IMG/VR virus record: IMGVR_UViG_3300042465_001115
Span: 1 to 59,549 of that record
DNA: 59,549 nt
Direction: 5' to 3' (one strand)
Origin: a virus
Taxonomy: Duplodnaviria > Caudoviricetes
Below, in pieces: positions 1-59,549 of this stretch. The notes beneath the pieces are model-generated. The model did no database searches and was not told the origin of the DNA. It worked only from the letters and a program-made list of their open reading frames with translations. Each line of letters opens with the position of its first letter. The stretch's first letter is position 1. The position numbers were made by a program, and so were the translations under genes.

Positions 1-126
1 CACGAGATGAAGCTGTCCGTGCGTGGGTATGAGATACAGATCGAAGACCTGAGGTTGGCGCACGCTGAACTGCACGCCCTGAACGGGAAACTGCTGGAGG
101 CGTTGGTCAGCTTCACAAAGTCCGAC
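1..126. repeat. Terminal direct repeat, left copy (circular-assembly overlap)
   Basis: 1-126 is identical to 59390-59515, and the ORF starting at 59240 reads in frame across the junction. Confidence 0.95.
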
Positions 127-204
127 TACATCAAGAAGCAGCACCCGAAGCGTTACGCGGCAGCGGTTGCTGCCATCGCCAAGGCAGAAGGAGAACCGAA
201 ATGA
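7..204 (+). CDS. 3' part of a 117-aa early protein that starts at 59240 (LLEAL...AIAKAEGE C-terminal module)
   Basis: In frame with ATG 59240 via the terminal repeat; its stop overlaps the next ATG (ATGA). Confidence 0.8.
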   Translation: MKLSVRGYEIQIEDLRLAHAELHALNGKLLEALVSFTKSDYIKKQHPKRYAAAVAAIAKAEGEPK

Positions 205-479
205 GTCACACACTGGGGCCATGGAAAATCTCTGATCGGCCACGAAAGAGTTTCGCTAGTGGCGAGTTGATGTACCGCGTTGACGGGCCTGAAATCCTTT
301 TTGATTACGAAGACTGGGGGTATACGAAGGAGTCAGCCAGCCTGATCGCCGCCGCGCCGGAACTGCTGGAGGCGTTGCGGCTGGTGGTTCACCTGAACGA
401 GCGCGACGTACCAATGACTGACGAGGAACTGCGCGTTTGTCGCGCCGCCATCGCCAAAGCAGAAGGAGAAGCGAAATGA
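201..479 (+). CDS. Small early phage protein (HTxGPW...AAAPELLEAL...AIAKAEGE type)
   Basis: AAGGAG RBS, ATGA coupling at both ends, common modular phage motif. Confidence 0.8.
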   Translation: MSHTLGPWKISDRPRKSFASGELMYRVDGPEILFDYEDWGYTKESASLIAAAPELLEALRLVVHLNERDVPMTDEELRVCRAAIAKAEGEAK

Positions 480-634
480 GCGAGTACACGATAAGTGAGC
501 CACCAAAGTACGTCGGAGGCTACCGTATCGGAGGCCCGCTTGGCGTGCACTTCCTCCTGAGGACAAAGCCCAACTTGCTCCACCGCACGATGATGCGGCT
601 ATGCATGGGCTGGGAATGGGTGGATACGATATGA
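476..634 (+). CDS. Hypothetical protein, 52 aa (MSEYTISEPPK...)
   Basis: AAGGAG RBS; ATGA overlaps at both ends. Confidence 0.75.
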   Translation: MSEYTISEPPKYVGGYRIGGPLGVHFLLRTKPNLLHRTMMRLCMGWEWVDTI

Positions 635-861
635 CAACATGGCACAAAGGCCCGCCGCCATCTATCGGCTGGTGGCCTGCGAGTTGGAACCGCAATCCGA
701 GAATACTGCGCTACTACAACGGCGAATGGTGGAGCATTGTTGTGTCGTGTTATATGACTGCCAAGGAAGCCGGTGAGCGCGCACGCGAAAAAGAACCTTG
801 GCAAAAAGACATCGAATGGACAGACCGGCCCGCATCGTGGCCTGAGAGGAGCCGCACATGA
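631..861 (+). CDS. Trp-rich hypothetical protein, 76 aa (MTTWHKGPPPSIGWW...)
   Basis: ATGA-coupled to both neighbours. Confidence 0.75.
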   Translation: MTTWHKGPPPSIGWWPASWNRNPRILRYYNGEWWSIVVSCYMTAKEAGERAREKEPWQKDIEWTDRPASWPERSRT

Positions 862-1070
862 AGTGCCCCCACTGCCAAGTGTGGACATCAGTGCTGCGCA
901 CGGAGGCTACCAAGCGCATACGTGAGTGCGCCAACGGGCATAGGTTCCGCACCGTGGAGATGCTCGCGGACCGGGTGGAGTACATGGAGCAACAAGTACA
1001 GGCAAGGGCTGAGAAGGCTAGGCGTGTGTTGCAAGAGAAGGGTTACTTGTGCAAACCCGCCGCCGTGTGA
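858..1070 (+). CDS. Zinc-ribbon protein (Ogr/Delta- or NrdR-N-like), possible transcription regulator
   Basis: MKCPHC...RIRECANGHRFRTVE pattern; GAGGAG RBS. Confidence 0.65.
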   Translation: MKCPHCQVWTSVLRTEATKRIRECANGHRFRTVEMLADRVEYMEQQVQARAEKARRVLQEKGYLCKPAAV

Positions 1071-1124
1071 TATACCGACAGGGCCACAACACACTGCCAC
1101 GGACCACCCCCGTGGCGTACTGCC

Positions 1125-1775
1125 ATGCGCCTGACGCATTCCTACTCATCCATCAAGCTGTTTGAGAACTGCCCCCTGCGGTACTACCGACAGCGTATCC
1201 GCAAGGATGTCAGCGACCAGGGCGGGGAGGCATCGAAGTATGGCGAGCGGATACATGCTCTGCTGGAGGCTAGGCTGAAGGGGTCAGAGATCGACCAAGA
1301 AGTTGTGGCGTACGACCCGTTGTGTGCTTCCGTCGAGAAGTTGGCACGAGAGGGGGAGCTTCACATCGAGAAGGAACTTGTGCTGAACGAGAACCTGCAC
1401 CCCACCGGGTGGTGGGAGCCTGACGCATGGCTACGCAGCAAGCTCGATGTGCTGGTACTGCGTGGTCCTGACGCTGTGGTGATGGACTGGAAGACCGGCA
1501 AGCGAAACCCGGACTTCTTCCAGATGCAGATCTTCGCTGCCCAGGTGTTCAAGCACTACCCGGATGTGCACCGGGTGCGGACCTCACTGGTGTGGCTGAA
1601 GACCCTGGAGATGGACACAGAGATGTACACACGTGTCAACATCAACTCAGCCTGGGCTGAGATCATGGCTCGCATCCAGCGTATCCACGACGCCTACACC
1701 AACGACAACTGGCCTGCGCGACCGAGTGGACTGTGCAAGTTCTGCCCTGCGCGGGACACCTGCGAATTCGCTTGA
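1125..1775 (+). CDS. PD-(D/E)XK Cas4/RecB-like exonuclease
   Basis: SYSSIKLFENCP, KLDVL, MDWKTGK, QMQIF and C-terminal CKFCPARDTC (4-Cys cluster). Confidence 0.85.
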   Translation: MRLTHSYSSIKLFENCPLRYYRQRIRKDVSDQGGEASKYGERIHALLEARLKGSEIDQEVVAYDPLCASVEKLAREGELHIEKELVLNENLHPTGWWEPDAWLRSKLDVLVLRGPDAVVMDWKTGKRNPDFFQMQIFAAQVFKHYPDVHRVRTSLVWLKTLEMDTEMYTRVNINSAWAEIMARIQRIHDAYTNDNWPARPSGLCKFCPARDTCEFA

Positions 1776-1799
1776 CACAAACGTAAGGCTGTGTATCAT
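1772..1799 (+). promoter_or_regulatory. Sigma70-type promoter TTGACA-16-TATCAT
   Basis: TTGACA at 1772-1777 and TATCAT at 1794-1799, upstream of the VRR-NUC/helicase/SSB block. Confidence 0.6.
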
Positions 1800-2106
1800 G
1801 GGCAGCTTGACACCTGAGGGCAAGATCAAACGCCGAGTGCGCGAGGTCTTGCAGGCACACAAGATCTGGTACTTCCTGCCGGGGAACAACGGCTTCGGCA
1901 AGTCAGGCATCCCAGACTTCGTGTGCATCGTGGACGGCGGGTTCGTTGGCATCGAATGCAAGGCTGACAAGACCAAGAATCCCACGGCTCTGCAAGTGGC
2001 AACGGGCGAGCAGATCGTACTAGCCGGTGGGCGGTGGTTCCTGGTGCGGTGCGACGAAGACGTGGCAGAACTAGACAAGTGGTTGAGACAAGATGCTGGT
2101 AGTTGA
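1798..2106 (+). CDS. VRR-NUC domain nuclease (Holliday junction resolvase-like)
   Basis: TPEGKIK...GIPDF...IECKA...PTALQ motifs; start is ATG 1798 or TTG 1807. Confidence 0.85.
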   Translation: MGSLTPEGKIKRRVREVLQAHKIWYFLPGNNGFGKSGIPDFVCIVDGGFVGIECKADKTKNPTALQVATGEQIVLAGGRWFLVRCDEDVAELDKWLRQDAGS

Positions 2107-3646
2107 GCGGGCCAAGGCCCTGGCACTGAAGCTGAACAACCCCGAGCGGGTGCTCAGTGCCATACCCACAGCCAGACCTTACGAGGTGCGTGGCGTGCCC
2201 ATCGTGGTGGCACCACACAGGCTGGACGAGGTACGTGTCCTGCGCAACCTGGGGATCAAGGCACCGAGCCCCATCCTGCACTACTATGACTGGCCCGGTG
2301 GGCTCACCCCATACGACCATCAACGGGAGACGGCAGCGTTCCTCACGCTGAACCAGCGTGCCCTGGTGCTCAACGAGATCGGCACCGGCAAGACGCAATC
2401 CGCGCTGTGGGCTGCGGACTATCTGATCAAGACCCGGCAAGTCAGTAAGGTACTCATCCTCTCACCCCTCAGTACGTTGGAGCGTGTGTGGGCGGACGGT
2501 ATCTTCAAGGGGCTCATCCACCGCAAGTTCGCCGTGCTGCACGGCACCGCTGAGAAGCGACTCAAGCGGCTGTCCACCGACGTGGACTTCTACATCTGCA
2601 ACCACGACGGCTTCCCCATCATTGCGGAGAAGGCCATCGGGATGTTCGACCTCATCATCGTGGATGAGGCTGCGGTGTACCGCAATCCGCAGACGCAGAG
2701 GTTCAAGCTGTTCCGCAAATGGATGGACCAGAACACCACAGCACGTTTGTGGTTGATGACCGGCACGCCGACCCCTAACGACCCGACAGACGCCTGGGCA
2801 CTGGCGAAGCTGGTCAACAGCCCATACTGCACCAAGACGTTCACAGCCTTCCGCGAACAGGTGATGATGAAGATCGGGCAGTGGAAGTTCGTCCCGCGCC
2901 CCGAGTCCGTGGAGGTCGTAAAGCACATCCTGCAACCGGCTGTGCGGTACACACGGGACGAGTGCTTCGACCTACCTGAGACCATCGTGCAGACCCGGCA
3001 GGTGGAACTCACACCCGAACAGAGGAAGCACTTCACTCAGATGCTGCGCCACTTCGTGACCGAAGCGGCTGCGGAGGGGACCATCACCGCAGTCAACGAG
3101 GCGGTGAAGGTCCAGAAGTTGGTGCAGATCGCCTGCGGCGTGGCGTATGGCGATGACGGTCAGAACATCGAGATCGACTGCACACCACGCATCAACTTGG
3201 TAAAGGAGGTGATCGAAGAAGCAGGAGAGAAAGTCATCCTGTTCGTACCACTGACCGGTACGCTGCACATGCTGGAGAAGGAACTGTCCAAGCACTTCAC
3301 CGTAGCCGTGGTCAACGGGGAGGTCAGCGCACCGAAGCGCAACAAGATCTTCCACGACTTCCAGCACGGCAGGGACCCACAGGTTCTCATCGCCCACCCT
3401 GGGACGATGGCCCACGGGCTAACCCTGACGACAGCATCGACCATCATCTGGTACGGTCCCATCAACAGCAACGAGGTGTACGTCCAGGCCAACGGACGTA
3501 TCGAGCGCATCGGCAAGAAGCGTGTGTCCAACGTCATCCACATCGAGGCCACAGACCTTGAGCACAAGATGTACGAGCGACTGAAGAACAAGCAGAAGCT
3601 GCAAGGCGTGCTGCTTGACCTCATCCAAGAACAGACAAGGAAGTGA
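2093..3646 (+). CDS. SNF2-family (SF2) helicase
   Basis: EIGTGKT, IVDEAA, MTGTP, HGLTLT and QANGRIERIG helicase motifs. Confidence 0.9.
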   Translation: MLVVERAKALALKLNNPERVLSAIPTARPYEVRGVPIVVAPHRLDEVRVLRNLGIKAPSPILHYYDWPGGLTPYDHQRETAAFLTLNQRALVLNEIGTGKTQSALWAADYLIKTRQVSKVLILSPLSTLERVWADGIFKGLIHRKFAVLHGTAEKRLKRLSTDVDFYICNHDGFPIIAEKAIGMFDLIIVDEAAVYRNPQTQRFKLFRKWMDQNTTARLWLMTGTPTPNDPTDAWALAKLVNSPYCTKTFTAFREQVMMKIGQWKFVPRPESVEVVKHILQPAVRYTRDECFDLPETIVQTRQVELTPEQRKHFTQMLRHFVTEAAAEGTITAVNEAVKVQKLVQIACGVAYGDDGQNIEIDCTPRINLVKEVIEEAGEKVILFVPLTGTLHMLEKELSKHFTVAVVNGEVSAPKRNKIFHDFQHGRDPQVLIAHPGTMAHGLTLTTASTIIWYGPINSNEVYVQANGRIERIGKKRVSNVIHIEATDLEHKMYERLKNKQKLQGVLLDLIQEQTRK

Positions 3647-3648
3647 TC

Positions 3649-4095
3649 ATGAGCGAGCAAGAGGTTGCCTCCGATGTGAGGCAGAGGATCGGTGTCCCCA
3701 ACATCGGGGATGTCATCCGCACATACATGGCCCTGCGCAGCCAGAAGGATGCCATCGAGGCAGAGATGAAGTCCCGTGTGGACGGCATCAAGGCCAACAT
3801 GGCGAAGCTGGAAGCGTGGATCAAGGAGAAGGCGGACGAGCAGGGGGTCACATCCTTCAAGTCCGACTTCGGCACTGCGTTCCTGACCACCACCGACTAC
3901 GCGAACGTGGCTGACTGGGACGCCGTGCTGGACTTCGTCCGTACGAATGAAGCGTACGACATGCTGGAGAAGCGCATCAGCAAGATCGCTGTGCGTGGCT
4001 ACATCCAGCAGAACAAGACCGTTCCCCCCGGTGTGAACTACGGCACCAAGCTGGAGGTGAACATTCGCAAGCCCGGTGCCAAGGCAGAGGAGTAG
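3649..4095 (+). CDS. Conserved phage replication-region protein with coiled-coil N-terminus
   Basis: Lies between helicase and SSB; typical codon usage; DWDAV and PPGV motifs. Confidence 0.75.
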   Translation: MSEQEVASDVRQRIGVPNIGDVIRTYMALRSQKDAIEAEMKSRVDGIKANMAKLEAWIKEKADEQGVTSFKSDFGTAFLTTTDYANVADWDAVLDFVRTNEAYDMLEKRISKIAVRGYIQQNKTVPPGVNYGTKLEVNIRKPGAKAEE

Positions 4096-4097
4096 AC

Positions 4098-4436
4098 ATG
4101 GGACTGAAGAGCATGATACGTAGGTGGCTGGACAGTGATGTCCCGCAGCCAACTGAGCAGTCACCTAGCTTCGGACACGGATTCATGAACATGGTGTCCG
4201 AGACCCAGGCTGCGGTTGTGGCGTGGAAGATCGAGAACGGCTACATCGTCATGCAGCGAGGCAACCAGTACTCGGACCGAGCCGGAACCTTTCGATACTG
4301 CGCTGACACGCAGGCCATCGCAGACTTCATCGCAACGGTCACTGCGAGGGAAGCCATGATGTCCGGCAGCGACATCAAAAAACATCATGCAGCACAGGCG
4401 TACGCTGCCCAGAAGTCCGCCAACTCATCCTTCTAA
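4098..4436 (+). CDS. Hypothetical protein, 112 aa
   Basis: GAGGAG RBS; fills the gap in the operon. Confidence 0.75.
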   Translation: MGLKSMIRRWLDSDVPQPTEQSPSFGHGFMNMVSETQAAVVAWKIENGYIVMQRGNQYSDRAGTFRYCADTQAIADFIATVTAREAMMSGSDIKKHHAAQAYAAQKSANSSF

Positions 4437-4445
4437 GGAACCCAC

Positions 4446-5447
4446 ATGAGCAACATCGTCCCCGTGAACATCCAGATCCCCGCCCACCTTGCTGCCCGCA
4501 TCGGTGCCCCGTCTACGCTGACGCAGTCCCTTGCCGGTGGCCTGTCCCAAGGTGGCGGCTTCCCCAAGATCTCCATCAAGTCCAGTCGCTTCCGTATCCA
4601 GGAGGGCGATGCTGAGACCGTGCTCGACACGCTGACCCTGGATGTGGTCATCGTCGGTGCCAACCCCAAGCTGTCGAAGACGTGGTACGCCAAGGCATGG
4701 TCCCAGGACTCCGAGCCGCAGGCACCTGAGTGCTTCTCGCTGGATGGTGTGAGCCCTGACATGCAGTCCACCGACCCGCAGAACGACCTGTGTGCGTCCT
4801 GCCCGCACAACGCATGGGGCTCCAAGATCGGTCCGTCCGGGCAGCAACTGAAGGCGTGCAGCGACCGCAAGCGTCTGGCTGTGGTGGCAGCGGACGATCC
4901 GTCCGGTCCGGTGTACCTGCTGGAAGTCACCCCGGCTGCGCTCAAGGGGCTGAACCAGTATCAGAACGAACTGCGTATGCGCGGCATCCCTGCCGAAGTG
5001 GTGAAGACCAAGGTGTCGTTCGACCCCAGTGCCTCGTTCCCGAAGCTGGCCTTCGGCTTCGGCGGCTTCATGGAGGCAGAGACGCAGCAAGTTGTTGACG
5101 CGCTCTTCGGCTCCGACCAAGTGCGTGAGATCACGGGCGAGATGGCCCGCCAACCGGTTGAGGTGCCGAAGATCGCGGCACCGAAGGCTGCACCGAAACC
5201 CGCTGTCGTGGCTGCTCCCGCCCCGGCTCCTACCCCTGCACCCGCCCCTGCACCGGCAGCGGCTCCGGTGGCTGCGAAGCGTGGTTTCGGTGCACCCAAG
5301 GCAGCGGCTCCGGCCCCTGCGCCTGTGGCGGCGAAGCCCGTGAAGGCAGCGGCTCCTGCACCGGCTGCGGCTCCTGCTGCGGCAGCGAGTTCGCTGGCCG
5401 ATGAGATCGCCGCGCTCGTCGGTGAGGTAGCGGCAGATGACGCCTAA
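4446..5447 (+). CDS. Probable single-stranded DNA-binding protein with a Cys cluster, Ala/Pro linker and acidic tail
   Basis: CFSLDG...CASCPHN...KACS; C-terminus EVAADDA; replication context. Confidence 0.65.
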   Translation: MSNIVPVNIQIPAHLAARIGAPSTLTQSLAGGLSQGGGFPKISIKSSRFRIQEGDAETVLDTLTLDVVIVGANPKLSKTWYAKAWSQDSEPQAPECFSLDGVSPDMQSTDPQNDLCASCPHNAWGSKIGPSGQQLKACSDRKRLAVVAADDPSGPVYLLEVTPAALKGLNQYQNELRMRGIPAEVVKTKVSFDPSASFPKLAFGFGGFMEAETQQVVDALFGSDQVREITGEMARQPVEVPKIAAPKAAPKPAVVAAPAPAPTPAPAPAPAAAPVAAKRGFGAPKAAAPAPAPVAAKPVKAAAPAPAAAPAAAASSLADEIAALVGEVAADDA

Positions 5448-5721
5448 GCCCATCGACTTCGCCAAGGTCGAGGCTCTGCGCAAGCACATGCTACTGACGA
5501 CAACGGACATGGCCAAGTTGCTTGGTGTGTCCCGGATGACGTACTATGGCTGGGTCAGGGGGAAGGCCCTGCGCAAGACCAACGACGAGACCGTCCGCAC
5601 TATGCTTCGCAGGCTTCTGGCAGTCATGACCGACCACGCATGGCCCATGCCCGAAGTCATTGCCGCAGGCCAACCACAACGGTTCGCTCGGCTGAAGCAG
5701 ATCCTGGACGGTGATAAGTAG
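5437..5721 (+). CDS. XRE/Cro-like helix-turn-helix protein
   Basis: LRKHMLLTTTDMAKLLGVSRMTYYGW. Confidence 0.8.
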   Translation: MTPKPIDFAKVEALRKHMLLTTTDMAKLLGVSRMTYYGWVRGKALRKTNDETVRTMLRRLLAVMTDHAWPMPEVIAAGQPQRFARLKQILDGDK

Positions 5722-5724
5722 GGC

Positions 5725-5750
5725 AGTGAGGGGAGCAATCCCCTCACTTT
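5725..5750 (+). terminator. Hairpin or weak intrinsic terminator before the primase gene
   Basis: AGTGAGGGGA-GCAA-TCCCCTCACT followed by only a short T run. Confidence 0.55.
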
Positions 5751-5759
5751 CGCAGGGGC

Positions 5760-8633
5760 ATGATGGACACGTTGAACTTCCTTCAGCGGGTTCTTCCGTC
5801 ATCGGGTTTCTACGTCACAGCCGTCATCAACACTGGTGAAGGTGCAAGGCATGGATTCTTCTCGACGGTAGAGGACCTCACACGGGCGGTGACCGCTTCC
5901 GACAAACGCGGCAACAACACGTACTACGCCATCTCAGCGTTCGCTGAGAAGGGGCGGCGAACACAGGACAACGCACGGGCAGTCAAGGTACTGGCGCTCG
6001 ATGTGGACTGTGGACCGAACAAGCCATACGCCACGAAGGGGGACGGTGTCGCTGCACTGGCGAAGTTCCTCAAGGACACACGGCTTCCACGGCCGATGAT
6101 CGTGGACTCAGGCAACGGACTGCATGTTTACTGGTGTCTGACTGAGGAAGTGCCGCTCGAGCAGTGGAAGCCCGTGGCACTTGCGCTCAAGGCTGCGTGC
6201 CAGGACAGGGAGTTCCACATCGACCCAGCCGTACCCGGCGACAGTGCCCGCGTACTGCGACCTGTGGGGACGACCAACCCGAAGAGCAGCACACAGGTCA
6301 CGCTACTGGCCGATGCGCCTGACTACGACCTGAGCACCATCACCGCAGCACTGGCACCATTCGCAGCCAGGACGAAGCTGGGTGTTCCCAGCGTTACGCC
6401 GGCGACGGTGCAGCACACATCCACCAGCACGTTGACCAGTGCGTTGCAGGTCAAGCAGGACTTCCCTCCTGCCATCGCAGGCGTGGTATACGCCAAGTGC
6501 CAGCAGATCAACTGGGCGGTGAAGAATCAGGCCGAGGTGCCTGAGCCCCTGTGGTACGACCTGATCGGTGTGGCTGCGCACTGCACGGAGCCTGAGGCTA
6601 CGGCCATCGCATGGAGCGACCAGCACCCGGACTTCAACGCACAGGTCACGCTCCACAAGTTGGAGCACTGGCGCAACTCTGCCACCGGACCAACAACGTG
6701 CAGCAAGTTTGAGGCTGACAGACCGGGCGGCTGCAAGGGATGCAAGTTCAGAGACAAGATCGGCTCACCCGCCCGCCTGGGTGTGCAGTACCAAGAGGTC
6801 AAGCCCAGCACGGATGTGCCCGCATTCGTCTCGACGGATGTGCCCCTGCCGCGCCCGTTCAAGCGCACCGTGGATGGGCTGAAGGCTGTGATCGATGACA
6901 CCGACATCGACGTGTGCAAGTTCGACATCTACCCCGTAGCCTATGGCAAGGACGAGGGTCTGGGCTACGAGACTGTGCGCTACTGCTGGAAGCGACCGCA
7001 CTCAGGGTGGACCGAACTGTCGCTGCGGCAGGCGTACCTCACGGTCCCTCGCATCAAGGACTTCACCACCGAGATAGCTGACCAGGGCATCGTGCTCGCT
7101 GGCGTTCGACAAACGGAGTACTTTCAACTCATGCTGCGCTCGTACATGGATGAACTACGGCAGAAGCGTGCCATGACGAACCTGTACTCCACGATGGGGT
7201 GGAAGGACAACTTCTCTCAGTTCGTCATTGGCGACACGATCCTGCGCCGTACCGAGGACGGTACCGTCACCTCTGAAGATGTCACCCTGTCTGCTGGCAG
7301 CGCCCGCTTGGGCCATGAGTTGTATGGCACCGCAGGGGAACTCAGCGAGTGGATCGACTTCACCCGCCTCATCGACCGCACCGGACTGCACGCGCACTCC
7401 TTCGCCCTGGGTGTAGGTCTGTCGTCTGCGTTGTATGCGTTCACCGGGCTCAAGGGTCTCACCGTGTCGCTGTACGGTCCGACCGGTGGTGGTAAGACGC
7501 TGGCCCAGTACTGGGTGCAGTCGATCTACGGCAACCCGGACAAGCTGCACTTCGCAGCCAAGTTCACGCAGAACTCCCTGTTCAGTCGTATGGGGCTGTA
7601 CTGCCACATGCCCATGACCATCGATGAGGTCACCATGATGGACGACAAGGAGGTGGGAGACTTCGCCTACTGGGTGTCGCAGGGCAGGGACAAGGCGCGG
7701 ATGACCCGCAATGCCGAGGAGCGAGACGCACGTACCTGGGCTATGCCTGTGGTGGTATCCACCAACAAGTCCATGCAGTCCAAGCTCATCGCCTCCGGCC
7801 TCGACACGGACGCACAGATGGCCCGTATCCTGGAGGTCAGCGTACCCCCGCACCCCATGTTCACCAAGGACAGCATGGCAGGGCGGCGGATCTATCAGTT
7901 CCTCATGAGCAACTACGGCCACGTCGGTCGAGCATTCGTCAGCAAGTTGCTGGAACTCGGTCCTGACGGATGCAAGGCCGCCATCGCAGAAGCGACGGCC
8001 ACGTTCAACAAGCGGTACCAGTGCAAGTTCGCAGGCGAGGAGCGGTTCTGGGAGCAAGCCATCATCATGGCCGACCTTGCCTCCACGATGGCGAAGGACT
8101 GGGGCCTGATACAGCACGACCCGCGCCCCGGCGTGGAGTGGACCCTAGCCCAGGTGGGTGCCATCAGGCGCACCGTGCAAGAGAGCAAGCTCGATGCGTT
8201 CGACATGCTGTCGGACTACCTCAACGACTGCGCGGACACAGCCGTCACCGTCATGCACACCGGCACGCAGAAGCCCACCGTGGACTTCAGCCGTATGCCA
8301 CGCAACGACATCCGTGTGCGGTTCGACGTGTACCGCAAGAGTGCTTCCGAGGCGTTCAACTACGGTACGGTCTTCCTCGACCGGGCGCACTTCCGGCGCT
8401 GGCTGTCACAGCGAGGCGCCGACTACAAGACCTTCATCCAGGAACTTACTGAGGAGTCTGCGATTGCCACGCCTTCGTCGAAGAAGGCGTACCTCGGCAA
8501 GGACACCCCGGCTAAGCTCGGTCAGGTCTACGTGATCGGCGTGAACCTGAACCACCCGCGCTTGCAGGGCATCCTTGACGAAGCAGACCAGTCCTACGAG
8601 AACATGGCCTTCGGCCAACTCAAGGCTGTGTGA
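5760..8633 (+). CDS. Primase-helicase (AEP/RepB-like primase, Cys-rich domain, DUF927-type P-loop helicase)
   Basis: LDVD, SGNGLHVYW, RVLRPVGT, CSKF..GCKGC, GPTGGGKT, TIDE. Confidence 0.85.
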   Translation: MMDTLNFLQRVLPSSGFYVTAVINTGEGARHGFFSTVEDLTRAVTASDKRGNNTYYAISAFAEKGRRTQDNARAVKVLALDVDCGPNKPYATKGDGVAALAKFLKDTRLPRPMIVDSGNGLHVYWCLTEEVPLEQWKPVALALKAACQDREFHIDPAVPGDSARVLRPVGTTNPKSSTQVTLLADAPDYDLSTITAALAPFAARTKLGVPSVTPATVQHTSTSTLTSALQVKQDFPPAIAGVVYAKCQQINWAVKNQAEVPEPLWYDLIGVAAHCTEPEATAIAWSDQHPDFNAQVTLHKLEHWRNSATGPTTCSKFEADRPGGCKGCKFRDKIGSPARLGVQYQEVKPSTDVPAFVSTDVPLPRPFKRTVDGLKAVIDDTDIDVCKFDIYPVAYGKDEGLGYETVRYCWKRPHSGWTELSLRQAYLTVPRIKDFTTEIADQGIVLAGVRQTEYFQLMLRSYMDELRQKRAMTNLYSTMGWKDNFSQFVIGDTILRRTEDGTVTSEDVTLSAGSARLGHELYGTAGELSEWIDFTRLIDRTGLHAHSFALGVGLSSALYAFTGLKGLTVSLYGPTGGGKTLAQYWVQSIYGNPDKLHFAAKFTQNSLFSRMGLYCHMPMTIDEVTMMDDKEVGDFAYWVSQGRDKARMTRNAEERDARTWAMPVVVSTNKSMQSKLIASGLDTDAQMARILEVSVPPHPMFTKDSMAGRRIYQFLMSNYGHVGRAFVSKLLELGPDGCKAAIAEATATFNKRYQCKFAGEERFWEQAIIMADLASTMAKDWGLIQHDPRPGVEWTLAQVGAIRRTVQESKLDAFDMLSDYLNDCADTAVTVMHTGTQKPTVDFSRMPRNDIRVRFDVYRKSASEAFNYGTVFLDRAHFRRWLSQRGADYKTFIQELTEESAIATPSSKKAYLGKDTPAKLGQVYVIGVNLNHPRLQGILDEADQSYENMAFGQLKAV

Positions 8634-11600
8634 GTTCCTGCGGGTCGATCCCGTTAAGCCGCAGCATCTCCAGCGTCTCAGGGCGCACGTTCTTGGGCGC
8701 AGACTTCAGGTAGCGCAGTGCCGTGGGGCGCTCTGCTTCCAGGGCTGCGCGGTTGGCCGACCGAGCGAACTGCGTGATCTCCAGGCCAGTGCCCTTGGCG
8801 CTGACGTTCCACGCATCAACATCTGCTCGGATCTGTGCCATCCGCTCGGCGTCGCCATCCAGCTTCGCCTTGACGTACGCCTGAACGAAGTCCGTCTTGA
8901 CTGCCTTGGAGTACTCAGCCACGTACTTCGACAGACGAACGATGTCGTTCTGCTCGGTGGCGATGGCAGGGTAGAAGCCCATCATGCGGGCGATGACGGT
9001 GTGCGCTCCCACGTCTGCGGTGACCACCTGCCCCTTGGCGTTGGTGATGCGCCCGTCCTCCATGTAGGCATAGCCGTCAGCGAAGGCCCGCACCGCAGCC
9101 AACGGAGCGTTGCGCAGGATACCCGTCAGTGACGTAGTGTCGGGGCGCAGGCCAATGACCTCGGCTCCGTACTGGGTCAGAGATGCGGCTGTGCCAACAA
9201 GTCCTGCCATGCCGCCGACCACGGGGCCAGCGAAGTCCTGCAACTCCTGGATGGGAGAAGCCCCGGCACGGAACGCTCCGGTCAGCGGGAGCAGATCGCC
9301 CATGCCCACCCGCGTGGACACCGTGGCTCCCGTCATCTTGTCGAGCACACCCTTCATCACGTAGGGCGATACGCCCGGAGCCACCGAGTCGATCCACTCG
9401 GCAGCAGCCTTCTCCACGCTTGCCATCGGCAGGCCGAGCATCTGCGCGATGGTGTCCACGATGTCCATCAGGTCTTCTGCGAACGGCAGACCCTTGAGTC
9501 CGCTGAGTAGCAGGAGGAAGCCGAGCATCATCAACTGCCCATCCTTGGGCATGTTGCGCAGCAACTCCACCGTGATGATGGCGAACTGCTTGTACACGAA
9601 CACGTATTGCAGTACCGGACCCCGCGCCATCGTGGGGCGGTTGAACATCGCGTACTCACCCTGGGCTGTGTTCACAGCCGTGCGCGCAGCCTCAGCAGCT
9701 TCGGCAATCGCCTGTTCCTCGGACAGCCCCTGAGCCAGGGCTCGGTCCTTCTCCATGCGGTACGCAGCCAGGGCGGTTGCGCGGCGGTTGAGTTGCTCCG
9801 TGTAGGAGAACATGCTCATCCACAGCTTCACCGCAGCCTGGGCCTTGTTGCTGAACACCTTACCACGTGCGGTGCCAACCAGGGCGTTGAACTGCGCAGC
9901 TTGCAGCGTGCCCTGCTCCGTCTGTGCGAAGAGGAACTGCGCCTCGTCCTCCGTGAGTCCGTACTGAGCCCACGTCCCGTCACGCATGATCTTGTCGAAG
10001 TCCTCGGCTTCAGCGAGCTTCGGGCTGCGCACATCACGCAACGCTTTCCACAGTGCGTTGGCAGCCTTCGCCATCCCGTAGCCACCACCGAACCCACGCG
10101 CCGGGTTGTACGACGCGAGGTACGGCAGGCTGTGCGTGGGGATGGAGATCAGGTTCAGCGCAGCGGAAGCCACGGAGCCACCGAGTTGCATCAGCACGGT
10201 CACCAGCTTGAGCCGTGAGCCAGCCTCACCGAACAGATCCTCGGTCGAGTCCGTGATGTTGGACGTGTCGCTGTACCAGCGCAGCACTTCCTTGGCGTAC
10301 TCACGATAGTCCTCACCGCGACCGAGCGTGGGCACTTCCTCCCCGGCGACCTTCACGGTCTTCTTGCCAGCACTGGACGCCATGTACCTGTACATATGCG
10401 CGTACTGGTCATACTCCCGTTGTGCGCGAGCCCGCTCTCCATCCGTGGCTGCGTTGTCCACAGCATCTTGCAGCGCCTGGAGCCGCTCCGGATCACCGAA
10501 CCAGTTGTCGTTGTTCAGCAGGATGTCGTCCAGCCGGTTGCGGTACAGCTTCTTCGCAGACACATGCGCCGAGGTCTCCAGGTGTTCCGACACCGAGCGG
10601 ACCACATCCTTGTCCCACCCCGGAGTACCCGAACGCTGGAGGTTCTTGCGAGCACGGCTGTTCTGGCTCGTCAGCGTGGTGATGATGCGCTCTCGCACTT
10701 CAGGTGCGAGGTTCACGTTGAGGCGGTTCAGGACGTACACGAACTCGTTGAAGTTCACGGCTTCCGTGAGGTCCGGGCTCTGCCGCACACGCGACACTTC
10801 AGGTCGCAAGCTCACGGTCACCTCAGCACCGTCCTCGTCGTACAGCGTCCACTCGTTGTCACCACCGAACGTCGTCTCCAGTTCCTCGGCAGCAGCCGTG
10901 GCTTCACTGCGCGACTCAAACTGGAAGTACGGCAGGATGGAGCGGACGTTCTCGCTCAGTGGTACCGGGTTGCCGCGCTTGTCGTACGCCACGAGGCGCA
11001 CCTGCTCAGTACCACGGCGGGTGAACGGAACGTACGCACCAAGGATGGTGCGCTTGGCGTAGTAGTCAGCGTTCTGCGCCTGGAGGTCGAACAGGAAGAT
11101 GTCCCGCACAGCCTTCTGCACGCGGAAGGACTGCTGCTCATTGGCGTCCTTGCTACCACTGAACTTCGCCCGCAATCCAGGCAGGGCAGCACGAACGTCG
11201 TCGTACTCCGCACCCTGGAACTGCTCGAAGTCGCGCTTCATGTCGCCCGTGATGCGCGGGTCCCCCATCCATGCAGCGAGCACGTCATCGTTGAAGAGCG
11301 CACGACCGAAGGCGATAAGGAAGTCTTCCGACTCCTTGGCAGCACGCTTGTTCAGGTTCACAGCAGCCGAGGCGACATCAGCACCATCGAACCGCATGTT
11401 CCGGTACCGCTCAGCCACCTTGCGGATCGCCGCAAGATCCTGCTCCGTGAATGCGTTGGCCCCCCGACGGCGAGCGTTGAGATCCCCGATGACGCGCTTG
11501 GCCTCGGTCTGTGATGCCTCGTAGTTCGACAGCATCAGGTCGATGGCAGCCTCGTTGACCGCAGCACGCTGCTCCTCGTAGATCTTCCAGACGTTGCTGT

Positions 11601-14600
11601 TCTCATCGATGTCGCGCTGGAAGCGGACCTTGGAGATGTTGTCCTTGCCGTCGTCGTACTCGATGTCGAAGCCATTGCGGAACTCTTCAGCAGAGACCAT
11701 GCCCCGCTTCTCAAGCTGATCCCGCACCTTCGTGTCGAGTTGGATGTTGCCCATCGCATCGACGTACACCAGATCATCGAAGGACTTGATGATGTCGTCG
11801 GTGGCTTGCTTGGAACGCAGCAGGGCAGCATGGGCCAGCAGTTCGCCAGCCTGGAGCTTCTCCTCCTCGGTCACACCGCCGCCGTATCCGAAGACGGTCG
11901 GTGTGTGGGTGAGCGTGGTCATGCGGCTGTACTTCGACAGCAACTGACGTGCGTACTGCTGCTGGTTCTCCAGCAGGCGGTAGATCTCGCTGAGGCCGAA
12001 GCTGCGACGGGCCTTGTTGCTCAGCGTCTGCACGTGCTCCAGCACACGAGCCACAGTACCAGGAACATCTTCCCGCTTGCCGAACGCCCGCTTGCCGAAC
12101 GCCTCCATCGCGCCGAGCAGACCGCTGCTGCCGCCGAAACGTTTGGCTCCGTTACCTACAGCGAACGCACGCTCCAGGGCATCGCCGTAACCAGCGCGGG
12201 CGTACATACCCGTACCACGATCCGACTCCATGAGTTGGATGTCTTCGGCCACAGCGCGGGCGTTGAAGAAATTGCCTCCCTCACCACGGCGCACGTACTT
12301 GCGTGCGAGGTTCACGAGGTAGCGAGCTTCGTCGTCCTGGAACTTCAGCCCCAGCTTGTTGAGGAAGTTCTTCAGCGTGTTCCAGATGCGTGCGATGAGC
12401 GACGTATCCAGCACGGCAGCGTTGTCAGCAACGTACTCCTCGATGGCTTCCAGCTTCGACATGCCCTGCACGGACATCATCGCCTCGACCGCAGACTGCA
12501 CGTCAGCGTCTGCGTCGTAGATCCGCTCCAGGATGGCGTCGAGTTCCTTGCCGGGGATCACGGCTCGGAAGCCGAAGTGGCCCATCGTCTCGTGCGCCAG
12601 GACGAACCGCAGTTGCTGCTCGGTGCGGACGAAGTCGGAGAAGACGATGACCTCCTTGCCGAACGAGTAGCCCACAGCCTTGATGGTGCCGAAGTCACCC
12701 TGCTCACGCGCAGCGGCTGCACGCCGGTACAACTCAGGGTTGCGGGCCTTCAGGTCTGCCGCGTTGGCGTAGATGTGCACCGTGGGCTTGCGCATCAGCT
12801 TCGACAGGAACCCCTTGACCAGCAGGCGGATGCGCCCCACCGGCACGTTCTTCGTGATGGGAGTACCGTCGTCGCGGAATGCAGCCCCGTTGGCATCGTC
12901 GTACTGGTCGTACAGCCGTCGAGATGGATCGAGGCGAGCGGCGGCTTCCTCAGCAGCCAGGGCAGCGGCTTCGTCCCGCTGTGCCTTCTCCAGTGCAGCC
13001 TGTTGCGTAGGCGTGAGTTGCTGCGTGCCGATGATGTACCGACCGGCAGACTTGATGATCTTCGGCTCGCCGTCCGCAGTGAAGTAGTCCGACAGCGGGT
13101 ACCCACGGACGATGTACTTGCGCCCCTCAGCAGAGACCTGAGCGTACAGCGTGCGGGCAGCATCAGCCAGCGACGTGAACTCGATGCCACGGGCGACCCT
13201 GACCTTCTGGTTGAGCCGGGTGATCTCCGACACACGGGAGATCAGATTGTCGATCAGCAACCCCAGCATGGACTGCGGGGTGTGCGCAGCACGGTAGACC
13301 GTGGACTCACTCTTCGATACGTTGCCAGGAGTTGAGCCGACAGTTGCCGGGGCCGCCACGTCACCGAGCTTGCGCTGCGTGTCCGCAGGGAGGTTGGACA
13401 GCTTCAGCTTGCCCGCAGCCACGAGGTCCTTGGCCTGCTCCAGCGACAACCCGCTCAGGGTGGAGCGGATGTTGAACAGCATCCCACGCGAGGAGGCGTA
13501 GGAGAACCAGGGCTTGGGCGTGCCCTTGTTGGCACCACGGGTGTAGACAGCCTCCAGCCGCATGGTCTCGTTGACCTGGGCCAGCACGACATCATCGAGC
13601 GCGGCACGCTGAGATTCGGACAGCGTGGTGTTGCCCAGCCATGCGCGGGCACGCTCAACCAGAGCGCGGGTGTTGGTGTCCTCGGTGGTGAAGAAGGCGT
13701 ACTCGGAGATGAGTCGCAGCGCCTCACGCACTTCCGGCGTGACCTTGGCAGTTACGGCTTCATCGACCGTGTTGATCGCATCGCCTAGGGCATCCGTGGG
13801 TTCTGCCGTGACTTCAGCCTCGGCGTCAGCGACGATCTGCGCAGCCAGTTCGCCCGTGGCTTGGTTCTTCGCAACGGCATCACGCCACCGCGTCTGCAAC
13901 TCAGCCGGAAGGTCAGTGAAGGGCATGTCCTCCATGCCCGCCCAGCGTTCTTCAGCAGTTTCAGTCGGGGCGGGGGCCGGAGGTTGTAGCCCCGTGAGCA
14001 CCCCAAAATCTTCGGTGCGAAGTTCTTTCTTGTCGGCACCAATTGCACGTGCCGCTTCTTCGCGATTGTAGAAGTTGCCCCTGGTGTCTACGAAGCCAGC
14101 TTCCCATTCTTTCAGATCAGATGCGTACCCACCGGGCAACTTGTACCGGTTGTGGACAGGTCCAGTCTCAACTACTTCCCCAGTTTTGCGGCTACGAAAC
14201 GCCGCTGCCTTCATTTGTGGGGCGGGGGCGGCGGCCCCCTCGGCTTTTGGGGGCGCGGGTTCCTTCTTCGGTGCAGGTGCCTTCTTCGGCGCTACTTCTT
14301 CTTTCTTCCCGCGCTTGAGGGCTGCACCTTTTCCGGCAGCTTTCTCTTCACTGGGTACTTTCTTTCCCACTCCTGCGCGAGTTTTGGCTGCTGGCTGTGG
14401 AGGTACCGGCGCTGCGCTTGGCTTTTGAACGGCACGGGGTTCTCCTTGCGAGATGGGACTTAACTCATTGGCGAGCTTCTGTGTCTCCTTGAAGTTGGAG
14501 AGGAAGAAGCGATCAAGTCCAGTGTTGCGGTACTCGGTCTTGTAAACCTCGCCATTGGGGTCAAGAAATTCAACGGCTTCCATGATGCCCGTGGTGACAT

Positions 14601-17079
14601 CGTTGCCGTTCTCCCAGACCGTACCGTAGACGACCAAGCGCCCACGATATTCCTCCACCCGGTCAACCACCACCTTCTGGCGACCACGGGTCGGGTTAGC
14701 CTTGGTGATGTTGTCATTGAATGTGAGCACATCCCCCTTCTGGGGAAGATTCTGGAGCTTGACAGCAGCTTGCCCAACAACAGCGCGAACAGTATCTGCA
14801 ACGCTTGGGGCCTCCTTCACTTCGACAGCAACGACCTTGGCACCACGCTTGAGTCCACGAGCACCAGCAGTCTTCTTCGCAGGTGCAGGAGTGGGTGCAG
14901 CAGCAACCTTCCTCTTGACACCCGCAGACTTGAGCGCGGGCAGCGAGGGCTCCCCTTCGGCGGTGAACATCGGCAGTTGCAGCGTTGCCTGCCGGATACC
15001 ACGGTCGGGCTGCGCAGCCGGAGCGGGCTGCATCTTGCGCCCACGGCGCAACTGCCCTGCCTTCGGCGGAACCGGAGCCTGACGGCGCGTGAACAGCGGC
15101 AACTGCCTCGGCTGACGGGGGGTGATGGGCACCATCGGCAGGGCCGGTGCGGGCGCAGGACGCTGCGCTTCCGCCATGATGTCGAGTTGCCGCTGGTTCG
15201 CAGCCTGGATAGCCATGCGCTCCAAGTCCGCTTCACGCTGCGCAGCCTCCTGTGCCTGCCGCTGGGCAAGGATCTGCTCCTCCTGGCGACGACGCATTGC
15301 ACGCTGCAACGCATTGCCCACAGCCGTGGGCGCAGTAGCCTCAGGTGCAGGCGGAGCGAACTGAAGCTGTCCTTGCGCGGCAGCTTCTTGCGGGGATAGA
15401 CCAGTGGGTGCCACAGCACCGGGCACAGGCGGAACTCCGGGCTGCATCCGGGTTGCCAGTTCCTGTGCCGAGATGGTGCCACCGAAGACATCGAGCACGC
15501 CCTGCGTGCCGGGAGCGCCAGGGGGCACGTTGCCCGCCTGACGCAGCATCTGGTCTGGGTATGCCTGCCCTTCTGGGGTGACCATCATCACCGTACCGCC
15601 GACAGGCGTAACGGCTGGCGTGGGTCCAGGGAGAAGCGGTATGGCAGGGGACCCAATACCAACGGGAGGAGTCGGAGGCGTGGGAGCGCCGGGAGGCCAA
15701 GGCGTCCCAGAAGGGGGCATCGGTCCAGGCTGGATCGGAGCGAGCGCAGTACCGGGTGTGGGCGGCACAGGAGGCGGCGGCTCCGTAGTCGACCCAGGGT
15801 CGAGCAGGTTCTCTGCCTTGCGTCCACGCAGGTTAGCCACAGCACCGATGGGACCGCCGACACCGAAGCCTGCGGCGAACGAGTTGATCAGGCGCTTCTG
15901 CGCTTCGTCGGACGTGAGGGACTGTCCGGAGATACCCAGTAGGAGCGCCTCCTGCCCAAGCTCCGTGGAGCCTTCGGCAGTACCACCTACAGCCCCGCCA
16001 ATCGTCCCACGCTTCAGAAGCTCACCTGCACGGGCGCGCAGTGGGGTACCGGGGGTGATCGCACGAGGAGCACCAAGCCCGCTGAGCACTCGGCTTGCAA
16101 GCAGGAACTCAGGCAGAGTCTCTATCGCCGCATATGGGATCGACCCAGCCAGAGCCTTCAGCCGCGCATCGACATCGTCAGCATTGGCCCCCTGGTCCCG
16201 CAGTTCGCCGTAGATGTCAGCCGCACCCGTGGCAAGGTTCTGTGTGTACGACGCAGCCGTGGCACCAGCAATGCCAGCAGCTTCGCGCAGCAACTTGTTC
16301 TCGGTAGCCGTGAGCGCCTCACCGGCCGCTCGCTTGCGTGCTGCCGCCATCACAGACTGCTTGAACGCAGACTTTCCAGCGAGACCAGCGAGGGCTGCGC
16401 CTGCACCAGCGAGTGGGTTGCCGCCTACTGCCGTACCAGCAGCGAAGCCACCGAGACCAACGGCCACGGACTCCAGCAGGTTGGGTCCCTGCTGCGCGAG
16501 GTTGGCAACGAACCAGTCGAGCACACCTCGGTTGGGCTCCCCGATGTCCGTGAACTGCCGCTCGAACGGAGAGGTCTTGGCGAGATCGGCTTCCTGTTGA
16601 GCGACGATGCGCCCACCAGTTTCTTCAGCACCGGCAAGCTGCAAGCCCCGGCCCGCCAGGGCCTGCATGGCGTCAACACCACGCCCGAAGTTCTTCTTTG
16701 CCAGCCGCCACAGACTGGGATTGCGGATCGACTCCAGGTACTGCCCATACGCCTGCGCGTCCAGGGGCACCCAATCCCCCGAAGACGGCAAGCCCGTGCC
16801 GGGGGCAGACAGGAGCTTTTCGGACTCCAGTGCACTCGCAGCGTCGTCGGCATCGAACACAATGCCTTGCACGAACACCTTGTTGGACGACGGGCTGACG
16901 GCGATGGAAACCGGTGCCTGCGCCGTAGGCATCGTGAACTGACTGCGTCCACCAAGGCGCTCACCCATCACGGCAAGATCCGCAGTGGACGGACCAAGTC
17001 CTGCCAACCCGGAACCCATAGGGCCGACAGGTGCAAACGGATCGGCGGGCTGTCCTAGGGTCAGTCCTGCGGTAGCCAT
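8620..17079 (-). CDS. Giant internal virion/ejection protein, 2819 aa (polyvalent-protein-like)
   Basis: Last gene of the structural arm, after the SLT protein; HETMGH metallopeptidase-like motif; YVPFTRRG resembles the PLxRFG motif. Confidence 0.8.
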   Translation of the reverse strand: MATAGLTLGQPADPFAPVGPMGSGLAGLGPSTADLAVMGERLGGRSQFTMPTAQAPVSIAVSPSSNKVFVQGIVFDADDAASALESEKLLSAPGTGLPSSGDWVPLDAQAYGQYLESIRNPSLWRLAKKNFGRGVDAMQALAGRGLQLAGAEETGGRIVAQQEADLAKTSPFERQFTDIGEPNRGVLDWFVANLAQQGPNLLESVAVGLGGFAAGTAVGGNPLAGAGAALAGLAGKSAFKQSVMAAARKRAAGEALTATENKLLREAAGIAGATAASYTQNLATGAADIYGELRDQGANADDVDARLKALAGSIPYAAIETLPEFLLASRVLSGLGAPRAITPGTPLRARAGELLKRGTIGGAVGGTAEGSTELGQEALLLGISGQSLTSDEAQKRLINSFAAGFGVGGPIGAVANLRGRKAENLLDPGSTTEPPPPVPPTPGTALAPIQPGPMPPSGTPWPPGAPTPPTPPVGIGSPAIPLLPGPTPAVTPVGGTVMMVTPEGQAYPDQMLRQAGNVPPGAPGTQGVLDVFGGTISAQELATRMQPGVPPVPGAVAPTGLSPQEAAAQGQLQFAPPAPEATAPTAVGNALQRAMRRRQEEQILAQRQAQEAAQREADLERMAIQAANQRQLDIMAEAQRPAPAPALPMVPITPRQPRQLPLFTRRQAPVPPKAGQLRRGRKMQPAPAAQPDRGIRQATLQLPMFTAEGEPSLPALKSAGVKRKVAAAPTPAPAKKTAGARGLKRGAKVVAVEVKEAPSVADTVRAVVGQAAVKLQNLPQKGDVLTFNDNITKANPTRGRQKVVVDRVEEYRGRLVVYGTVWENGNDVTTGIMEAVEFLDPNGEVYKTEYRNTGLDRFFLSNFKETQKLANELSPISQGEPRAVQKPSAAPVPPQPAAKTRAGVGKKVPSEEKAAGKGAALKRGKKEEVAPKKAPAPKKEPAPPKAEGAAAPAPQMKAAAFRSRKTGEVVETGPVHNRYKLPGGYASDLKEWEAGFVDTRGNFYNREEAARAIGADKKELRTEDFGVLTGLQPPAPAPTETAEERWAGMEDMPFTDLPAELQTRWRDAVAKNQATGELAAQIVADAEAEVTAEPTDALGDAINTVDEAVTAKVTPEVREALRLISEYAFFTTEDTNTRALVERARAWLGNTTLSESQRAALDDVVLAQVNETMRLEAVYTRGANKGTPKPWFSYASSRGMLFNIRSTLSGLSLEQAKDLVAAGKLKLSNLPADTQRKLGDVAAPATVGSTPGNVSKSESTVYRAAHTPQSMLGLLIDNLISRVSEITRLNQKVRVARGIEFTSLADAARTLYAQVSAEGRKYIVRGYPLSDYFTADGEPKIIKSAGRYIIGTQQLTPTQQAALEKAQRDEAAALAAEEAAARLDPSRRLYDQYDDANGAAFRDDGTPITKNVPVGRIRLLVKGFLSKLMRKPTVHIYANAADLKARNPELYRRAAAAREQGDFGTIKAVGYSFGKEVIVFSDFVRTEQQLRFVLAHETMGHFGFRAVIPGKELDAILERIYDADADVQSAVEAMMSVQGMSKLEAIEEYVADNAAVLDTSLIARIWNTLKNFLNKLGLKFQDDEARYLVNLARKYVRRGEGGNFFNARAVAEDIQLMESDRGTGMYARAGYGDALERAFAVGNGAKRFGGSSGLLGAMEAFGKRAFGKREDVPGTVARVLEHVQTLSNKARRSFGLSEIYRLLENQQQYARQLLSKYSRMTTLTHTPTVFGYGGGVTEEEKLQAGELLAHAALLRSKQATDDIIKSFDDLVYVDAMGNIQLDTKVRDQLEKRGMVSAEEFRNGFDIEYDDGKDNISKVRFQRDIDENSNVWKIYEEQRAAVNEAAIDLMLSNYEASQTEAKRVIGDLNARRRGANAFTEQDLAAIRKVAERYRNMRFDGADVASAAVNLNKRAAKESEDFLIAFGRALFNDDVLAAWMGDPRITGDMKRDFEQFQGAEYDDVRAALPGLRAKFSGSKDANEQQSFRVQKAVRDIFLFDLQAQNADYYAKRTILGAYVPFTRRGTEQVRLVAYDKRGNPVPLSENVRSILPYFQFESRSEATAAAEELETTFGGDNEWTLYDEDGAEVTVSLRPEVSRVRQSPDLTEAVNFNEFVYVLNRLNVNLAPEVRERIITTLTSQNSRARKNLQRSGTPGWDKDVVRSVSEHLETSAHVSAKKLYRNRLDDILLNNDNWFGDPERLQALQDAVDNAATDGERARAQREYDQYAHMYRYMASSAGKKTVKVAGEEVPTLGRGEDYREYAKEVLRWYSDTSNITDSTEDLFGEAGSRLKLVTVLMQLGGSVASAALNLISIPTHSLPYLASYNPARGFGGGYGMAKAANALWKALRDVRSPKLAEAEDFDKIMRDGTWAQYGLTEDEAQFLFAQTEQGTLQAAQFNALVGTARGKVFSNKAQAAVKLWMSMFSYTEQLNRRATALAAYRMEKDRALAQGLSEEQAIAEAAEAARTAVNTAQGEYAMFNRPTMARGPVLQYVFVYKQFAIITVELLRNMPKDGQLMMLGFLLLLSGLKGLPFAEDLMDIVDTIAQMLGLPMASVEKAAAEWIDSVAPGVSPYVMKGVLDKMTGATVSTRVGMGDLLPLTGAFRAGASPIQELQDFAGPVVGGMAGLVGTAASLTQYGAEVIGLRPDTTSLTGILRNAPLAAVRAFADGYAYMEDGRITNAKGQVVTADVGAHTVIARMMGFYPAIATEQNDIVRLSKYVAEYSKAVKTDFVQAYVKAKLDGDAERMAQIRADVDAWNVSAKGTGLEITQFARSANRAALEAERPTALRYLKSAPKNVRPETLEMLRLNGIDPQELTQP
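14292..14435 (-). CDS. Nested +1-frame small basic protein, 47 aa (MPFKSQAQRRYLHSQQPKLAQEWERKYPVKRKLPEKVQPSSAGRKKK)
   Basis: AAGGAGA 5 nt before GTG; TAG stop; GC3 of the host frame drops over this span; absent from the ORF track (under 60 aa). Confidence 0.75.
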   Translation of the reverse strand: MPFKSQAQRRYLHSQQPKLAQEWERKYPVKRKLPEKVQPSSAGRKKK

Positions 17080-17082
17080 GAG

Positions 17083-18981
17083 TTATCCCCTGGGTTTCGT
17101 TCCACCGTATGTCGGCAACCCTGCAATCGGATACGCAGCGTTGGACTGTACCTTGACCCCATCGATCTCAATAGTCTTGCCGGTCGGATTGAACAGGTAA
17201 GGCACAGCGCCGTAGCCGGGAGGAGTGATGATGAGTGTGCCGTCACCAGCACCTGTCGGTTTCACATCGTACCGCGATTGCTTCATGGTCTCCAGGGCCA
17301 TGTTGATGTCACCGTTCGTACGGGCCACAGCGATCTCGCGGATCATCTTGGCAAGTTCACCGGCATTGGCCTCGGCCTGCTTGAGCATGGACTCGAACTG
17401 CTTCATGCCCGCAGCGGCGGCAGCCTCTGCCTTCTGCTTGCGGAACGCCACGTCGAACGAGGACCGCGCCCGGTCGGTGACATCGGTCTGACTCACACCC
17501 TCCATGATGCGCTGACCATCCACGAACAGGTCGAACAATCCGTCGGAGCGCGGCTGCACGCCGACCGGGGATCCGAAGTACTGTGACCACACAGCCATGA
17601 GGCGACGGGGATCACCAACGGTGGAGAACTCCTGGATGCCCTGCATACCTTGCAGGTACATCATCCCATTGTCCATCTCCATGACCTTGGCGCGGGCCTC
17701 CATGTACTGAGCCCCCATGCCTGCGTCCCGATATAGCCGTGCCAGCCGTGCCATCTCCTCACGCTGCTGCATTGCCATCCGCATGTCCTGCGTGATGGCG
17801 TTGGGGTCGCGCAGGTACGTCGTGGAGGTCTTGAGCTTCGGAGCCGTGATCGTGATGGAAGGCGGCTCAGCCTGTGCGACAGCCGGAGCAGGTGCAGCAG
17901 GTGCAGCAGGTGCAGCAGCGGCAACCGTCGCACCCGGCTGTAGGAGAGCGCGAACCTTGGGGATATAGGCTCGTGTCTCGGGGGGCATGGCAGTCATGCC
18001 CTGCCTACGGACGTTGCCGATCCCCCAGTTGTACCCGGCTAGAGCCTGATCGAGATCGCCTCCTGTCATACGGAGGAGGTCAGCCAACATGCGTGCGGCA
18101 CCGCTCGCTTCCGATGCGAGGTCGTTCACCTTCACACCGTACTGAGCCGCTGTATCAGGCATGAACTGGAAGTAGCCCTGAGCGCCTGCGGGGGATGTGA
18201 GACCTGGGCGACCACCAGATTCGACCGACATCACAGCGTTCAACAAGCCCTGCGGCAGACCATTCTGCTGCTCCAAGGAGGCGAACATGCTGGCCGTCTG
18301 TGGAGAGACGGAGGATGCAGCAGGCGCGGCAGGAGCCGCAGTGGGGGCAGCAGGTGCGGGCGCAGCAGGGGCGGCAGGAGCAGGGGGCGGCACCAACCGC
18401 TCAAGCCCTTGCATAGCAGCCGTAAGCTGCTCGGTCTCACGCGCAACAAGCGCACGCTGGTTCGCCACCATGCGGGCAGGCGCGTTCGGTGTGCTCAGCA
18501 GCCGATCCAGCCCGATCTGTGCGTCACGCAGGCGCATGGCCCGCATACGGTAGTTCTCCTGCGCGTTGCGCATGAGTCGGTCGTCACCAGGGCGCAACAG
18601 GACTGGCGTGATAGGAGCCGGAGCAGGGCCTACGAACGTACCTCGACCGCCACCTACGGGCGGGTATTCGACATTGGCCTCCATGAACGCGGCCTGTTCC
18701 CGCGACATGGGTTGCGCAAGTCCTGGAGCGGCAGGAGCCGGAGCGGGCGATGGAGGGGCGATCTGCCGAGTGGGCATGATCGGCATGCCACTGGCGTCGA
18801 CAAAGGACGGAGCCACGGCCTCCGGCACCTGCTGTTGTCCCTGTCGCAGCAACTCCAGCCTGTTGCGCTCTTCGATGGCAAGTTGGTTCTGCCGTGCAAC
18901 ACGCTCAGCCTCTTCGGCCTGCCGCATCGAAGTAGCGGCAACCCCGGCACCGCCGAGGAGTCGTCCAAGACTCAGAGCCAT
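17083..18981 (-). CDS. Internal virion protein with a lytic transglycosylase (SLT) domain
   Basis: VESGG...AGAQGYFQFMPDTA...ALAGYNWG...ETRAYI. Confidence 0.88.
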   Translation of the reverse strand: MALSLGRLLGGAGVAATSMRQAEEAERVARQNQLAIEERNRLELLRQGQQQVPEAVAPSFVDASGMPIMPTRQIAPPSPAPAPAAPGLAQPMSREQAAFMEANVEYPPVGGGRGTFVGPAPAPITPVLLRPGDDRLMRNAQENYRMRAMRLRDAQIGLDRLLSTPNAPARMVANQRALVARETEQLTAAMQGLERLVPPPAPAAPAAPAPAAPTAAPAAPAASSVSPQTASMFASLEQQNGLPQGLLNAVMSVESGGRPGLTSPAGAQGYFQFMPDTAAQYGVKVNDLASEASGAARMLADLLRMTGGDLDQALAGYNWGIGNVRRQGMTAMPPETRAYIPKVRALLQPGATVAAAAPAAPAAPAPAVAQAEPPSITITAPKLKTSTTYLRDPNAITQDMRMAMQQREEMARLARLYRDAGMGAQYMEARAKVMEMDNGMMYLQGMQGIQEFSTVGDPRRLMAVWSQYFGSPVGVQPRSDGLFDLFVDGQRIMEGVSQTDVTDRARSSFDVAFRKQKAEAAAAAGMKQFESMLKQAEANAGELAKMIREIAVARTNGDINMALETMKQSRYDVKPTGAGDGTLIITPPGYGAVPYLFNPTGKTIEIDGVKVQSNAAYPIAGLPTYGGTKPRG

Positions 18982-18990
18982 GATCTCTCC

Positions 18991-20241
18991 TCAACCACCA
19001 GGGGGTCGAAGCCCCGGCGACTTAGACTGGCTACCACCAGTCAGCGATCCGAACAGGGATCCGATGTCCTGTTCCCGCTGGCGGCGACGGCGCTCTTCCG
19101 TGTCATATGCACCACGGATACCCTCGTACCCGGAGGTCATGCTCATCGGCCCTGGCAGTGCGGCCAGCCCAGCCTGTAGCGTACCAATGCGCCCCTGGAC
19201 ACCAGTCTGGTACCCCACGTCGAACTGCGTACCCACATTGCGACCAGTGGCAATGTCGTACCGCCGCGCTTCCGCAGCCGCACGGTCACCCCGGAGTCCA
19301 CGCAGGCCCGCCTGCTTGGCGACAGCACCAGCCACCTGTGCCTTACGGGCACGTTGCAGACCGAAGTACTCGGGGTCGAAGTACTTGGACTCACCGATGA
19401 GACCCTGTGCCGCCTCCAGGCGTTGGTTGAACAACGCCGTGTTCGTCTCACGCAGTTGCCGCAGTTCCTGCGTCTGCTCGTTCAGGAGTCGCTGCTCCTC
19501 AGGAGACAGTCCCTGCCCCGCCAGGGCGGAACCCGCAAGGGCACCAGCCGCACGCAGCGTCAGGTCAGCCAGGGCCTTGGGGTCCTTGAACCGACCGGCG
19601 ATCTCCCCTGGGATGCGCTGTACGGCTTCCGTGAAGGTCCTTGGGGCACCAGTGGTGGTGACCCCTGCTGCGGGAGCCTGCGATGCAAGCATGGGCTGCG
19701 TTCCACCAGCCGTCATGACCGGAGCAGGCGTGCCGGTAGTAGGGGGCATCCTAAGTCCTTGTCCGGCTTCCATAGCTGCCGTATCGAAGGACGGAACACC
19801 GGACGCCATCCCTTCTCCGAGGAATGCTCCCTGAGTCATCAGAGGAGCCGCCGCTGGTGTCGCAGTCGGCAAAGTCAGCCCTGCGGAAGTAGCTGCCGCG
19901 TCAAAGGATGGAACACCAGACGCCACCCCTTCCCCAAGGAACGCACCTTGCGGATTCGAAGCAATAGTCGACTGCATCGACGAGCTTACTGTACCCGGTG
20001 CGTTGAAATACCCCCCTAGGCCACCGCCGATGCCCCCTGTTAACGCCGCTCGTTCGACGTTCCCTCCTAGGGCTGCGGCTGTGGCTGCGTTGATGCCTGC
20101 ACCGACAAGGGCGGAGGTGGCGGTAGTTCCGATAGTGCCGACGACGCCTGCCAGTGCGGCAGAGCCTGCGATCATAGGCGCAACGAATGGAATCGCAACA
20201 GCGACACCCACCATCACGACAGTCTTGAGAGCTTTGCTCAT
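18991..20241 (-). CDS. Probable DNA ejection (pilot) protein
   Basis: Gly/Ala-rich hydrophobic N-terminus; position before the SLT and giant proteins. Confidence 0.65.
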   Translation of the reverse strand: MSKALKTVVMVGVAVAIPFVAPMIAGSAALAGVVGTIGTTATSALVGAGINAATAAALGGNVERAALTGGIGGGLGGYFNAPGTVSSSMQSTIASNPQGAFLGEGVASGVPSFDAAATSAGLTLPTATPAAAPLMTQGAFLGEGMASGVPSFDTAAMEAGQGLRMPPTTGTPAPVMTAGGTQPMLASQAPAAGVTTTGAPRTFTEAVQRIPGEIAGRFKDPKALADLTLRAAGALAGSALAGQGLSPEEQRLLNEQTQELRQLRETNTALFNQRLEAAQGLIGESKYFDPEYFGLQRARKAQVAGAVAKQAGLRGLRGDRAAAEARRYDIATGRNVGTQFDVGYQTGVQGRIGTLQAGLAALPGPMSMTSGYEGIRGAYDTEERRRRQREQDIGSLFGSLTGGSQSKSPGLRPPGG

Positions 20242-20663
20242 AGCGACATCCTTACGTACGAGCAGGACTTGTTGAAGCCGAACTTGCTGCGGTAGATGCG
20301 GGCAAGGCGATCAGGAGCGTAGGCATCGAGGAACTGTACACCGTTGGCACGAAGCCAATCCAGGATCGTATCCCAGTACGCAGCCTTGAACTTCATGAGG
20401 TTGCGCCCTGCCAGGGCGATCACGTCTGCGCCCTTGCGACCGTTGGTCATGTTGAACTGCAACGCCACGATGCAGGCAGGGTCAGCGCCCTCGAAGCCCA
20501 CGAACACAACGGCCATGTCAGTTTGTGTAAGGACGTATACGTCGCCTGCTTCGAGTTCGTCCTTGGCGATCTCGTTGCCCTCACACGCCGCAGTGAGCAG
20601 CGGTTCCAGCACAGGCCACAACTCGGTGACCCGTGCGGGTGTGAGCATCTCGATCTGCATCAT
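20238..20663 (-). CDS. Virion-assembly protein, possible GNAT-like fold
   Basis: 141 aa between tail and ejection genes; ends ...IYRSKFGF. Confidence 0.5.
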   Translation of the reverse strand: MMQIEMLTPARVTELWPVLEPLLTAACEGNEIAKDELEAGDVYVLTQTDMAVVFVGFEGADPACIVALQFNMTNGRKGADVIALAGRNLMKFKAAYWDTILDWLRANGVQFLDAYAPDRLARIYRSKFGFNKSCSYVRMSL

Positions 20664-21433
20664 GCCATCTGGTCCTTACCAATCATGCGGTCGAAGAAGG
20701 CGGTCCCCTTTTCACGGACGATGTGTTCGGGGATGACGTATTCTCCCGTATGCAGCATGGCAAGTACAGGCTTGCTGTCAGGATTCTTCATCGCCCCGCC
20801 TTCCTTCATGGTGGGGATGGGGGCTTCGAGTTCGTACTCATCGCCCTCTTCGTCCTCCTGCTCCATGCCGCCCATGCCACCGCCCATCTGTCGCTGAACT
20901 GCACGCCCCACCAGGAGCAGGATGAACACCAGCCCCTCGTCGTACTGCGGGGGTAGGTCCTGCTCGGTGGCGATGCCCTGCTGGATGGCGAACTTGCGCA
21001 CGTAGGGGTACATCTCCGGATTCTGCGCAGCGACCGTTGCCAACTGGACAACAGTGTTGAGTTCCTGTGGGGTCAACTGTCCGGTCTGCATGACCTCTGC
21101 GATGGCCTGCTGCATCATCTGCACCTGCTCCGGGTGCTGGCTGGCGAACTGGTTGATCTGCATCTCCAGCATCTGCCCATCCATCGGGGCACCGGACTGC
21201 ATCTGCGGGTTCAGCCCTGCCATCGTGGGCTCCACGGAGCCTCCCTCCTGGAACTGCGGCATGAACGTAGACTGCGCAGGCATGGCCGTGTTCAGTCCGA
21301 CGGGAGTCATCGGAGCCTGGGCGGCCATGTCGGGCGTCTGGGTGGAGGACATCGACATGAGACTGGCCAGCGCGGGCGGCAGATCCAGCGATGTGGTCGA
21401 CGCGGGGGTGGGGGAGAGGAAGTTCATGATCAC
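20660..21433 (-). CDS. Met/Gln-rich late protein with GG motifs
   Basis: FQEGGSV, MKEGGAM and AMLHTGEYVIP motifs; coupled to neighbours. Confidence 0.7.
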   Translation of the reverse strand: MIMNFLSPTPASTTSLDLPPALASLMSMSSTQTPDMAAQAPMTPVGLNTAMPAQSTFMPQFQEGGSVEPTMAGLNPQMQSGAPMDGQMLEMQINQFASQHPEQVQMMQQAIAEVMQTGQLTPQELNTVVQLATVAAQNPEMYPYVRKFAIQQGIATEQDLPPQYDEGLVFILLLVGRAVQRQMGGGMGGMEQEDEEGDEYELEAPIPTMKEGGAMKNPDSKPVLAMLHTGEYVIPEHIVREKGTAFFDRMIGKDQMA

Positions 21434-21780
21434 GCCTTCAGTTGTGCGATGAGCGAGTTGACCGTAGCCCGCAGGGACGCCACGTCGTTGGCGAGGGTCT
21501 GCACGTTGGAGAGAAGCTGGTTGTAGTCGTCAAGCGCCGGAACGCTCACACCGCTGATGGTAAACCCCACCCCCTGCGCAGTCACGGTCGTCATGTTCTG
21601 CGCAGCCGGGGCAGACACAGTGATCTGTGCCTTGGTGACCGCACGCAGTGCACCACCCGACCGAGCGCCCGTCAGCAGTTCGACGTTCTCCTTGAGCGCG
21701 TTGAGCGTGGAGTACTGCCAGTTGTTGAGGTCACTCAGTGGGATGTTGGGGACCGCAGCGAAGTTGGGCAGACGCGCCAT
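21430..21780 (-). CDS. Small tail-associated protein with a C-terminal coiled coil
   Basis: Coupled to the 805-aa tail gene. Confidence 0.7.
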   Translation of the reverse strand: MARLPNFAAVPNIPLSDLNNWQYSTLNALKENVELLTGARSGGALRAVTKAQITVSAPAAQNMTTVTAQGVGFTISGVSVPALDDYNQLLSNVQTLANDVASLRATVNSLIAQLKA

Positions 21781-24197
21781 CAGACCTCCCGCAGACCCAG
21801 TGCCGTCTCAGCCAAGTGGATTGCCCGTACCCGGATGTTGCTCTCCACGCCCACCTCGAACGTGTCGGATCGGTACCCGGTGGGCAAGCGGAACGTGTCC
21901 TTGTCCGCCACGGTCGTGGTGAAGATCAGTTGCTTGTCCACCCACAGCTTGAACGTCACGGGGTCGACGCTGCTCCAGGACGCCGTGGTGTTCTGCCACT
22001 GCGTGGACACTGAGTCCCAGGTAGCCGTCTCGGCAGCGTAGTCGGCAATGACACGGGCCGCGCCGAGGTTGATCATGTTCTGGGTGACGATGACCTTGGA
22101 CTTCCACTCCTGGACGACAGGAGGTTGTGAGAGGTTGTCCCACTCGTAGACATCCCCAGCCGTCCCACTGACGTAGTACAGCTTGCCCGTGACACTGTCG
22201 TACCAGGAAGCGGTGAAGATGTATGGAGTGTCTACGAAGTACCCACCGGTACGCTCATCTCGCTCGAAGACGAACGACCCCGCTGAGTGCGAGGCGAAGT
22301 AGGCATCCCCATAGTACTCAGCCACAACCGTTGAGGGGTTGAGTTCAGTCTGCCACGTGTCGTTGTTGTACAGCAGCCGCGTGATCAGTTGTGTGCCGCC
22401 AGTGGACGCCACTGCCAACCCGTCATGGGTGGAGTACACGACGCCGTAGTTCATCGCTACGATGCTGCGACTGTTCAGGCATGGGTACAGCACGTCCACG
22501 CGGGAGACAGACAGCGAAGCCGGATCCGAGCCCTGCACGACGTAGGGATACCCATCCGTCATCACCAGGGCGGAGCCGCCCAGCGGGGCAACCCCCACGA
22601 TCTGATGTTCGATAGTCTGTGCGTAGCCGGTGGGCCATGCGTGCGGACGGCCGATCTCCGAGAAGTACAGCTTGTTGCCGACGAACCCGCAGAGGACCTG
22701 ATTCTGGATGGCCGTCAACCCCTTGAGGTCGTCAGGCGGCGGGTCGTACTCGTCGGACCCCAGGATGTCCAGCAGAAGCGTGGAGTCGAAGTCGTCGGTG
22801 AAGTCGTACGTCCCATCCCCCCAATACCGGGCTGTGGTCGTAGGCGGATTCTGAGAGACATCGTGGTACAGCGTACCCGTAGCCACAGTACTGGCGACAT
22901 CAGCAGCCGCCTGGGCGTACTCGAACGTGTTGTCGTCGACGATGTCAGTGACGATACCGCCCGTGATGTTGAACGAAGCCACCGAGCAGCCGCTGATCTT
23001 GAACCGATCTCCGATGGCGAAGTTGTGTGGGAACGCCAACTGCACCCTGGAGACGTTGCTCGTGCGCTGGACGTTGGCAAGCGCCGTGGGAAACCACAGC
23101 GTCTTGAGGAGGAAGTACTCGGTACCGGAGGCGGACGCCAGCGTCCGATACAGCCGCACACCACGGACGAAGTTGTTGCCGGAAGGTGCGGCGATGGGCA
23201 AGTTGCTCACCGTGACTGTGATGCCTTCCCGGATGAACAGGTTGTCCGACGGCTTGGACGCCACGGACTCTTCGTCCCAGGGGGTGTACCACGTGAAGAC
23301 GTATGACCGGGCCTGCGTGAGTCCGCCAAGGTCTACCTTGCCGTCGATGATGGTGAACGTGGTGGTCGATGGGCCGGGGCTGAAGTAGGTAAACGTCGTC
23401 GCGTTGACCACCGTGCATTCCACGTTGGTTGCGTTGAAGCTGCGGATATCCATCCGCATGTCGCCGCTCGTGGTCGCTGATGTTGCAGCAACAACATCGA
23501 ACGTGTTGAGCGTGACGTTGCTAACAACGAAGGAGCCATCAGTCGCTGTGCCGGAGGTGAAGTCCAGGGAGACCGTAGCTCCGTTGGACAACCCATGACT
23601 GTTGAGGGTCACCGTGAGCGCGGTGCCGACTTGGTTGTACGTCCCGTTGCGAAACGAGAAGCCGGACACCGTGATGAGGTTGCCCGTGCGCAGTCCGTGC
23701 GCCGTACCCGTGATAAGCGTGACGATGCTGCTGGCATCCCGAGCAATGCTCAGGGATATCTTCTGCGTGAACGTAGCCGCAGTCGTCGTGAGCGTGGCGG
23801 AATCGGGCGGAAGCGGCAGGCCGAGATCGTAGTATCCCGCAGGATACGGAGCCGATGCCGTAGCCAGGGCGTACGTGCTGACCTTGGGTACCCCATCCCC
23901 GGTGTAGTAGAACCGCTGTTCTTCAGCGTCCGTCTCGATGGACGTGACGATGTCCACATCCGTCAGCCATGACAGCCACTTCAGATCGCTGGGGTTGCTC
24001 GGATTGCGCAGGGCGTACAGCGTCTTGATCGTGCCAGTGCGCCCCGTGTTGGCGGCTACCACGGGCTGCGGGTAGGGGATCAGGTCGCCTGAGTACAGCT
24101 TGCAGTTGGTCGCAATCTGCGCTGCCGTGTTGGGCAGCAGTTCAGGCGAGATCTTCGGTGCAGTACCGAGGAACGTGGTGATCTTGACGCCAGCCAT
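21780..24197 (-). CDS. Tail nozzle/DNA-stabilisation-type protein, 805 aa, with inserted beta repeats
   Basis: Size and position typical of podovirus tubular-B/gp10-like proteins; LYFSE..RPHAWP motif. Confidence 0.7.
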   Translation of the reverse strand: MAGVKITTFLGTAPKISPELLPNTAAQIATNCKLYSGDLIPYPQPVVAANTGRTGTIKTLYALRNPSNPSDLKWLSWLTDVDIVTSIETDAEEQRFYYTGDGVPKVSTYALATASAPYPAGYYDLGLPLPPDSATLTTTAATFTQKISLSIARDASSIVTLITGTAHGLRTGNLITVSGFSFRNGTYNQVGTALTVTLNSHGLSNGATVSLDFTSGTATDGSFVVSNVTLNTFDVVAATSATTSGDMRMDIRSFNATNVECTVVNATTFTYFSPGPSTTTFTIIDGKVDLGGLTQARSYVFTWYTPWDEESVASKPSDNLFIREGITVTVSNLPIAAPSGNNFVRGVRLYRTLASASGTEYFLLKTLWFPTALANVQRTSNVSRVQLAFPHNFAIGDRFKISGCSVASFNITGGIVTDIVDDNTFEYAQAAADVASTVATGTLYHDVSQNPPTTTARYWGDGTYDFTDDFDSTLLLDILGSDEYDPPPDDLKGLTAIQNQVLCGFVGNKLYFSEIGRPHAWPTGYAQTIEHQIVGVAPLGGSALVMTDGYPYVVQGSDPASLSVSRVDVLYPCLNSRSIVAMNYGVVYSTHDGLAVASTGGTQLITRLLYNNDTWQTELNPSTVVAEYYGDAYFASHSAGSFVFERDERTGGYFVDTPYIFTASWYDSVTGKLYYVSGTAGDVYEWDNLSQPPVVQEWKSKVIVTQNMINLGAARVIADYAAETATWDSVSTQWQNTTASWSSVDPVTFKLWVDKQLIFTTTVADKDTFRLPTGYRSDTFEVGVESNIRVRAIHLAETALGLREV

Positions 24198-24562
24198 CAG
24201 TAGCTCCAGACCATCGGCGTCTTGCGGATGTCCAGGTGGATGAACCTGCCGGTGCCCTTCTGCTGCACACCCAGGCCCGTGAAGCCCAGTTGCAGTCCCA
24301 GGCGTACGATCTCGAACGCATCCGTGCCAGTGGCGGCCACATCGGCCGCCAGTCCTGTGGCGTGCATACCGGGCTCAGGCTTGGCCTTCTCGATGGGGTG
24401 GTCCGGGCAGCGGTAGCCGGAAGAGACATTCATGGGACGCCCGTACGCAAGCCGAAGCTCCTGCAACTTGGCAAGAAACTCCGGCTTCATCTCCGCCTTG
24501 CCGCAGTGCCGACAACGGAACTCGACTTCGGAGAAGTTGGGGTACAGGCTCCAGTCGATCAC
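24197..24562 (-). CDS. Endolysin, peptidase M15 family, 121 aa (GTG start)
   Basis: SSGYRCPDH...HATGLAAD...FIHLD; GTGA overlap with the holin stop. Confidence 0.85.
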   Translation of the reverse strand: MIDWSLYPNFSEVEFRCRHCGKAEMKPEFLAKLQELRLAYGRPMNVSSGYRCPDHPIEKAKPEPGMHATGLAADVAATGTDAFEIVRLGLQLGFTGLGVQQKGTGRFIHLDIRKTPMVWSY

Positions 24563-24960
24563 TTCGTGACGCCCTTCGTTTTCTCGAACGTCCGCAACCC
24601 ACCAATCCCCAGCAGGCCGGACACCACCACCCACAAGAACTCGGTGTCGATGTCAGGAGGCACAGGCCAACCCTTGATCGTTGCAACCCAGGTCAGGAGG
24701 GGCTTGATGATACCCACGTAGGCGAAGGCAGTGCCGCCCACCCAGCCGAAGTACGGACGCCATCCGGCCACCCAGGTACTGGGGTGCGCAGCTTCCTTGG
24801 CGTTGATTTCCAACTGCGCGATGGTCTGCTTGAGTTCCCCCTCCATCGCCATGCGCAGGAAGTCAGCCTCAGCCTGTCGCTTCGCTTCAGGGTCAGGGAC
24901 GAAACGATCCAGGAGGGTCTTGCCGACCTCCAGAATGGGGCCGAGAAGTAGAGGGTTCAC
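24559..24960 (-). CDS. Holin (3TM, GTA-holin-like)
   Basis: GWRPYFGW and LLGIGGLRTFEK motifs; adjacent to the endolysin. Confidence 0.8.
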   Translation of the reverse strand: MNPLLLGPILEVGKTLLDRFVPDPEAKRQAEADFLRMAMEGELKQTIAQLEINAKEAAHPSTWVAGWRPYFGWVGGTAFAYVGIIKPLLTWVATIKGWPVPPDIDTEFLWVVVSGLLGIGGLRTFEKTKGVTK

Positions 24961-25094
24961 TTCTTAGCCTTCAACATGCACTTGCCCATCGCCTTGCACT
25001 TCGCAGCGTTCGGGCACTGCGGACACGGCTTGAACACGGGACCGCCCTTCTGATAGGACATGGGCTTCTTGGCTTGCTTCATCATTCCAGGCAT
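24957..25094 (-). CDS. Small Lys/Cys-rich protein, 45 aa (MPGMMKQAKKPMSYQKGGPVFKPCPQCPNAAKCKAMGKCMLKAKK)
   Basis: AAGGAGG RBS, fills the gap, stop overlaps the holin GTG; absent from the ORF track. Confidence 0.8.
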   Translation of the reverse strand: MPGMMKQAKKPMSYQKGGPVFKPCPQCPNAAKCKAMGKCMLKAKK

Positions 25095-25108
25095 GGTGCC
25101 CTCCTTGG

Positions 25109-25984
25109 TTAGAAAGTGATCGTGTCGCTGCCAGCGGTGAACGTGTAGACCCGATACCCGGCGCGGCTGACGGTTGAGACGGAGTAGGTCAGGCCACCGC
25201 CGACGCTTGTGATCGCCGGGAACGTGTCGGGATAGGCGAGGATGACGACGCCTGAACCGCCCGCTGCGCTTAAACTAATGTTGGTCCCATCGTTGTATCC
25301 ACCGCCGCCGCCACCGCCCGTATTCGCAGTTCCGGCGACTGGATTTACTTGAGCGCCCACAGTGCCGTTGCCACCCGCACCGCCTCCGCCAGAGCCGCCA
25401 CTACCGCCAGTTGTTCTCGTGCCGCCACCGCCACCGCCTCCCGCGTAAGTGACCGAGGAACCCGTGATGCTCGATGCAGTACCTGCGCCGCCGTTTCCAC
25501 CTACCGCAGCGGAGCCACCATCAAACGCTACTGCGTTTGCTCCCACAGCACCCGCGCCGCCACCGCCTGCGCTGCCAAAAGAGATGGACGCAGAAGTCCC
25601 GCCTGCGGTGCCTTGACCCGAAGTGCCCGTACCATTTGCTGATCCGTAGGTAGCGCCCCCGCCAGACCCGCCGTTACCGGCAGTTGCGCCCCCCGCATTT
25701 GCCCCGAAGCCGCCGCCCGTTGAGGTAATGGTAGAAAAAACGGAATTTGCACCAGTTCCCCCGCCAAAACCGGCGGAAGCACCTGCTCCCACCGTGACTG
25801 TATGGCTCGTGCCAACAGTTACTGAAAACCCAGTGGCCGTGCGATATCCGCCAGCACCGCCGCCGCCGCCCAGGTTGTACCCACCGCCCCCTCCACCAGC
25901 AACAACAAGGTACTCAACTGATATAACGACAGGCGCAGCGGCTGCCTGCCGACGCAGGCGAGTCATGAGCGTGGTGTTCAACAC
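25109..25984 (-). CDS. Glycine-rich virion (tail-associated) protein
   Basis: VEYLVVAGGGGGG...GGSGVVILAYP Gly-rich domain. Confidence 0.75.
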   Translation of the reverse strand: MLNTTLMTRLRRQAAAAPVVISVEYLVVAGGGGGGYNLGGGGGAGGYRTATGFSVTVGTSHTVTVGAGASAGFGGGTGANSVFSTITSTGGGFGANAGGATAGNGGSGGGATYGSANGTGTSGQGTAGGTSASISFGSAGGGGAGAVGANAVAFDGGSAAVGGNGGAGTASSITGSSVTYAGGGGGGGTRTTGGSGGSGGGGAGGNGTVGAQVNPVAGTANTGGGGGGGYNDGTNISLSAAGGSGVVILAYPDTFPAITSVGGGLTYSVSTVSRAGYRVYTFTAGSDTITF

Positions 25985-25988
25985 CTTG

Positions 25989-26342
25989 TCAGCCCCGCAG
26001 GCAGAGAATCACGTTGACCGAGTTACCGGAGCCGCTGGCAATGGCGGGCCGGAGGTACAGACCTGCGGTCGTGAACTCGAAGAACCCCGCTGCTGTGGCG
26101 GAGATCACGGTGCCGGAGAGATCCTTCATATCGAAGAAGGTCGTGCCGTCGTTCGACACCTGTAACTTGATGGTAGCACCACCAAACGTTCCTGAGAACT
26201 GCACTGAGCCAGCAACGGCAGCTTGGCCCGAGACAGGGAGGGACGTGAAGGTGTCGCCTGTGACGATACCAGTCCAGGCCACACGGGCAACATCAGCGCC
26301 CTGAGTCTTGATGACGGTGAAAACGGGAGAGACGAGTGCCAT
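25989..26342 (-). CDS. Small beta-sandwich virion protein
   Basis: GTFGGATIKLQVSNDG; AGGAG RBS. Confidence 0.7.
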   Translation of the reverse strand: MALVSPVFTVIKTQGADVARVAWTGIVTGDTFTSLPVSGQAAVAGSVQFSGTFGGATIKLQVSNDGTTFFDMKDLSGTVISATAAGFFEFTTAGLYLRPAIASGSGNSVNVILCLRG

Positions 26343-26362
26343 GATTGGCTCCTGTTAGTTGC

Positions 26363-29300
26363 TTATGCCGCTGTAGTCACGGCTGTCCAAGTCGTACTGC
26401 CGTCGGTGTTGACATACATCCGGTTGTTCGTCGTGGTGCCGTCCGAGCGCAAGTACAGCGACCCCTTAGCCGCTACCAGCGTAGGAGCACCGGAACCGAA
26501 GAAGATGCCGAAGTTCACCGCGTTGCTGAACTCAAAGCCCGCGCCCGCTGTGCCGCCTGCGGGGATGGCTGTCGCACGGTTGGCTTTGATCTTGCCATTC
26601 GTCTCGGTCGATCCGCTTGACGTAAACCGGATGCGCTCGCTGGCAGTAGCAGAACCATCGTTGGCCGTGTTGATCGTCACCATCGTCGGCAGATCGCCGG
26701 CCCCTACAGCGCCGTCGATGTACGCCTCAATCGATGCCACAGAAGCGAACGCCGCCCCGTCCGTAGCCTGGAAAATCAAGCCGCCAAGCTGGTCGCCGTT
26801 CTGTACGATGGTGGTGTCAGTCGGCGTGGTGCCTCGTGACTTGGACAGGACATGAATTGGCCCAGTTGCATCATTGCTGAAGCGGCGGGTCAGCGTGTTC
26901 GCAGTCGGTCCGGTACTACCATAGACCTGCACCGCTTGCGTCGTGGGAGCATCCGACTGCGTGCCGATCAGTAGCCGATTCTTGACACGAGCGTTGCCCT
27001 GCTGCGTTGTTTCGACTGCGAAGTCGTCCTGCGCGAAGCTGTCCTCAACCACGCTGGGGGCAAACGTACCGGGCGTCATATGGAATGCGCCCGCCCACAC
27101 CACTGTATTGGTGACGAAGCTGGTGACCGTGTTCATCACCTGCGCTGTGACTTCCCGCGTCAGCACCGAACTCAAGGCGTAAGTACCTGCGCCGCCCGTG
27201 CCCGTGGTACCGCTGGTGCCATAGGCCTGAATCGTGATGCTGGCCCCCAGCGGATGGATGTCCAGGCCAGTGATGGTTGGGCCGCCGATCAACGTATCGC
27301 CCGCGACAATGACACCAGTGACGCTGGTCACCGTCATGACGTTGCTGCCGTAGGGCACCGTAGCCGTGAACGTAGTACCAGACGCCGCAGCTACATACAG
27401 CACGGCGCTGGCTTTCGTCGTCAGTGGCTGCGACCAGCGAATGAACTGCCAAGTGTTCGCCACCGTGTTACTGCCCAACACCGCAGTTGCACCAGCGCCG
27501 TCGGTCGCGTACACAACAGCCTTGGCCGTGCTCAGGTTGGGCGACAACACCCACACGCCGCATGCCACCGTATCGCCATTGGTAAGGTGCGGCGAGTCCA
27601 GCGAGAGGATCAGCCCGTTACTGACTGTCGTACCGATGGACTGGATTCGTGCGGCCTGCCCGGTGGGGTTGTTGGGACACGGGCTAGGTGGCGTAGCGGA
27701 CCACACCACACCAACAGGCGTAGTGCTGCACCCCACGGGCGGCCCGCCACTAACACCCCACACGCCCGTAGTCGCTGCGGAACCATACACGTTGAACCAC
27801 GGATTGACGAACAGGTTGCCCATAGTCGGCGCACTGGTGGGTGTGCCTTGCAGGCCGACAAGGGATCCGTCCGCGTCATACGCAGGGGTACCAGCCTTAG
27901 TGCGGAGGTTGCCATTGGTGTCCGTCCAGTAGTGCTGCTGACCCATCACCAAGTGGGCCGTATTCCACGCCGACTGCCAGGACAGATTACGCAAAATGAG
28001 GTTCTTGCCTACGCCCTCCGTGATGACGGTGTAGTCAGACGGACCACCTGCCTGACTGAACGAGTCGGCGTAGTAGGTGCTCTGCGCCGCGTATACGATC
28101 TGCGCGTTGGGGTTGATGATGTAGTTGTCCGACGATCCGGTCACCGTGTAGTCCGGCCCCAGGGTGGGGGGCGTGCTGTGGTCCGGTAGGTACCGCACAC
28201 CACTGACCACCATAGGTCCGGAAACAGCCGCCGCATGCGTCAGAGCCAAAGCATAGGTGCCGTTGCCGCCCGTGCCGGTTGTGCCGCTGGTGCCATATGC
28301 TTGCACTACCGCAGGCGTCAGTACACCAGTACCAGTGACCACTGACCCCGCTGCGATGGTGCCGGTGATGCCAGTCACGGTTAGGACGTTGGTACCCGCT
28401 GCAATGCTGCCGGTGAACGTGGCTGCATCCGCGATGAACGGTGTGTTGCTGCCGATGTTGAAGTAGCTGTATGACGACTCCACCCGGTTGCTCTTAGCCA
28501 TCAGGCCCACGGGCATGATAATGGCCGGTAAGTCGGTATTCACCTTGATAGCGTTGATCACGCCCTCGAAGTCATTGCGCTCCACGCGCAGCCCGTTAGG
28601 GTGTCCCAAATCACCGCTGGGCCAGCCGGGGGCAGGCGTGGAACTGCCGGGATCAAGGCGGACAGCATCTACCACCGTGGCGAACGAGCAGTTGATGATC
28701 TTGGTCGCGTTCTGCGCCCCGGCCATACGCACGCCGAAGTCGCTATATCGCGCAAACGCCACCGTATCGGTGGTGGTGCTACCGAGCGAGTTGCTCGACA
28801 AACGATAGACGCCTGCGCCACCGGGCGTACCGGATACCTGCGCTGTCACCACCGTACCCACCGGCAACAGGCTCTGCCCGCCGACAGGTGCTCCCGCCAG
28901 ATCAAACACCACTTGCCCCACAACGATGGTGCCCGTCACTGAGGCCACGGTCATCAGGTTGCTGCCGGAGGTCAGCGTAGTGGTCGCGGTGGTTTGCGCC
29001 ACAAATACGTCTATGCCTGTCCGCGTACGCGTAGTGAAGCCGTCAATCAGCGTCCAGAAGCAACCAGTGTCTCCGTTGCCGGGGGTGAGGTCTTCGAGTT
29101 GAACGGCCGCCCAGCCAGCCTTGTTGAGTCCCAACTCCACCGAACACTTGGCGATGCGCAGGTTGCTGGTGCCTTGGGCCAGAATTGCACCGTTGACGTT
29201 GGCATTGCCACGCTGATCGAACTGCAAGCCTTCGATCTTCAGGCCGTGGTTGTTGTAGCTACCATAAACCTTGATCGCCCAGCTTGTAACAGCCGCACCC

Positions 29301-30019
29301 GTGATGATGGTGGCACCGTAGCCGAGGATCTCGTAGTTGTGCGGTAGGCTCGTGTCAATGTCGAGCGCCCACTGCGTATTGAGAAGGTACGTACCAGGGG
29401 GGATGAGGATAGCCCCACCAGCAGTCTTGATCTTGGTCCAGGCTGCGGCAAACGCCGGATACGAATCGGACGCCCCCGTGTTGTCCGCACCGAAGTCCAG
29501 TACGCTGACAATGTCGCGCAACTTGTTCTGCGCCGTACGCGGCTGTGCTCCGGTTCCGGCTTGTAGGAAGCCCACCAGGGTGGATCCGTCGTTATCGTCC
29601 AGACGGGTGAACGCCACCTTCTCGGTATCGACCTCGGTCAGGGCGTCCTGTACATTCGTAGCGGCGATACCCCCAGTAGGGGTGAACGAGACATTGGCGG
29701 CAACAGTGGAGTTCTGCGTCACGGCGTCGAGGACGGCCTGCGCATTGACCCGCATCTCAAGGCGCGAGCCTGCTGCGAAGCCAGTGGCCGAGGAGCCGTC
29801 CTGTGCTCGCACAACGGTCATGGTGTCGCCCACACGGGCGGTCGCCTTGACTACTTCGAGTGTGCCCCCGCTGCTTACCAGAGTGGCGAAGAAGTACTCC
29901 CCCGCACTCAGCGATGGGAAGTCCGCTCCATCGCCAGCCTGAAGGACGATGCCGGTGTCGGAAGCGTTGATCGTCGTGGCAAGGTAGCCGACGACGTTGT
30001 TCTTGAGCTTGATGTTCAT
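26363..30019 (-). CDS. Tailspike 1 (pectate-lyase-like beta-helix), 1218 aa
   Basis: VSVLDFGADNTGASDS...AILIPPGTY; N-terminal anchor domain. Confidence 0.8.
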   Translation of the reverse strand: MNIKLKNNVVGYLATTINASDTGIVLQAGDGADFPSLSAGEYFFATLVSSGGTLEVVKATARVGDTMTVVRAQDGSSATGFAAGSRLEMRVNAQAVLDAVTQNSTVAANVSFTPTGGIAATNVQDALTEVDTEKVAFTRLDDNDGSTLVGFLQAGTGAQPRTAQNKLRDIVSVLDFGADNTGASDSYPAFAAAWTKIKTAGGAILIPPGTYLLNTQWALDIDTSLPHNYEILGYGATIITGAAVTSWAIKVYGSYNNHGLKIEGLQFDQRGNANVNGAILAQGTSNLRIAKCSVELGLNKAGWAAVQLEDLTPGNGDTGCFWTLIDGFTTRTRTGIDVFVAQTTATTTLTSGSNLMTVASVTGTIVVGQVVFDLAGAPVGGQSLLPVGTVVTAQVSGTPGGAGVYRLSSNSLGSTTTDTVAFARYSDFGVRMAGAQNATKIINCSFATVVDAVRLDPGSSTPAPGWPSGDLGHPNGLRVERNDFEGVINAIKVNTDLPAIIMPVGLMAKSNRVESSYSYFNIGSNTPFIADAATFTGSIAAGTNVLTVTGITGTIAAGSVVTGTGVLTPAVVQAYGTSGTTGTGGNGTYALALTHAAAVSGPMVVSGVRYLPDHSTPPTLGPDYTVTGSSDNYIINPNAQIVYAAQSTYYADSFSQAGGPSDYTVITEGVGKNLILRNLSWQSAWNTAHLVMGQQHYWTDTNGNLRTKAGTPAYDADGSLVGLQGTPTSAPTMGNLFVNPWFNVYGSAATTGVWGVSGGPPVGCSTTPVGVVWSATPPSPCPNNPTGQAARIQSIGTTVSNGLILSLDSPHLTNGDTVACGVWVLSPNLSTAKAVVYATDGAGATAVLGSNTVANTWQFIRWSQPLTTKASAVLYVAAASGTTFTATVPYGSNVMTVTSVTGVIVAGDTLIGGPTITGLDIHPLGASITIQAYGTSGTTGTGGAGTYALSSVLTREVTAQVMNTVTSFVTNTVVWAGAFHMTPGTFAPSVVEDSFAQDDFAVETTQQGNARVKNRLLIGTQSDAPTTQAVQVYGSTGPTANTLTRRFSNDATGPIHVLSKSRGTTPTDTTIVQNGDQLGGLIFQATDGAAFASVASIEAYIDGAVGAGDLPTMVTINTANDGSATASERIRFTSSGSTETNGKIKANRATAIPAGGTAGAGFEFSNAVNFGIFFGSGAPTLVAAKGSLYLRSDGTTTNNRMYVNTDGSTTWTAVTTAA

Positions 30020-30336
30020 AGGAGCAGCACGTCCTGATTCATGATGTCGATGTTCTCCGCCGTGACGCGCAACTCAAGTCGGCTGTTGGCGGGGAACGGA
30101 ATGGCCAGGGTGCTTTCCTGCCCTCGGACGACGGTCATTGCGTCATCCGTGCGCGCCGTGACCTTGACAATCTCGTAGTTGCCACTGACATCGACCAGCG
30201 TGGCGTAGAAGTAGTCCGATCCACCGAGTGATGGGAACCGGGCACCCTGCCCCGAACTGACCGTGAGAGCGGTCTGGATGCTCGTCACTGCCGCAGGGAC
30301 AGTGGCGAAGGCGTTGTTGGTGATCTTCAGGGCCAT
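30016..30336 (-). CDS. Stand-alone tail anchor-domain protein, paralogous to the N-terminus of tailspike 1
   Basis: FPSL..YFYATLV..EIVKVTAR..MTVVRGQ..SRLELRV shared with the start of the 30019 gene. Confidence 0.75.
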   Translation of the reverse strand: MALKITNNAFATVPAAVTSIQTALTVSSGQGARFPSLGGSDYFYATLVDVSGNYEIVKVTARTDDAMTVVRGQESTLAIPFPANSRLELRVTAENIDIMNQDVLLL

Positions 30337-30337
30337 C

Positions 30338-31111
30338 TCACACTCCGAATCCGGGGTACCGCACCATCAGCGTCCCCCGCATGTTGCCCAGGTTGGCACG
30401 GGCACGACGCTCCGCGAGATGGAAGGTGTACTGCTTGGCATGATACGCGGCAAGCTCGCGGTCCGACCAGTGCACGTTCGGCAGCACCAGAAGATGTTGC
30501 AGTGCACCATGCAGGATGACATCCTCCAACTCACCGAACGCCACGTCGTCCATTGCAGTGGCCGTGCGCTTGGGCTTGAGGGCCACGAACATCCGCATGC
30601 GGTAGGTTCGCTCCGCGTCCGGCAGCGGCAGGACGATGAACTTGTCGGGGCTGATCTGGCAGACCGCTCGCGGCTGTGAACCATCTGCGACGATGGAGTC
30701 CGGCAGGACGTACCCTGACCCGCCGTTGAACAACTGCTCGTTGTACTGCTGCCCGTTGAACACGCCAGGGGGTGTCAGACTCCACACGACGGAAGGATCT
30801 TCCCCGCTGTACAGGTCCGCCCACTTCGGAAACTGCGCAATCGCCTGCTCCAGCGTCAGACGTTGTAGCACCTCGTCGTTCATCAGGGCGTCGAAGAGCA
30901 CGTGCACATCAGCGTTCAGCGGCTTGTTGTAGGGGTACTCGTGTACCCCCGGTAGCAAGTTGAACAGCGGCACTTCGTAGCGCCACATGAGGGAACGCTC
31001 GCAGGCTCGGATCGCCGCATCCCGGATGTACTGCAACATCGTCTGCTGCGGGCACCCAGGCACGCTAGGACTCAGCCGAGGGACAAGGGAGGCGAAGGTA
31101 CGGTCGGCCAT
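30338..31111 (-). CDS. Head-tail adaptor/tail tubular protein
   Basis: Position; PGCP..AAIRACERS N-terminus. Confidence 0.65.
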   Translation of the reverse strand: MADRTFASLVPRLSPSVPGCPQQTMLQYIRDAAIRACERSLMWRYEVPLFNLLPGVHEYPYNKPLNADVHVLFDALMNDEVLQRLTLEQAIAQFPKWADLYSGEDPSVVWSLTPPGVFNGQQYNEQLFNGGSGYVLPDSIVADGSQPRAVCQISPDKFIVLPLPDAERTYRMRMFVALKPKRTATAMDDVAFGELEDVILHGALQHLLVLPNVHWSDRELAAYHAKQYTFHLAERRARANLGNMRGTLMVRYPGFGV

Positions 31112-31755
31112 CAGATCACCTGCTTCGGCTCCATGCCGCTTTCCTCAGTGTCCGTGACGACCCTGGACTGCAACGACACCCCCAGCGCCTGGGTGTACGC
31201 ATCCTGGAAAAGCTTGGCCCGTCCGGAGTTCACATGCTCGTTGTCCACCGACTCAGCGAGGAACACCGCGCCGTCCACCAGGACGGGGAAGAATGCGTCG
31301 GGGATGAGCAGAATCGTGTCGTTCAAGCCGTAGTTCGGCGGGGTCTGGGCATACTCTCCGACGAGGATGACCCCAGCCGTGGGGCGGGGGTAGACGAAGA
31401 ACTTGTTGGGGTTGCGCACGTGGCGCATGAAGTTGACCGGCGTACCGGCTGTTTCGTTCACCCAGTTCGGGTACATCTGATCCAGCGTCTCCCGCCGAGA
31501 CTCAGTGACCGCATCCCCGTTCTTGACCTGGAAGATCTCGATCAGCCGAAGGGAGTCGGCTGGCGTCGATTGCAGTACCGTGTTGGGAGTCGTGGAGATG
31601 TCACCGATCACGCCGAACAGGTCAGGGCGCAGCACAGCCGTGCGCCGCAGGGTCATGTTGACCCAGCCAAGAATCACGGCGTCCGAGTACCGATACGCGA
31701 CCTTCGTGTCACTGATCAGCCGACGTACCTCGGTGATGATCTCGTTAGGGGTCAC
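31111..31755 (-). CDS. Head-tail adaptor/tail tubular-A-like protein
   Basis: EIITEVRRLISD...RPD...FFVYPRP. Confidence 0.65.
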   Translation of the reverse strand: MTPNEIITEVRRLISDTKVAYRYSDAVILGWVNMTLRRTAVLRPDLFGVIGDISTTPNTVLQSTPADSLRLIEIFQVKNGDAVTESRRETLDQMYPNWVNETAGTPVNFMRHVRNPNKFFVYPRPTAGVILVGEYAQTPPNYGLNDTILLIPDAFFPVLVDGAVFLAESVDNEHVNSGRAKLFQDAYTQALGVSLQSRVVTDTEESGMEPKQVI

Positions 31756-32135
31756 GGCAATCCTCGGGCAGCCTCCGCCGCCAACTCAGGCGCAGTGTAC
31801 TGCGGCGGCTCAGGAATGTCATCAGTCCCGAGATCCAAGGCGGCAGCCTTCTTGGGGCGTCCACGGGGGCGCTTGGTAGCGGGCTCCGGTTCGGCGGCGG
31901 GCTCCGGTTCGGCGGCGGGCTCCGGTTCGGCGGCGGGCTCCGGTTCCGGAACAGCCGCAGGGGTGTCGTCCACAACAGCATGGCGGTCGATGGCCTCCTG
32001 TACTTCCGGTGTGATGGCCTTCTGCGGGAAAGCGACTTCCTCAGGGATGACTTCGCAGTCCGAGTTCTTGGCAAGAATGTCGTCGTACGGGTAGAGGAAC
32101 CCGTCCTTCTTCACACGAATCCACATTGTGCTCAC
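31752..32135 (-). CDS. Acidic protein with EPEPAA repeats and an AT-hook-like PRGRP
   Basis: AAGGAG RBS; GTG start. Confidence 0.75.
   Translation of the reverse strand: MSTMWIRVKKDGFLYPYDDILAKNSDCEVIPEEVAFPQKAITPEVQEAIDRHAVVDDTPAAVPEPEPAAEPEPAAEPEPAAEPEPATKRPRGRPKKAAALDLGTDDIPEPPQYTAPELAAEAARGLP
31879..31946. repeat. 18-bp in-frame tandem repeat, about 3.8 copies
   Basis: Unit GCGGGCTCCGGTTCGGCG. Confidence 0.95.
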
Positions 32136-32139
32136 TTCG

Positions 32140-32373
32140 TCACTCCTTTCGTTTCCCCGAGGGGGACACAGGCCACGATTGTCGTGCAGGCCCGGTCTTC
32201 TTACCAGAGATCGTGCGCTTCTCAGCGGAAGTCATGCGCTGCGCCGCAGCCTGAGGACGACATGCCGGATACGCCCGCTTGGACTTCTCCGTGCCTGAGC
32301 GACCGCACTCTTTTCCGGTCTTGACATCGACCCACTTCTCACCGAACCACTTGCCGAGGCCACCCTTAGCCAC
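32140..32373 (-). CDS. Small basic protein (GLGKWFGEKWVD...YPACRP)
   Basis: Recognisable small phage-protein type (DUF5872-like, from memory). Confidence 0.75.
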   Translation of the reverse strand: MAKGGLGKWFGEKWVDVKTGKECGRSGTEKSKRAYPACRPQAAAQRMTSAEKRTISGKKTGPARQSWPVSPSGKRKE

Positions 32374-32539
32374 GCTTCTTCACCCGGTTGTCCGCACCCG
32401 ACCACGACCCACCACGGGACTTGTACTCCTTCGCAGCCCATGCGTTGGCGTAGGCGCTGGGGTACACGTCGAACTTGCGCTTGGCCTCGGCTTTCACACG
32501 GGACCACAGCGCAGGGTTGTTGGGCTTGGACTCGGCCAT
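32366..32539 (-). CDS. Small basic protein, 57 aa (..KFDVYPSAYA..EYKSRGG)
   Basis: ATG at 32539; DUF5872-like, from memory. Confidence 0.75.
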   Translation of the reverse strand: MAESKPNNPALWSRVKAEAKRKFDVYPSAYANAWAAKEYKSRGGSWSGADNRVKKRG

Positions 32540-32540
32540 G

Positions 32541-32795
32541 TCAGCAGTTCCAGGCCCGCAGGCTCTTGTTGATCCGGCTGTTGGGGTCATTGGCCGTCTT
32601 CTCGGAAGTCAGCTTCTTCTTCATGCCCTTCATCCGGGCGCAGAAGGAATCACGCCGAGGTCCGCCTTCAGGCTGCGGGGCCTTCAACCCAGGCTTTCCA
32701 GGGTTGGCCTTGTTGTACGACGCCCGCCCTGCGGCGTTGAGTCCGCCCTTGGGGTCCTTCCCCTCCTTGCGCTGCCATGCGGGTGTCTTGGCCAT
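32541..32795 (-). CDS. Small basic protein, 84 aa (GGLNAAGRAS..RDSFCARM..SLRAWNC)
   Basis: ATG at 32795 overlapping the upstream TAA; DUF6321-like, from memory. Confidence 0.8.
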   Translation of the reverse strand: MAKTPAWQRKEGKDPKGGLNAAGRASYNKANPGKPGLKAPQPEGGPRRDSFCARMKGMKKKLTSEKTANDPNSRINKSLRAWNC

Positions 32796-33892
32796 TACGC
32801 GATCCTCTCTGTAACAACGATAGCCGAGGGAATCGCAGGAGCAATGGCCCCCGCCACTGTGTGATCGAGGGTGACCGCAATGTTCTCCGGCAACCACAAT
32901 ACCTGGACATACTGCCCTGCGGTCACAGTGATGTAGAAGATGATCTGGAAGAACGTCGTGCCGCCGTCAGTGGCCTTGGGCACCGAGATCTTGGTAGCTG
33001 ACCGCGCAACATTGGTGCCGTTCAGCGCAAGCCATATCGTTGCATCATGGTCGGCGCTATCCGAGTTAGCGAACTGGAGGTTGGGGGCGATCATGTAGGT
33101 GCCCGCTACAGCAAACGTCAACCGGGTCAGATTCGCCCCGTCTGTCACCATCGTGACGCCAGCCCCGACGATCTCTGTCGTACCGAACTTCACTGCCGTC
33201 GCCGCAGACACACTACCTGTCTGGTCAGTGATGTCCGAGAACGAAGCGTAGGCGCGGTTCGTGATGGTGTTGAACGGTACCTTGCCGCTGAGCACGTCGA
33301 TGTTAGTGACGTTCACTTCGCCCGTACCCTTGGGCGTGATGTTGATGTCGATGTTGGTATCGGTACCATCTGCCGACAACGTATTGCTGGTCAGCGTGAC
33401 GCCGGTCGTCGCGTTGCTCGTCGTGAACGTGCCGGAGTCGATGGACGTGATGCCGGAGAAGCTGCCAGTGAAGGTGACTCCGGAGATCGCCCCACCAGTG
33501 ATGCTGACGTTGTTGGACGACTGAGTGGCCATCGTACCGAGGCCCAGGTTCGTTCGTGCATCCGCAGATGTCGAGGCTCCCGTACCGCCATCAGCAATGG
33601 CGAGGTCCGTGATGCCTGCAATGGTCCCGCCTGTAACAGCGACTTTGCTGATGGCGACCGAACCGGTGCCGTTGGGGGCCAGGACAAGGTTGCCGTTGGT
33701 GTTCGTGGTCGAAAGGGTGTTAGCCCCCAGGCTGAGGTTCCCCACACCAATGGATGTGGTACCTACCTTGAGGGCCGTAGCAACCCCGGTGCCGCTGTAG
33801 ACGACCTTCTCCGTTGCGGTTGGACCGTCGTCGACATGCAGCAACTGATCGTACGTTGCATTGATCGCACTACCAGTGAGGTTGCTAGGCAT
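32795..33892 (-). CDS. Virion fibre protein with a C1q/BclA-like C-terminal head
   Basis: LAIADGGTGAS..ARTNLGLG fibre motif; TFAVAGTYMI head motif. Confidence 0.65.
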   Translation of the reverse strand: MPSNLTGSAINATYDQLLHVDDGPTATEKVVYSGTGVATALKVGTTSIGVGNLSLGANTLSTTNTNGNLVLAPNGTGSVAISKVAVTGGTIAGITDLAIADGGTGASTSADARTNLGLGTMATQSSNNVSITGGAISGVTFTGSFSGITSIDSGTFTTSNATTGVTLTSNTLSADGTDTNIDINITPKGTGEVNVTNIDVLSGKVPFNTITNRAYASFSDITDQTGSVSAATAVKFGTTEIVGAGVTMVTDGANLTRLTFAVAGTYMIAPNLQFANSDSADHDATIWLALNGTNVARSATKISVPKATDGGTTFFQIIFYITVTAGQYVQVLWLPENIAVTLDHTVAGAIAPAIPSAIVVTERIA

Positions 33893-33902
33893 AGCCGCTC
33901 CG

Positions 33903-34256
33903 TTACTTTCGCATTTCGTTCTTGACGTGCTCCCAGACCCCGACGGCCAGGAACACTACAACCGCCCACAACCCCAGGGACGCAGTCTTGGCGAATGCGT
34001 CGCTCTTGACCTTGTCCCACCAGCCCGCGTTGGCGATGGCCTTCTCATGGGCGATGCGGTGTCCGTGCGGGTCACCGCCTGGGAAGGCGTCGGTGAAGGT
34101 CTGCCGCAGCGCCTTGAACTGCTGATCCATGTGGGTCACAAGATGCTGTTCGTGTGCGGTCAGCGCCTGCTGCACAGCCTCCTGGATCATCAGCTTCACC
34201 CGATCTTCGGTGATCGCCTCGCTGCGGCGCTCAGGCCCTTCGTAGGGTGGGCTCAC
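33903..34256 (-). CDS. Membrane protein, 117 aa (possible lysis accessory)
   Basis: GTG coupled to the upstream stop; YEGPERR N-terminus; C-terminal TM helix. Confidence 0.65.
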   Translation of the reverse strand: MSPPYEGPERRSEAITEDRVKLMIQEAVQQALTAHEQHLVTHMDQQFKALRQTFTDAFPGGDPHGHRIAHEKAIANAGWWDKVKSDAFAKTASLGLWAVVVFLAVGVWEHVKNEMRK

Positions 34257-34501
34257 TTCAATGCCTCCAGTACCCCCCAGGCGACGAAGCCCGGAAGCGC
34301 AGTTGCGGCAGCGTCCCACGGATCAGGCTGGCCCTCTTTGCGGATCAGTTGGTTGATCTCGTAGAGGATGCCGAACACTGTCGTATGGTAGGCCAGGAAC
34401 GGGCCGATGCCGAAGAGCACCAGCACCCAGTAGCTCACCATAGCGGCGAACAGCCAGACGCATCCGAGACCGAAGTGAAGGAGTTTGTCGCGTGGGATCA
34501 T
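34253..34501 (-). CDS. VanZ-like small membrane protein, 82 aa
   Basis: DKLLHF..YE..Q..G..DPWDAAAT; ATGA overlap. Confidence 0.65.
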   Translation of the reverse strand: MIPRDKLLHFGLGCVWLFAAMVSYWVLVLFGIGPFLAYHTTVFGILYEINQLIRKEGQPDPWDAAATALPGFVAWGVLEALK

Positions 34502-35868
34502 GATGTCGGGAACGCCGCAGCAGGCGGCGTGAAGGTGGCGGTGTAGCGGGCTACGCCCTTGGTGATGCGGAGGTCGTCTATGTAGCCGTTGAACAAAAAC
34601 CCGGTTGAGTACCACCCGCCGATAACAAAGTATTGGTCTGTGTAATTGGTGGTGTCTGCGACGGAAATTATTGAAGTCCCGTTCACGTAGAGCTTAGTCG
34701 TGCCAGAGGACCGGACAATTGCTGTGTGGTACCAAGTGTTAATGGCGGGAACATTCCCCGTGGATTGTGTGAAAGTAGTCCCGTGGTAGATAGTCCACTC
34801 GCCTGTGCTGTTTTCAGCGCCCAGACCCGGCCCGCGAACTTGGGAATTCAAATAACCGTTGCTGAGTTGGTAAATACCCTGACCGTTGCCGACCGGGGTG
34901 ACTGCAAACCGAACCCAGCACTCAATCGTGAAGTCTCCGGTGCCAAGAGACATATTGGTTGACACGGGGACGGTCAGGTAATCGCCGGTCTCGTCGAACA
35001 ACATCGAACTCCCGCCGAACTTGCTCTGCGCCGTGCTGATCTGCGCGTTGCCGACCGTCTCCAGCGCATTGAGCATCGCGTTGTCGATGACGCCTGCGTT
35101 TGTGAAGTTCAGCAGCAGGGAGGTGTTGGTGATGGCGGTGAGGGGCGCTGTCGGCGGGGTGAAGTTGGATGCGCCGTAAACCGCTGTGCCGTTGACGTAA
35201 CGGACATTTGATATGTAGCCTTTTGCCGCATATCCAGTAATCGTGGAAAACTCTCCAATACGAAGGGGGTCTGTTCCGGTATTGGGAGCAGACGACGATG
35301 GGCTTGATACGACAACACCATTCAATGCCGCATAGTAGGTGTTGCCAATACGATACACGGCAACGTGTTGCCAAGTGTTTAGCGTACCAGTTCCAAAAGT
35401 GAGGAGTACATAGTACGTAGCTGTATTTGTGGAAGAAAGTGCTAGCCCCCACGCCCCAGCAGTGGTGTAAATCTGTATTCCGTAACCCTTGGCATACCAC
35501 TCAACAACATTCCCAGGGTTCCCGGTAAAGGATTCTGGATACGCCCAGAATTCAATTGTGAAGTCGCCTGATGGGGTGAGCGTTGCCGCGCTTGCGACCT
35601 CAAGGTAATCTCCCGTCCCATCAAAGTACCCGCTGCCGCCCTTCGTTGCGGCGCTGTACGGCGCGGCAGCAGTGAATGGCGAGAACGTGCCCTGGGTCGT
35701 ATTGCCGTTGCGGGTGATGGTGAAGTTGTTGGTGCTGGCGTCCGTGAAGGTGTTGTTCTGCGCGCCGTTCGTGCCATTACCCGGCAAGAGCATGGTGACG
35801 CTCGACCAGAAGGCGTCCTTCAAGACGCCCGCGAGCGACCCAATCAGCCCTTGAACAGCACCGCTCAT
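34498..35868 (-). CDS. Tandem LamG/concanavalin-like virion protein, 456 aa
   Basis: Two GDFTIE.W..W.H.A..GYI..LR modules. Confidence 0.8.
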   Translation of the reverse strand: MSGAVQGLIGSLAGVLKDAFWSSVTMLLPGNGTNGAQNNTFTDASTNNFTITRNGNTTQGTFSPFTAAAPYSAATKGGSGYFDGTGDYLEVASAATLTPSGDFTIEFWAYPESFTGNPGNVVEWYAKGYGIQIYTTAGAWGLALSSTNTATYYVLLTFGTGTLNTWQHVAVYRIGNTYYAALNGVVVSSPSSSAPNTGTDPLRIGEFSTITGYAAKGYISNVRYVNGTAVYGASNFTPPTAPLTAITNTSLLLNFTNAGVIDNAMLNALETVGNAQISTAQSKFGGSSMLFDETGDYLTVPVSTNMSLGTGDFTIECWVRFAVTPVGNGQGIYQLSNGYLNSQVRGPGLGAENSTGEWTIYHGTTFTQSTGNVPAINTWYHTAIVRSSGTTKLYVNGTSIISVADTTNYTDQYFVIGGWYSTGFLFNGYIDDLRITKGVARYTATFTPPAAAFPTS

Positions 35869-38345
35869 GTCAGCCCGTTCCCCGAGATGATCCACGAGGT
35901 CGAAGTGACCTTCACCGCCGTCGCCATGCCATAGGCGGCAAGCGTTCTGCTGCCCGTGGTGCCCGCCCCAGCGAGGTACATCGTGTCCGTGGTGATGGCG
36001 ATGGTGAGCGTATTGATCATGTTGATAAACGTGATCGCGGTGCCGACTGGGAACGGGATCGACCCGTTATTCGGGATCGTGAACGTCCTCGGGTTGTTGT
36101 CCGTGATCGGATGGACGATGGTTTTGCCCGCGTCAGACAGGACCAGCGTGTAGGCGGCGCTCTGAGCGTTTTGTGGAAGACCGAGGTACCCAGGTGCGTC
36201 CACATAGAACGGGTCCGGGGTAGCGTTGCGCAAGAGGCCGTTCCAGCGGCGCACGGACGGCGGTGTAGCGAAATCGGCCAAGTACCCTGGCACGACCGGC
36301 GTGCTGAGAACGGTGCCTTGAGTGACCCCCCCGACCTGTACGTTCTCACCAATCTGCCATGCGATGAAGTTGTTCGGCTTGTAGAGGAAGACGAACGTAC
36401 CAACCGCCGTCACCACGCCCGATGCACCGGAACTCGCTCCGGTGATTGTGTTGCCGACCGCAATCGTACCGGTCACGTTGATGCCGACGCTGGTGCGGTC
36501 GAGTGTAGCCTGCGTGTTATAGATCAGGAACGGACCAGAGGAGCCGCCATTGGCGGTTGGCGCAACGTCGTAGATCTCCTTGCCTTCATAGACATTGCCG
36601 CTGGTGACAAAGTTCTCGATGGTAGCGCTGTACTGGTTGTTCTGCGTAGCCGACGTGGCTCGCAGTATCCACAGGTTGCCGCTGTTGCCAGGGACGGCCG
36701 ACACCGTTCCTTGGGACACACCACCGACCAACACGCTGTTGCCGTTGCCGAAGTTCGTGTTCAGCGTGTTCTGCGTAAACGTCACACGCGAGCCCGACAC
36801 GCTGACCACCTTGCCGGATGCGCCCGTGGTGCCGTCAACGATGGTATTGCCGACCGAGATAGTACCGGTAATCGTCACGCTGATCGTGTTGAGCGAGCGG
36901 AACGTGTTCCCAACGTACTTGATCGTCTCGATGCTGACGCTGGAGTCCGATAGTTGCACCGCTGCGGCTTCAAGGTTCGCCACAGCAGACAGGTTCGACG
37001 CCTCTAGCGAGATCGTGCCGACCTTGCCCGAACTGGTCTGAATAAACAGGAACTGGTCTTCGATCTTGTCGGCCAGCACCGAGTCCCAGCGGAACTGGGC
37101 GCAGGCATTGAAGCGGAAGCCCGACGAGAACGGGGCGGCTGGCACCTGACTGTGAACATGCCAGCAGTTCTGCAAGATCACGTTCGTGTTCGCCCCGGTT
37201 GCACTGTCGCAATCGTAGTCGATGGCCCAGCGCGCCACGCTGGCCGTGTAGTTGCTGATCTGGCCGACGAAGGCGAATGAGCCGGAAGAAGCTGGACAAC
37301 GAATGCCGTCGTAGGCGTCGAGGATTTGCAAGTTGTCGATGATGAATTGGTACGAGAACGCTTCCGCCGCCAACCGCAGGCCCATTCCAAGTCTGACCGC
37401 CGTGCGCGTGGAGGTCGTGGTAGCTTGCGCCTGCCCGTTGACCGACAGCGACTCGCCATTCACCAGCGTCCCGTTACCTGCCAGATACGTCAGCACGCCT
37501 CCAACCACGCTCACCACGCGGCCCCATGCCCCCGAAGTCAGGCCAACGAACTTGTCGCCCGCATTCAGCGCGCCTGTCACCGTGACGCTGATCGTCGAGG
37601 TGCCATCCTGCGGAGTGTTGTAGCGCAGCGTGCCGTTACGCAGGCTCCAGAAATTGATGGTCGTGCCGGTTGGAGCAGTAACAATGTTCGTGTTGTCTGT
37701 GTACTGCTTGATCGTCGCGCCGCACAAGTCGATCTGCACGCCGGTCTTGAGTACCAGCGCTGTGGTGATCTTGTATGTCGCACCAGCCTTGCCGTTCAAT
37801 GTGCCGCCACCTGCTGCGGCCACGGCGTCGATGGCAGCCTGCATCTCGGCGGTGTCGTCATTCAGGTCATTGCCCAGCGCGCCGAACTGTTCGAAAGTAT
37901 ACGAGTGCCGCAGCGCGGCCTGCACCGTGGTTGGCTGCGCACCCGTACCGGTCTGCAAGAAACCGACAAGAGACGCGCCATCGTTGTCGTCCAGGCGAGT
38001 GAACGAAACCTTTTCAGTGTCCACCTCGGCAATAGCCGCTTGAACTGTGCTGGCAGCAACACCGCCTGTAGGGCTGAACCCGATTAGTGCCGCGCCGCCG
38101 TTGGCGGCAAGGGCTGCGGACCTCGCAGCTTCAGAGTCGAGTTCGGCAATGGCCGTGGGGACTGTGGTGGCCGAGATGCCACCTGCTGGCGTGTACGGCA
38201 AGTCCCCGACAAGACCGGCAGCAAGCTGCGACCTGAGGATCCGCTTCGTCTCGTTCGCATCCGTGTCGAAGATGACAAGGTTGTCGTCGTTCGCGGTGCT
38301 GGCACCGGCGATAGGGTTCAGGCCAGGGATGCGCTTAGCTGCCAT
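35865..38345 (-). CDS. Tailspike 2 (beta-helix), 826 aa
   Basis: FGALGNDLNDDTAEMQAAID motif; shares a neck with tailspike 1. Confidence 0.8.
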   Translation of the reverse strand: MAAKRIPGLNPIAGASTANDDNLVIFDTDANETKRILRSQLAAGLVGDLPYTPAGGISATTVPTAIAELDSEAARSAALAANGGAALIGFSPTGGVAASTVQAAIAEVDTEKVSFTRLDDNDGASLVGFLQTGTGAQPTTVQAALRHSYTFEQFGALGNDLNDDTAEMQAAIDAVAAAGGGTLNGKAGATYKITTALVLKTGVQIDLCGATIKQYTDNTNIVTAPTGTTINFWSLRNGTLRYNTPQDGTSTISVTVTGALNAGDKFVGLTSGAWGRVVSVVGGVLTYLAGNGTLVNGESLSVNGQAQATTTSTRTAVRLGMGLRLAAEAFSYQFIIDNLQILDAYDGIRCPASSGSFAFVGQISNYTASVARWAIDYDCDSATGANTNVILQNCWHVHSQVPAAPFSSGFRFNACAQFRWDSVLADKIEDQFLFIQTSSGKVGTISLEASNLSAVANLEAAAVQLSDSSVSIETIKYVGNTFRSLNTISVTITGTISVGNTIVDGTTGASGKVVSVSGSRVTFTQNTLNTNFGNGNSVLVGGVSQGTVSAVPGNSGNLWILRATSATQNNQYSATIENFVTSGNVYEGKEIYDVAPTANGGSSGPFLIYNTQATLDRTSVGINVTGTIAVGNTITGASSGASGVVTAVGTFVFLYKPNNFIAWQIGENVQVGGVTQGTVLSTPVVPGYLADFATPPSVRRWNGLLRNATPDPFYVDAPGYLGLPQNAQSAAYTLVLSDAGKTIVHPITDNNPRTFTIPNNGSIPFPVGTAITFINMINTLTIAITTDTMYLAGAGTTGSRTLAAYGMATAVKVTSTSWIISGNGLT

Positions 38346-38356
38346 GTCTCATCCTC

Positions 38357-38385
38357 AGGAAAAGTAGGGGCCGAAGCCCCTACTT
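38357..38385 (-). terminator. Intrinsic terminator with a UUCG loop
   Basis: AAGTAGGGGC-TTCG-GCCCCTACTT-TTCC on the - strand. Confidence 0.7.
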
Positions 38386-38386
38386 C

Positions 38387-38788
38387 TTAGGTCGCCATGA
38401 TCACCCAGGCGGTGCCATTGCTGACCAACAACGCCCAGTTACCAGCGGTGCCGGTAACGATAGCCGTACCAGCCGTATTCGAGTTGGCAGGAATCACATT
38501 CGACGAGGCAGAGTTCACTGCCTGCGCCTGAATGGTCTTGATAACCAGAATCCGACCGGTCCACGACGCTGCTGCGGGAAGAGTCACGACACACGCAGAA
38601 CCCGTCTTGTTGTTCACAAGGAAGGTCTCGGTGTCGCCAACAGTGAAGTCTGCCGTCTTGATGACCGGAGCCGTAGACGCCAATGCGCCTGCGTTGGTCA
38701 TCAGGCCCGTCACGGTAAGCGTCTGAAGAGTCGCCCGCCCACTGTTGATCGTGACGTTGTCTTGTGCGATGCCGGTATAGACACCCAT
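38387..38788 (-). CDS. Capsid fibre/decoration-like protein
   Basis: VTLPAA..GRILVIK..LVSNGTAW; downstream of the capsid gene. Confidence 0.65.
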   Translation of the reverse strand: MGVYTGIAQDNVTINSGRATLQTLTVTGLMTNAGALASTAPVIKTADFTVGDTETFLVNNKTGSACVVTLPAAASWTGRILVIKTIQAQAVNSASSNVIPANSNTAGTAIVTGTAGNWALLVSNGTAWVIMAT

Positions 38789-38795
38789 GATGATC

Positions 38796-38832
38796 TCTCC
38801 TTTAAGGAGACAGGGGCCGAAGCCCCCATCTC
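38796..38832 (-). promoter_or_regulatory. UUCG hairpin plus a competing RBS-masking hairpin
   Basis: GAGATGGGGGC-TTCG-GCCCCTGTCTC overlaps TCTCCT-TAA-AGGAGA. Confidence 0.5.
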
Positions 38833-39288
38833 TTAGGCGTTGGCGTTCAGAACCAGAGCGAACGCCTTCACCACACAGTCGGTCGGAACCGCCGTGTTGA
38901 GCAGGAGGTCGATGGTGTCTGCCGTCGGGATGACCGAGGGGTTGGCAAGGTCAGCCGCCGAAAGACCCAGCGCGTTTGCCGGATCGTCGTTGGCGTACAC
39001 GTTCGCCGCGTACGGGGTACCACCCGTGAAGCCAAGGTCGAAAGTCGCCGTGGTGTTGGTGGACTCCACCTTCGTCACGACGAGACCCGCCGACAGCACG
39101 ATAGACCCGGCAGGCAGCTTGATCACTTGCATCGTGTCGGTGGCCACCAGCGCGGTAGCACCGGCAGCAGCACGCGCAGCCACGATCTTGGCGAAGTCGA
39201 GTTCGACGGTGAACTTCGACATGCCATGCCCGTCCGGGTACGCCGCCGTACCCTGATTGAACCCGAGAGAGTCGGTGTATGCAGCCAT
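38833..39288 (-). CDS. Capsid decoration/cement-like protein
   Basis: Directly after the major capsid gene; KLPAGSIVL motif. Confidence 0.65.
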   Translation of the reverse strand: MAAYTDSLGFNQGTAAYPDGHGMSKFTVELDFAKIVAARAAAGATALVATDTMQVIKLPAGSIVLSAGLVVTKVESTNTTATFDLGFTGGTPYAANVYANDDPANALGLSAADLANPSVIPTADTIDLLLNTAVPTDCVVKAFALVLNANA

Positions 39289-39303
39289 GATGGTTGCTCC
39301 TCT

Positions 39304-40239
39304 TTAGAACTTGATGACGGAGGTCGCCAGGGCCTCGCCCTTGGTGACCTTGTACCCGTAGACCTGGAGGCCACGGATGATGTTGCCGAAGGTCGACTCC
39401 GAGCGGATGGTTTCCATGTTCGTCATCTGGGACGCGAACGTGAAGCCCATCTTGTGCCCAGCGATGAGGCTGAACTCGGTAGCGCCGCCCACCGACGCCT
39501 TCTTCAGGTTGTGGCTCATGTAGACCGTGAAGCGGTCGATCATGCCGAGACGCCCGTTGCGGACGATGGAGGTGCCGTCGCCCGTGAGCGAAGCGTCCTT
39601 CAGTTCCGACTTCTTGATCAGGCCAGCCATCTTAGCCGGGATGACCACGAAACGGTTGTCCTCAGGGCAGTTCGCCTCGTCCAGCACCGTGCCGAGGTCG
39701 ACCAGCAGGTCGATCACAGCCGTCGTGCCGCCAGCGCCGTCCTTGGTCACGGTCAACGGGGACGTGGTAACGCCCAGGTTGAACGATGCCGAGATCGCGC
39801 CAGCCGTCGCGCCCTTGTTGGTCGACGCCACACCCGGAAGGATGTCGGTCAGAACGCGCTGGTCGATCTTGATCTTCATCCGCTCGGAGGCGTCCTTCGA
39901 CCACGTGTCCATCAGGTTGATGTCGGACTGAACCTTGTCCACATCGTCCTCGACGCAGGCGAAGTACTCGCCCTTGTCGATCAGAAGCTGGATCTTCGGC
40001 TTGTCCGGGTTCTCGACCGTCAGGGTCTGGCCCTTGACGTAGTCACGAATCGTGATCTCCGGCGTAGTGCGGATGTTCACCGTGTCGCCGTACTGGCGAA
40101 TCTCACCTTCGTAGTCGGTGTTGGAGATGGCCGCGAGAACCGTGGCGTCGTAGAAGTTCTCGATGAGCTTCCCGGACCAGATCTCGGGGATGAAGTTGCC
40201 GCTGTAATTCGGGCGGCCGGGAGAGACGGGGTACGTCAT
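39304..40239 (-). CDS. Major capsid protein (P22-coat-like HK97 fold)
   Basis: FIPEIWSGKL..NTDYEGEI..GDTVNI..RGLQVYGYKV; follows the scaffold gene. Confidence 0.9.
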   Translation of the reverse strand: MTYPVSPGRPNYSGNFIPEIWSGKLIENFYDATVLAAISNTDYEGEIRQYGDTVNIRTTPEITIRDYVKGQTLTVENPDKPKIQLLIDKGEYFACVEDDVDKVQSDINLMDTWSKDASERMKIKIDQRVLTDILPGVASTNKGATAGAISASFNLGVTTSPLTVTKDGAGGTTAVIDLLVDLGTVLDEANCPEDNRFVVIPAKMAGLIKKSELKDASLTGDGTSIVRNGRLGMIDRFTVYMSHNLKKASVGGATEFSLIAGHKMGFTFASQMTNMETIRSESTFGNIIRGLQVYGYKVTKGEALATSVIKF

Positions 40240-40255
40240 GATGTATGTCCTCGAA

Positions 40256-41284
40256 TCATGCAGTTACTTGGATGCGATTCTCACGCTGTGCGGTGAAGAT
40301 ATCGCGTTCGATACGATCCCTTTCCTGCTCACGGCCTCGGTACTTACCCGAGCGGACATCATTGAAGAACTTCTTGATGTCCTCAGGAGTATAGACCTTT
40401 CCCTTGTTGGTTTGCGGGGTTCCGGCGCTGCGTGCGCGACCGGGGGTAACCTGCTTCTCCAACTCGGACTTCGCAGCCGGGGCGGGGGAGGATCCTTGGG
40501 TTTGAGCAACGTTGGCTTGTCCAGTGGACTCCAGCCATGTACGGAAGAAAGCCGAGACACGTCGGGCGTCGAGCGCCCGCTGAGCGTCTTCGAGGTACGT
40601 CTGCCGGGTGATCCCGGTCAGCGGATCCATTTCAAGCAGCCATGCCTGGAAGGCTTGGTTGTCGTTGACCTCACGCCAGTTCGACACTGCGGAGGTCAGG
40701 TCAGCCCAGAACTGTTGCTCGGCGGTGACCGCCTGCTTCTGAGCGACCGCCTGAACTTGCGGTACGACATTGGACTGGAACTGCTGTAGGACACCTTCAA
40801 GCTGAGACATCCGCTGCATGACAGCGTTCATCTCCTCCTTGGTGACCTTGCGCATCATGTCAATCGCGTCACCATACTCCTCAACATCTTTCTCAGTCAC
40901 GAGCTTCGCGGGCGGCGTTGCTGTGGCTGCGGCAGGTGCAGAGGCAGCAGGGGTGGGCTGCGACGACAACGATGCGAGCAGTTGCTCCATCTGCTGGATC
41001 CGCTGGTGCAGACGCGGAACCTCAGCGTTGTACATACCCTGAAGGGTCTTGTACTTCTGGGCGAAATCTTCCGAGGCCTTGTCATCACCCGTCTTCTGCT
41101 CAGGCGCGGGTGAAGGAGCGACAGGGTCATTCGGTGCAGGCTCGTCGGCGGCGGAGGACTCAACGGGCGTGACAGGCTCATCGGCTTGAGGGGTCTCCTC
41201 GCCTGATTCCTGGCCAACGTTGAGTTGCTTGTACAACTCCTGGACTGCCTCGGTCTGCTTGCGAATCTGCTCTGGAAGGGCCAT
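40256..41284 (-). CDS. Capsid scaffolding protein
   Basis: Helical, Q/E/P-rich, YKTLQGMYNAEVP; lies between portal and capsid. Confidence 0.75.
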   Translation of the reverse strand: MALPEQIRKQTEAVQELYKQLNVGQESGEETPQADEPVTPVESSAADEPAPNDPVAPSPAPEQKTGDDKASEDFAQKYKTLQGMYNAEVPRLHQRIQQMEQLLASLSSQPTPAASAPAAATATPPAKLVTEKDVEEYGDAIDMMRKVTKEEMNAVMQRMSQLEGVLQQFQSNVVPQVQAVAQKQAVTAEQQFWADLTSAVSNWREVNDNQAFQAWLLEMDPLTGITRQTYLEDAQRALDARRVSAFFRTWLESTGQANVAQTQGSSPAPAAKSELEKQVTPGRARSAGTPQTNKGKVYTPEDIKKFFNDVRSGKYRGREQERDRIERDIFTAQRENRIQVTA

Positions 41285-41326
41285 GTTGAACGCTCCGTAT
41301 CGGTGTGCGTGATTAGACGGCGAGTA

Positions 41327-41542
41327 TCACAACTTTGCCGCGAAACCAGGGGCTGCCTTTACGAGATCGGTAATCTCGTTGAGAACCTGACAGCGCCCCT
41401 GAAAGACTGCCGGGTTTGCAACAGCTTGGGGTAGGCGTTCCAGTTCGGACATACGCCACTCCTCAAGCCATTCCACTACCTCCGGGTGCGTACGCGCCAC
41501 GGAGGCAAGCGACTTGATCACATGAGTTCCGGGCTTGATCAT
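41327..41542 (-). CDS. Small protein between portal and scaffold
   Basis: ATGA coupling; FQGRCQ motif. Confidence 0.7.
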   Translation of the reverse strand: MIKPGTHVIKSLASVARTHPEVVEWLEEWRMSELERLPQAVANPAVFQGRCQVLNEITDLVKAAPGFAAKL

Positions 41543-43596
41543 GCAGCCCTCCCGCTCATGCGACTCTGTACCGTGTTAGCCGCCATCCCACCTTTGGGTT
41601 CGCCGCTGGGGTCGGTCGGAGCCGGGGCTTGTGCTTGCTGCGCCTGCGCAGCCGCCATCGCCCTGCCCTGAATACCGTCCTGGTACGCAGCGTTCTCCCG
41701 AGAAGGGACAACATCTTCCACGGTCATCTGCAATCCCTTGGCCACTTCCCTGAGGATCGTGGCCCGCCCCTTCTTGCCCATAATCTCAAGATCGATGGGG
41801 TTGGCGGTGGCGTTGAGGAACTCAATTCGGCGGAGGTTCACGGTCTCCTTGACCGCAAGGTTGATGGAGCCCTTGGCGATGACCTGAACGTCGCCCTTGA
41901 TGGCTTCATCATCGTCGTAGCGCATGTTGTAGATGAACTGCCGCTCGACGATGGGCTTCACCACATCCGCGTCTATGTGCATGACGACCTGCCGGATGCC
42001 CTTGCCAGCAGCACCCATGAGCATGGACAGCCCGGACGATGTACGCCCAGCCCCCTGCACGTTCAGATCGCCATACACATAGGCCGGAATGCCCGAGTGA
42101 TCGTCAGCCAGACGGCTGAACTTCTCGTAGACACCCATCAGTTCCGCCGCACGCGACTCAGGCTGCGTGAAGCGGATGGCCGGGGCACTGGACCCCACCG
42201 GGTCGTTGATCGTCTGCCAGATCTTCCACGGTGCCAGCGTGGTGATGTCTTCGTTGGGCGGTAAACGTTCGACGTTGACCTCAACCTGAGGTCCGCTGCT
42301 GATGCCCATGTTGTTCACCAGCGCCCGTGCCGCCGCGTTGCACACGGCTTGCAGATCCTCGATGATCTTGGGGATGCCCTTGCCCCAGAAGGCACCGGGG
42401 CACTTGATGAACGAGGTCTTGGTGTAGGGCTTCTCACCCAGCGGGTCGTAGTTCAGCACCGCCTTGATGACGAAGTTCCCCACCAACCAGACGTTGGCGT
42501 CATACTCACGAGCGTCGTCCGGCACGTCCTCCTCGGACATGCCCCACTCCCGCAGCATCTTGCCGCTGACCTTGCCCCAGAACTCCAGGGCGTCGTACAC
42601 ATCAGTCGGACGCATGTAGGAGTAGAACTTGCGCTCCTCCTCGTCCTTGATCAACTCGACATCCTCGTTGATCCACGACTGCCCGTTGCCGATCTCCAGC
42701 AGCTTGCGGATGGCATCTTCGTCGTACCCAGGCACGCCGATCAGGTCGGACAACTGCATCCGCGACAGCGGGTGGTACTCGAAGAGGTAGCCCTCGTTGA
42801 TGTTGCTGATCCCCGGCTCGGGGTAGATGTAGAACGGATCGACCCGCTCGTACTCCGGTGCCAGCCGCTCGATGGGCTCAACCGTAGTGCGCCCCGTGGC
42901 GTCGACCTTCCAACCCAGCGCCCGCTGCCTGCGCACAACTGGCCCCTTGACGAACGCAGCCGGGAACGTCACGAGGTCCGTGATGAAGTCGTTGAACGCC
43001 TGTTCCCAGCCGCCCTGGACGAACTGGTCCTGGATCTTCTGCTTCATCCGGTCGGCACGAGTCTGTGCCCCCTGAAGCACGGCGAAGCGGTAGTCCTGCG
43101 CGACCATCTCGCGCATCTGTGACATCTCCTCCTGGTTGGGAGCCTTGCCGAACTCCTGCACCATGCGCAGCACACGCTCAGCGAACTGAGCCTGGATCTC
43201 CTTCGACTGTGTGGGCGACAGGTCGGGGATGGGCGTAGCCTCCAGGTCCCACGGGGGAGAGCCGGTATCGAGCAGGATGTCCCGCAGCCACGACTCAGCC
43301 GCACGGCACTTGACCTCGGTGATCATCATGTAGATCTCCGAGCCACCCTGATCGCGGATCTGCTTGAGCTTGTCCGCCTCGTACTCGCCGTTGCGCTGCC
43401 GCAGCGCACGCAGCATCTCGTTCTCGATGGGCTTCTTCGCCATCTGAGCCCGGTCCCAGCAACCCCGTAGGTACGCCGCCAGACCGAGGATAACCGGCTG
43501 ATTCTGACGCGCCTGCAACGCCCGGTCCGCTGCCGCCTGCTCCTGACGAGCAAGTTCAGCGTTACCGACGACCCGCAGGAATGTCAGACCGGCCAT
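41539..43596 (-). CDS. Portal protein, 685 aa (ATG at 43596)
   Basis: Position after terminase; FWGKGIP, GRTSSGLSMLM, KGDVQVIAKG. Confidence 0.85.
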   Translation of the reverse strand: MAGLTFLRVVGNAELARQEQAAADRALQARQNQPVILGLAAYLRGCWDRAQMAKKPIENEMLRALRQRNGEYEADKLKQIRDQGGSEIYMMITEVKCRAAESWLRDILLDTGSPPWDLEATPIPDLSPTQSKEIQAQFAERVLRMVQEFGKAPNQEEMSQMREMVAQDYRFAVLQGAQTRADRMKQKIQDQFVQGGWEQAFNDFITDLVTFPAAFVKGPVVRRQRALGWKVDATGRTTVEPIERLAPEYERVDPFYIYPEPGISNINEGYLFEYHPLSRMQLSDLIGVPGYDEDAIRKLLEIGNGQSWINEDVELIKDEEERKFYSYMRPTDVYDALEFWGKVSGKMLREWGMSEEDVPDDAREYDANVWLVGNFVIKAVLNYDPLGEKPYTKTSFIKCPGAFWGKGIPKIIEDLQAVCNAAARALVNNMGISSGPQVEVNVERLPPNEDITTLAPWKIWQTINDPVGSSAPAIRFTQPESRAAELMGVYEKFSRLADDHSGIPAYVYGDLNVQGAGRTSSGLSMLMGAAGKGIRQVVMHIDADVVKPIVERQFIYNMRYDDDEAIKGDVQVIAKGSINLAVKETVNLRRIEFLNATANPIDLEIMGKKGRATILREVAKGLQMTVEDVVPSRENAAYQDGIQGRAMAAAQAQQAQAPAPTDPSGEPKGGMAANTVQSRMSGRAA

Positions 43597-43597
43597 G

Positions 43598-43801
43598 TCA
43601 CTTCTTGGGTTCGGAAGCCCGAGGAGCCGGAGGCTTGACCCCCATGCGCTTCTCAGCGTCTGCACGCTCCTTGCCCTTGAGCGAGGAGATCATGTCGATG
43701 TCCTGAGGAACTTTCGGCGCAGACGCTGCCTTCGCCGGACCCTTGGTCACAAGCCCACCCGTCTGGTAGGACTTGAACGGTTTGCCTTGTCCACACTTCA
43801 T
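43598..43801 (-). CDS. Small basic protein, 67 aa (SYQTGGLV)
   Basis: GGAG RBS; ends 1 nt before the portal ATG. Confidence 0.7.
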   Translation of the reverse strand: MKCGQGKPFKSYQTGGLVTKGPAKAASAPKVPQDIDMISSLKGKERADAEKRMGVKPPAPRASEPKK

Positions 43802-43845
43802 GGAGTATCTCCAGTAGCCTCACGACAAGTATACAGGTGTTGCGC

Positions 43846-43878
43846 AAAAGAAAAAGCCCCCCGTGTTACCGGAGGGCT
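43846..43878 (-). terminator. Intrinsic terminator after terL
   Basis: AGCCCTCCG-GTAACA-CGGGGGGCT-TTTTCTTTT. Confidence 0.8.
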
Positions 43879-43925
43879 AACCTCGATCAGAGGAGGAGAC
43901 AAGGGAGTGAACCGAGAGGAGCATA

Positions 43926-45314
43926 TCACGTCCAGCCCACAGGGGAAGACCTTTTCACCTCCCGACGCTGTGACATGGCGTGCCCCTCCCCAGCGTTGCC
44001 CACGTGGAGCATGAAGTACTGGAGGGCTTCCGCGATGTGGGAGTGGGAGTTCTTGTCGATCTGCCCGTCCCCCTTGGGCTTGTACCGGTAGCCCCCCATC
44101 ATGGCCGCCTTGAGCCTCGTGCACCTGGGGTCCACCAGGAACGCCGGGTCCCCGTCCACCTGCCGCATGAGGTAGTCGTCCACCGCGTTGATCCGCGCCG
44201 AGACGCTGTTGGTCTTGGCCGGGATGACCCGCATCCCCTCCGCCTTGATGATGTCCACCGCGCTGCGCTCGTCGGTCTGTGCGCGCTGCACCCCTGCGGG
44301 GTCAACGACGATGAGCACCGGAGCCCCCGGAAACCGCTCGTAGAGCAACGGCTTGAGCTTCGTCCGCAGGAACCGCTGCACCCCCATGTCGAACGAGACA
44401 CACTCGTCAAGCACGAGCGCCCGCCCCCTGGGGTCCTGCTGCCCGATGACAGCCGCAGGCGTGAGACCCAAGTCCATCCCGATGAGCACGGGCCGCACCC
44501 CGTTGAGCGTGAAGCGCAGCCGCTCCTTCGCCATGTGGTAGTCCGGCCTGAAGTACTTGTACACCGGCATCCCCGCCGATGACAGCCCGTACTCCCCATC
44601 GATGTAGACCCGGATGTATTCCTCCGAGCGACCCTGGGTGTCGTAGTACCCCTCGGGCAGGTTCTCCACGTTCTCGGCGTACGGACTACGCCCGGAGGGC
44701 TGCTTGAACACATCCCACCCGTTGTCGTTGAGCGACACGCCGTCCTTGGGATCGAGGTGCTCAAGCTGGTAGTACCACCACGTATCCATCGTGGGTGGGT
44801 TCGTATCCCCCCACATCCCATGCCATGTGGGCCCACCGTCCTTCTTCGACGGGAAGCGTCCGATCCGCTTGGACATGGCGTCCACGATGTCGGGGTGGAT
44901 GTCCCGGCACTCGTTGAACCACGCTCCTGTCAACTCCAGCGAGTTGAGGTTGGCTACGTCGTCGGCGTCATCCAGCGCCCGGAACATGATCTCCGCCTCG
45001 ACATCCCCCACCTTGAAGAAGTAGGTCTTCGTCGTGCGCATGTAGTCCCCACACTCCCCCGGTGGGAACCAGTCCAGGAACGTCTTGATCGTCGTGTCTT
45101 GTAGCTGCCGCGCAGTCTCACGGACCACAGCGAAGCGGGTGCGCCGCTTTCCACGAGCGTCAGGTGCCTGTGCACTGGCCCTACGGATGATCTCGAAGGA
45201 GCACGTCACCGACTTGCCCGAGCCCACGGGGCCCATGAGAACGCGCATCTTGGCATCGCTCTGCATGAACCGCGCCCCTGTGGGCGGCGGGGTGTAGTTG
45301 ATCTCAAGCGGCAT
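43926..45314 (-). CDS. terL: Terminase large subunit
   Basis: GPVGSGKS Walker A, WFNE Walker B, DTNPP, GMDLG nuclease motif, HIAEALQY. Confidence 0.92.
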   Translation of the reverse strand: MPLEINYTPPPTGARFMQSDAKMRVLMGPVGSGKSVTCSFEIIRRASAQAPDARGKRRTRFAVVRETARQLQDTTIKTFLDWFPPGECGDYMRTTKTYFFKVGDVEAEIMFRALDDADDVANLNSLELTGAWFNECRDIHPDIVDAMSKRIGRFPSKKDGGPTWHGMWGDTNPPTMDTWWYYQLEHLDPKDGVSLNDNGWDVFKQPSGRSPYAENVENLPEGYYDTQGRSEEYIRVYIDGEYGLSSAGMPVYKYFRPDYHMAKERLRFTLNGVRPVLIGMDLGLTPAAVIGQQDPRGRALVLDECVSFDMGVQRFLRTKLKPLLYERFPGAPVLIVVDPAGVQRAQTDERSAVDIIKAEGMRVIPAKTNSVSARINAVDDYLMRQVDGDPAFLVDPRCTRLKAAMMGGYRYKPKGDGQIDKNSHSHIAEALQYFMLHVGNAGEGHAMSQRREVKRSSPVGWT

Positions 45315-45498
45315 GGGGCAGGATGACCACGAACTCGCGCTGCTTCTTGCGCTTGAGGATCTTCGTCAGGTGCGACACGCGGTACTCCCTCAGGGCTGCC
45401 TGGAGGTTGTGCACCTCCACAGAACTCTTCAGACGTGCTGCGGGCATACCCTCGAAGGTCTCACTGAACAGACTCTGAATACTCGTCGGCAGGGACAT
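45304..45498 (-). CDS. Hypothetical protein, 64 aa, between terS and terL
   Basis: ATG at 45498 with AGGAGG upstream; bridges the gap. Confidence 0.6.
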   Translation of the reverse strand: MSLPTSIQSLFSETFEGMPAARLKSSVEVHNLQAALREYRVSHLTKILKRKKQREFVVILPHAA

Positions 45499-45952
45499 CC
45501 ACGACCTCCTGAACAGCCTCGATGGTACGCGCATCCTGGGGGTTGGAGCCCAGGTTGATGGTGATCTTCACACCACCGCCTTCAGCAGAGGCTGAGGCGG
45601 AGTCCTTGGGTTCCAGGCCACCCCACTTGACGGTGGACTTGATCAGGTCGGCCTTGACCGTGGGGGAGACTGCCGGATCGTGGATGAGGAGCCATGAGGT
45701 GGTGAGCAGTTCTTCGGCTTGTGCGCGTGCCTTGAGTCGGAACGTGAGCCCCTTGTCCCGGACCTCGGTTCGGTAGTGCTCGACCTTCTTGAGGAAGAGC
45801 GGGTCCTGGTTGAACGTGAGGAGGTCGGCGGGTTGGATCCTGTGGCGGGCGACGATCTCGCTCAGCGTCTCTCCACTGCCCTCAAGGGTGAGGGCCACAT
45901 CGAACGCCAGCCTGTCGTTCCACTTGGTCAGGTTCAGCGGGAGGTTGTCCAT
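45461..45952 (-). CDS. terS: Probable terminase small subunit
   Basis: First gene of the late arm; helical with a GVKITINLG C-terminal strand. Confidence 0.65.
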   Translation of the reverse strand: MDNLPLNLTKWNDRLAFDVALTLEGSGETLSEIVARHRIQPADLLTFNQDPLFLKKVEHYRTEVRDKGLTFRLKARAQAEELLTTSWLLIHDPAVSPTVKADLIKSTVKWGGLEPKDSASASAEGGGVKITINLGSNPQDARTIEAVQEVVDVPADEYSESVQ

Positions 45953-45958
45953 GACGGG

Positions 45959-45987
45959 AGTGTAGGGGGAAGTGCGGGTATTGGGAA
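45959..45987 (-). promoter_or_regulatory. Promoter TTCCCA-17-TACACT with 6 nt to the terS ATG (leaderless)
   Basis: Spacing read directly; no SD upstream of the ATG. Confidence 0.5.
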
Positions 45988-46212
45988 GTTACTGCGGTTT
46001 ACAGGATGGGGCTAACTTTACTGGGTGTGCGCCCCAGGCGCTAACTTTACACTCTGGTTTTTCGGGTCTTGGGTTGTGAGGTTGCCTACAACATAGGGGG
46101 GCCTCGCGCCACGCAATCCATGTACCCCCCTCCCCCCGGCCGGTCGGCCGTGCCGCTGGCTGGTCGGAGGCAAAGACCCTGCGGCGCAGTCGGGTATCCC
46201 TGCCCCGGCAAC

Positions 46213-46241
46213 TTGACAATCTTGTCAGCCTGAGCGAATCT
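46213..46241 (+). promoter_or_regulatory. Early promoter P1, TTGACA-17-GAATCT
   Basis: Perfect -35; architecture duplicated at 47532. Confidence 0.65.
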
Positions 46242-46276
46242 GGATTTGTCGACGGCGGACCCCGAAGTCGACAGGC

Positions 46277-46312
46277 CGGGTGACCCTCACCCAGGTCACT
46301 CGCTCTTTCACA
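46277..46312 (+). promoter_or_regulatory. Hairpin plus boxA-like antitermination site
   Basis: CGGGTGACC/GGTCACTCG stem, then CGCTCTTTCACA (11/12 to CGCTCTTTAACA). Confidence 0.65.
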
Positions 46313-46336
46313 ATCTGGGTGCTGGAGGATTCGATC

Positions 46337-46636
46337 ATGGGATCGAAGACCTTTGAAGGCAACGTGTCCATCGTTCTCAACACCAAGGGTGAGATCGCTC
46401 TCAAGCGTGACCCCGAAGGCGACTGGGACGCAAGCAAGGCGCAAGCCCTGCACGTCAAGATGGGCGAACTGGCGAAGAAGCACAAGGCCAAGATCAGCAG
46501 CTACGCGCTGTTCCAGGCCGAAGGCGGCACCGAGCCGGTTCTCCTGGCCAATCGCTACGGTAACCCGTACGTGGCGCTTCTCCCGAAGCGTGGTGAAGGT
46601 GGCGCGACCCGGAAGGGCGTGACGAAGCTGGCGTAA
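46337..46636 (+). CDS. First early protein A, 99 aa (paralog of 47610-47894)
   Basis: GGAGG RBS; strongly biased codons. Confidence 0.85.
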   Translation: MGSKTFEGNVSIVLNTKGEIALKRDPEGDWDASKAQALHVKMGELAKKHKAKISSYALFQAEGGTEPVLLANRYGNPYVALLPKRGEGGATRKGVTKLA

Positions 46637-46700
46637 GCCAGCAGCTAGGAACCCGGTGGCCGGTAAAGCCACCGGGCCTGCTTCTTCAACGGAGTGAACC

Positions 46701-46883
46701 ATGAAGCCAATCGAACTGAGGCTGACCCGCTGGGCGGGCAAGACCACGGTCTACACCGTGGACCGTGTCTACCCTGGAGTCGGCAACGTAGTGAAGGGAC
46801 TGCGGACCTTCCCGTCCGCAGTCGAGGCGCGCCAGTGGGCGCGTACCCATCACCCCGGAGTGCCACTGCTCCGGAATGTGTGA
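46701..46883 (+). CDS. Hypothetical protein, 60 aa
   Basis: GGAG RBS; followed by a terminator. Confidence 0.7.
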   Translation: MKPIELRLTRWAGKTTVYTVDRVYPGVGNVVKGLRTFPSAVEARQWARTHHPGVPLLRNV

Positions 46884-46886
46884 ACC

Positions 46887-46922
46887 GAGCCCGCCACCGC
46901 AAGGTGAGCGGGCTTTTCTTTT
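46887..46922 (+). terminator. Intrinsic terminator
   Basis: GAGCCCGCCACC-GCAA-GGTGAGCGGGCTT-TTCTTTT. Confidence 0.85.
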
Positions 46923-47178
46923 GTCCTCTCGCACCACGTCGCCCGCCTCAGGAGGGTCACTGCTTCTCGAAGAGAAGAAACTATACGTCGGGGGGTCACG
47001 GCACGCTTTACACCGCACCTCACGGCTGCTGTACAGTAGCAAGCGTCAAGTTATGGGTCAGAGCGTGTCAACTTGTAAACAATCTATCTGAGAACCTTAC
47101 AACTGTACAAACGGGCGTATAGTTTAGATGGATAACTTGACACTTTACATCTGTCAAGTTATGGGGAAAAGCGTTATA

Positions 47179-47191
47179 AATCAAGGACTTA
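47179..47191 (+). promoter_or_regulatory. IHF consensus site 1
   Basis: AATCAAGGACTTA matches WATCAANNNNTTR, with an A/T-rich 5' flank. Confidence 0.65.
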
Positions 47192-47390
47192 GCCGAGGTG
47201 AGCCACGGGGGAGTGGCCGGTATATAATCTATATAAGATAGAAAAGTAATGATTTTTATATACCCTTTTCAGTGGCGCGCACTTCCCACTTGACATTTCA
47301 TAATGCGGAACGCTCTCCCCCTCATCTCAAAATCTCAACATTACACTCAAAAATCTACCTTTTTTGGATCATTTCCGAAAAAGCCTTATG

Positions 47391-47403
47391 AATCAACCAC
47401 TTG
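47391..47403 (+). promoter_or_regulatory. IHF consensus site 2
   Basis: AATCAACCACTTG matches WATCAANNNNTTR, with an A/T-rich 5' flank. Confidence 0.65.
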
Positions 47404-47531
47404 CACGATCTACGTAAGGTTTCCCCACCTACCTTTTTCGGATCATTGCTCGCTTTACATAGATTGTTTACATGGACTTTGTCCAGGCAAAGCCTTAAAC
47501 TTGACGCTTATCCAGGGAAAGCGGCCCGCAC

Positions 47532-47560
47532 TTGACGCTCGGTCCGGCCCCGGCGAGACT
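47532..47560 (+). promoter_or_regulatory. Early promoter P2, TTGACG-17-GAGACT
   Basis: Same ACTTGAC...GCGA..CTGG layout as P1. Confidence 0.6.
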
Positions 47561-47609
47561 GGCTCTGGCCCCCGGGCCGCTTTACAAACCCCTTTCAATG
47601 GAGCCAATC

Positions 47610-47894
47610 ATGGCGATGATGTACAAAGGTCAAGTCTCTGTTTACAGCAACACCAAGGGAGAACTCACTGTCAAGCCCGATGTGGAAGGCAAGTACAGTT
47701 TCTCCAACGTGGATGACCTTTACAAGGTCATGCAGAAGCTGAGCAAGGAGCACAAGATGCCAATCAAGGCGTTCAAGCCGGAAGCCGGTGGCAACTCTCC
47801 TGTCCTCCTCACCGACCGTTTCGGCAAGCCCTACCTCGCCCTGCTGTCGGCTTCCAAGGCCCCCTCCAAGCCGACCGTGACGAAGCTCGCCTAA
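47610..47894 (+). CDS. First early protein B, 94 aa (paralog of 46337-46636)
   Basis: GGAG RBS; shared NTKGE, PVLL..R.G.PY.ALL and VTKLA. Confidence 0.85.
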   Translation: MAMMYKGQVSVYSNTKGELTVKPDVEGKYSFSNVDDLYKVMQKLSKEHKMPIKAFKPEAGGNSPVLLTDRFGKPYLALLSASKAPSKPTVTKLA

Positions 47895-47925
47895 CCTCCC
47901 TCAACCCTGGTTCATCGGAGTACCC

Positions 47926-48114
47926 ATGAAGATCACCACCCTGCCTTACAAGGCACCCCGTAAGCACCGGAGGCAGGAAGCCTTGCGCTTCTGTGTCAAG
48001 TACGGTGTCGGCAACACCATCTCCTACCGTTGGTATCGCCGTGACTCGGCGGCTGTCAACTTCCTCAACTCCCTGGCCGACCAGGGTATCCCCGCAACCA
48101 TCCTGATGAAGTGA
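47926..48114 (+). CDS. Hypothetical basic protein, 62 aa
   Basis: GGAG RBS. Confidence 0.75.
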   Translation: MKITTLPYKAPRKHRRQEALRFCVKYGVGNTISYRWYRRDSAAVNFLNSLADQGIPATILMK

Positions 48115-48128
48115 GAACCCTCATGGAC
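48105..48128. repeat. 24-bp direct repeat, copy 1
   Basis: GATGAAGTGAGAACCCTCATGGAC. Confidence 0.95.
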
Positions 48129-48539
48129 TACGTCAGCACCATCCTACTGCTCCAACTCCACATCCTCCGGGCTTTCTTCAGGGCTCTCGATGTGGATGTC
48201 ACCAACCGGGACCTGGAGATCCAGGACCTCCTCTCCAAGATCCGTGACAGGGACTACAACGTAGTCGCTGTCATCAAGGCTGTCCGGAACTTCGGACGGG
48301 CTCAATACACCTTCGAGATCAACAAGAATCTCCACCCCAACTCGGTGGTCTACACCGCCATCAAGGAGGGCATTGCTGAGTTCGGCTCCTACCCTGAGTA
48401 CCGTGATGGTGTTGGGAACGCCGACACCATCCAGGATGCCCTCTTCGTCAGGGTCTTTCTGGACACTCCCCCTCGGTGTAGTCTGAAGGAGGCCAAGGAC
48501 ATCGTGGATCAACTGCGGTCCATGAGGCAGGACATCTGA
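48111..48539 (+). CDS. Protein with split ribosomal bL12 (L7/L12) CTD-like motifs
   Basis: VAVIKAVR ... SLKEAKDIVD; start is GTG 48111 or ATG 48123. Confidence 0.6.
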   Translation: MRTLMDYVSTILLLQLHILRAFFRALDVDVTNRDLEIQDLLSKIRDRDYNVVAVIKAVRNFGRAQYTFEINKNLHPNSVVYTAIKEGIAEFGSYPEYRDGVGNADTIQDALFVRVFLDTPPRCSLKEAKDIVDQLRSMRQDI

Positions 48540-48600
48540 TCGACAGACCCTGGCTTACAGGGCATCCACAAGGTGCCCTGTGGGATGTGGTCGTCACATC

Positions 48601-48624
48601 GATGAAGTGAGAACCCTCATGGAC
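48601..48624. repeat. 24-bp direct repeat, copy 2
   Basis: Identical to 48105-48128. Confidence 0.95.
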
Positions 48625-48870
48625 AAACGCACCGTCGAACTGCTGCTGACAGCAGAGAATCTAACCACCATCGCCCAGGGCATCGGCTCCTGGGACAAGC
48701 TGTGGGAGGCTGTCGGCTACCTCTCCACGTGGAACATGGAGGTTCCCACCGTCCGGATCCACCGGGGTGGCGACACCGACTTGGTCGCCACCTACCTCAA
48801 GGGGGATGGTGAGTTGTACTACGTCATCGGTGCCGTGTGGCACGGTACTCACTACGGGTTCCACTCATGA
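48619..48870 (+). CDS. Hypothetical protein (..YVIGAVWHGTHYGFHS)
   Basis: ATG lies inside the repeat; coupled to the next gene. Confidence 0.7.
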   Translation: MDKRTVELLLTAENLTTIAQGIGSWDKLWEAVGYLSTWNMEVPTVRIHRGGDTDLVATYLKGDGELYYVIGAVWHGTHYGFHS

Positions 48871-49145
48871 AGCCCAAGTGGAAGCACGACTGCACCAAGT
48901 GCCGTTACCTGGGCAGCATGTCCATGTCACGTGGGTTTGCTGACTGGTATGAGTGCGAAGGGACCGATAGGTCCGTCGTGGCTCGATTCAGTGAGGACGG
49001 GCCGGACTACTGGTCCATGCCCAAGGACATGGTGACTGATGACCGCTACATGCTTGCCCGCAGTGCCAGTGATGACACCGTTGGTCTGTCACACATGCAG
49101 ATCCTGGCCCAGTACATGTTGAAGTATCGGAGGATCACGGAATGA
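48867..49145 (+). CDS. Hypothetical protein (HDCTKC motif)
   Basis: ATGA coupling. Confidence 0.75.
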   Translation: MKPKWKHDCTKCRYLGSMSMSRGFADWYECEGTDRSVVARFSEDGPDYWSMPKDMVTDDRYMLARSASDDTVGLSHMQILAQYMLKYRRITE

Positions 49146-49342
49146 CTGATCTCACCCACGTATGGGTTGTGGAGTCCCTGGGGGATGACACCCCCACACT
49201 GCTCTCGGTGCACACCGACCAGCAGACTGCCAGGGCAGCCGTATACGACTACATCGCCCATCCCCACTTCGGTGGTACCCAGGCTGACTACTGGGTGCAC
49301 AGTGTCAAGCTCAACTGGACAGGAGTGCCACGCGGTGACTGA
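49142..49342 (+). CDS. Hypothetical protein, 66 aa
   Basis: GGAGG RBS; ATGA coupling. Confidence 0.7.
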   Translation: MTDLTHVWVVESLGDDTPTLLSVHTDQQTARAAVYDYIAHPHFGGTQADYWVHSVKLNWTGVPRGD

Positions 49343-49559
49343 GAAGAACCTCTACCTCCCCATCTGCACCCACTGCTATGCAGTGAGGGTGGAGCCCCAC
49401 AGGGCACGAGCCCCAAGGCCGACGTGCATGGGCTGTGGAGATGCGGTAGCCAAGCAGGTGAAGCGCACCGTGGTGCCGCTGCACAAGAGCAACTACATGC
49501 TCATCACCGACCCCGAGGACCTCAAGGGGATCAACAACAAGGGAGGGTTGCACAGGTGA
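49335..49559 (+). CDS. Zinc-finger protein, 74 aa (CTHC..CMGC, DksA/TraR-type finger spacing)
   Basis: AGGAG RBS; GTG start. Confidence 0.65.
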   Translation: MTEKNLYLPICTHCYAVRVEPHRARAPRPTCMGCGDAVAKQVKRTVVPLHKSNYMLITDPEDLKGINNKGGLHR

Positions 49560-49831
49560 AGCGCACCGTCGAGAACATCGACTTCTCATGGAGCCACGAC
49601 GCGATGCCCTCGGAAGGGGCTGTGTTCTCCGTCCTACCCGAAAGGGTGGAAGTCGTGGCTGTGGACTCCAACCACGCCGGTTGTCAGGTCTGTGTGGTGG
49701 ACGACGGGGTGGTTACCAACATCTGTGGACAGATGCCCAACTGCGACAGCCTTACGTTCATGCCCAACACACAGGAAACCGTGATCCAGGTGGTCAAGGC
49801 CAGGATCACAGGCAAGAGGTACACGGGATGA
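49556..49831 (+). CDS. Cys-containing hypothetical protein, 91 aa
   Basis: GTGA coupling; GGAGG RBS. Confidence 0.65.
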   Translation: MKRTVENIDFSWSHDAMPSEGAVFSVLPERVEVVAVDSNHAGCQVCVVDDGVVTNICGQMPNCDSLTFMPNTQETVIQVVKARITGKRYTG

Positions 49832-50040
49832 ACGTCATCAAGGTTCGTGAGTTGAAGCCCGCAGACTGCTATGGGTGTGTGTTCGCTCGGAACGGCCTCG
49901 GTGGAACATATGTGCGTTGCCAACGTGACCGCCGCCACATCCCGGAGTGCAACTTCGACATGGCGAGCATCTACATCGAAGACACCCCGGAGGCCAAGGT
50001 CGAGTACACCCGCAAGATGTTCATAGGAGTGCCCCTGTGA
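49828..50040 (+). CDS. Cys-containing hypothetical protein, 70 aa (CYGCVF)
   Basis: ATGA coupling. Confidence 0.65.
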   Translation: MNVIKVRELKPADCYGCVFARNGLGGTYVRCQRDRRHIPECNFDMASIYIEDTPEAKVEYTRKMFIGVPL

Positions 50041-50213
50041 GATCAATCCTCAAGTTCCTGCTCAACCTCATCGGATCCCTCGTCATTGCAGCCGGTTTGA
50101 TGGTGATCTTCATCGAGTGGATCGCAGGCTGTGGCGAGACGTACGTAGACGCAAAGGGGGAGCGTCATGCGTATGAATGCGTCGTAATCCCCCAACCAAC
50201 GGAGAAGAAGTGA
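50037..50213 (+). CDS. Small membrane protein, 58 aa
   Basis: AGGAG RBS; TM helix; GCGETY motif. Confidence 0.65.
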   Translation: MRSILKFLLNLIGSLVIAAGLMVIFIEWIAGCGETYVDAKGERHAYECVVIPQPTEKK

Positions 50214-50392
50214 AGCGTTTGTTCATGCTGCGAAGCGGCAAAGGCGGAGCCCCTGTGAAGGGGCCAATCAGCGGGCTGGTGCTGTACTTCAGCGCCAAGC
50301 CCGAAGCGAAGAAGGCTCGGGATGAGATCGGTGGCAACACCGTCGTGTCCTTCGGCCCTGACCATGTGAAGTTCAACAAGAACGGAGTCTGA
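50210..50392 (+). CDS. Hypothetical protein, 60 aa
   Basis: GTGA coupling; VSFGPDH. Confidence 0.65.
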   Translation: MKRLFMLRSGKGGAPVKGPISGLVLYFSAKPEAKKARDEIGGNTVVSFGPDHVKFNKNGV

Positions 50393-50393
50393 A

Positions 50394-51389
50394 ATGCGTG
50401 CATCCCTGCTGAAAGAGACCATCAAGTCCCTCTTCCCCATCAAGCGTACCCTGTGCATCGAGGGCAGCCCCGGTGGTGGCAAGACCACCATCGTGCAAGA
50501 AGTTGCAGCCGAACTCGGTGTGCCCTACATCGAACGGCACATGCCCACCATGCTGGTGGAGGACTTCGGCATCCTGTTCCCGTCGTCCGCAAGCGGCGAC
50601 TCGACACTGGCCTACAAGCTGCCCGACTGGTTCCCCGTCAAGGGCAAGGCACCGGAGCGGGGCATCCTGTGCTTCGATGACCGCAACCAAGCGTCTGCTG
50701 ACTTGCAGAAGGTGCTGGCTAACATCTGCCAAGCACGCAACTTGCACGGTGTCGAGATGCCCGATGGGTGGATGGTGGTCTCCACTGGCAACAGGCAGTC
50801 CGACCGTGCTGGTGCCAACCGGGTGCTGGGCCATCTGCGTAACCGCGAGACGGTCATCGAACTCGAAACCCACCTCGATGACTTCCGTGGATGGGCGATC
50901 AATCACGGTGTTCGTGCCGAGGTGATCTCGTTCATCTCCTTCCGTCCTGGTCTGCTGCATGACTACGACCCGCAGCGTGACAGCAACCCCACTCCCAGGG
51001 CATGGGTTGAGGGTGTGAGCGATGTGCTTGGCACGGTGCCTGCCGAGGCTGAGTACGAGTGCTTCAAGGGCACGGTCGGTGAGGGTGCAGCGGCTGAGTT
51101 CGTGGGGTTCCTCAAGATCTTCCGCAAGCTGCCCAACCCGGACGGTGTGCTGCTCAACCCCAAGACGAGCGACGTGCCCAGTGACCCGGCGACTCTCTAT
51201 GCCCTCAGTGGTGCCCTGGCGACACGGGCTACGGAGGCGAACATGGAGCGGTTCAACGACTACATCGAGCGGATGCCCAAGGAGTTCAGCGTGCTCTCGA
51301 TGAGCATGGCCTGCCGTCGTGACCCGGACCTGTGCAACACGGCAGCGTTCACCCGGTGGTCGGTCAACCACCAGGATGTTCTGTTCTGA
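50394..51389 (+). CDS. MoxR-like AAA+ ATPase
   Basis: GSPGGGKT, LCFDD, TGNR, LRNR, PTPRAW. Confidence 0.85.
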   Translation: MRASLLKETIKSLFPIKRTLCIEGSPGGGKTTIVQEVAAELGVPYIERHMPTMLVEDFGILFPSSASGDSTLAYKLPDWFPVKGKAPERGILCFDDRNQASADLQKVLANICQARNLHGVEMPDGWMVVSTGNRQSDRAGANRVLGHLRNRETVIELETHLDDFRGWAINHGVRAEVISFISFRPGLLHDYDPQRDSNPTPRAWVEGVSDVLGTVPAEAEYECFKGTVGEGAAAEFVGFLKIFRKLPNPDGVLLNPKTSDVPSDPATLYALSGALATRATEANMERFNDYIERMPKEFSVLSMSMACRRDPDLCNTAAFTRWSVNHQDVLF

Positions 51390-51411
51390 TCAACCAAGAG
51401 GAGTACAAGCG

Positions 51412-52272
51412 ATGAATCTTTCGGAACGAGCCCTGCTGGTGCAATTGAGCGTCAGCCAGTGGACTGCACGCAAGTACGACAAGCGTGCCACCAAGGAGGT
51501 GGCCGATGCCAACAGTGCGTCGATGTCTGCCGGACGGTACAACAAGTCCCTGCTGCCCATGAACGATGCCCTCGACCATGTGCACAAGAAGACTACGTAC
51601 ATCCGGACGAAGTTCTACGCCAACACCCTGCCCTGGGGCATGGAGGGCACGCAGATGCTGCCCTCGGCCAACTACCTCAACTTCCTGACGGACTTCCGCA
51701 AGGAGCGTGATGAGTGGAACAGGTTGGTCAACGACTTCGTGCTCAACTACGAGCAGCTTGTGGTGCACGACAAGCACATCCTGCAACGTACCCTGGGCAA
51801 CCTGTACGACCCGGCTGACTACCCGTCGGTTCTGGAGATCAGGCTGAAGTTCAACATCGACATGGCTGTGTTCCCCGTGCCGTCATCGGACTTCAGGGTG
51901 AGCATCGGGTCCGACGAACTGACCCGCATCCAGCAGGATGTTGAGCGTCGAGTGCAGCAGGCACAGCAGCAAGCCATGCAGGAGGTGTGGCAGCGCCTGT
52001 TCGACCGGGTCAAGCACATGGCGGAGAAACTGGCCGACCCCAGGGCTATCTTCCGCGACTCGATGGTGGAGAACGCACGGGAGATCTGTGCCCTTCTGCC
52101 AAGGCTCAACTTCTCTGACGATCCGCACCTGGAGGAAATGCGGACACAAGTGGAGGCATCCCTGCTCAAGCATCCGGATGCTCTGCGTAACGACCCCGAC
52201 CTGCGTCGGGACACTGCTGCTGAAGCGAAGGCAATCATGGACAAGATGTCCATCTTCATGGGAGTCAAGTGA
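51412..52272 (+). CDS. Helical protein, 286 aa (DUF3150-like)
   Basis: GAGGAG RBS; TLPW, DYPS..I..KF and LPRLNF motifs. Confidence 0.6.
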   Translation: MNLSERALLVQLSVSQWTARKYDKRATKEVADANSASMSAGRYNKSLLPMNDALDHVHKKTTYIRTKFYANTLPWGMEGTQMLPSANYLNFLTDFRKERDEWNRLVNDFVLNYEQLVVHDKHILQRTLGNLYDPADYPSVLEIRLKFNIDMAVFPVPSSDFRVSIGSDELTRIQQDVERRVQQAQQQAMQEVWQRLFDRVKHMAEKLADPRAIFRDSMVENAREICALLPRLNFSDDPHLEEMRTQVEASLLKHPDALRNDPDLRRDTAAEAKAIMDKMSIFMGVK

Positions 52273-52273
52273 A

Positions 52274-52642
52274 ATGCTGGAAGTGCAGAAGGAAGGGCTC
52301 AAGCGTGCCCTCATCGTACTCAACGGGCTCGGTGCCCAGTACAAGATCATCCTGCTGGATGGCACGGAGTACGGCGACCTAGTCGTCGCCCCCAAGGCGG
52401 AGGAGAAGAAGCGTAAGCGCAAGCCCAGCCTCTACCCCCACGGTGCGTTGCAGAACTACTTCCAGCCCATTCTGGAAGCCCTCAGACCCGGTGATGCAGC
52501 GGAGGTGCCTGCGCAGCAGTTCGACATCGAGTCCCTGCGTGGGTCCATGACTGCCTGGGCAGGAAAGACCTGGGGACGCAAGACGTTCATCAGCCGATCC
52601 GACAAGACCCGGAACGTGGTCGAGTTTCTTCGTATGGAGTGA
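52274..52642 (+). CDS. Hypothetical protein, 122 aa
   Basis: GGAG RBS; fills the operon. Confidence 0.7.
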   Translation: MLEVQKEGLKRALIVLNGLGAQYKIILLDGTEYGDLVVAPKAEEKKRKRKPSLYPHGALQNYFQPILEALRPGDAAEVPAQQFDIESLRGSMTAWAGKTWGRKTFISRSDKTRNVVEFLRME

Positions 52643-52645
52643 GAG

Positions 52646-53794
52646 ATGACAAGCGTAGTAGCCGTCAAGCCCAAGACCCTGGACCCCCGCAAGGAGTCCA
52701 CCCTCAAGACCCGCCTTGCCAAGGCGAAGACTGCTCTCATCCTGGAGCATCCCTTCGTCGGCACGGTGGCCCTGTCCATGCCCTTCACCCTGTCGTTCGA
52801 CATCCCCACGGCAGCGACGAACGGCAAGCGTGTGCTGTTCAACCCGGAGTTCATCGACAAGTTGTCGGATGAGGAACTCAAGTTCCTCGTGGCCCACGAG
52901 TGCTTCCACCCCATGCTGGAGCACAACTACCGGCGACATGGCCGTGACCACGGGAAGTGGAACCGTGCCGCTGACTACGTGATCAACCAACTGTTGACCG
53001 ACGAGAAGATCGGCAAGATGCCCAGCATGGGCCTGCTGGACAAGAGCATCTACATCGCAGGGCACGGCACCTCGGACGGGATCTACAACATCCTGCCCGA
53101 AGATCAGGGCGACGGGCAAGGACCCGGCCCTCTCGATGACTGCGAGGACGCCGAGGGTACTCCTGCTGACCAAGCGCAACAGGCTGCGGAGTGGAAGGTC
53201 CGTGTGGCCCAGGCTGCACAGGCTGCTCGGATGATGGGCAAGATGTCGACCAACATGGAGCGTGTGGTCGGTGAGGTGTTGCAGCCCAAGGTGGACTGGC
53301 GAGACGTGCTGCAACGCTTCCTCGTGAAGTGCAAGGATGACTCTCGGTCCTGGGCTCGGTTCAACCGACGCTTCCTGCCGCAGGGTCTGTACCTGCCCAC
53401 TGCCAGTGGTGAGCGCATGGGTCCCATCGTCTTCGCTGTGGACTGCTCAGGGTCCATCGGTGACAAGGAGATCGCCCAGTTCGCTGCCGAGATCCGCGTG
53501 GTCAAGGAGGACCTCAACCCCGAGTGCATCCACGTGGTGTACTTCGACAGTGAGGTGTGCCACGCCGAGCAGTACGGTCCTGACGATCCGCTGGACATCA
53601 AGCCCCACGGTGGTGGAGGGACCGACTTCGCTCCGGTGTTCGCTCACATCGTGGAGCAGGGCATCGAGCCCGTTGCCATTGCGTTCCTCACCGACCTGTG
53701 CTGCAACAGCTTCGGCATCCAGCCTGCGGCTCCCGTCCTGTGGGTCACCACGGAACCGGGCAAGGCACCCTTCGGTGAAGTGGTGGAGATGTGA
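52646..53794 (+). CDS. Metallopeptidase-like plus VWA domain protein (DUF2201-type)
   Basis: TAATNG, AHECFH (HExxH), DCSGS MIDAS, GGGGTDF, LTD. Confidence 0.85.
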   Translation: MTSVVAVKPKTLDPRKESTLKTRLAKAKTALILEHPFVGTVALSMPFTLSFDIPTAATNGKRVLFNPEFIDKLSDEELKFLVAHECFHPMLEHNYRRHGRDHGKWNRAADYVINQLLTDEKIGKMPSMGLLDKSIYIAGHGTSDGIYNILPEDQGDGQGPGPLDDCEDAEGTPADQAQQAAEWKVRVAQAAQAARMMGKMSTNMERVVGEVLQPKVDWRDVLQRFLVKCKDDSRSWARFNRRFLPQGLYLPTASGERMGPIVFAVDCSGSIGDKEIAQFAAEIRVVKEDLNPECIHVVYFDSEVCHAEQYGPDDPLDIKPHGGGGTDFAPVFAHIVEQGIEPVAIAFLTDLCCNSFGIQPAAPVLWVTTEPGKAPFGEVVEM

Positions 53795-54027
53795 TGCTGG
53801 ACATCGGTGATGACGTGACGGAACTCGCCAATGACATTGGCGAGGTGATCGACGGTGGAGACTTCGACACCGTCATGAATGCCCTCGTGTACCTCATCGT
53901 GCACGGCGGGCTCAACTCAGGCAATACCAAGGAGGAGTTCCTCGGCAAGGTGACACAACAAAGCTCGGACATCTGGGACGTACTCAAGATGGCCGGTGAC
54001 CCCTCGACCTCGATCAGACACAACTAG
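53791..54027 (+). CDS. Acidic hypothetical protein
   Basis: Coupled to the upstream gene. Confidence 0.65.
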   Translation: MMLDIGDDVTELANDIGEVIDGGDFDTVMNALVYLIVHGGLNSGNTKEEFLGKVTQQSSDIWDVLKMAGDPSTSIRHN

Positions 54028-54029
54028 GA

Positions 54030-54692
54030 GTGAACATGGCAGTCGTACGAATCTCTGACTCCCTGAAGAATGACATCGTCAACAACGCACGTAACTCTTT
54101 CCGATCCCAGGTGATCGCAGTGGCTCACTTCCAGTGCCCGCCTGAGGTGATGACGGGTGACCGCATCCTCAATGCATTCATCGGGGTGGAGAACCTGGAG
54201 CGCATGAACTTGTTGCCCGTTGGGTACTTCAAGGAGGTGGAGAAGGTCAAGATCATGCGCATCATGACCTCCAGTTCCAGCAACATCCTGCTCCAGAAGG
54301 ACTTCCCCCTCAGCGGCAAGCGACGTGTGCCCTACGATCCGCAGTCCAACAACATCCAGTACATAAGCAACGGCTACTCCCCGACGTTCCAGGCAACGCT
54401 GGATCCGTTCTGGGATGAGATGCGTGCCCTGGCCATTGCGTGGCATGAGAAGAAGACCGCTACGGCGAAGCGGCAGGAGGAGTTCGTGACCTCCGTCAAG
54501 ACCATCCTCGGTCAGTTCACCACGCTGGCTCCTGCCCTCAAGGCGTGGCCTGCCCTGTGGGATCTTGTACCGGAGAAGGACAAGGAGCGGCACCGCACCG
54601 TGGTGTCCAGGGAGAAGGCTTCCGCTGACCTGTCCGGGGTGGACCTCAACAAGCTCACGGCCCTGGCTACCCAGGCCAAGATGATCCGCTGA
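54030..54692 (+). CDS. Probable Nmad5 (nucleotide-modification-associated domain 5) protein
   Basis: C-terminal TTLAPALKAWPAL..VP pattern, recognised from memory. Confidence 0.55.
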   Translation: MNMAVVRISDSLKNDIVNNARNSFRSQVIAVAHFQCPPEVMTGDRILNAFIGVENLERMNLLPVGYFKEVEKVKIMRIMTSSSSNILLQKDFPLSGKRRVPYDPQSNNIQYISNGYSPTFQATLDPFWDEMRALAIAWHEKKTATAKRQEEFVTSVKTILGQFTTLAPALKAWPALWDLVPEKDKERHRTVVSREKASADLSGVDLNKLTALATQAKMIR

Positions 54693-54701
54693 GGAGGGGC
54701 T

Positions 54702-55469
54702 ATGTTTCACAGCTACGCTGACGTTACCAAGTGGTTCACTCCCCGCGACCCCGAAAGGGGTAAGCAACTGACATCCTTCCTCAGGATGTACGTGGAAGAT
54801 GGCCTCCCCACCATCTACTTCGCCACCCCATCCCACAAGGGTGAGGCTCTGTGTCGCATCTACCCTGATGACACGGTGAAGTTCGTTGCCTCGGTTGCCA
54901 CACTGCGAGCCCGCATCGTGACAGTAGGTTCCACCCTTCCCAGGATCATGCGGTTCTGGTTTGCCCGGATATCGAAGGGCCGGTATGCATGCGTCCCGCT
55001 CACCCTGGGAGGACGGTATGGCGACCCGAAGGGAGGGTACGAATACTTCCCTGGGCTCAAGTTCAACATGAGCAGCGGTGCGTGCCTCAACCCCTTGGAG
55101 TACGAGGAGGACCCGGAGCGCAAGAAGTTGTGGCTTGCGTGTCTGCGCAAGTTCAAGAACAACATCCGAACACGTGCCAAGATCGGTGCGCTGGATACCT
55201 TCTGCGCCTCACTACCCATGCCGATTACGGAGAAACCCCAATGGGACTCCGAGGGATGGCGGAACAAACTGTACGGCTGCATCCGGAACAACACGGTGGA
55301 CAACGAGATCCTCATCGGCTTCGCTGCCTCTGCCACATCGTTCCCCTTCTGGGGTAGCAGGTCGAAGGTGGACGGGCAGAAGATCCTGGATGCCATGAAC
55401 TCGGTGTGCGATGAGCAGAGCCGTGCCATGCGTGTGATGTTTGGTGCACTGCGTGAGCGACGTACCTGA
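54702..55469 (+). CDS. Hypothetical protein, 255 aa
   Basis: GAGGAGG RBS. Confidence 0.75.
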   Translation: MFHSYADVTKWFTPRDPERGKQLTSFLRMYVEDGLPTIYFATPSHKGEALCRIYPDDTVKFVASVATLRARIVTVGSTLPRIMRFWFARISKGRYACVPLTLGGRYGDPKGGYEYFPGLKFNMSSGACLNPLEYEEDPERKKLWLACLRKFKNNIRTRAKIGALDTFCASLPMPITEKPQWDSEGWRNKLYGCIRNNTVDNEILIGFAASATSFPFWGSRSKVDGQKILDAMNSVCDEQSRAMRVMFGALRERRT

Positions 55470-55623
55470 GGACGATACAAGAGACGAACCACGACCTCCC
55501 GGAATGACGTTGGCTGAGTGGCTGTGGCCGTTCAAGACCGACGCACAACGGGAGGTTGTGGCTCGATGGTTCAAACGTAAAGACGCTGAGGCACGAGGCC
55601 AAGGCGAGGAGGCTCTGATGTGA
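55453..55623 (+). CDS. Hypothetical protein, about 56 aa
   Basis: Fills the gap; WPF motif; coupled to the next gene. Confidence 0.55.
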   Translation: MSDVPEDDTRDEPRPPGMTLAEWLWPFKTDAQREVVARWFKRKDAEARGQGEEALM

Positions 55624-55841
55624 GTGCGAATGATGTGCAAGTAGGTGGTGACCACTACCGCAACAAGACGATTCAGCCGTGGGATGCGATGGAGGCATGG
55701 ATGTCCCCCGAACGGGTCAAGGGATTCATGCAGGGCAACGTCATCAAGTACGTTGCCCGATACGTGGAGAAGGGAGGGGTGGAGGACCTGCGCAAGGCGA
55801 GGCACTACCTCGACAAGCTCATCGAACTGGAGATCTCGTGA
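55620..55841 (+). CDS. DUF3310 / SaV-like protein (T7 gp1.7 nucleotide-kinase-related)
   Basis: QVGGDHY..GNVIKYVARY..KGGVEDLRKA..YL. Confidence 0.85.
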   Translation: MSANDVQVGGDHYRNKTIQPWDAMEAWMSPERVKGFMQGNVIKYVARYVEKGGVEDLRKARHYLDKLIELEIS

Positions 55842-56071
55842 GCCACATCACCAACAACACGTCCAGTGGTGGTCCATTCGGAGTAACGGGTCTGAAGGCT
55901 GGAAGCAGCCTCATCCTCACCAAGGTAGACGGCACACAAGTAGAACTCGACGGTGAACAACTCACCTTTCTGCTCGACATGATGGGCTTCCTGCGGTTCG
56001 TAGTGAACGCAGACCCACACCTCAAGGAACTCCTCACCGCGTACAAGACGCAGAAACGGATACTGGAATGA
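55838..56071 (+). CDS. Hypothetical protein, 77 aa
   Basis: GGAG RBS; GTGA coupling. Confidence 0.65.
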   Translation: MSHITNNTSSGGPFGVTGLKAGSSLILTKVDGTQVELDGEQLTFLLDMMGFLRFVVNADPHLKELLTAYKTQKRILE

Positions 56072-56244
56072 GCGAAGAACTATTCGACTACGCACCCATC
56101 ATGACCAAGATGGAGCGCCTCCTCAAGGAGATCCACAAGAACTTCCTGGATGGTAAGCCTGAGGAGAATCTGCCCCTCATCGAAGAGCTTGCTGTTGAAG
56201 CACGCCTGCTGCGGGTCTACACCTTGGGGGTGGTGGGGAAATGA
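56068..56244 (+). CDS. Hypothetical protein, 58 aa (MSEELFDYAP...)
   Basis: ATGA overlaps at both ends; absent from the ORF track. Confidence 0.7.
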   Translation: MSEELFDYAPIMTKMERLLKEIHKNFLDGKPEENLPLIEELAVEARLLRVYTLGVVGK

Positions 56245-56480
56245 GTACTTATCGTGATCCGTTCTACCTGGAGGACATGGCCCGACGTATTGGTCATGAC
56301 CCACGGGAGATTGCGTACTACCTAGAGAAGTTGTCGAACCGTATGCGTGCTCTCGAGGAGAAGGTGAGTCAAGCTCCATCGCTATACACGTTTGTGACCA
56401 CCAACTACCCGGAGATCGTGGAGCAGTTCGAACGGGTGCAAGCCACGAAGAAGCGCCTCGGGGCTAAGGAGAAGCCGTGA
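56241..56480 (+). CDS. Hypothetical protein, 79 aa
   Basis: Coupled at both ends. Confidence 0.7.
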   Translation: MSTYRDPFYLEDMARRIGHDPREIAYYLEKLSNRMRALEEKVSQAPSLYTFVTTNYPEIVEQFERVQATKKRLGAKEKP

Positions 56481-58366
56481 TGGATGTTGCAACCATCGAC
56501 TTCGAAACGTACTACGACGATGAGTACAGCCTGTCGAAGATGACCACCGAGGCGTACGTCCGTGACCCGCGTTTCGAGATCATCGGTGTGGGGATCAAGG
56601 TCAACGACTACCCCACCGACTGGTTCACCGGGGACCACGCTGCCATCGGCAAGTTCCTCAAGGGTCTGGACTACCGCAAGCGGGCGATCCTGTGTCACAA
56701 CACAGCGTTCGATGGTGCCATCCTCTCGTGGCACTTCGGCATCAAGCCCAGGCTGTGGCTTGACACCCTCAGCATGGCACGCCCGAACCACAACGTCACT
56801 GTGGGCGGCAGTCTCGCTGCGCTCACCGCGTACTACGGCATCGGCAAGAAGGGGGATGAGGTCGTTGCTGCCAAGGGTAAGCGGCGTGCGGACTTCACCG
56901 AGCGTGACCTTGATCAGTACGGGCAGTACTGCATCAACGACGTGAACATGACCAAGCAGTTGTTCGACAAGCTCAAGGTGGGCTTCCCCGCCAGTGAGTT
57001 GCTGGTCATCGACCAGACGCTGCGCATGTACACCGAGCCGGTAATCGAACTCGACGTGCCCCTGCTGGAGGACCACCTGAAGGAGGTGCGTGCACGCAAG
57101 CAAGCACTGCTGGACAAGTTGTTGGTGGTGTATGGGGATGGGCCTGTGGCTATGTCCCATACGTTGATGAGCAACGAGGCCTTCGCTCAGATGCTGGGGA
57201 ACCTCGGCGTGGATCCACCGAGGAAGATCAGCCGCACCACTGGCAACATGACGTGGGCACTGGCGAAGACCGACAAGGGTATGACCGACTTGCTGGAACA
57301 TCCTGATGAGCGTGTGCAGAGTCTTGTGGCTGCTCGTCTCGGAGTCAAGTCCACCATCGAGGAGACTCGGACCGAAGCCCTCATCGGTGTGGCTGGGCGT
57401 GGCCGACTGCCCATCATGCTGAACTACTACGGTGCCCACACGGGTCGGTTCAGTGGCGGCGACAAGCTCAACCTTCAGAACCTGCCGAGCCGTGGTAACA
57501 CGACGATACGGCGCGCACTGAAGGCACCACCGGACCACAAGATCATTGCCTGTGATTCCTCGCAGATCGAGGCTCGCATGGTGGCGTACATCGCAGGACA
57601 GGAGGACTTGCTGCAAGCGTTCCGTGAGAAGCGTGACGTGTACTCGGAGTTCGCATCCAAGGTGTACGGACGGGACATCACGAAGAAGGACAAGATCGAA
57701 CGGTTCGTAGGCAAGACTTGCATCCTCGGCCTGGGCTACGGCATGGGTGCCGAGAAGTTCCGGCGCACCCTGGAGATCGGACAGGGTGGAGTGAACGTGG
57801 TGATCGACATCCACGAAGCCGAGCGGATCGTCAGGCTGTACCGGCAGGAGAACTGGAAGATCGTGCAGTTGTGGCAGCGGTGCGGCAATGCCCTGAGCAA
57901 CATGGTCTTCGGTACTGGTGGCGAGATCCACCCGCTGCTGCCCTACGACAAGGACGGCATCCACCTGCCGAGCAGGTTCAAGGTCCAATATCCTGCACTG
58001 CGGCAGAACGGCAGCGGCTTCGAATACATCTCGGACGCACGGTCATACCGCAAGGCGCTCAAGGAACGCATCACTGGTGGTGACATCGAGGACATCCCGT
58101 GGACGAAGATCTACGGAGGCAAGGTGGTGGAGAACTGCATCCAGGCACTCGCAGCCATCGTCATCCGTGAGCAGATGGCGACCATCGGGCAGCACTACCG
58201 GGCAGCGTTCCAGGTGCACGACGAGATCATTATCACTGCGAAGAAGGAATACGCAGCAGTGGCGGTGCGGCAACTTGTTGCTGTGATGTCAACCCCGCCC
58301 AAGTGGGCACCCGACCTACCGGTTGCGTGTGAGTCCGGTATGGCTGACAACTATGGAGATACGTGA
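56477..58366 (+). CDS. Family A DNA polymerase with 3'-5' exonuclease
   Basis: DFETY, HNTAFD, TGRFS, NLQNLP, DSSQIEAR, KTCILGLGYG, VHDE. Confidence 0.92.
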   Translation: MMDVATIDFETYYDDEYSLSKMTTEAYVRDPRFEIIGVGIKVNDYPTDWFTGDHAAIGKFLKGLDYRKRAILCHNTAFDGAILSWHFGIKPRLWLDTLSMARPNHNVTVGGSLAALTAYYGIGKKGDEVVAAKGKRRADFTERDLDQYGQYCINDVNMTKQLFDKLKVGFPASELLVIDQTLRMYTEPVIELDVPLLEDHLKEVRARKQALLDKLLVVYGDGPVAMSHTLMSNEAFAQMLGNLGVDPPRKISRTTGNMTWALAKTDKGMTDLLEHPDERVQSLVAARLGVKSTIEETRTEALIGVAGRGRLPIMLNYYGAHTGRFSGGDKLNLQNLPSRGNTTIRRALKAPPDHKIIACDSSQIEARMVAYIAGQEDLLQAFREKRDVYSEFASKVYGRDITKKDKIERFVGKTCILGLGYGMGAEKFRRTLEIGQGGVNVVIDIHEAERIVRLYRQENWKIVQLWQRCGNALSNMVFGTGGEIHPLLPYDKDGIHLPSRFKVQYPALRQNGSGFEYISDARSYRKALKERITGGDIEDIPWTKIYGGKVVENCIQALAAIVIREQMATIGQHYRAAFQVHDEIIITAKKEYAAVAVRQLVAVMSTPPKWAPDLPVACESGMADNYGDT

Positions 58367-58563
58367 TGAGCAGGATACCGAAAGGACTTGACCAGCAGGG
58401 CAGGCATCCCGAAGCCGCTGAAGCAGCGACTGATCTCGGCATCGAGGAACCCGAGGAGCCTGATCACGACATGCTGCGCATTGTGATTGACGATGTGCTT
58501 CTCGCCCTGGCCGGGATCGCTGCGATCTGCGTGGTTGTGCTGACAGCGGCGGGGTTGGTATGA
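58363..58563 (+). CDS. Small membrane-anchored protein (QQGRHP.AAEAATD)
   Basis: GGAG RBS; C-terminal TM helix. Confidence 0.7.
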   Translation: MMSRIPKGLDQQGRHPEAAEAATDLGIEEPEEPDHDMLRIVIDDVLLALAGIAAICVVVLTAAGLV

Positions 58564-58901
58564 GCACACTGGAGAAAGCCGCCCAGCAGGCGCTGGAGGC
58601 GTTGGAAGATTGGGACAGCCCTGTTGCGTTGCCAGCCATCACCGCCCTCAAGGCCGCGCTGGCGCAGCCTGAGCAGGAGCCGGTGGCGTGGCAAGGGGTG
58701 TACGACAAGACCGATCTTTTCTATCGCAAGCCACCGCAAGCTGACGTTAGGCCCCTCTACACCCACCCACCCCGCCGCGAGTGGGTTGGGCTGACGGAGG
58801 AGGAGCGGGCCGACATCTTGTTCCCCCTCACCGCAGCGGGTGCGTCGGACATGGAATGTGCCCGCGCCGTCGAGCAGGCGCTGAAGGAGCGAAACACATG
58901 A
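58560..58901 (+). CDS. Modular early protein (EQEPVAW..PLYTHPP..WVGLTEEE)
   Basis: Common modular phage motifs; ATGA coupling. Confidence 0.75.
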   Translation: MSTLEKAAQQALEALEDWDSPVALPAITALKAALAQPEQEPVAWQGVYDKTDLFYRKPPQADVRPLYTHPPRREWVGLTEEERADILFPLTAAGASDMECARAVEQALKERNT

Positions 58902-59128
58902 CCCCGACCAACAAGCTGCGCTTCGTGGAGCGCGAAGCACCGACAGAAGCACCGACATTCAGCCAAGTATTCGGGTGCGTCACCACCCGCACCGTTCGCA
59001 TCCTCCAGCAATGGTGGGAGGACAGGAACATCATGCTCACGGTGCACATCACCGACCAAGATGGAAACCCCGTGCCGTCGCCCACGCGGGGCGAGTGGCG
59101 CGATGTGCCGGTGGAGAAGGAAGCATGA
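58898..59128 (+). CDS. Hypothetical protein, 76 aa (LRFVER..ILQQWW..GEWRDVP)
   Basis: AAGGAG RBS; ATGA coupling. Confidence 0.75.
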   Translation: MTPTNKLRFVEREAPTEAPTFSQVFGCVTTRTVRILQQWWEDRNIMLTVHITDQDGNPVPSPTRGEWRDVPVEKEA

Positions 59129-59247
59129 TCCCCGCCGAATGCATGGAGTACACCGCCGTGTTCAAGACCCTGAAGCTGGAGTTTGGAATCGTGGCTATCG
59201 TGGCGCTGCTGATTGGCATCTGGATCGGGAGGCGTGGAGATGACTGA
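59125..59247 (+). CDS. Small TM protein, 40 aa
   Basis: ATGA coupling; hydrophobic helix. Confidence 0.55.
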   Translation: MIPAECMEYTAVFKTLKLEFGIVAIVALLIGIWIGRRGDD

Positions 59248-59515
59248 CCAACCCGAAGCCCTGCGGCTGGCTGATGCGCTTGAAGCGTACTGGGGCGCAG
59301 ACCTCGGCCACGACCGCGAACGACAAGCCGCCGCCGAACTGCGCCGTTTGCACGCGGAGAACGAGCGCCTGCACCAGATCAACCAGTCGCACGAGATGAA
59401 GCTGTCCGTGCGTGGGTATGAGATACAGATCGAAGACCTGAGGTTGGCGCACGCTGAACTGCACGCCCTGAACGGGAAACTGCTGGAGGCGTTGGTCAGC
59501 TTCACAAAGTCCGAC
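59240..59515 (+). CDS. 5' part of the 117-aa early protein that wraps to position 204 (MTDQPEALRLADAL...)
   Basis: GGAGG RBS; in frame with 7..204. Confidence 0.8.
59390..59515. repeat. Terminal direct repeat, right copy
   Basis: Identical to 1-126. Confidence 0.95.
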
Positions 59516-59549
59516 AACCTCAGGTCTTCGATCTGTATCTCATACCCAC
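59516..59549. other. 34-nt inverted tail, probable read chimera or assembly artefact
   Basis: Reverse complement of 23-56 (= 59412-59445). Confidence 0.8.

What the first reader, a model, noticed from the sequence alone, without database searches (positions are those of the whole stretch)
14292..14447. Hidden nested gene: a 47-aa basic MPFKS... protein in the +1 frame of the giant ejection-protein gene
Seen: on the - strand, AAGGAGA-ACCCC-GTG (start 14435) opens MPFKSQAQRRYLHSQQPKLAQEWERKYPVKRKLPEKVQPSSAGRKKK-TAG, while the host frame reads RAVQKPSAAPVPPQPAAKTRAGVGKK. By hand count only 19 of 48 host-frame codons end in G/C, low for this GC-rich genome, versus 35 of 47 in the nested frame. 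From memory, and not searched here, small phage hypotheticals beginning MPFKSxAQRR..P..A..W occur as stand-alone genes, and AVQK/AIQE-type linkers recur in giant virion proteins. Inference: this is a conserved dual-coding arrangement in which the disordered linker of the ejection protein hosts a separately translated small basic protein, perhaps a DNA-condensing core protein or a loading chaperone. Gene callers would systematically miss it. This is the best candidate for an undescribed system in the window.
Basis: partly seen in the sequence, partly recalled or inferred. Interest (0 to 1): 0.85.

Follow-up and report, generated by a model that had tools for sequence, protein, structure and literature searches.

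The report
Hidden small gene inside giant phage gene
A 47-residue basic protein gene sits in a second reading frame inside a 2819-residue phage virion-protein gene, and related uncultured phages keep the same arrangement under selection, so it is very probably a real gene that gene finders miss.

Summary
On the minus strand, AAGGAGA-N5-GTG (start 14435) opens a 47-codon ORF ending at TAG 14292, in the +1 frame of a 2819-aa ORF (8620..17079). An ORF this size is not unusual here; the evidence comes from comparison.

- **Homology:** an HMM built only from 41 free-standing phage homologues scores the nested ORF at E=5.7e-17.
- **Conservation:** I collected 80 orthologous giant genes through their N-terminal domain alone; 68 reach the site. 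Of these, 47 carry the same small gene in the same frame, with ATG/GTG at model position 1. Another 12 carry a different small gene (phrog_2423) in the same slot. Nine carry none.
- **Selection:** over the overlap, dN/dS is 0.27 in the small frame and 1.95 in the host frame. Host synonymous differences fall from about 0.57 to 0.10-0.21 exactly there.
- **Translation signals:** Shine-Dalgarno-like motifs precede 55 of 58 nested starts, against 4.7% of other +1-frame starts.
- **Host frame:** nested copies avoid third-position T and never have a stop in the host frame, so it is kept open.

The small protein is a strictly N-terminal two-helix module with a basic tail. It has 4184 representative clusters, often fused to varied C-terminal domains. 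Function and translation are untested. The closest known architecture is lambda Rz1 embedded in Rz.

The parts
14292..14435 (-). Embedded small gene: GTG start, 47 sense codons, TAG stop. The product is a member of the MPFKS small-protein family: a predicted two-helix hairpin (residues 6-15 and 17-26) followed by a basic disordered tail.
   Evidence: ORF and translation. An HMM built from free-standing homologues only gives E=5.7e-17. AlphaFold2 with a 91-sequence alignment gives mean pLDDT 79.7. dN/dS is 0.27 among nested orthologues.
14441..14447 (-). Shine-Dalgarno sequence AAGGAGA, 5 nt upstream of the GTG. In the host frame it is read as part of Q-G-E.
   Evidence: Sequence. A GGAG/GAGG/AGGA motif lies at -16..-5 of 55 of 58 nested starts, against 368 of 7769 (4.7%) other +1-frame ATG/GTG in the same giant ORFs.
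14460..14462 (-). In-frame TAA that closes the small frame 24 nt upstream of its start. It excludes a long N-terminal extension or an upstream frameshift fusion.
   Evidence: In 29 nested copies the upstream stop lies 0-96 nt before the start.
8620..17079 (-). Host gene: a 2819-aa giant virion/ejection-type protein. It is the last gene of the structural operon, directly downstream of a 632-aa protein with a transglycosylase domain.
   Evidence: Full-length orthologues of 35-59% identity exist in IMG/VR contigs.
14200..14442 (-). Host-frame linker (about aa 880-960; rich in P, A, K, E and G) that carries the overlap. It is kept open, but its residues are largely dictated by the small frame.
   Evidence: Composition. 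In the orthologue alignment the nest is a fully occupied island between indel-rich, poorly aligned flanks. Host-frame dN/dS is 1.95. Third-position T is avoided, and Val is fixed at two host positions. That the linker is disordered is inferred.
15700..17079 (-). Conserved N-terminal module of the giant protein (aa 1-460). I used it as the independent probe for orthologues.
   Evidence: Alignment A2. The scan found 106 relatives and kept 80 loci. dN/dS is 0.18-0.41 in its ungapped blocks.
8755..10221 (-). C-terminal PLxRFG domain of the giant protein (aa 2287-2775).
   Evidence: NCBIfam NF032893 scores 200.8 bits against a cut-off of 100. tblastn matches F116-like Pseudomonas phage giant proteins at 27-30% identity. 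phrog_11358 matches at 8.8e-47.

Best explanation
This is a genuine embedded (gene-within-gene) protein-coding gene.

**Expression.** The late structural mRNA that encodes the 2819-aa giant virion protein also carries an internal Shine-Dalgarno sequence and a GTG start in the +1 frame. Ribosomes initiate there and make a 47-aa basic protein of the MPFKS family. Ribosomes reading the giant frame translate the same 144 nt as part of a low-complexity linker. This linker follows the N-terminal part (about 880 aa) and precedes the C-terminal part, which ends in the PLxRFG domain.

**What selection shows.** Selection acts mainly on the small frame. The host frame is kept free of stops and is constrained at only a few positions.

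**What is inferred.** Translation of both frames is inferred from start signals and selection.

**Most likely role (inferred, about 35-40%).** The small protein is a morphogenesis or virion-associated factor. Its conserved N-terminal two-helix module plus basic tail would dock onto a common phage component: packaged DNA, or the portal/capsid interior. Elsewhere the same module heads larger proteins with varied C-terminal domains. Co-encoding it inside the ejection-protein gene would tie its synthesis to that protein. A specific partnership with the giant protein is possible but less likely (about 15%).
For: **Homology.** tblastn hits to GenBank phages start at residue 1 of annotated free-standing small CDSs. 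An HMM from 41 free-standing copies scores the window ORF at E=5.7e-17.

**Conservation in an unbiased sample.**
- I selected 80 loci through the giant protein's N-terminal 460 aa alone. Twelve are too short to reach the site.
- Of the 68 informative loci, 47 have the family-1 gene (40 typical, 7 divergent). All 47 are on the same strand, inside the giant ORF at aa 670-1163, in frame host+1.
- In the 47 loci of the table (45 of these plus L150 and L160, which are family 2), the codon at model position 1 is ATG 32 times and GTG 15 times. L108 and L116 were found later; L108 starts with GTG.

**Selection on the overlap (35 unique orthologues).**
- Small frame: dN 0.33, dS 1.25, ratio 0.27. Free-standing copies give 0.24.
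- Host frame, same DNA: dS 0.275, ratio 1.95.
- Seven N-terminal host blocks: ratios 0.18-0.41 with dS 1.24-1.56. The overlap is therefore as old as the rest of the gene.
- The host synonymous-difference fraction is 0.45-0.70 along the well-aligned parts of the gene. It drops to 0.10 and 0.21 at host aa 881-920, where the nest spans 883-931.

**Host frame kept open.**
- The equivalent frame is open in only 3 of 46 free copies.
- Nested copies use Phe TTC in 53 of 55; free copies use TTT in 35 of 46. Third-position T is nearly absent in nested copies.
- Host Val is fixed at two positions (52 of 55 and 47 of 55), where the same frame in free copies reads I/L/V/F/M.

**Start signals.** SD-like motifs precede 55 of 58 nested starts, against 4.7% background. 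An in-frame stop lies 0-96 nt upstream.

**Family properties.**
- 4184 representative clusters match at E<=1e-3.
- Among the top 150, the strict N-terminal motif sits at residue 1 in 116. In 13 it follows a short extension and in 1 lies at residue 280; 20 do not match the strict pattern. In the search table the profile's position 1 aligns at or near residue 1 in almost all 150.
- 69 of the 150 are longer than 100 aa.

**Context of free copies.** Portal families appear 12 times and large-terminase families 10 times among 134 same-strand neighbours.
Against: - No expression, ribosome-profiling or proteomic data were examined. Translation of the small frame is inferred.
- The window peptide itself is not significant against Pfam (none) or PHROGs (best E=0.09 and 0.53). 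The word-indexed protein search found nothing at E<=0.01.
- Nine of 68 orthologous giant genes carry no nested gene. In the seven genomes checked that lack a family-1 copy in the slot (four without any nested gene, three with family 2), no free-standing family-1 copy was found. Four of these are at least 96% complete, one of which has no nested gene at all. The eighth genome checked (L108) holds a divergent nested copy. The gene is therefore dispensable or replaceable.
- Pairwise statistics count related sequences many times and are not phylogenetically independent.
- In the AT-rich second cluster of giant genes, many nested starts lack an obvious SD.
- The functional proposal rests only on gene context and domain architecture. 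No structural or sequence match to any characterised protein was found.
Confidence: 0.88

Rival explanations
1. Fossil or passenger. A once free-standing small gene was swallowed when the giant gene formed. Its sequence now serves only as linker-coding DNA and is no longer translated on its own.
For: The host frame must stay open and is itself constrained at a few positions. Nine of 68 orthologues do without any nested gene. No expression data exist.
Against: A fossil would decay. Instead the +1 frame is intact with a start codon in all 47 family-1 carriers. Its dN/dS of 0.27 equals that of free-standing genes (0.24), while the host frame shows 1.95. SD motifs are kept at 55 of 58 starts against 4.7% background. 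dS in the small frame (1.25) matches the rest of the gene, so there has been ample time to decay.
Confidence: 0.04
2. Programmed +1 ribosomal frameshift. Ribosomes translating the giant gene shift into the small frame and terminate. This would yield a truncated N-terminal protein of about 900 aa with the basic peptide as its C-terminus, rather than a free 47-aa protein.
For: Same-strand +1 overlap inside a long ORF is the geometry that frameshifting uses. In L113 the N-terminal module is a separate 927-aa gene that ends soon after the nested ORF.
Against: The small frame is closed by a stop 0-96 nt upstream of its start (24 nt in the window), so any shift would have to occur inside the conserved module. 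A start codon sits at model position 1 in all 47 rows of the table. In the representative clusters examined, the module sits at or near the N-terminus of the protein, not at a C-terminus. SD motifs are conserved. I did not search for slippery sites.
Confidence: 0.04
3. Not a gene at all. It is either a chance ORF in a GC-rich gene, or synonymous constraint caused by an RNA element such as a structure or packaging signal.
For: Fifteen +1-frame ORFs of 47 aa or more occur in this one giant gene, so the ORF alone means little.
Against: Significant protein-level homology to free-standing genes. Substitutions follow the small frame's codon positions: differences of 0.345, 0.200 and 0.437 at positions 1, 2 and 3. 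No Rfam match at E<=1 in 13800..15000. No promoter-like site, and only a chance-level terminator-like hit.
Confidence: 0.02
4. Functional alternative: a real, translated small protein whose role lies outside the virion. Examples would be a membrane-active cationic lysis peptide or a host-takeover factor.
For: The protein is small and cationic, with a helical N-terminal part. In Streptomyces phage FlowerPower the homologue lies between genes annotated peptidase and holin. A cationic peptide that replaces spanins is reported for phage phiKT (search listing and abstract only, bioRxiv 10.1101/515445).
Against: Most free-standing copies sit beside portal, terminase and head genes rather than lysis genes. 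The module is often fused to soluble enzyme-like domains such as NUDIX.
Confidence: 0.1

Closest known systems
Lambda Rz1 embedded in Rz (two-component spanin genes; embedded, overlapped and separated architectures)
   Same: A small gene lies entirely inside a larger gene on the same strand in the +1 frame, with its own start. Homologous pairs also exist as separate genes in other phages. Gene callers usually miss the embedded gene (passages read in PMC6139136).
   Different: There is no sequence relation. The small protein has no lipoprotein signal or Cys, and the host gene is a 2819-aa virion protein rather than a 150-aa inner-membrane spanin. The overlap sits in a linker that is otherwise hypervariable. 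Whether the two products interact is unknown. The same slot holds two different small-gene families in different relatives.
phrog_1375 (phage small proteins of unknown function)
   Same: 22 of 91 family members match it at E<=1e-3, best 2.8e-5. Both begin at the same N-terminal motif.
   Different: The window's own peptide reaches only E=0.53. The PHROG carries no function, and nothing in it indicates a nested arrangement.
PLxRFG-domain giant proteins of F116-like Pseudomonas phages (NCBIfam NF032893)
   Same: The C-terminal 490 aa of the host protein match at 200.8 bits, with 27-30% identity by tblastn.
   Different: Only the C-terminal domain is shared. In tblastn searches of the GenBank phage collection with three family members, no match lay inside a giant gene; the only matches were free-standing copies in three phage groups.
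phrog_2423 / Pfam DUF6496-like small proteins (family 2 in the same slot)
   Same: In 12 of 68 orthologous giant genes a 57-63-aa ORF of this family occupies the same site and frame, with ATG/GTG preceded by an SD-like purine-rich stretch in most. It too has mostly free-standing relatives: 65 free and 10 nested among 75 loci.
   Different: It is not detectably related to the window's family beyond the first four residues (hhalign probability 13.7%). The DUF6496 match is below Pfam's cut-off (19.2 bits against 24). It is not present in the window.

Membership tests
MPFKS small-protein family (defined here; overlaps phrog_1375) | Significant profile match to free-standing members | tested here: met
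   An HMM of 41 free-standing copies against the six-frame pieces of the window and 80 loci scores the window ORF at E=5.7e-17, covering model positions 2-45.
MPFKS small-protein family (defined here; overlaps phrog_1375) | The module starts at residue 1 (M-P-F-K-S) with invariant S5, Q8, P17 and A20 | tested here: met
   In alignment A3 of 91 sequences, M1, P2, S5, Q8, P17 and A20 are invariant, and F3 and K4 are at least 90% conserved. The window has all of them.
MPFKS small-protein family (defined here; overlaps phrog_1375) | Match to the curated PHROG model itself | tested here: inconclusive
   The window peptide scores E=0.53 to phrog_1375. 22 of 91 relatives match at E<=1e-3.
Embedded overlapping gene (Rz1-in-Rz type architecture) | The whole ORF lies inside a longer same-strand ORF in another frame | tested here: met
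   14292..14435 lies inside 8620..17079, in frame host+1.
Embedded overlapping gene (Rz1-in-Rz type architecture) | The embedded gene has its own ribosome-binding site and start codon | tested here: met
   AAGGAGA-N5-GTG. An SD-like motif is conserved in 55 of 58 nested starts against 4.7% background.
Embedded overlapping gene (Rz1-in-Rz type architecture) | Purifying selection on the embedded frame, and the host frame kept open | tested here: met
   dN/dS is 0.27 in the embedded frame and 1.95 in the host frame. Host synonymous variation dips over the overlap. Third-position T is avoided, and the equivalent frame is open in only 3 of 46 free copies.
Embedded overlapping gene (Rz1-in-Rz type architecture) | Both products are actually made | not testable with these tools
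   This needs ribosome profiling or proteomics. No cultured relative with the nested form was found in GenBank phages.
Spanin (o-spanin) | Lipoprotein signal with a lipobox Cys | tested here: not met
   The 47-aa product contains no Cys and no signal peptide.
PLxRFG domain-containing giant phage protein (NF032893) - host gene | Score above the curated cut-off | tested here: met
   200.8 bits against a cut-off of 100, at aa 2287-2775.
Any Pfam-A family, including my recalled resemblance to DUF3008 | hmmscan match | tested here: not met
   No family matches the window peptide at E<=1. Across 91 members there are only scattered matches to unrelated families, in one or two members each. The DUF3008 resemblance was recalled only and is not supported.
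Programmed ribosomal frameshift site | Open path from the host frame into the second frame upstream of the conserved peptide, plus a slippery site | tested here: not met
   An in-frame stop lies 24 nt before the start in the window, and 0-96 nt before it in 29 nested copies. I did not search for slippery sites.

The most novel reading that the evidence does not exclude
The linker of this class of giant ejection-protein genes is a conserved 'slot' for embedded genes. Different lineages express interchangeable small proteins from it: the MPFKS family, or the unrelated phrog_2423 family.

The MPFKS module itself would be a short N-terminal virion-targeting or DNA-anchoring tag. It heads thousands of phage protein clusters with varied C-terminal cargo, such as NUDIX and DUF5661 domains. 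The free 47-aa form would be the bare tag, made in step with the ejection protein. It would act as an adaptor or plug during packaging or ejection of the giant protein and DNA.

This would define a new cargo-tagging system in tailed phages, hidden from gene callers.
Probability: 0.2. Interest if true: 0.85.

Novelty: new variant of a known kind. Interest (0 to 1): 0.72.

Why it matters
Embedded genes are known in phages (Rz1 in Rz, phiX174), but well-supported cases are few, and most gene callers suppress them. Here a small gene is conserved inside giant virion-protein genes of many uncultured podovirus-like phages: 59 of 68 informative orthologues carry one of two small-gene families. The selection signature is clean, so it could serve as a benchmark for overlapping-gene detection. 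The small protein is better conserved than the giant proteins that carry it, occurring in at least two groups of giant genes with no BLAST similarity to each other. It belongs to a very large uncharacterised family of 4184 representative clusters, in which the module sits at the N-terminus and is often fused to varied domains. That points to a general, unstudied function in phage morphogenesis or delivery. It also shows how a disordered linker can act as a tolerant host for a second reading frame.

Tried and rejected
**Searches that found nothing**
- blastn of 2 kb around the site against GenBank phages: no match.
- Word-indexed protein search with the 47-aa peptide: 37 candidates, none at E<=0.01.
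- The search for related loci with the whole giant protein as a single query: none confirmed. An alignment query was needed.
- Pfam on the peptide and on 91 relatives: nothing meaningful. My recalled DUF3008 resemblance is therefore dropped.
- PDB by sequence, with the family profile and with the giant protein: nothing.
- Foldseek of the AlphaFold model against PDB: only E>8 noise, as expected for a 47-residue hairpin.
- Rfam and promoter/terminator scans around the site: nothing relevant.

**Tests that failed or were dropped**
- An unbiased orthologue test for the second, AT-rich cluster of giant genes failed. The scan returned only the three input loci, so the prevalence estimate holds for the window-like cluster only.
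- Idea rejected: that A[IV]Q[EK] is an independent recurring linker motif. It occurs essentially only at the nest.
- Idea rejected: that genomes lacking the family-1 gene in the slot carry a free-standing copy instead. None did among the seven such genomes checked, four of them at least 96% complete; the eighth genome (L108) proved to hold a divergent nested copy.
- Idea rejected: that families 1 and 2 are homologous (hhalign probability 13.7%).
- Idea dropped: an HExxH metallopeptidase motif in the giant protein. My pattern search found none.
- Idea dropped: a relic copy of the nested start near host aa 745-760. Nothing recognisable lies in the other frames.

- Complex prediction, because no specific binding partner is well enough motivated.
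- The look-up of sequencing runs and read laying, because read coverage could not distinguish translation of the two frames.

**Rows dropped before counts**
- Nine of the 80 loci had no ORF matching my start-motif pattern and were not classified.
- Twelve of the 80 loci end before the site.
- Identical DNA was collapsed: 37 to 35, and to 55 nested and 46 free.
- Pairs with undefined dS or dS above 3 were skipped.

**Papers**
- PMC6139136: passages only. Its additional tables were not seen and do not bear on my claims.
- PMC12919940: one passage, an unrelated C-terminal occurrence of the five letters.
- All other papers: search listings and abstracts only.
- My statement that the nested arrangement is not in print rests on those five full-text searches only.
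Full report
**1. The observation**

On the minus strand, AAGGAGA (14447..14441), a 5-nt spacer and GTG (14435) open a 47-codon ORF that ends at TAG 14294..14292. An in-frame TAA at 14462..14460 closes this frame 24 nt upstream. The ORF lies entirely inside a 2819-aa ORF (8620..17079, minus strand), in its +1 frame.

35 of 47 nested-frame codons end in G/C, against 19 of 48 host-frame codons. The host gene overall has GC3 of 0.736, and only 11 of 2771 48-codon windows are as low.

The ORF on its own is weak evidence. This GC-rich gene holds 15 +1-frame ORFs of 47 aa or more.

**2. Setting**

The window is a complete 59.5-kb IMG/VR virus record. It has a podovirus-like structural operon: tail fibre, internal virion protein, and a 632-aa protein with a transglycosylase domain. 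The giant gene comes last. Its C-terminal 490 aa are a PLxRFG domain (NF032893, 200.8 bits against a cut-off of 100). This domain is shared with giant proteins of F116-like Pseudomonas phages. No Pfam family matches either protein.

**3. The peptide belongs to a real protein family**

tblastn of the peptide against GenBank phages gave only weak hits (E about 0.1). Each, however, started at residue 1 of the query and at the start codon of a free-standing small ORF:
- a 39-aa CDS in marine phage 023Pt_psg01;
- a 72-aa CDS in Streptomyces phage FlowerPower and its relatives;
- an unannotated ORF in phage C75C1.

An alignment of these four sequences found at least 414 relatives in IMG/VR contigs, and 80 loci were kept. 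An HMM built only from 41 free-standing copies scores the window ORF at E=5.7e-17.

**4. Nested versus free-standing (peptide-selected sample)**

Of the 80 loci, 71 had an ORF matching my start-motif pattern.
- In 28 of them the ORF is nested in a same-strand ORF of 300 aa or more, and the small gene is always in the +1 frame of the host.
- 22 of these hosts are 1261-3306 aa long, several cut by the locus end. Six hosts are 384-451 aa.
- The other 43 are free-standing.

With the nest masked, the giant hosts fall into at least two groups with no BLAST similarity to each other: a window-like group of 9-10 loci and an AT-rich group of 13. The small protein is therefore better conserved than its hosts. 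This sample is biased, because it was found through the peptide.

**5. Unbiased test**

I aligned the N-terminal 460 aa of the giant protein from the window and four orthologues. I then collected 80 loci, out of 106 relatives, through that domain alone. Twelve loci end before the site. The 68 informative loci divide as follows:

| Content of the slot | Loci |
|---|---|
| Family 1, typical | 40 |
| Family 1, divergent subtype | 7 |
| Family 2 (different small gene) | 12 |
| No nested gene | 9 |

All 47 family-1 copies are on the same strand, inside the giant ORF at host aa 670-1163, in frame host+1. In the 47 loci of the table (45 of these plus L150 and L160, later assigned to family 2), the codon at HMM position 1 is ATG 32 times and GTG 15 times. 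L108 and L116 were found later; L108 starts with GTG.

**6. Selection**

For 35 unique orthologues, over the ungapped first 27 codons:

| Region and frame | dN | dS | dN/dS |
|---|---|---|---|
| Overlap, small frame | 0.33 | 1.25 | 0.27 |
| Overlap, host frame (same DNA) | 0.535 | 0.275 | 1.95 |
| Free-standing copies, small frame | 0.37 | 1.535 | 0.24 |
| Seven host N-terminal blocks | 0.25-0.48 | 1.24-1.56 | 0.18-0.41 |

The small-frame dS equals that of the rest of the giant gene. The overlap is therefore not a recent import.

Along the giant gene, the fraction of synonymous differences among identical residues is 0.45-0.70 in the well-aligned parts. It falls to 0.10 and 0.21 at host aa 881-920, where the nest spans 883-931.

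Nucleotide differences follow the small frame's codon positions: 0.345, 0.200 and 0.437 at positions 1, 2 and 3. This argues against an RNA element, and none was found.

**7. The host frame is also maintained**

- The equivalent frame is open in only 3 of 46 free copies.
- Nested copies almost never use T at small-frame third positions, where it would create host stops.
- Phe3 is TTC in 53 of 55 nested copies but TTT in 35 of 46 free copies.
- Two host positions are fixed as Val (52 of 55 and 47 of 55), where the same frame in free copies reads I/L/V/F/M.
- Small-frame third positions are less variable in nested copies than in free ones (0.437 against 0.615).

Both frames therefore carry constraint, the small one far more. 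It occurs essentially only at the nest.

**8. Start signals**

A GGAG/GAGG/AGGA motif lies 5-16 nt upstream of 55 of 58 nested starts, against 368 of 7769 (4.7%) other +1-frame ATG/GTG in the same giant ORFs. The small frame is closed 0-96 nt upstream in the 29 nested copies. No promoter-like site lies nearby. Translation is most simply by internal initiation on the long late mRNA. Many AT-rich relatives lack an obvious SD.

**9. The slot**

In 12 of the 68 orthologues the same site and frame hold a different ORF of 57-63 aa, with ATG/GTG preceded by an SD-like purine-rich stretch in most. It matches phrog_2423 at E=2e-8 to 3e-10, and marginally Pfam DUF6496 (19.2 bits against a cut-off of 24). 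It is not detectably related to family 1 (hhalign probability 13.7%). It too is mostly free-standing elsewhere: 65 free and 10 nested among 75 loci.

Nine orthologues have neither gene. In the seven genomes checked that lack a family-1 copy in the slot (four with no nested gene, three with family 2), no free-standing family-1 copy was found; four of them are at least 96% complete. The eighth genome checked (L108) proved to carry a divergent nested copy.

In L113 and L099 the N-terminal module is a separate gene of about 860-930 aa. In L113 the nested gene lies near its 3' end. In the alignment, the nest is a fully occupied island between indel-rich flanks. The overlap thus sits at a domain boundary, in what looks like a disordered linker.

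**10. What the small protein is**

- A profile of 91 members finds 4184 representative clusters at E<=1e-3, and 929 at E<=1e-10.
- Among the top 150, the strict N-terminal motif is at residue 1 in 116. In 13 it follows a short extension that looks like a mis-called start, in 1 it lies at residue 280, and 20 do not match the strict pattern. In the search table the profile's position 1 aligns at or near residue 1 in almost all 150.
- 69 of the 150 are longer than 100 aa. Their C-terminal parts are varied: NUDIX, DUF5661, or no known family.
- AlphaFold2 predicts two short helices (residues 6-15 and 17-26; pLDDT 85-92 over residues 1-20) followed by a disordered basic tail. No PDB relative was found.
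- Among 134 same-strand neighbours of free copies, the named families are mostly head and packaging: portal 12, large terminase 10, GroES-like 6, head-tail adaptor 3.

I therefore favour a morphogenesis or virion-associated role, with the module docking to DNA or to a common capsid or portal surface. This is inference only.

**11. Comparison and novelty**

The architecture matches lambda Rz1 embedded in the +1 frame of Rz. Spanin pairs likewise exist as embedded, overlapped and separated genes, and embedded ones are usually left unannotated (passages in PMC6139136). The proteins here are unrelated to spanins; the small protein has no Cys or signal peptide.

Full-text searches for the motif, for PLxRFG, and for overlapping or small phage genes found no description of this arrangement. 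In GenBank phages, tblastn with three family members found only free-standing copies.

**12. Caveats**

- There are no expression data.
- The pairwise statistics are not phylogenetically independent.
- Prevalence was measured for one cluster of giant genes only; the attempt on the second failed.

Noticed in passing
L085, L086, L087, L104, L112, L114, L115, L121, L122, L148, L150, L160 (for example L104:8264-8443): A second, unrelated small gene of 57-63 aa (phrog_2423, marginal DUF6496) occupies the same slot and +1 frame in 12 of 68 orthologous giant genes. It also has hundreds of mostly free-standing relatives: 65 free and 10 nested among 75 loci.
   Followed up: partly
L113:5968-8751 and L099:6001-8589: In these two relatives the N-terminal module of the giant protein is a separate gene of 862-927 aa, followed by ordinary-sized genes. 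In L113 the nested small gene lies near its 3' end. The giant gene therefore looks like a fusion at the nest site.
   Followed up: partly
window 14440-14800 (host aa about 761-880): The roughly 120-aa segment just upstream of the nest aligns with almost no orthologue (occupancy 0.00-0.18 in the 35-sequence alignment). It looks like a lineage-specific inserted domain next to the overlap.
   Followed up: no
window 14770-14915 (host aa 722-774): This is a second stretch of unusually low host-frame GC3, as low as at the nest. It lies in an A/K/P-rich segment. I found no recognisable ORF homologue in the other frames.
   Followed up: partly
L106, L107, L108, L116, L118, L124, L125: These loci carry a divergent subtype of the nested gene. 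The first residues are altered and the product is longer and Ser/Pro/Gln-rich, but it is intact, with GTG preceded by an SD-like purine-rich stretch. It matches the full-family HMM at E=1e-9 to 1e-13.
   Followed up: partly
L074:5910-7046 (also L075, L079, L081, L084): Here the small gene is embedded about 30-37 codons into a 378-aa ORF that directly follows an 801-aa gene. It could be embedded in a mid-sized gene, or the start of the longer ORF could be mis-set, making it an overlapped arrangement.
   Followed up: no
P0093, P0097, P0123, P0047 (representative proteins): These longer proteins begin with the same 45-aa module and continue into NUDIX, DUF5661 with Gly-zipper-like segments, or weak P-loop kinase-like domains. 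The module appears to act as a general N-terminal tag.
   Followed up: partly
L003 (Streptomyces phage FlowerPower, NC_048706.1 27334-27552): In this siphovirus the family member (gp48, 72 aa) lies between genes annotated peptidase and holin. In the environmental contigs, by contrast, the neighbours are mostly portal and terminase genes.
   Followed up: no
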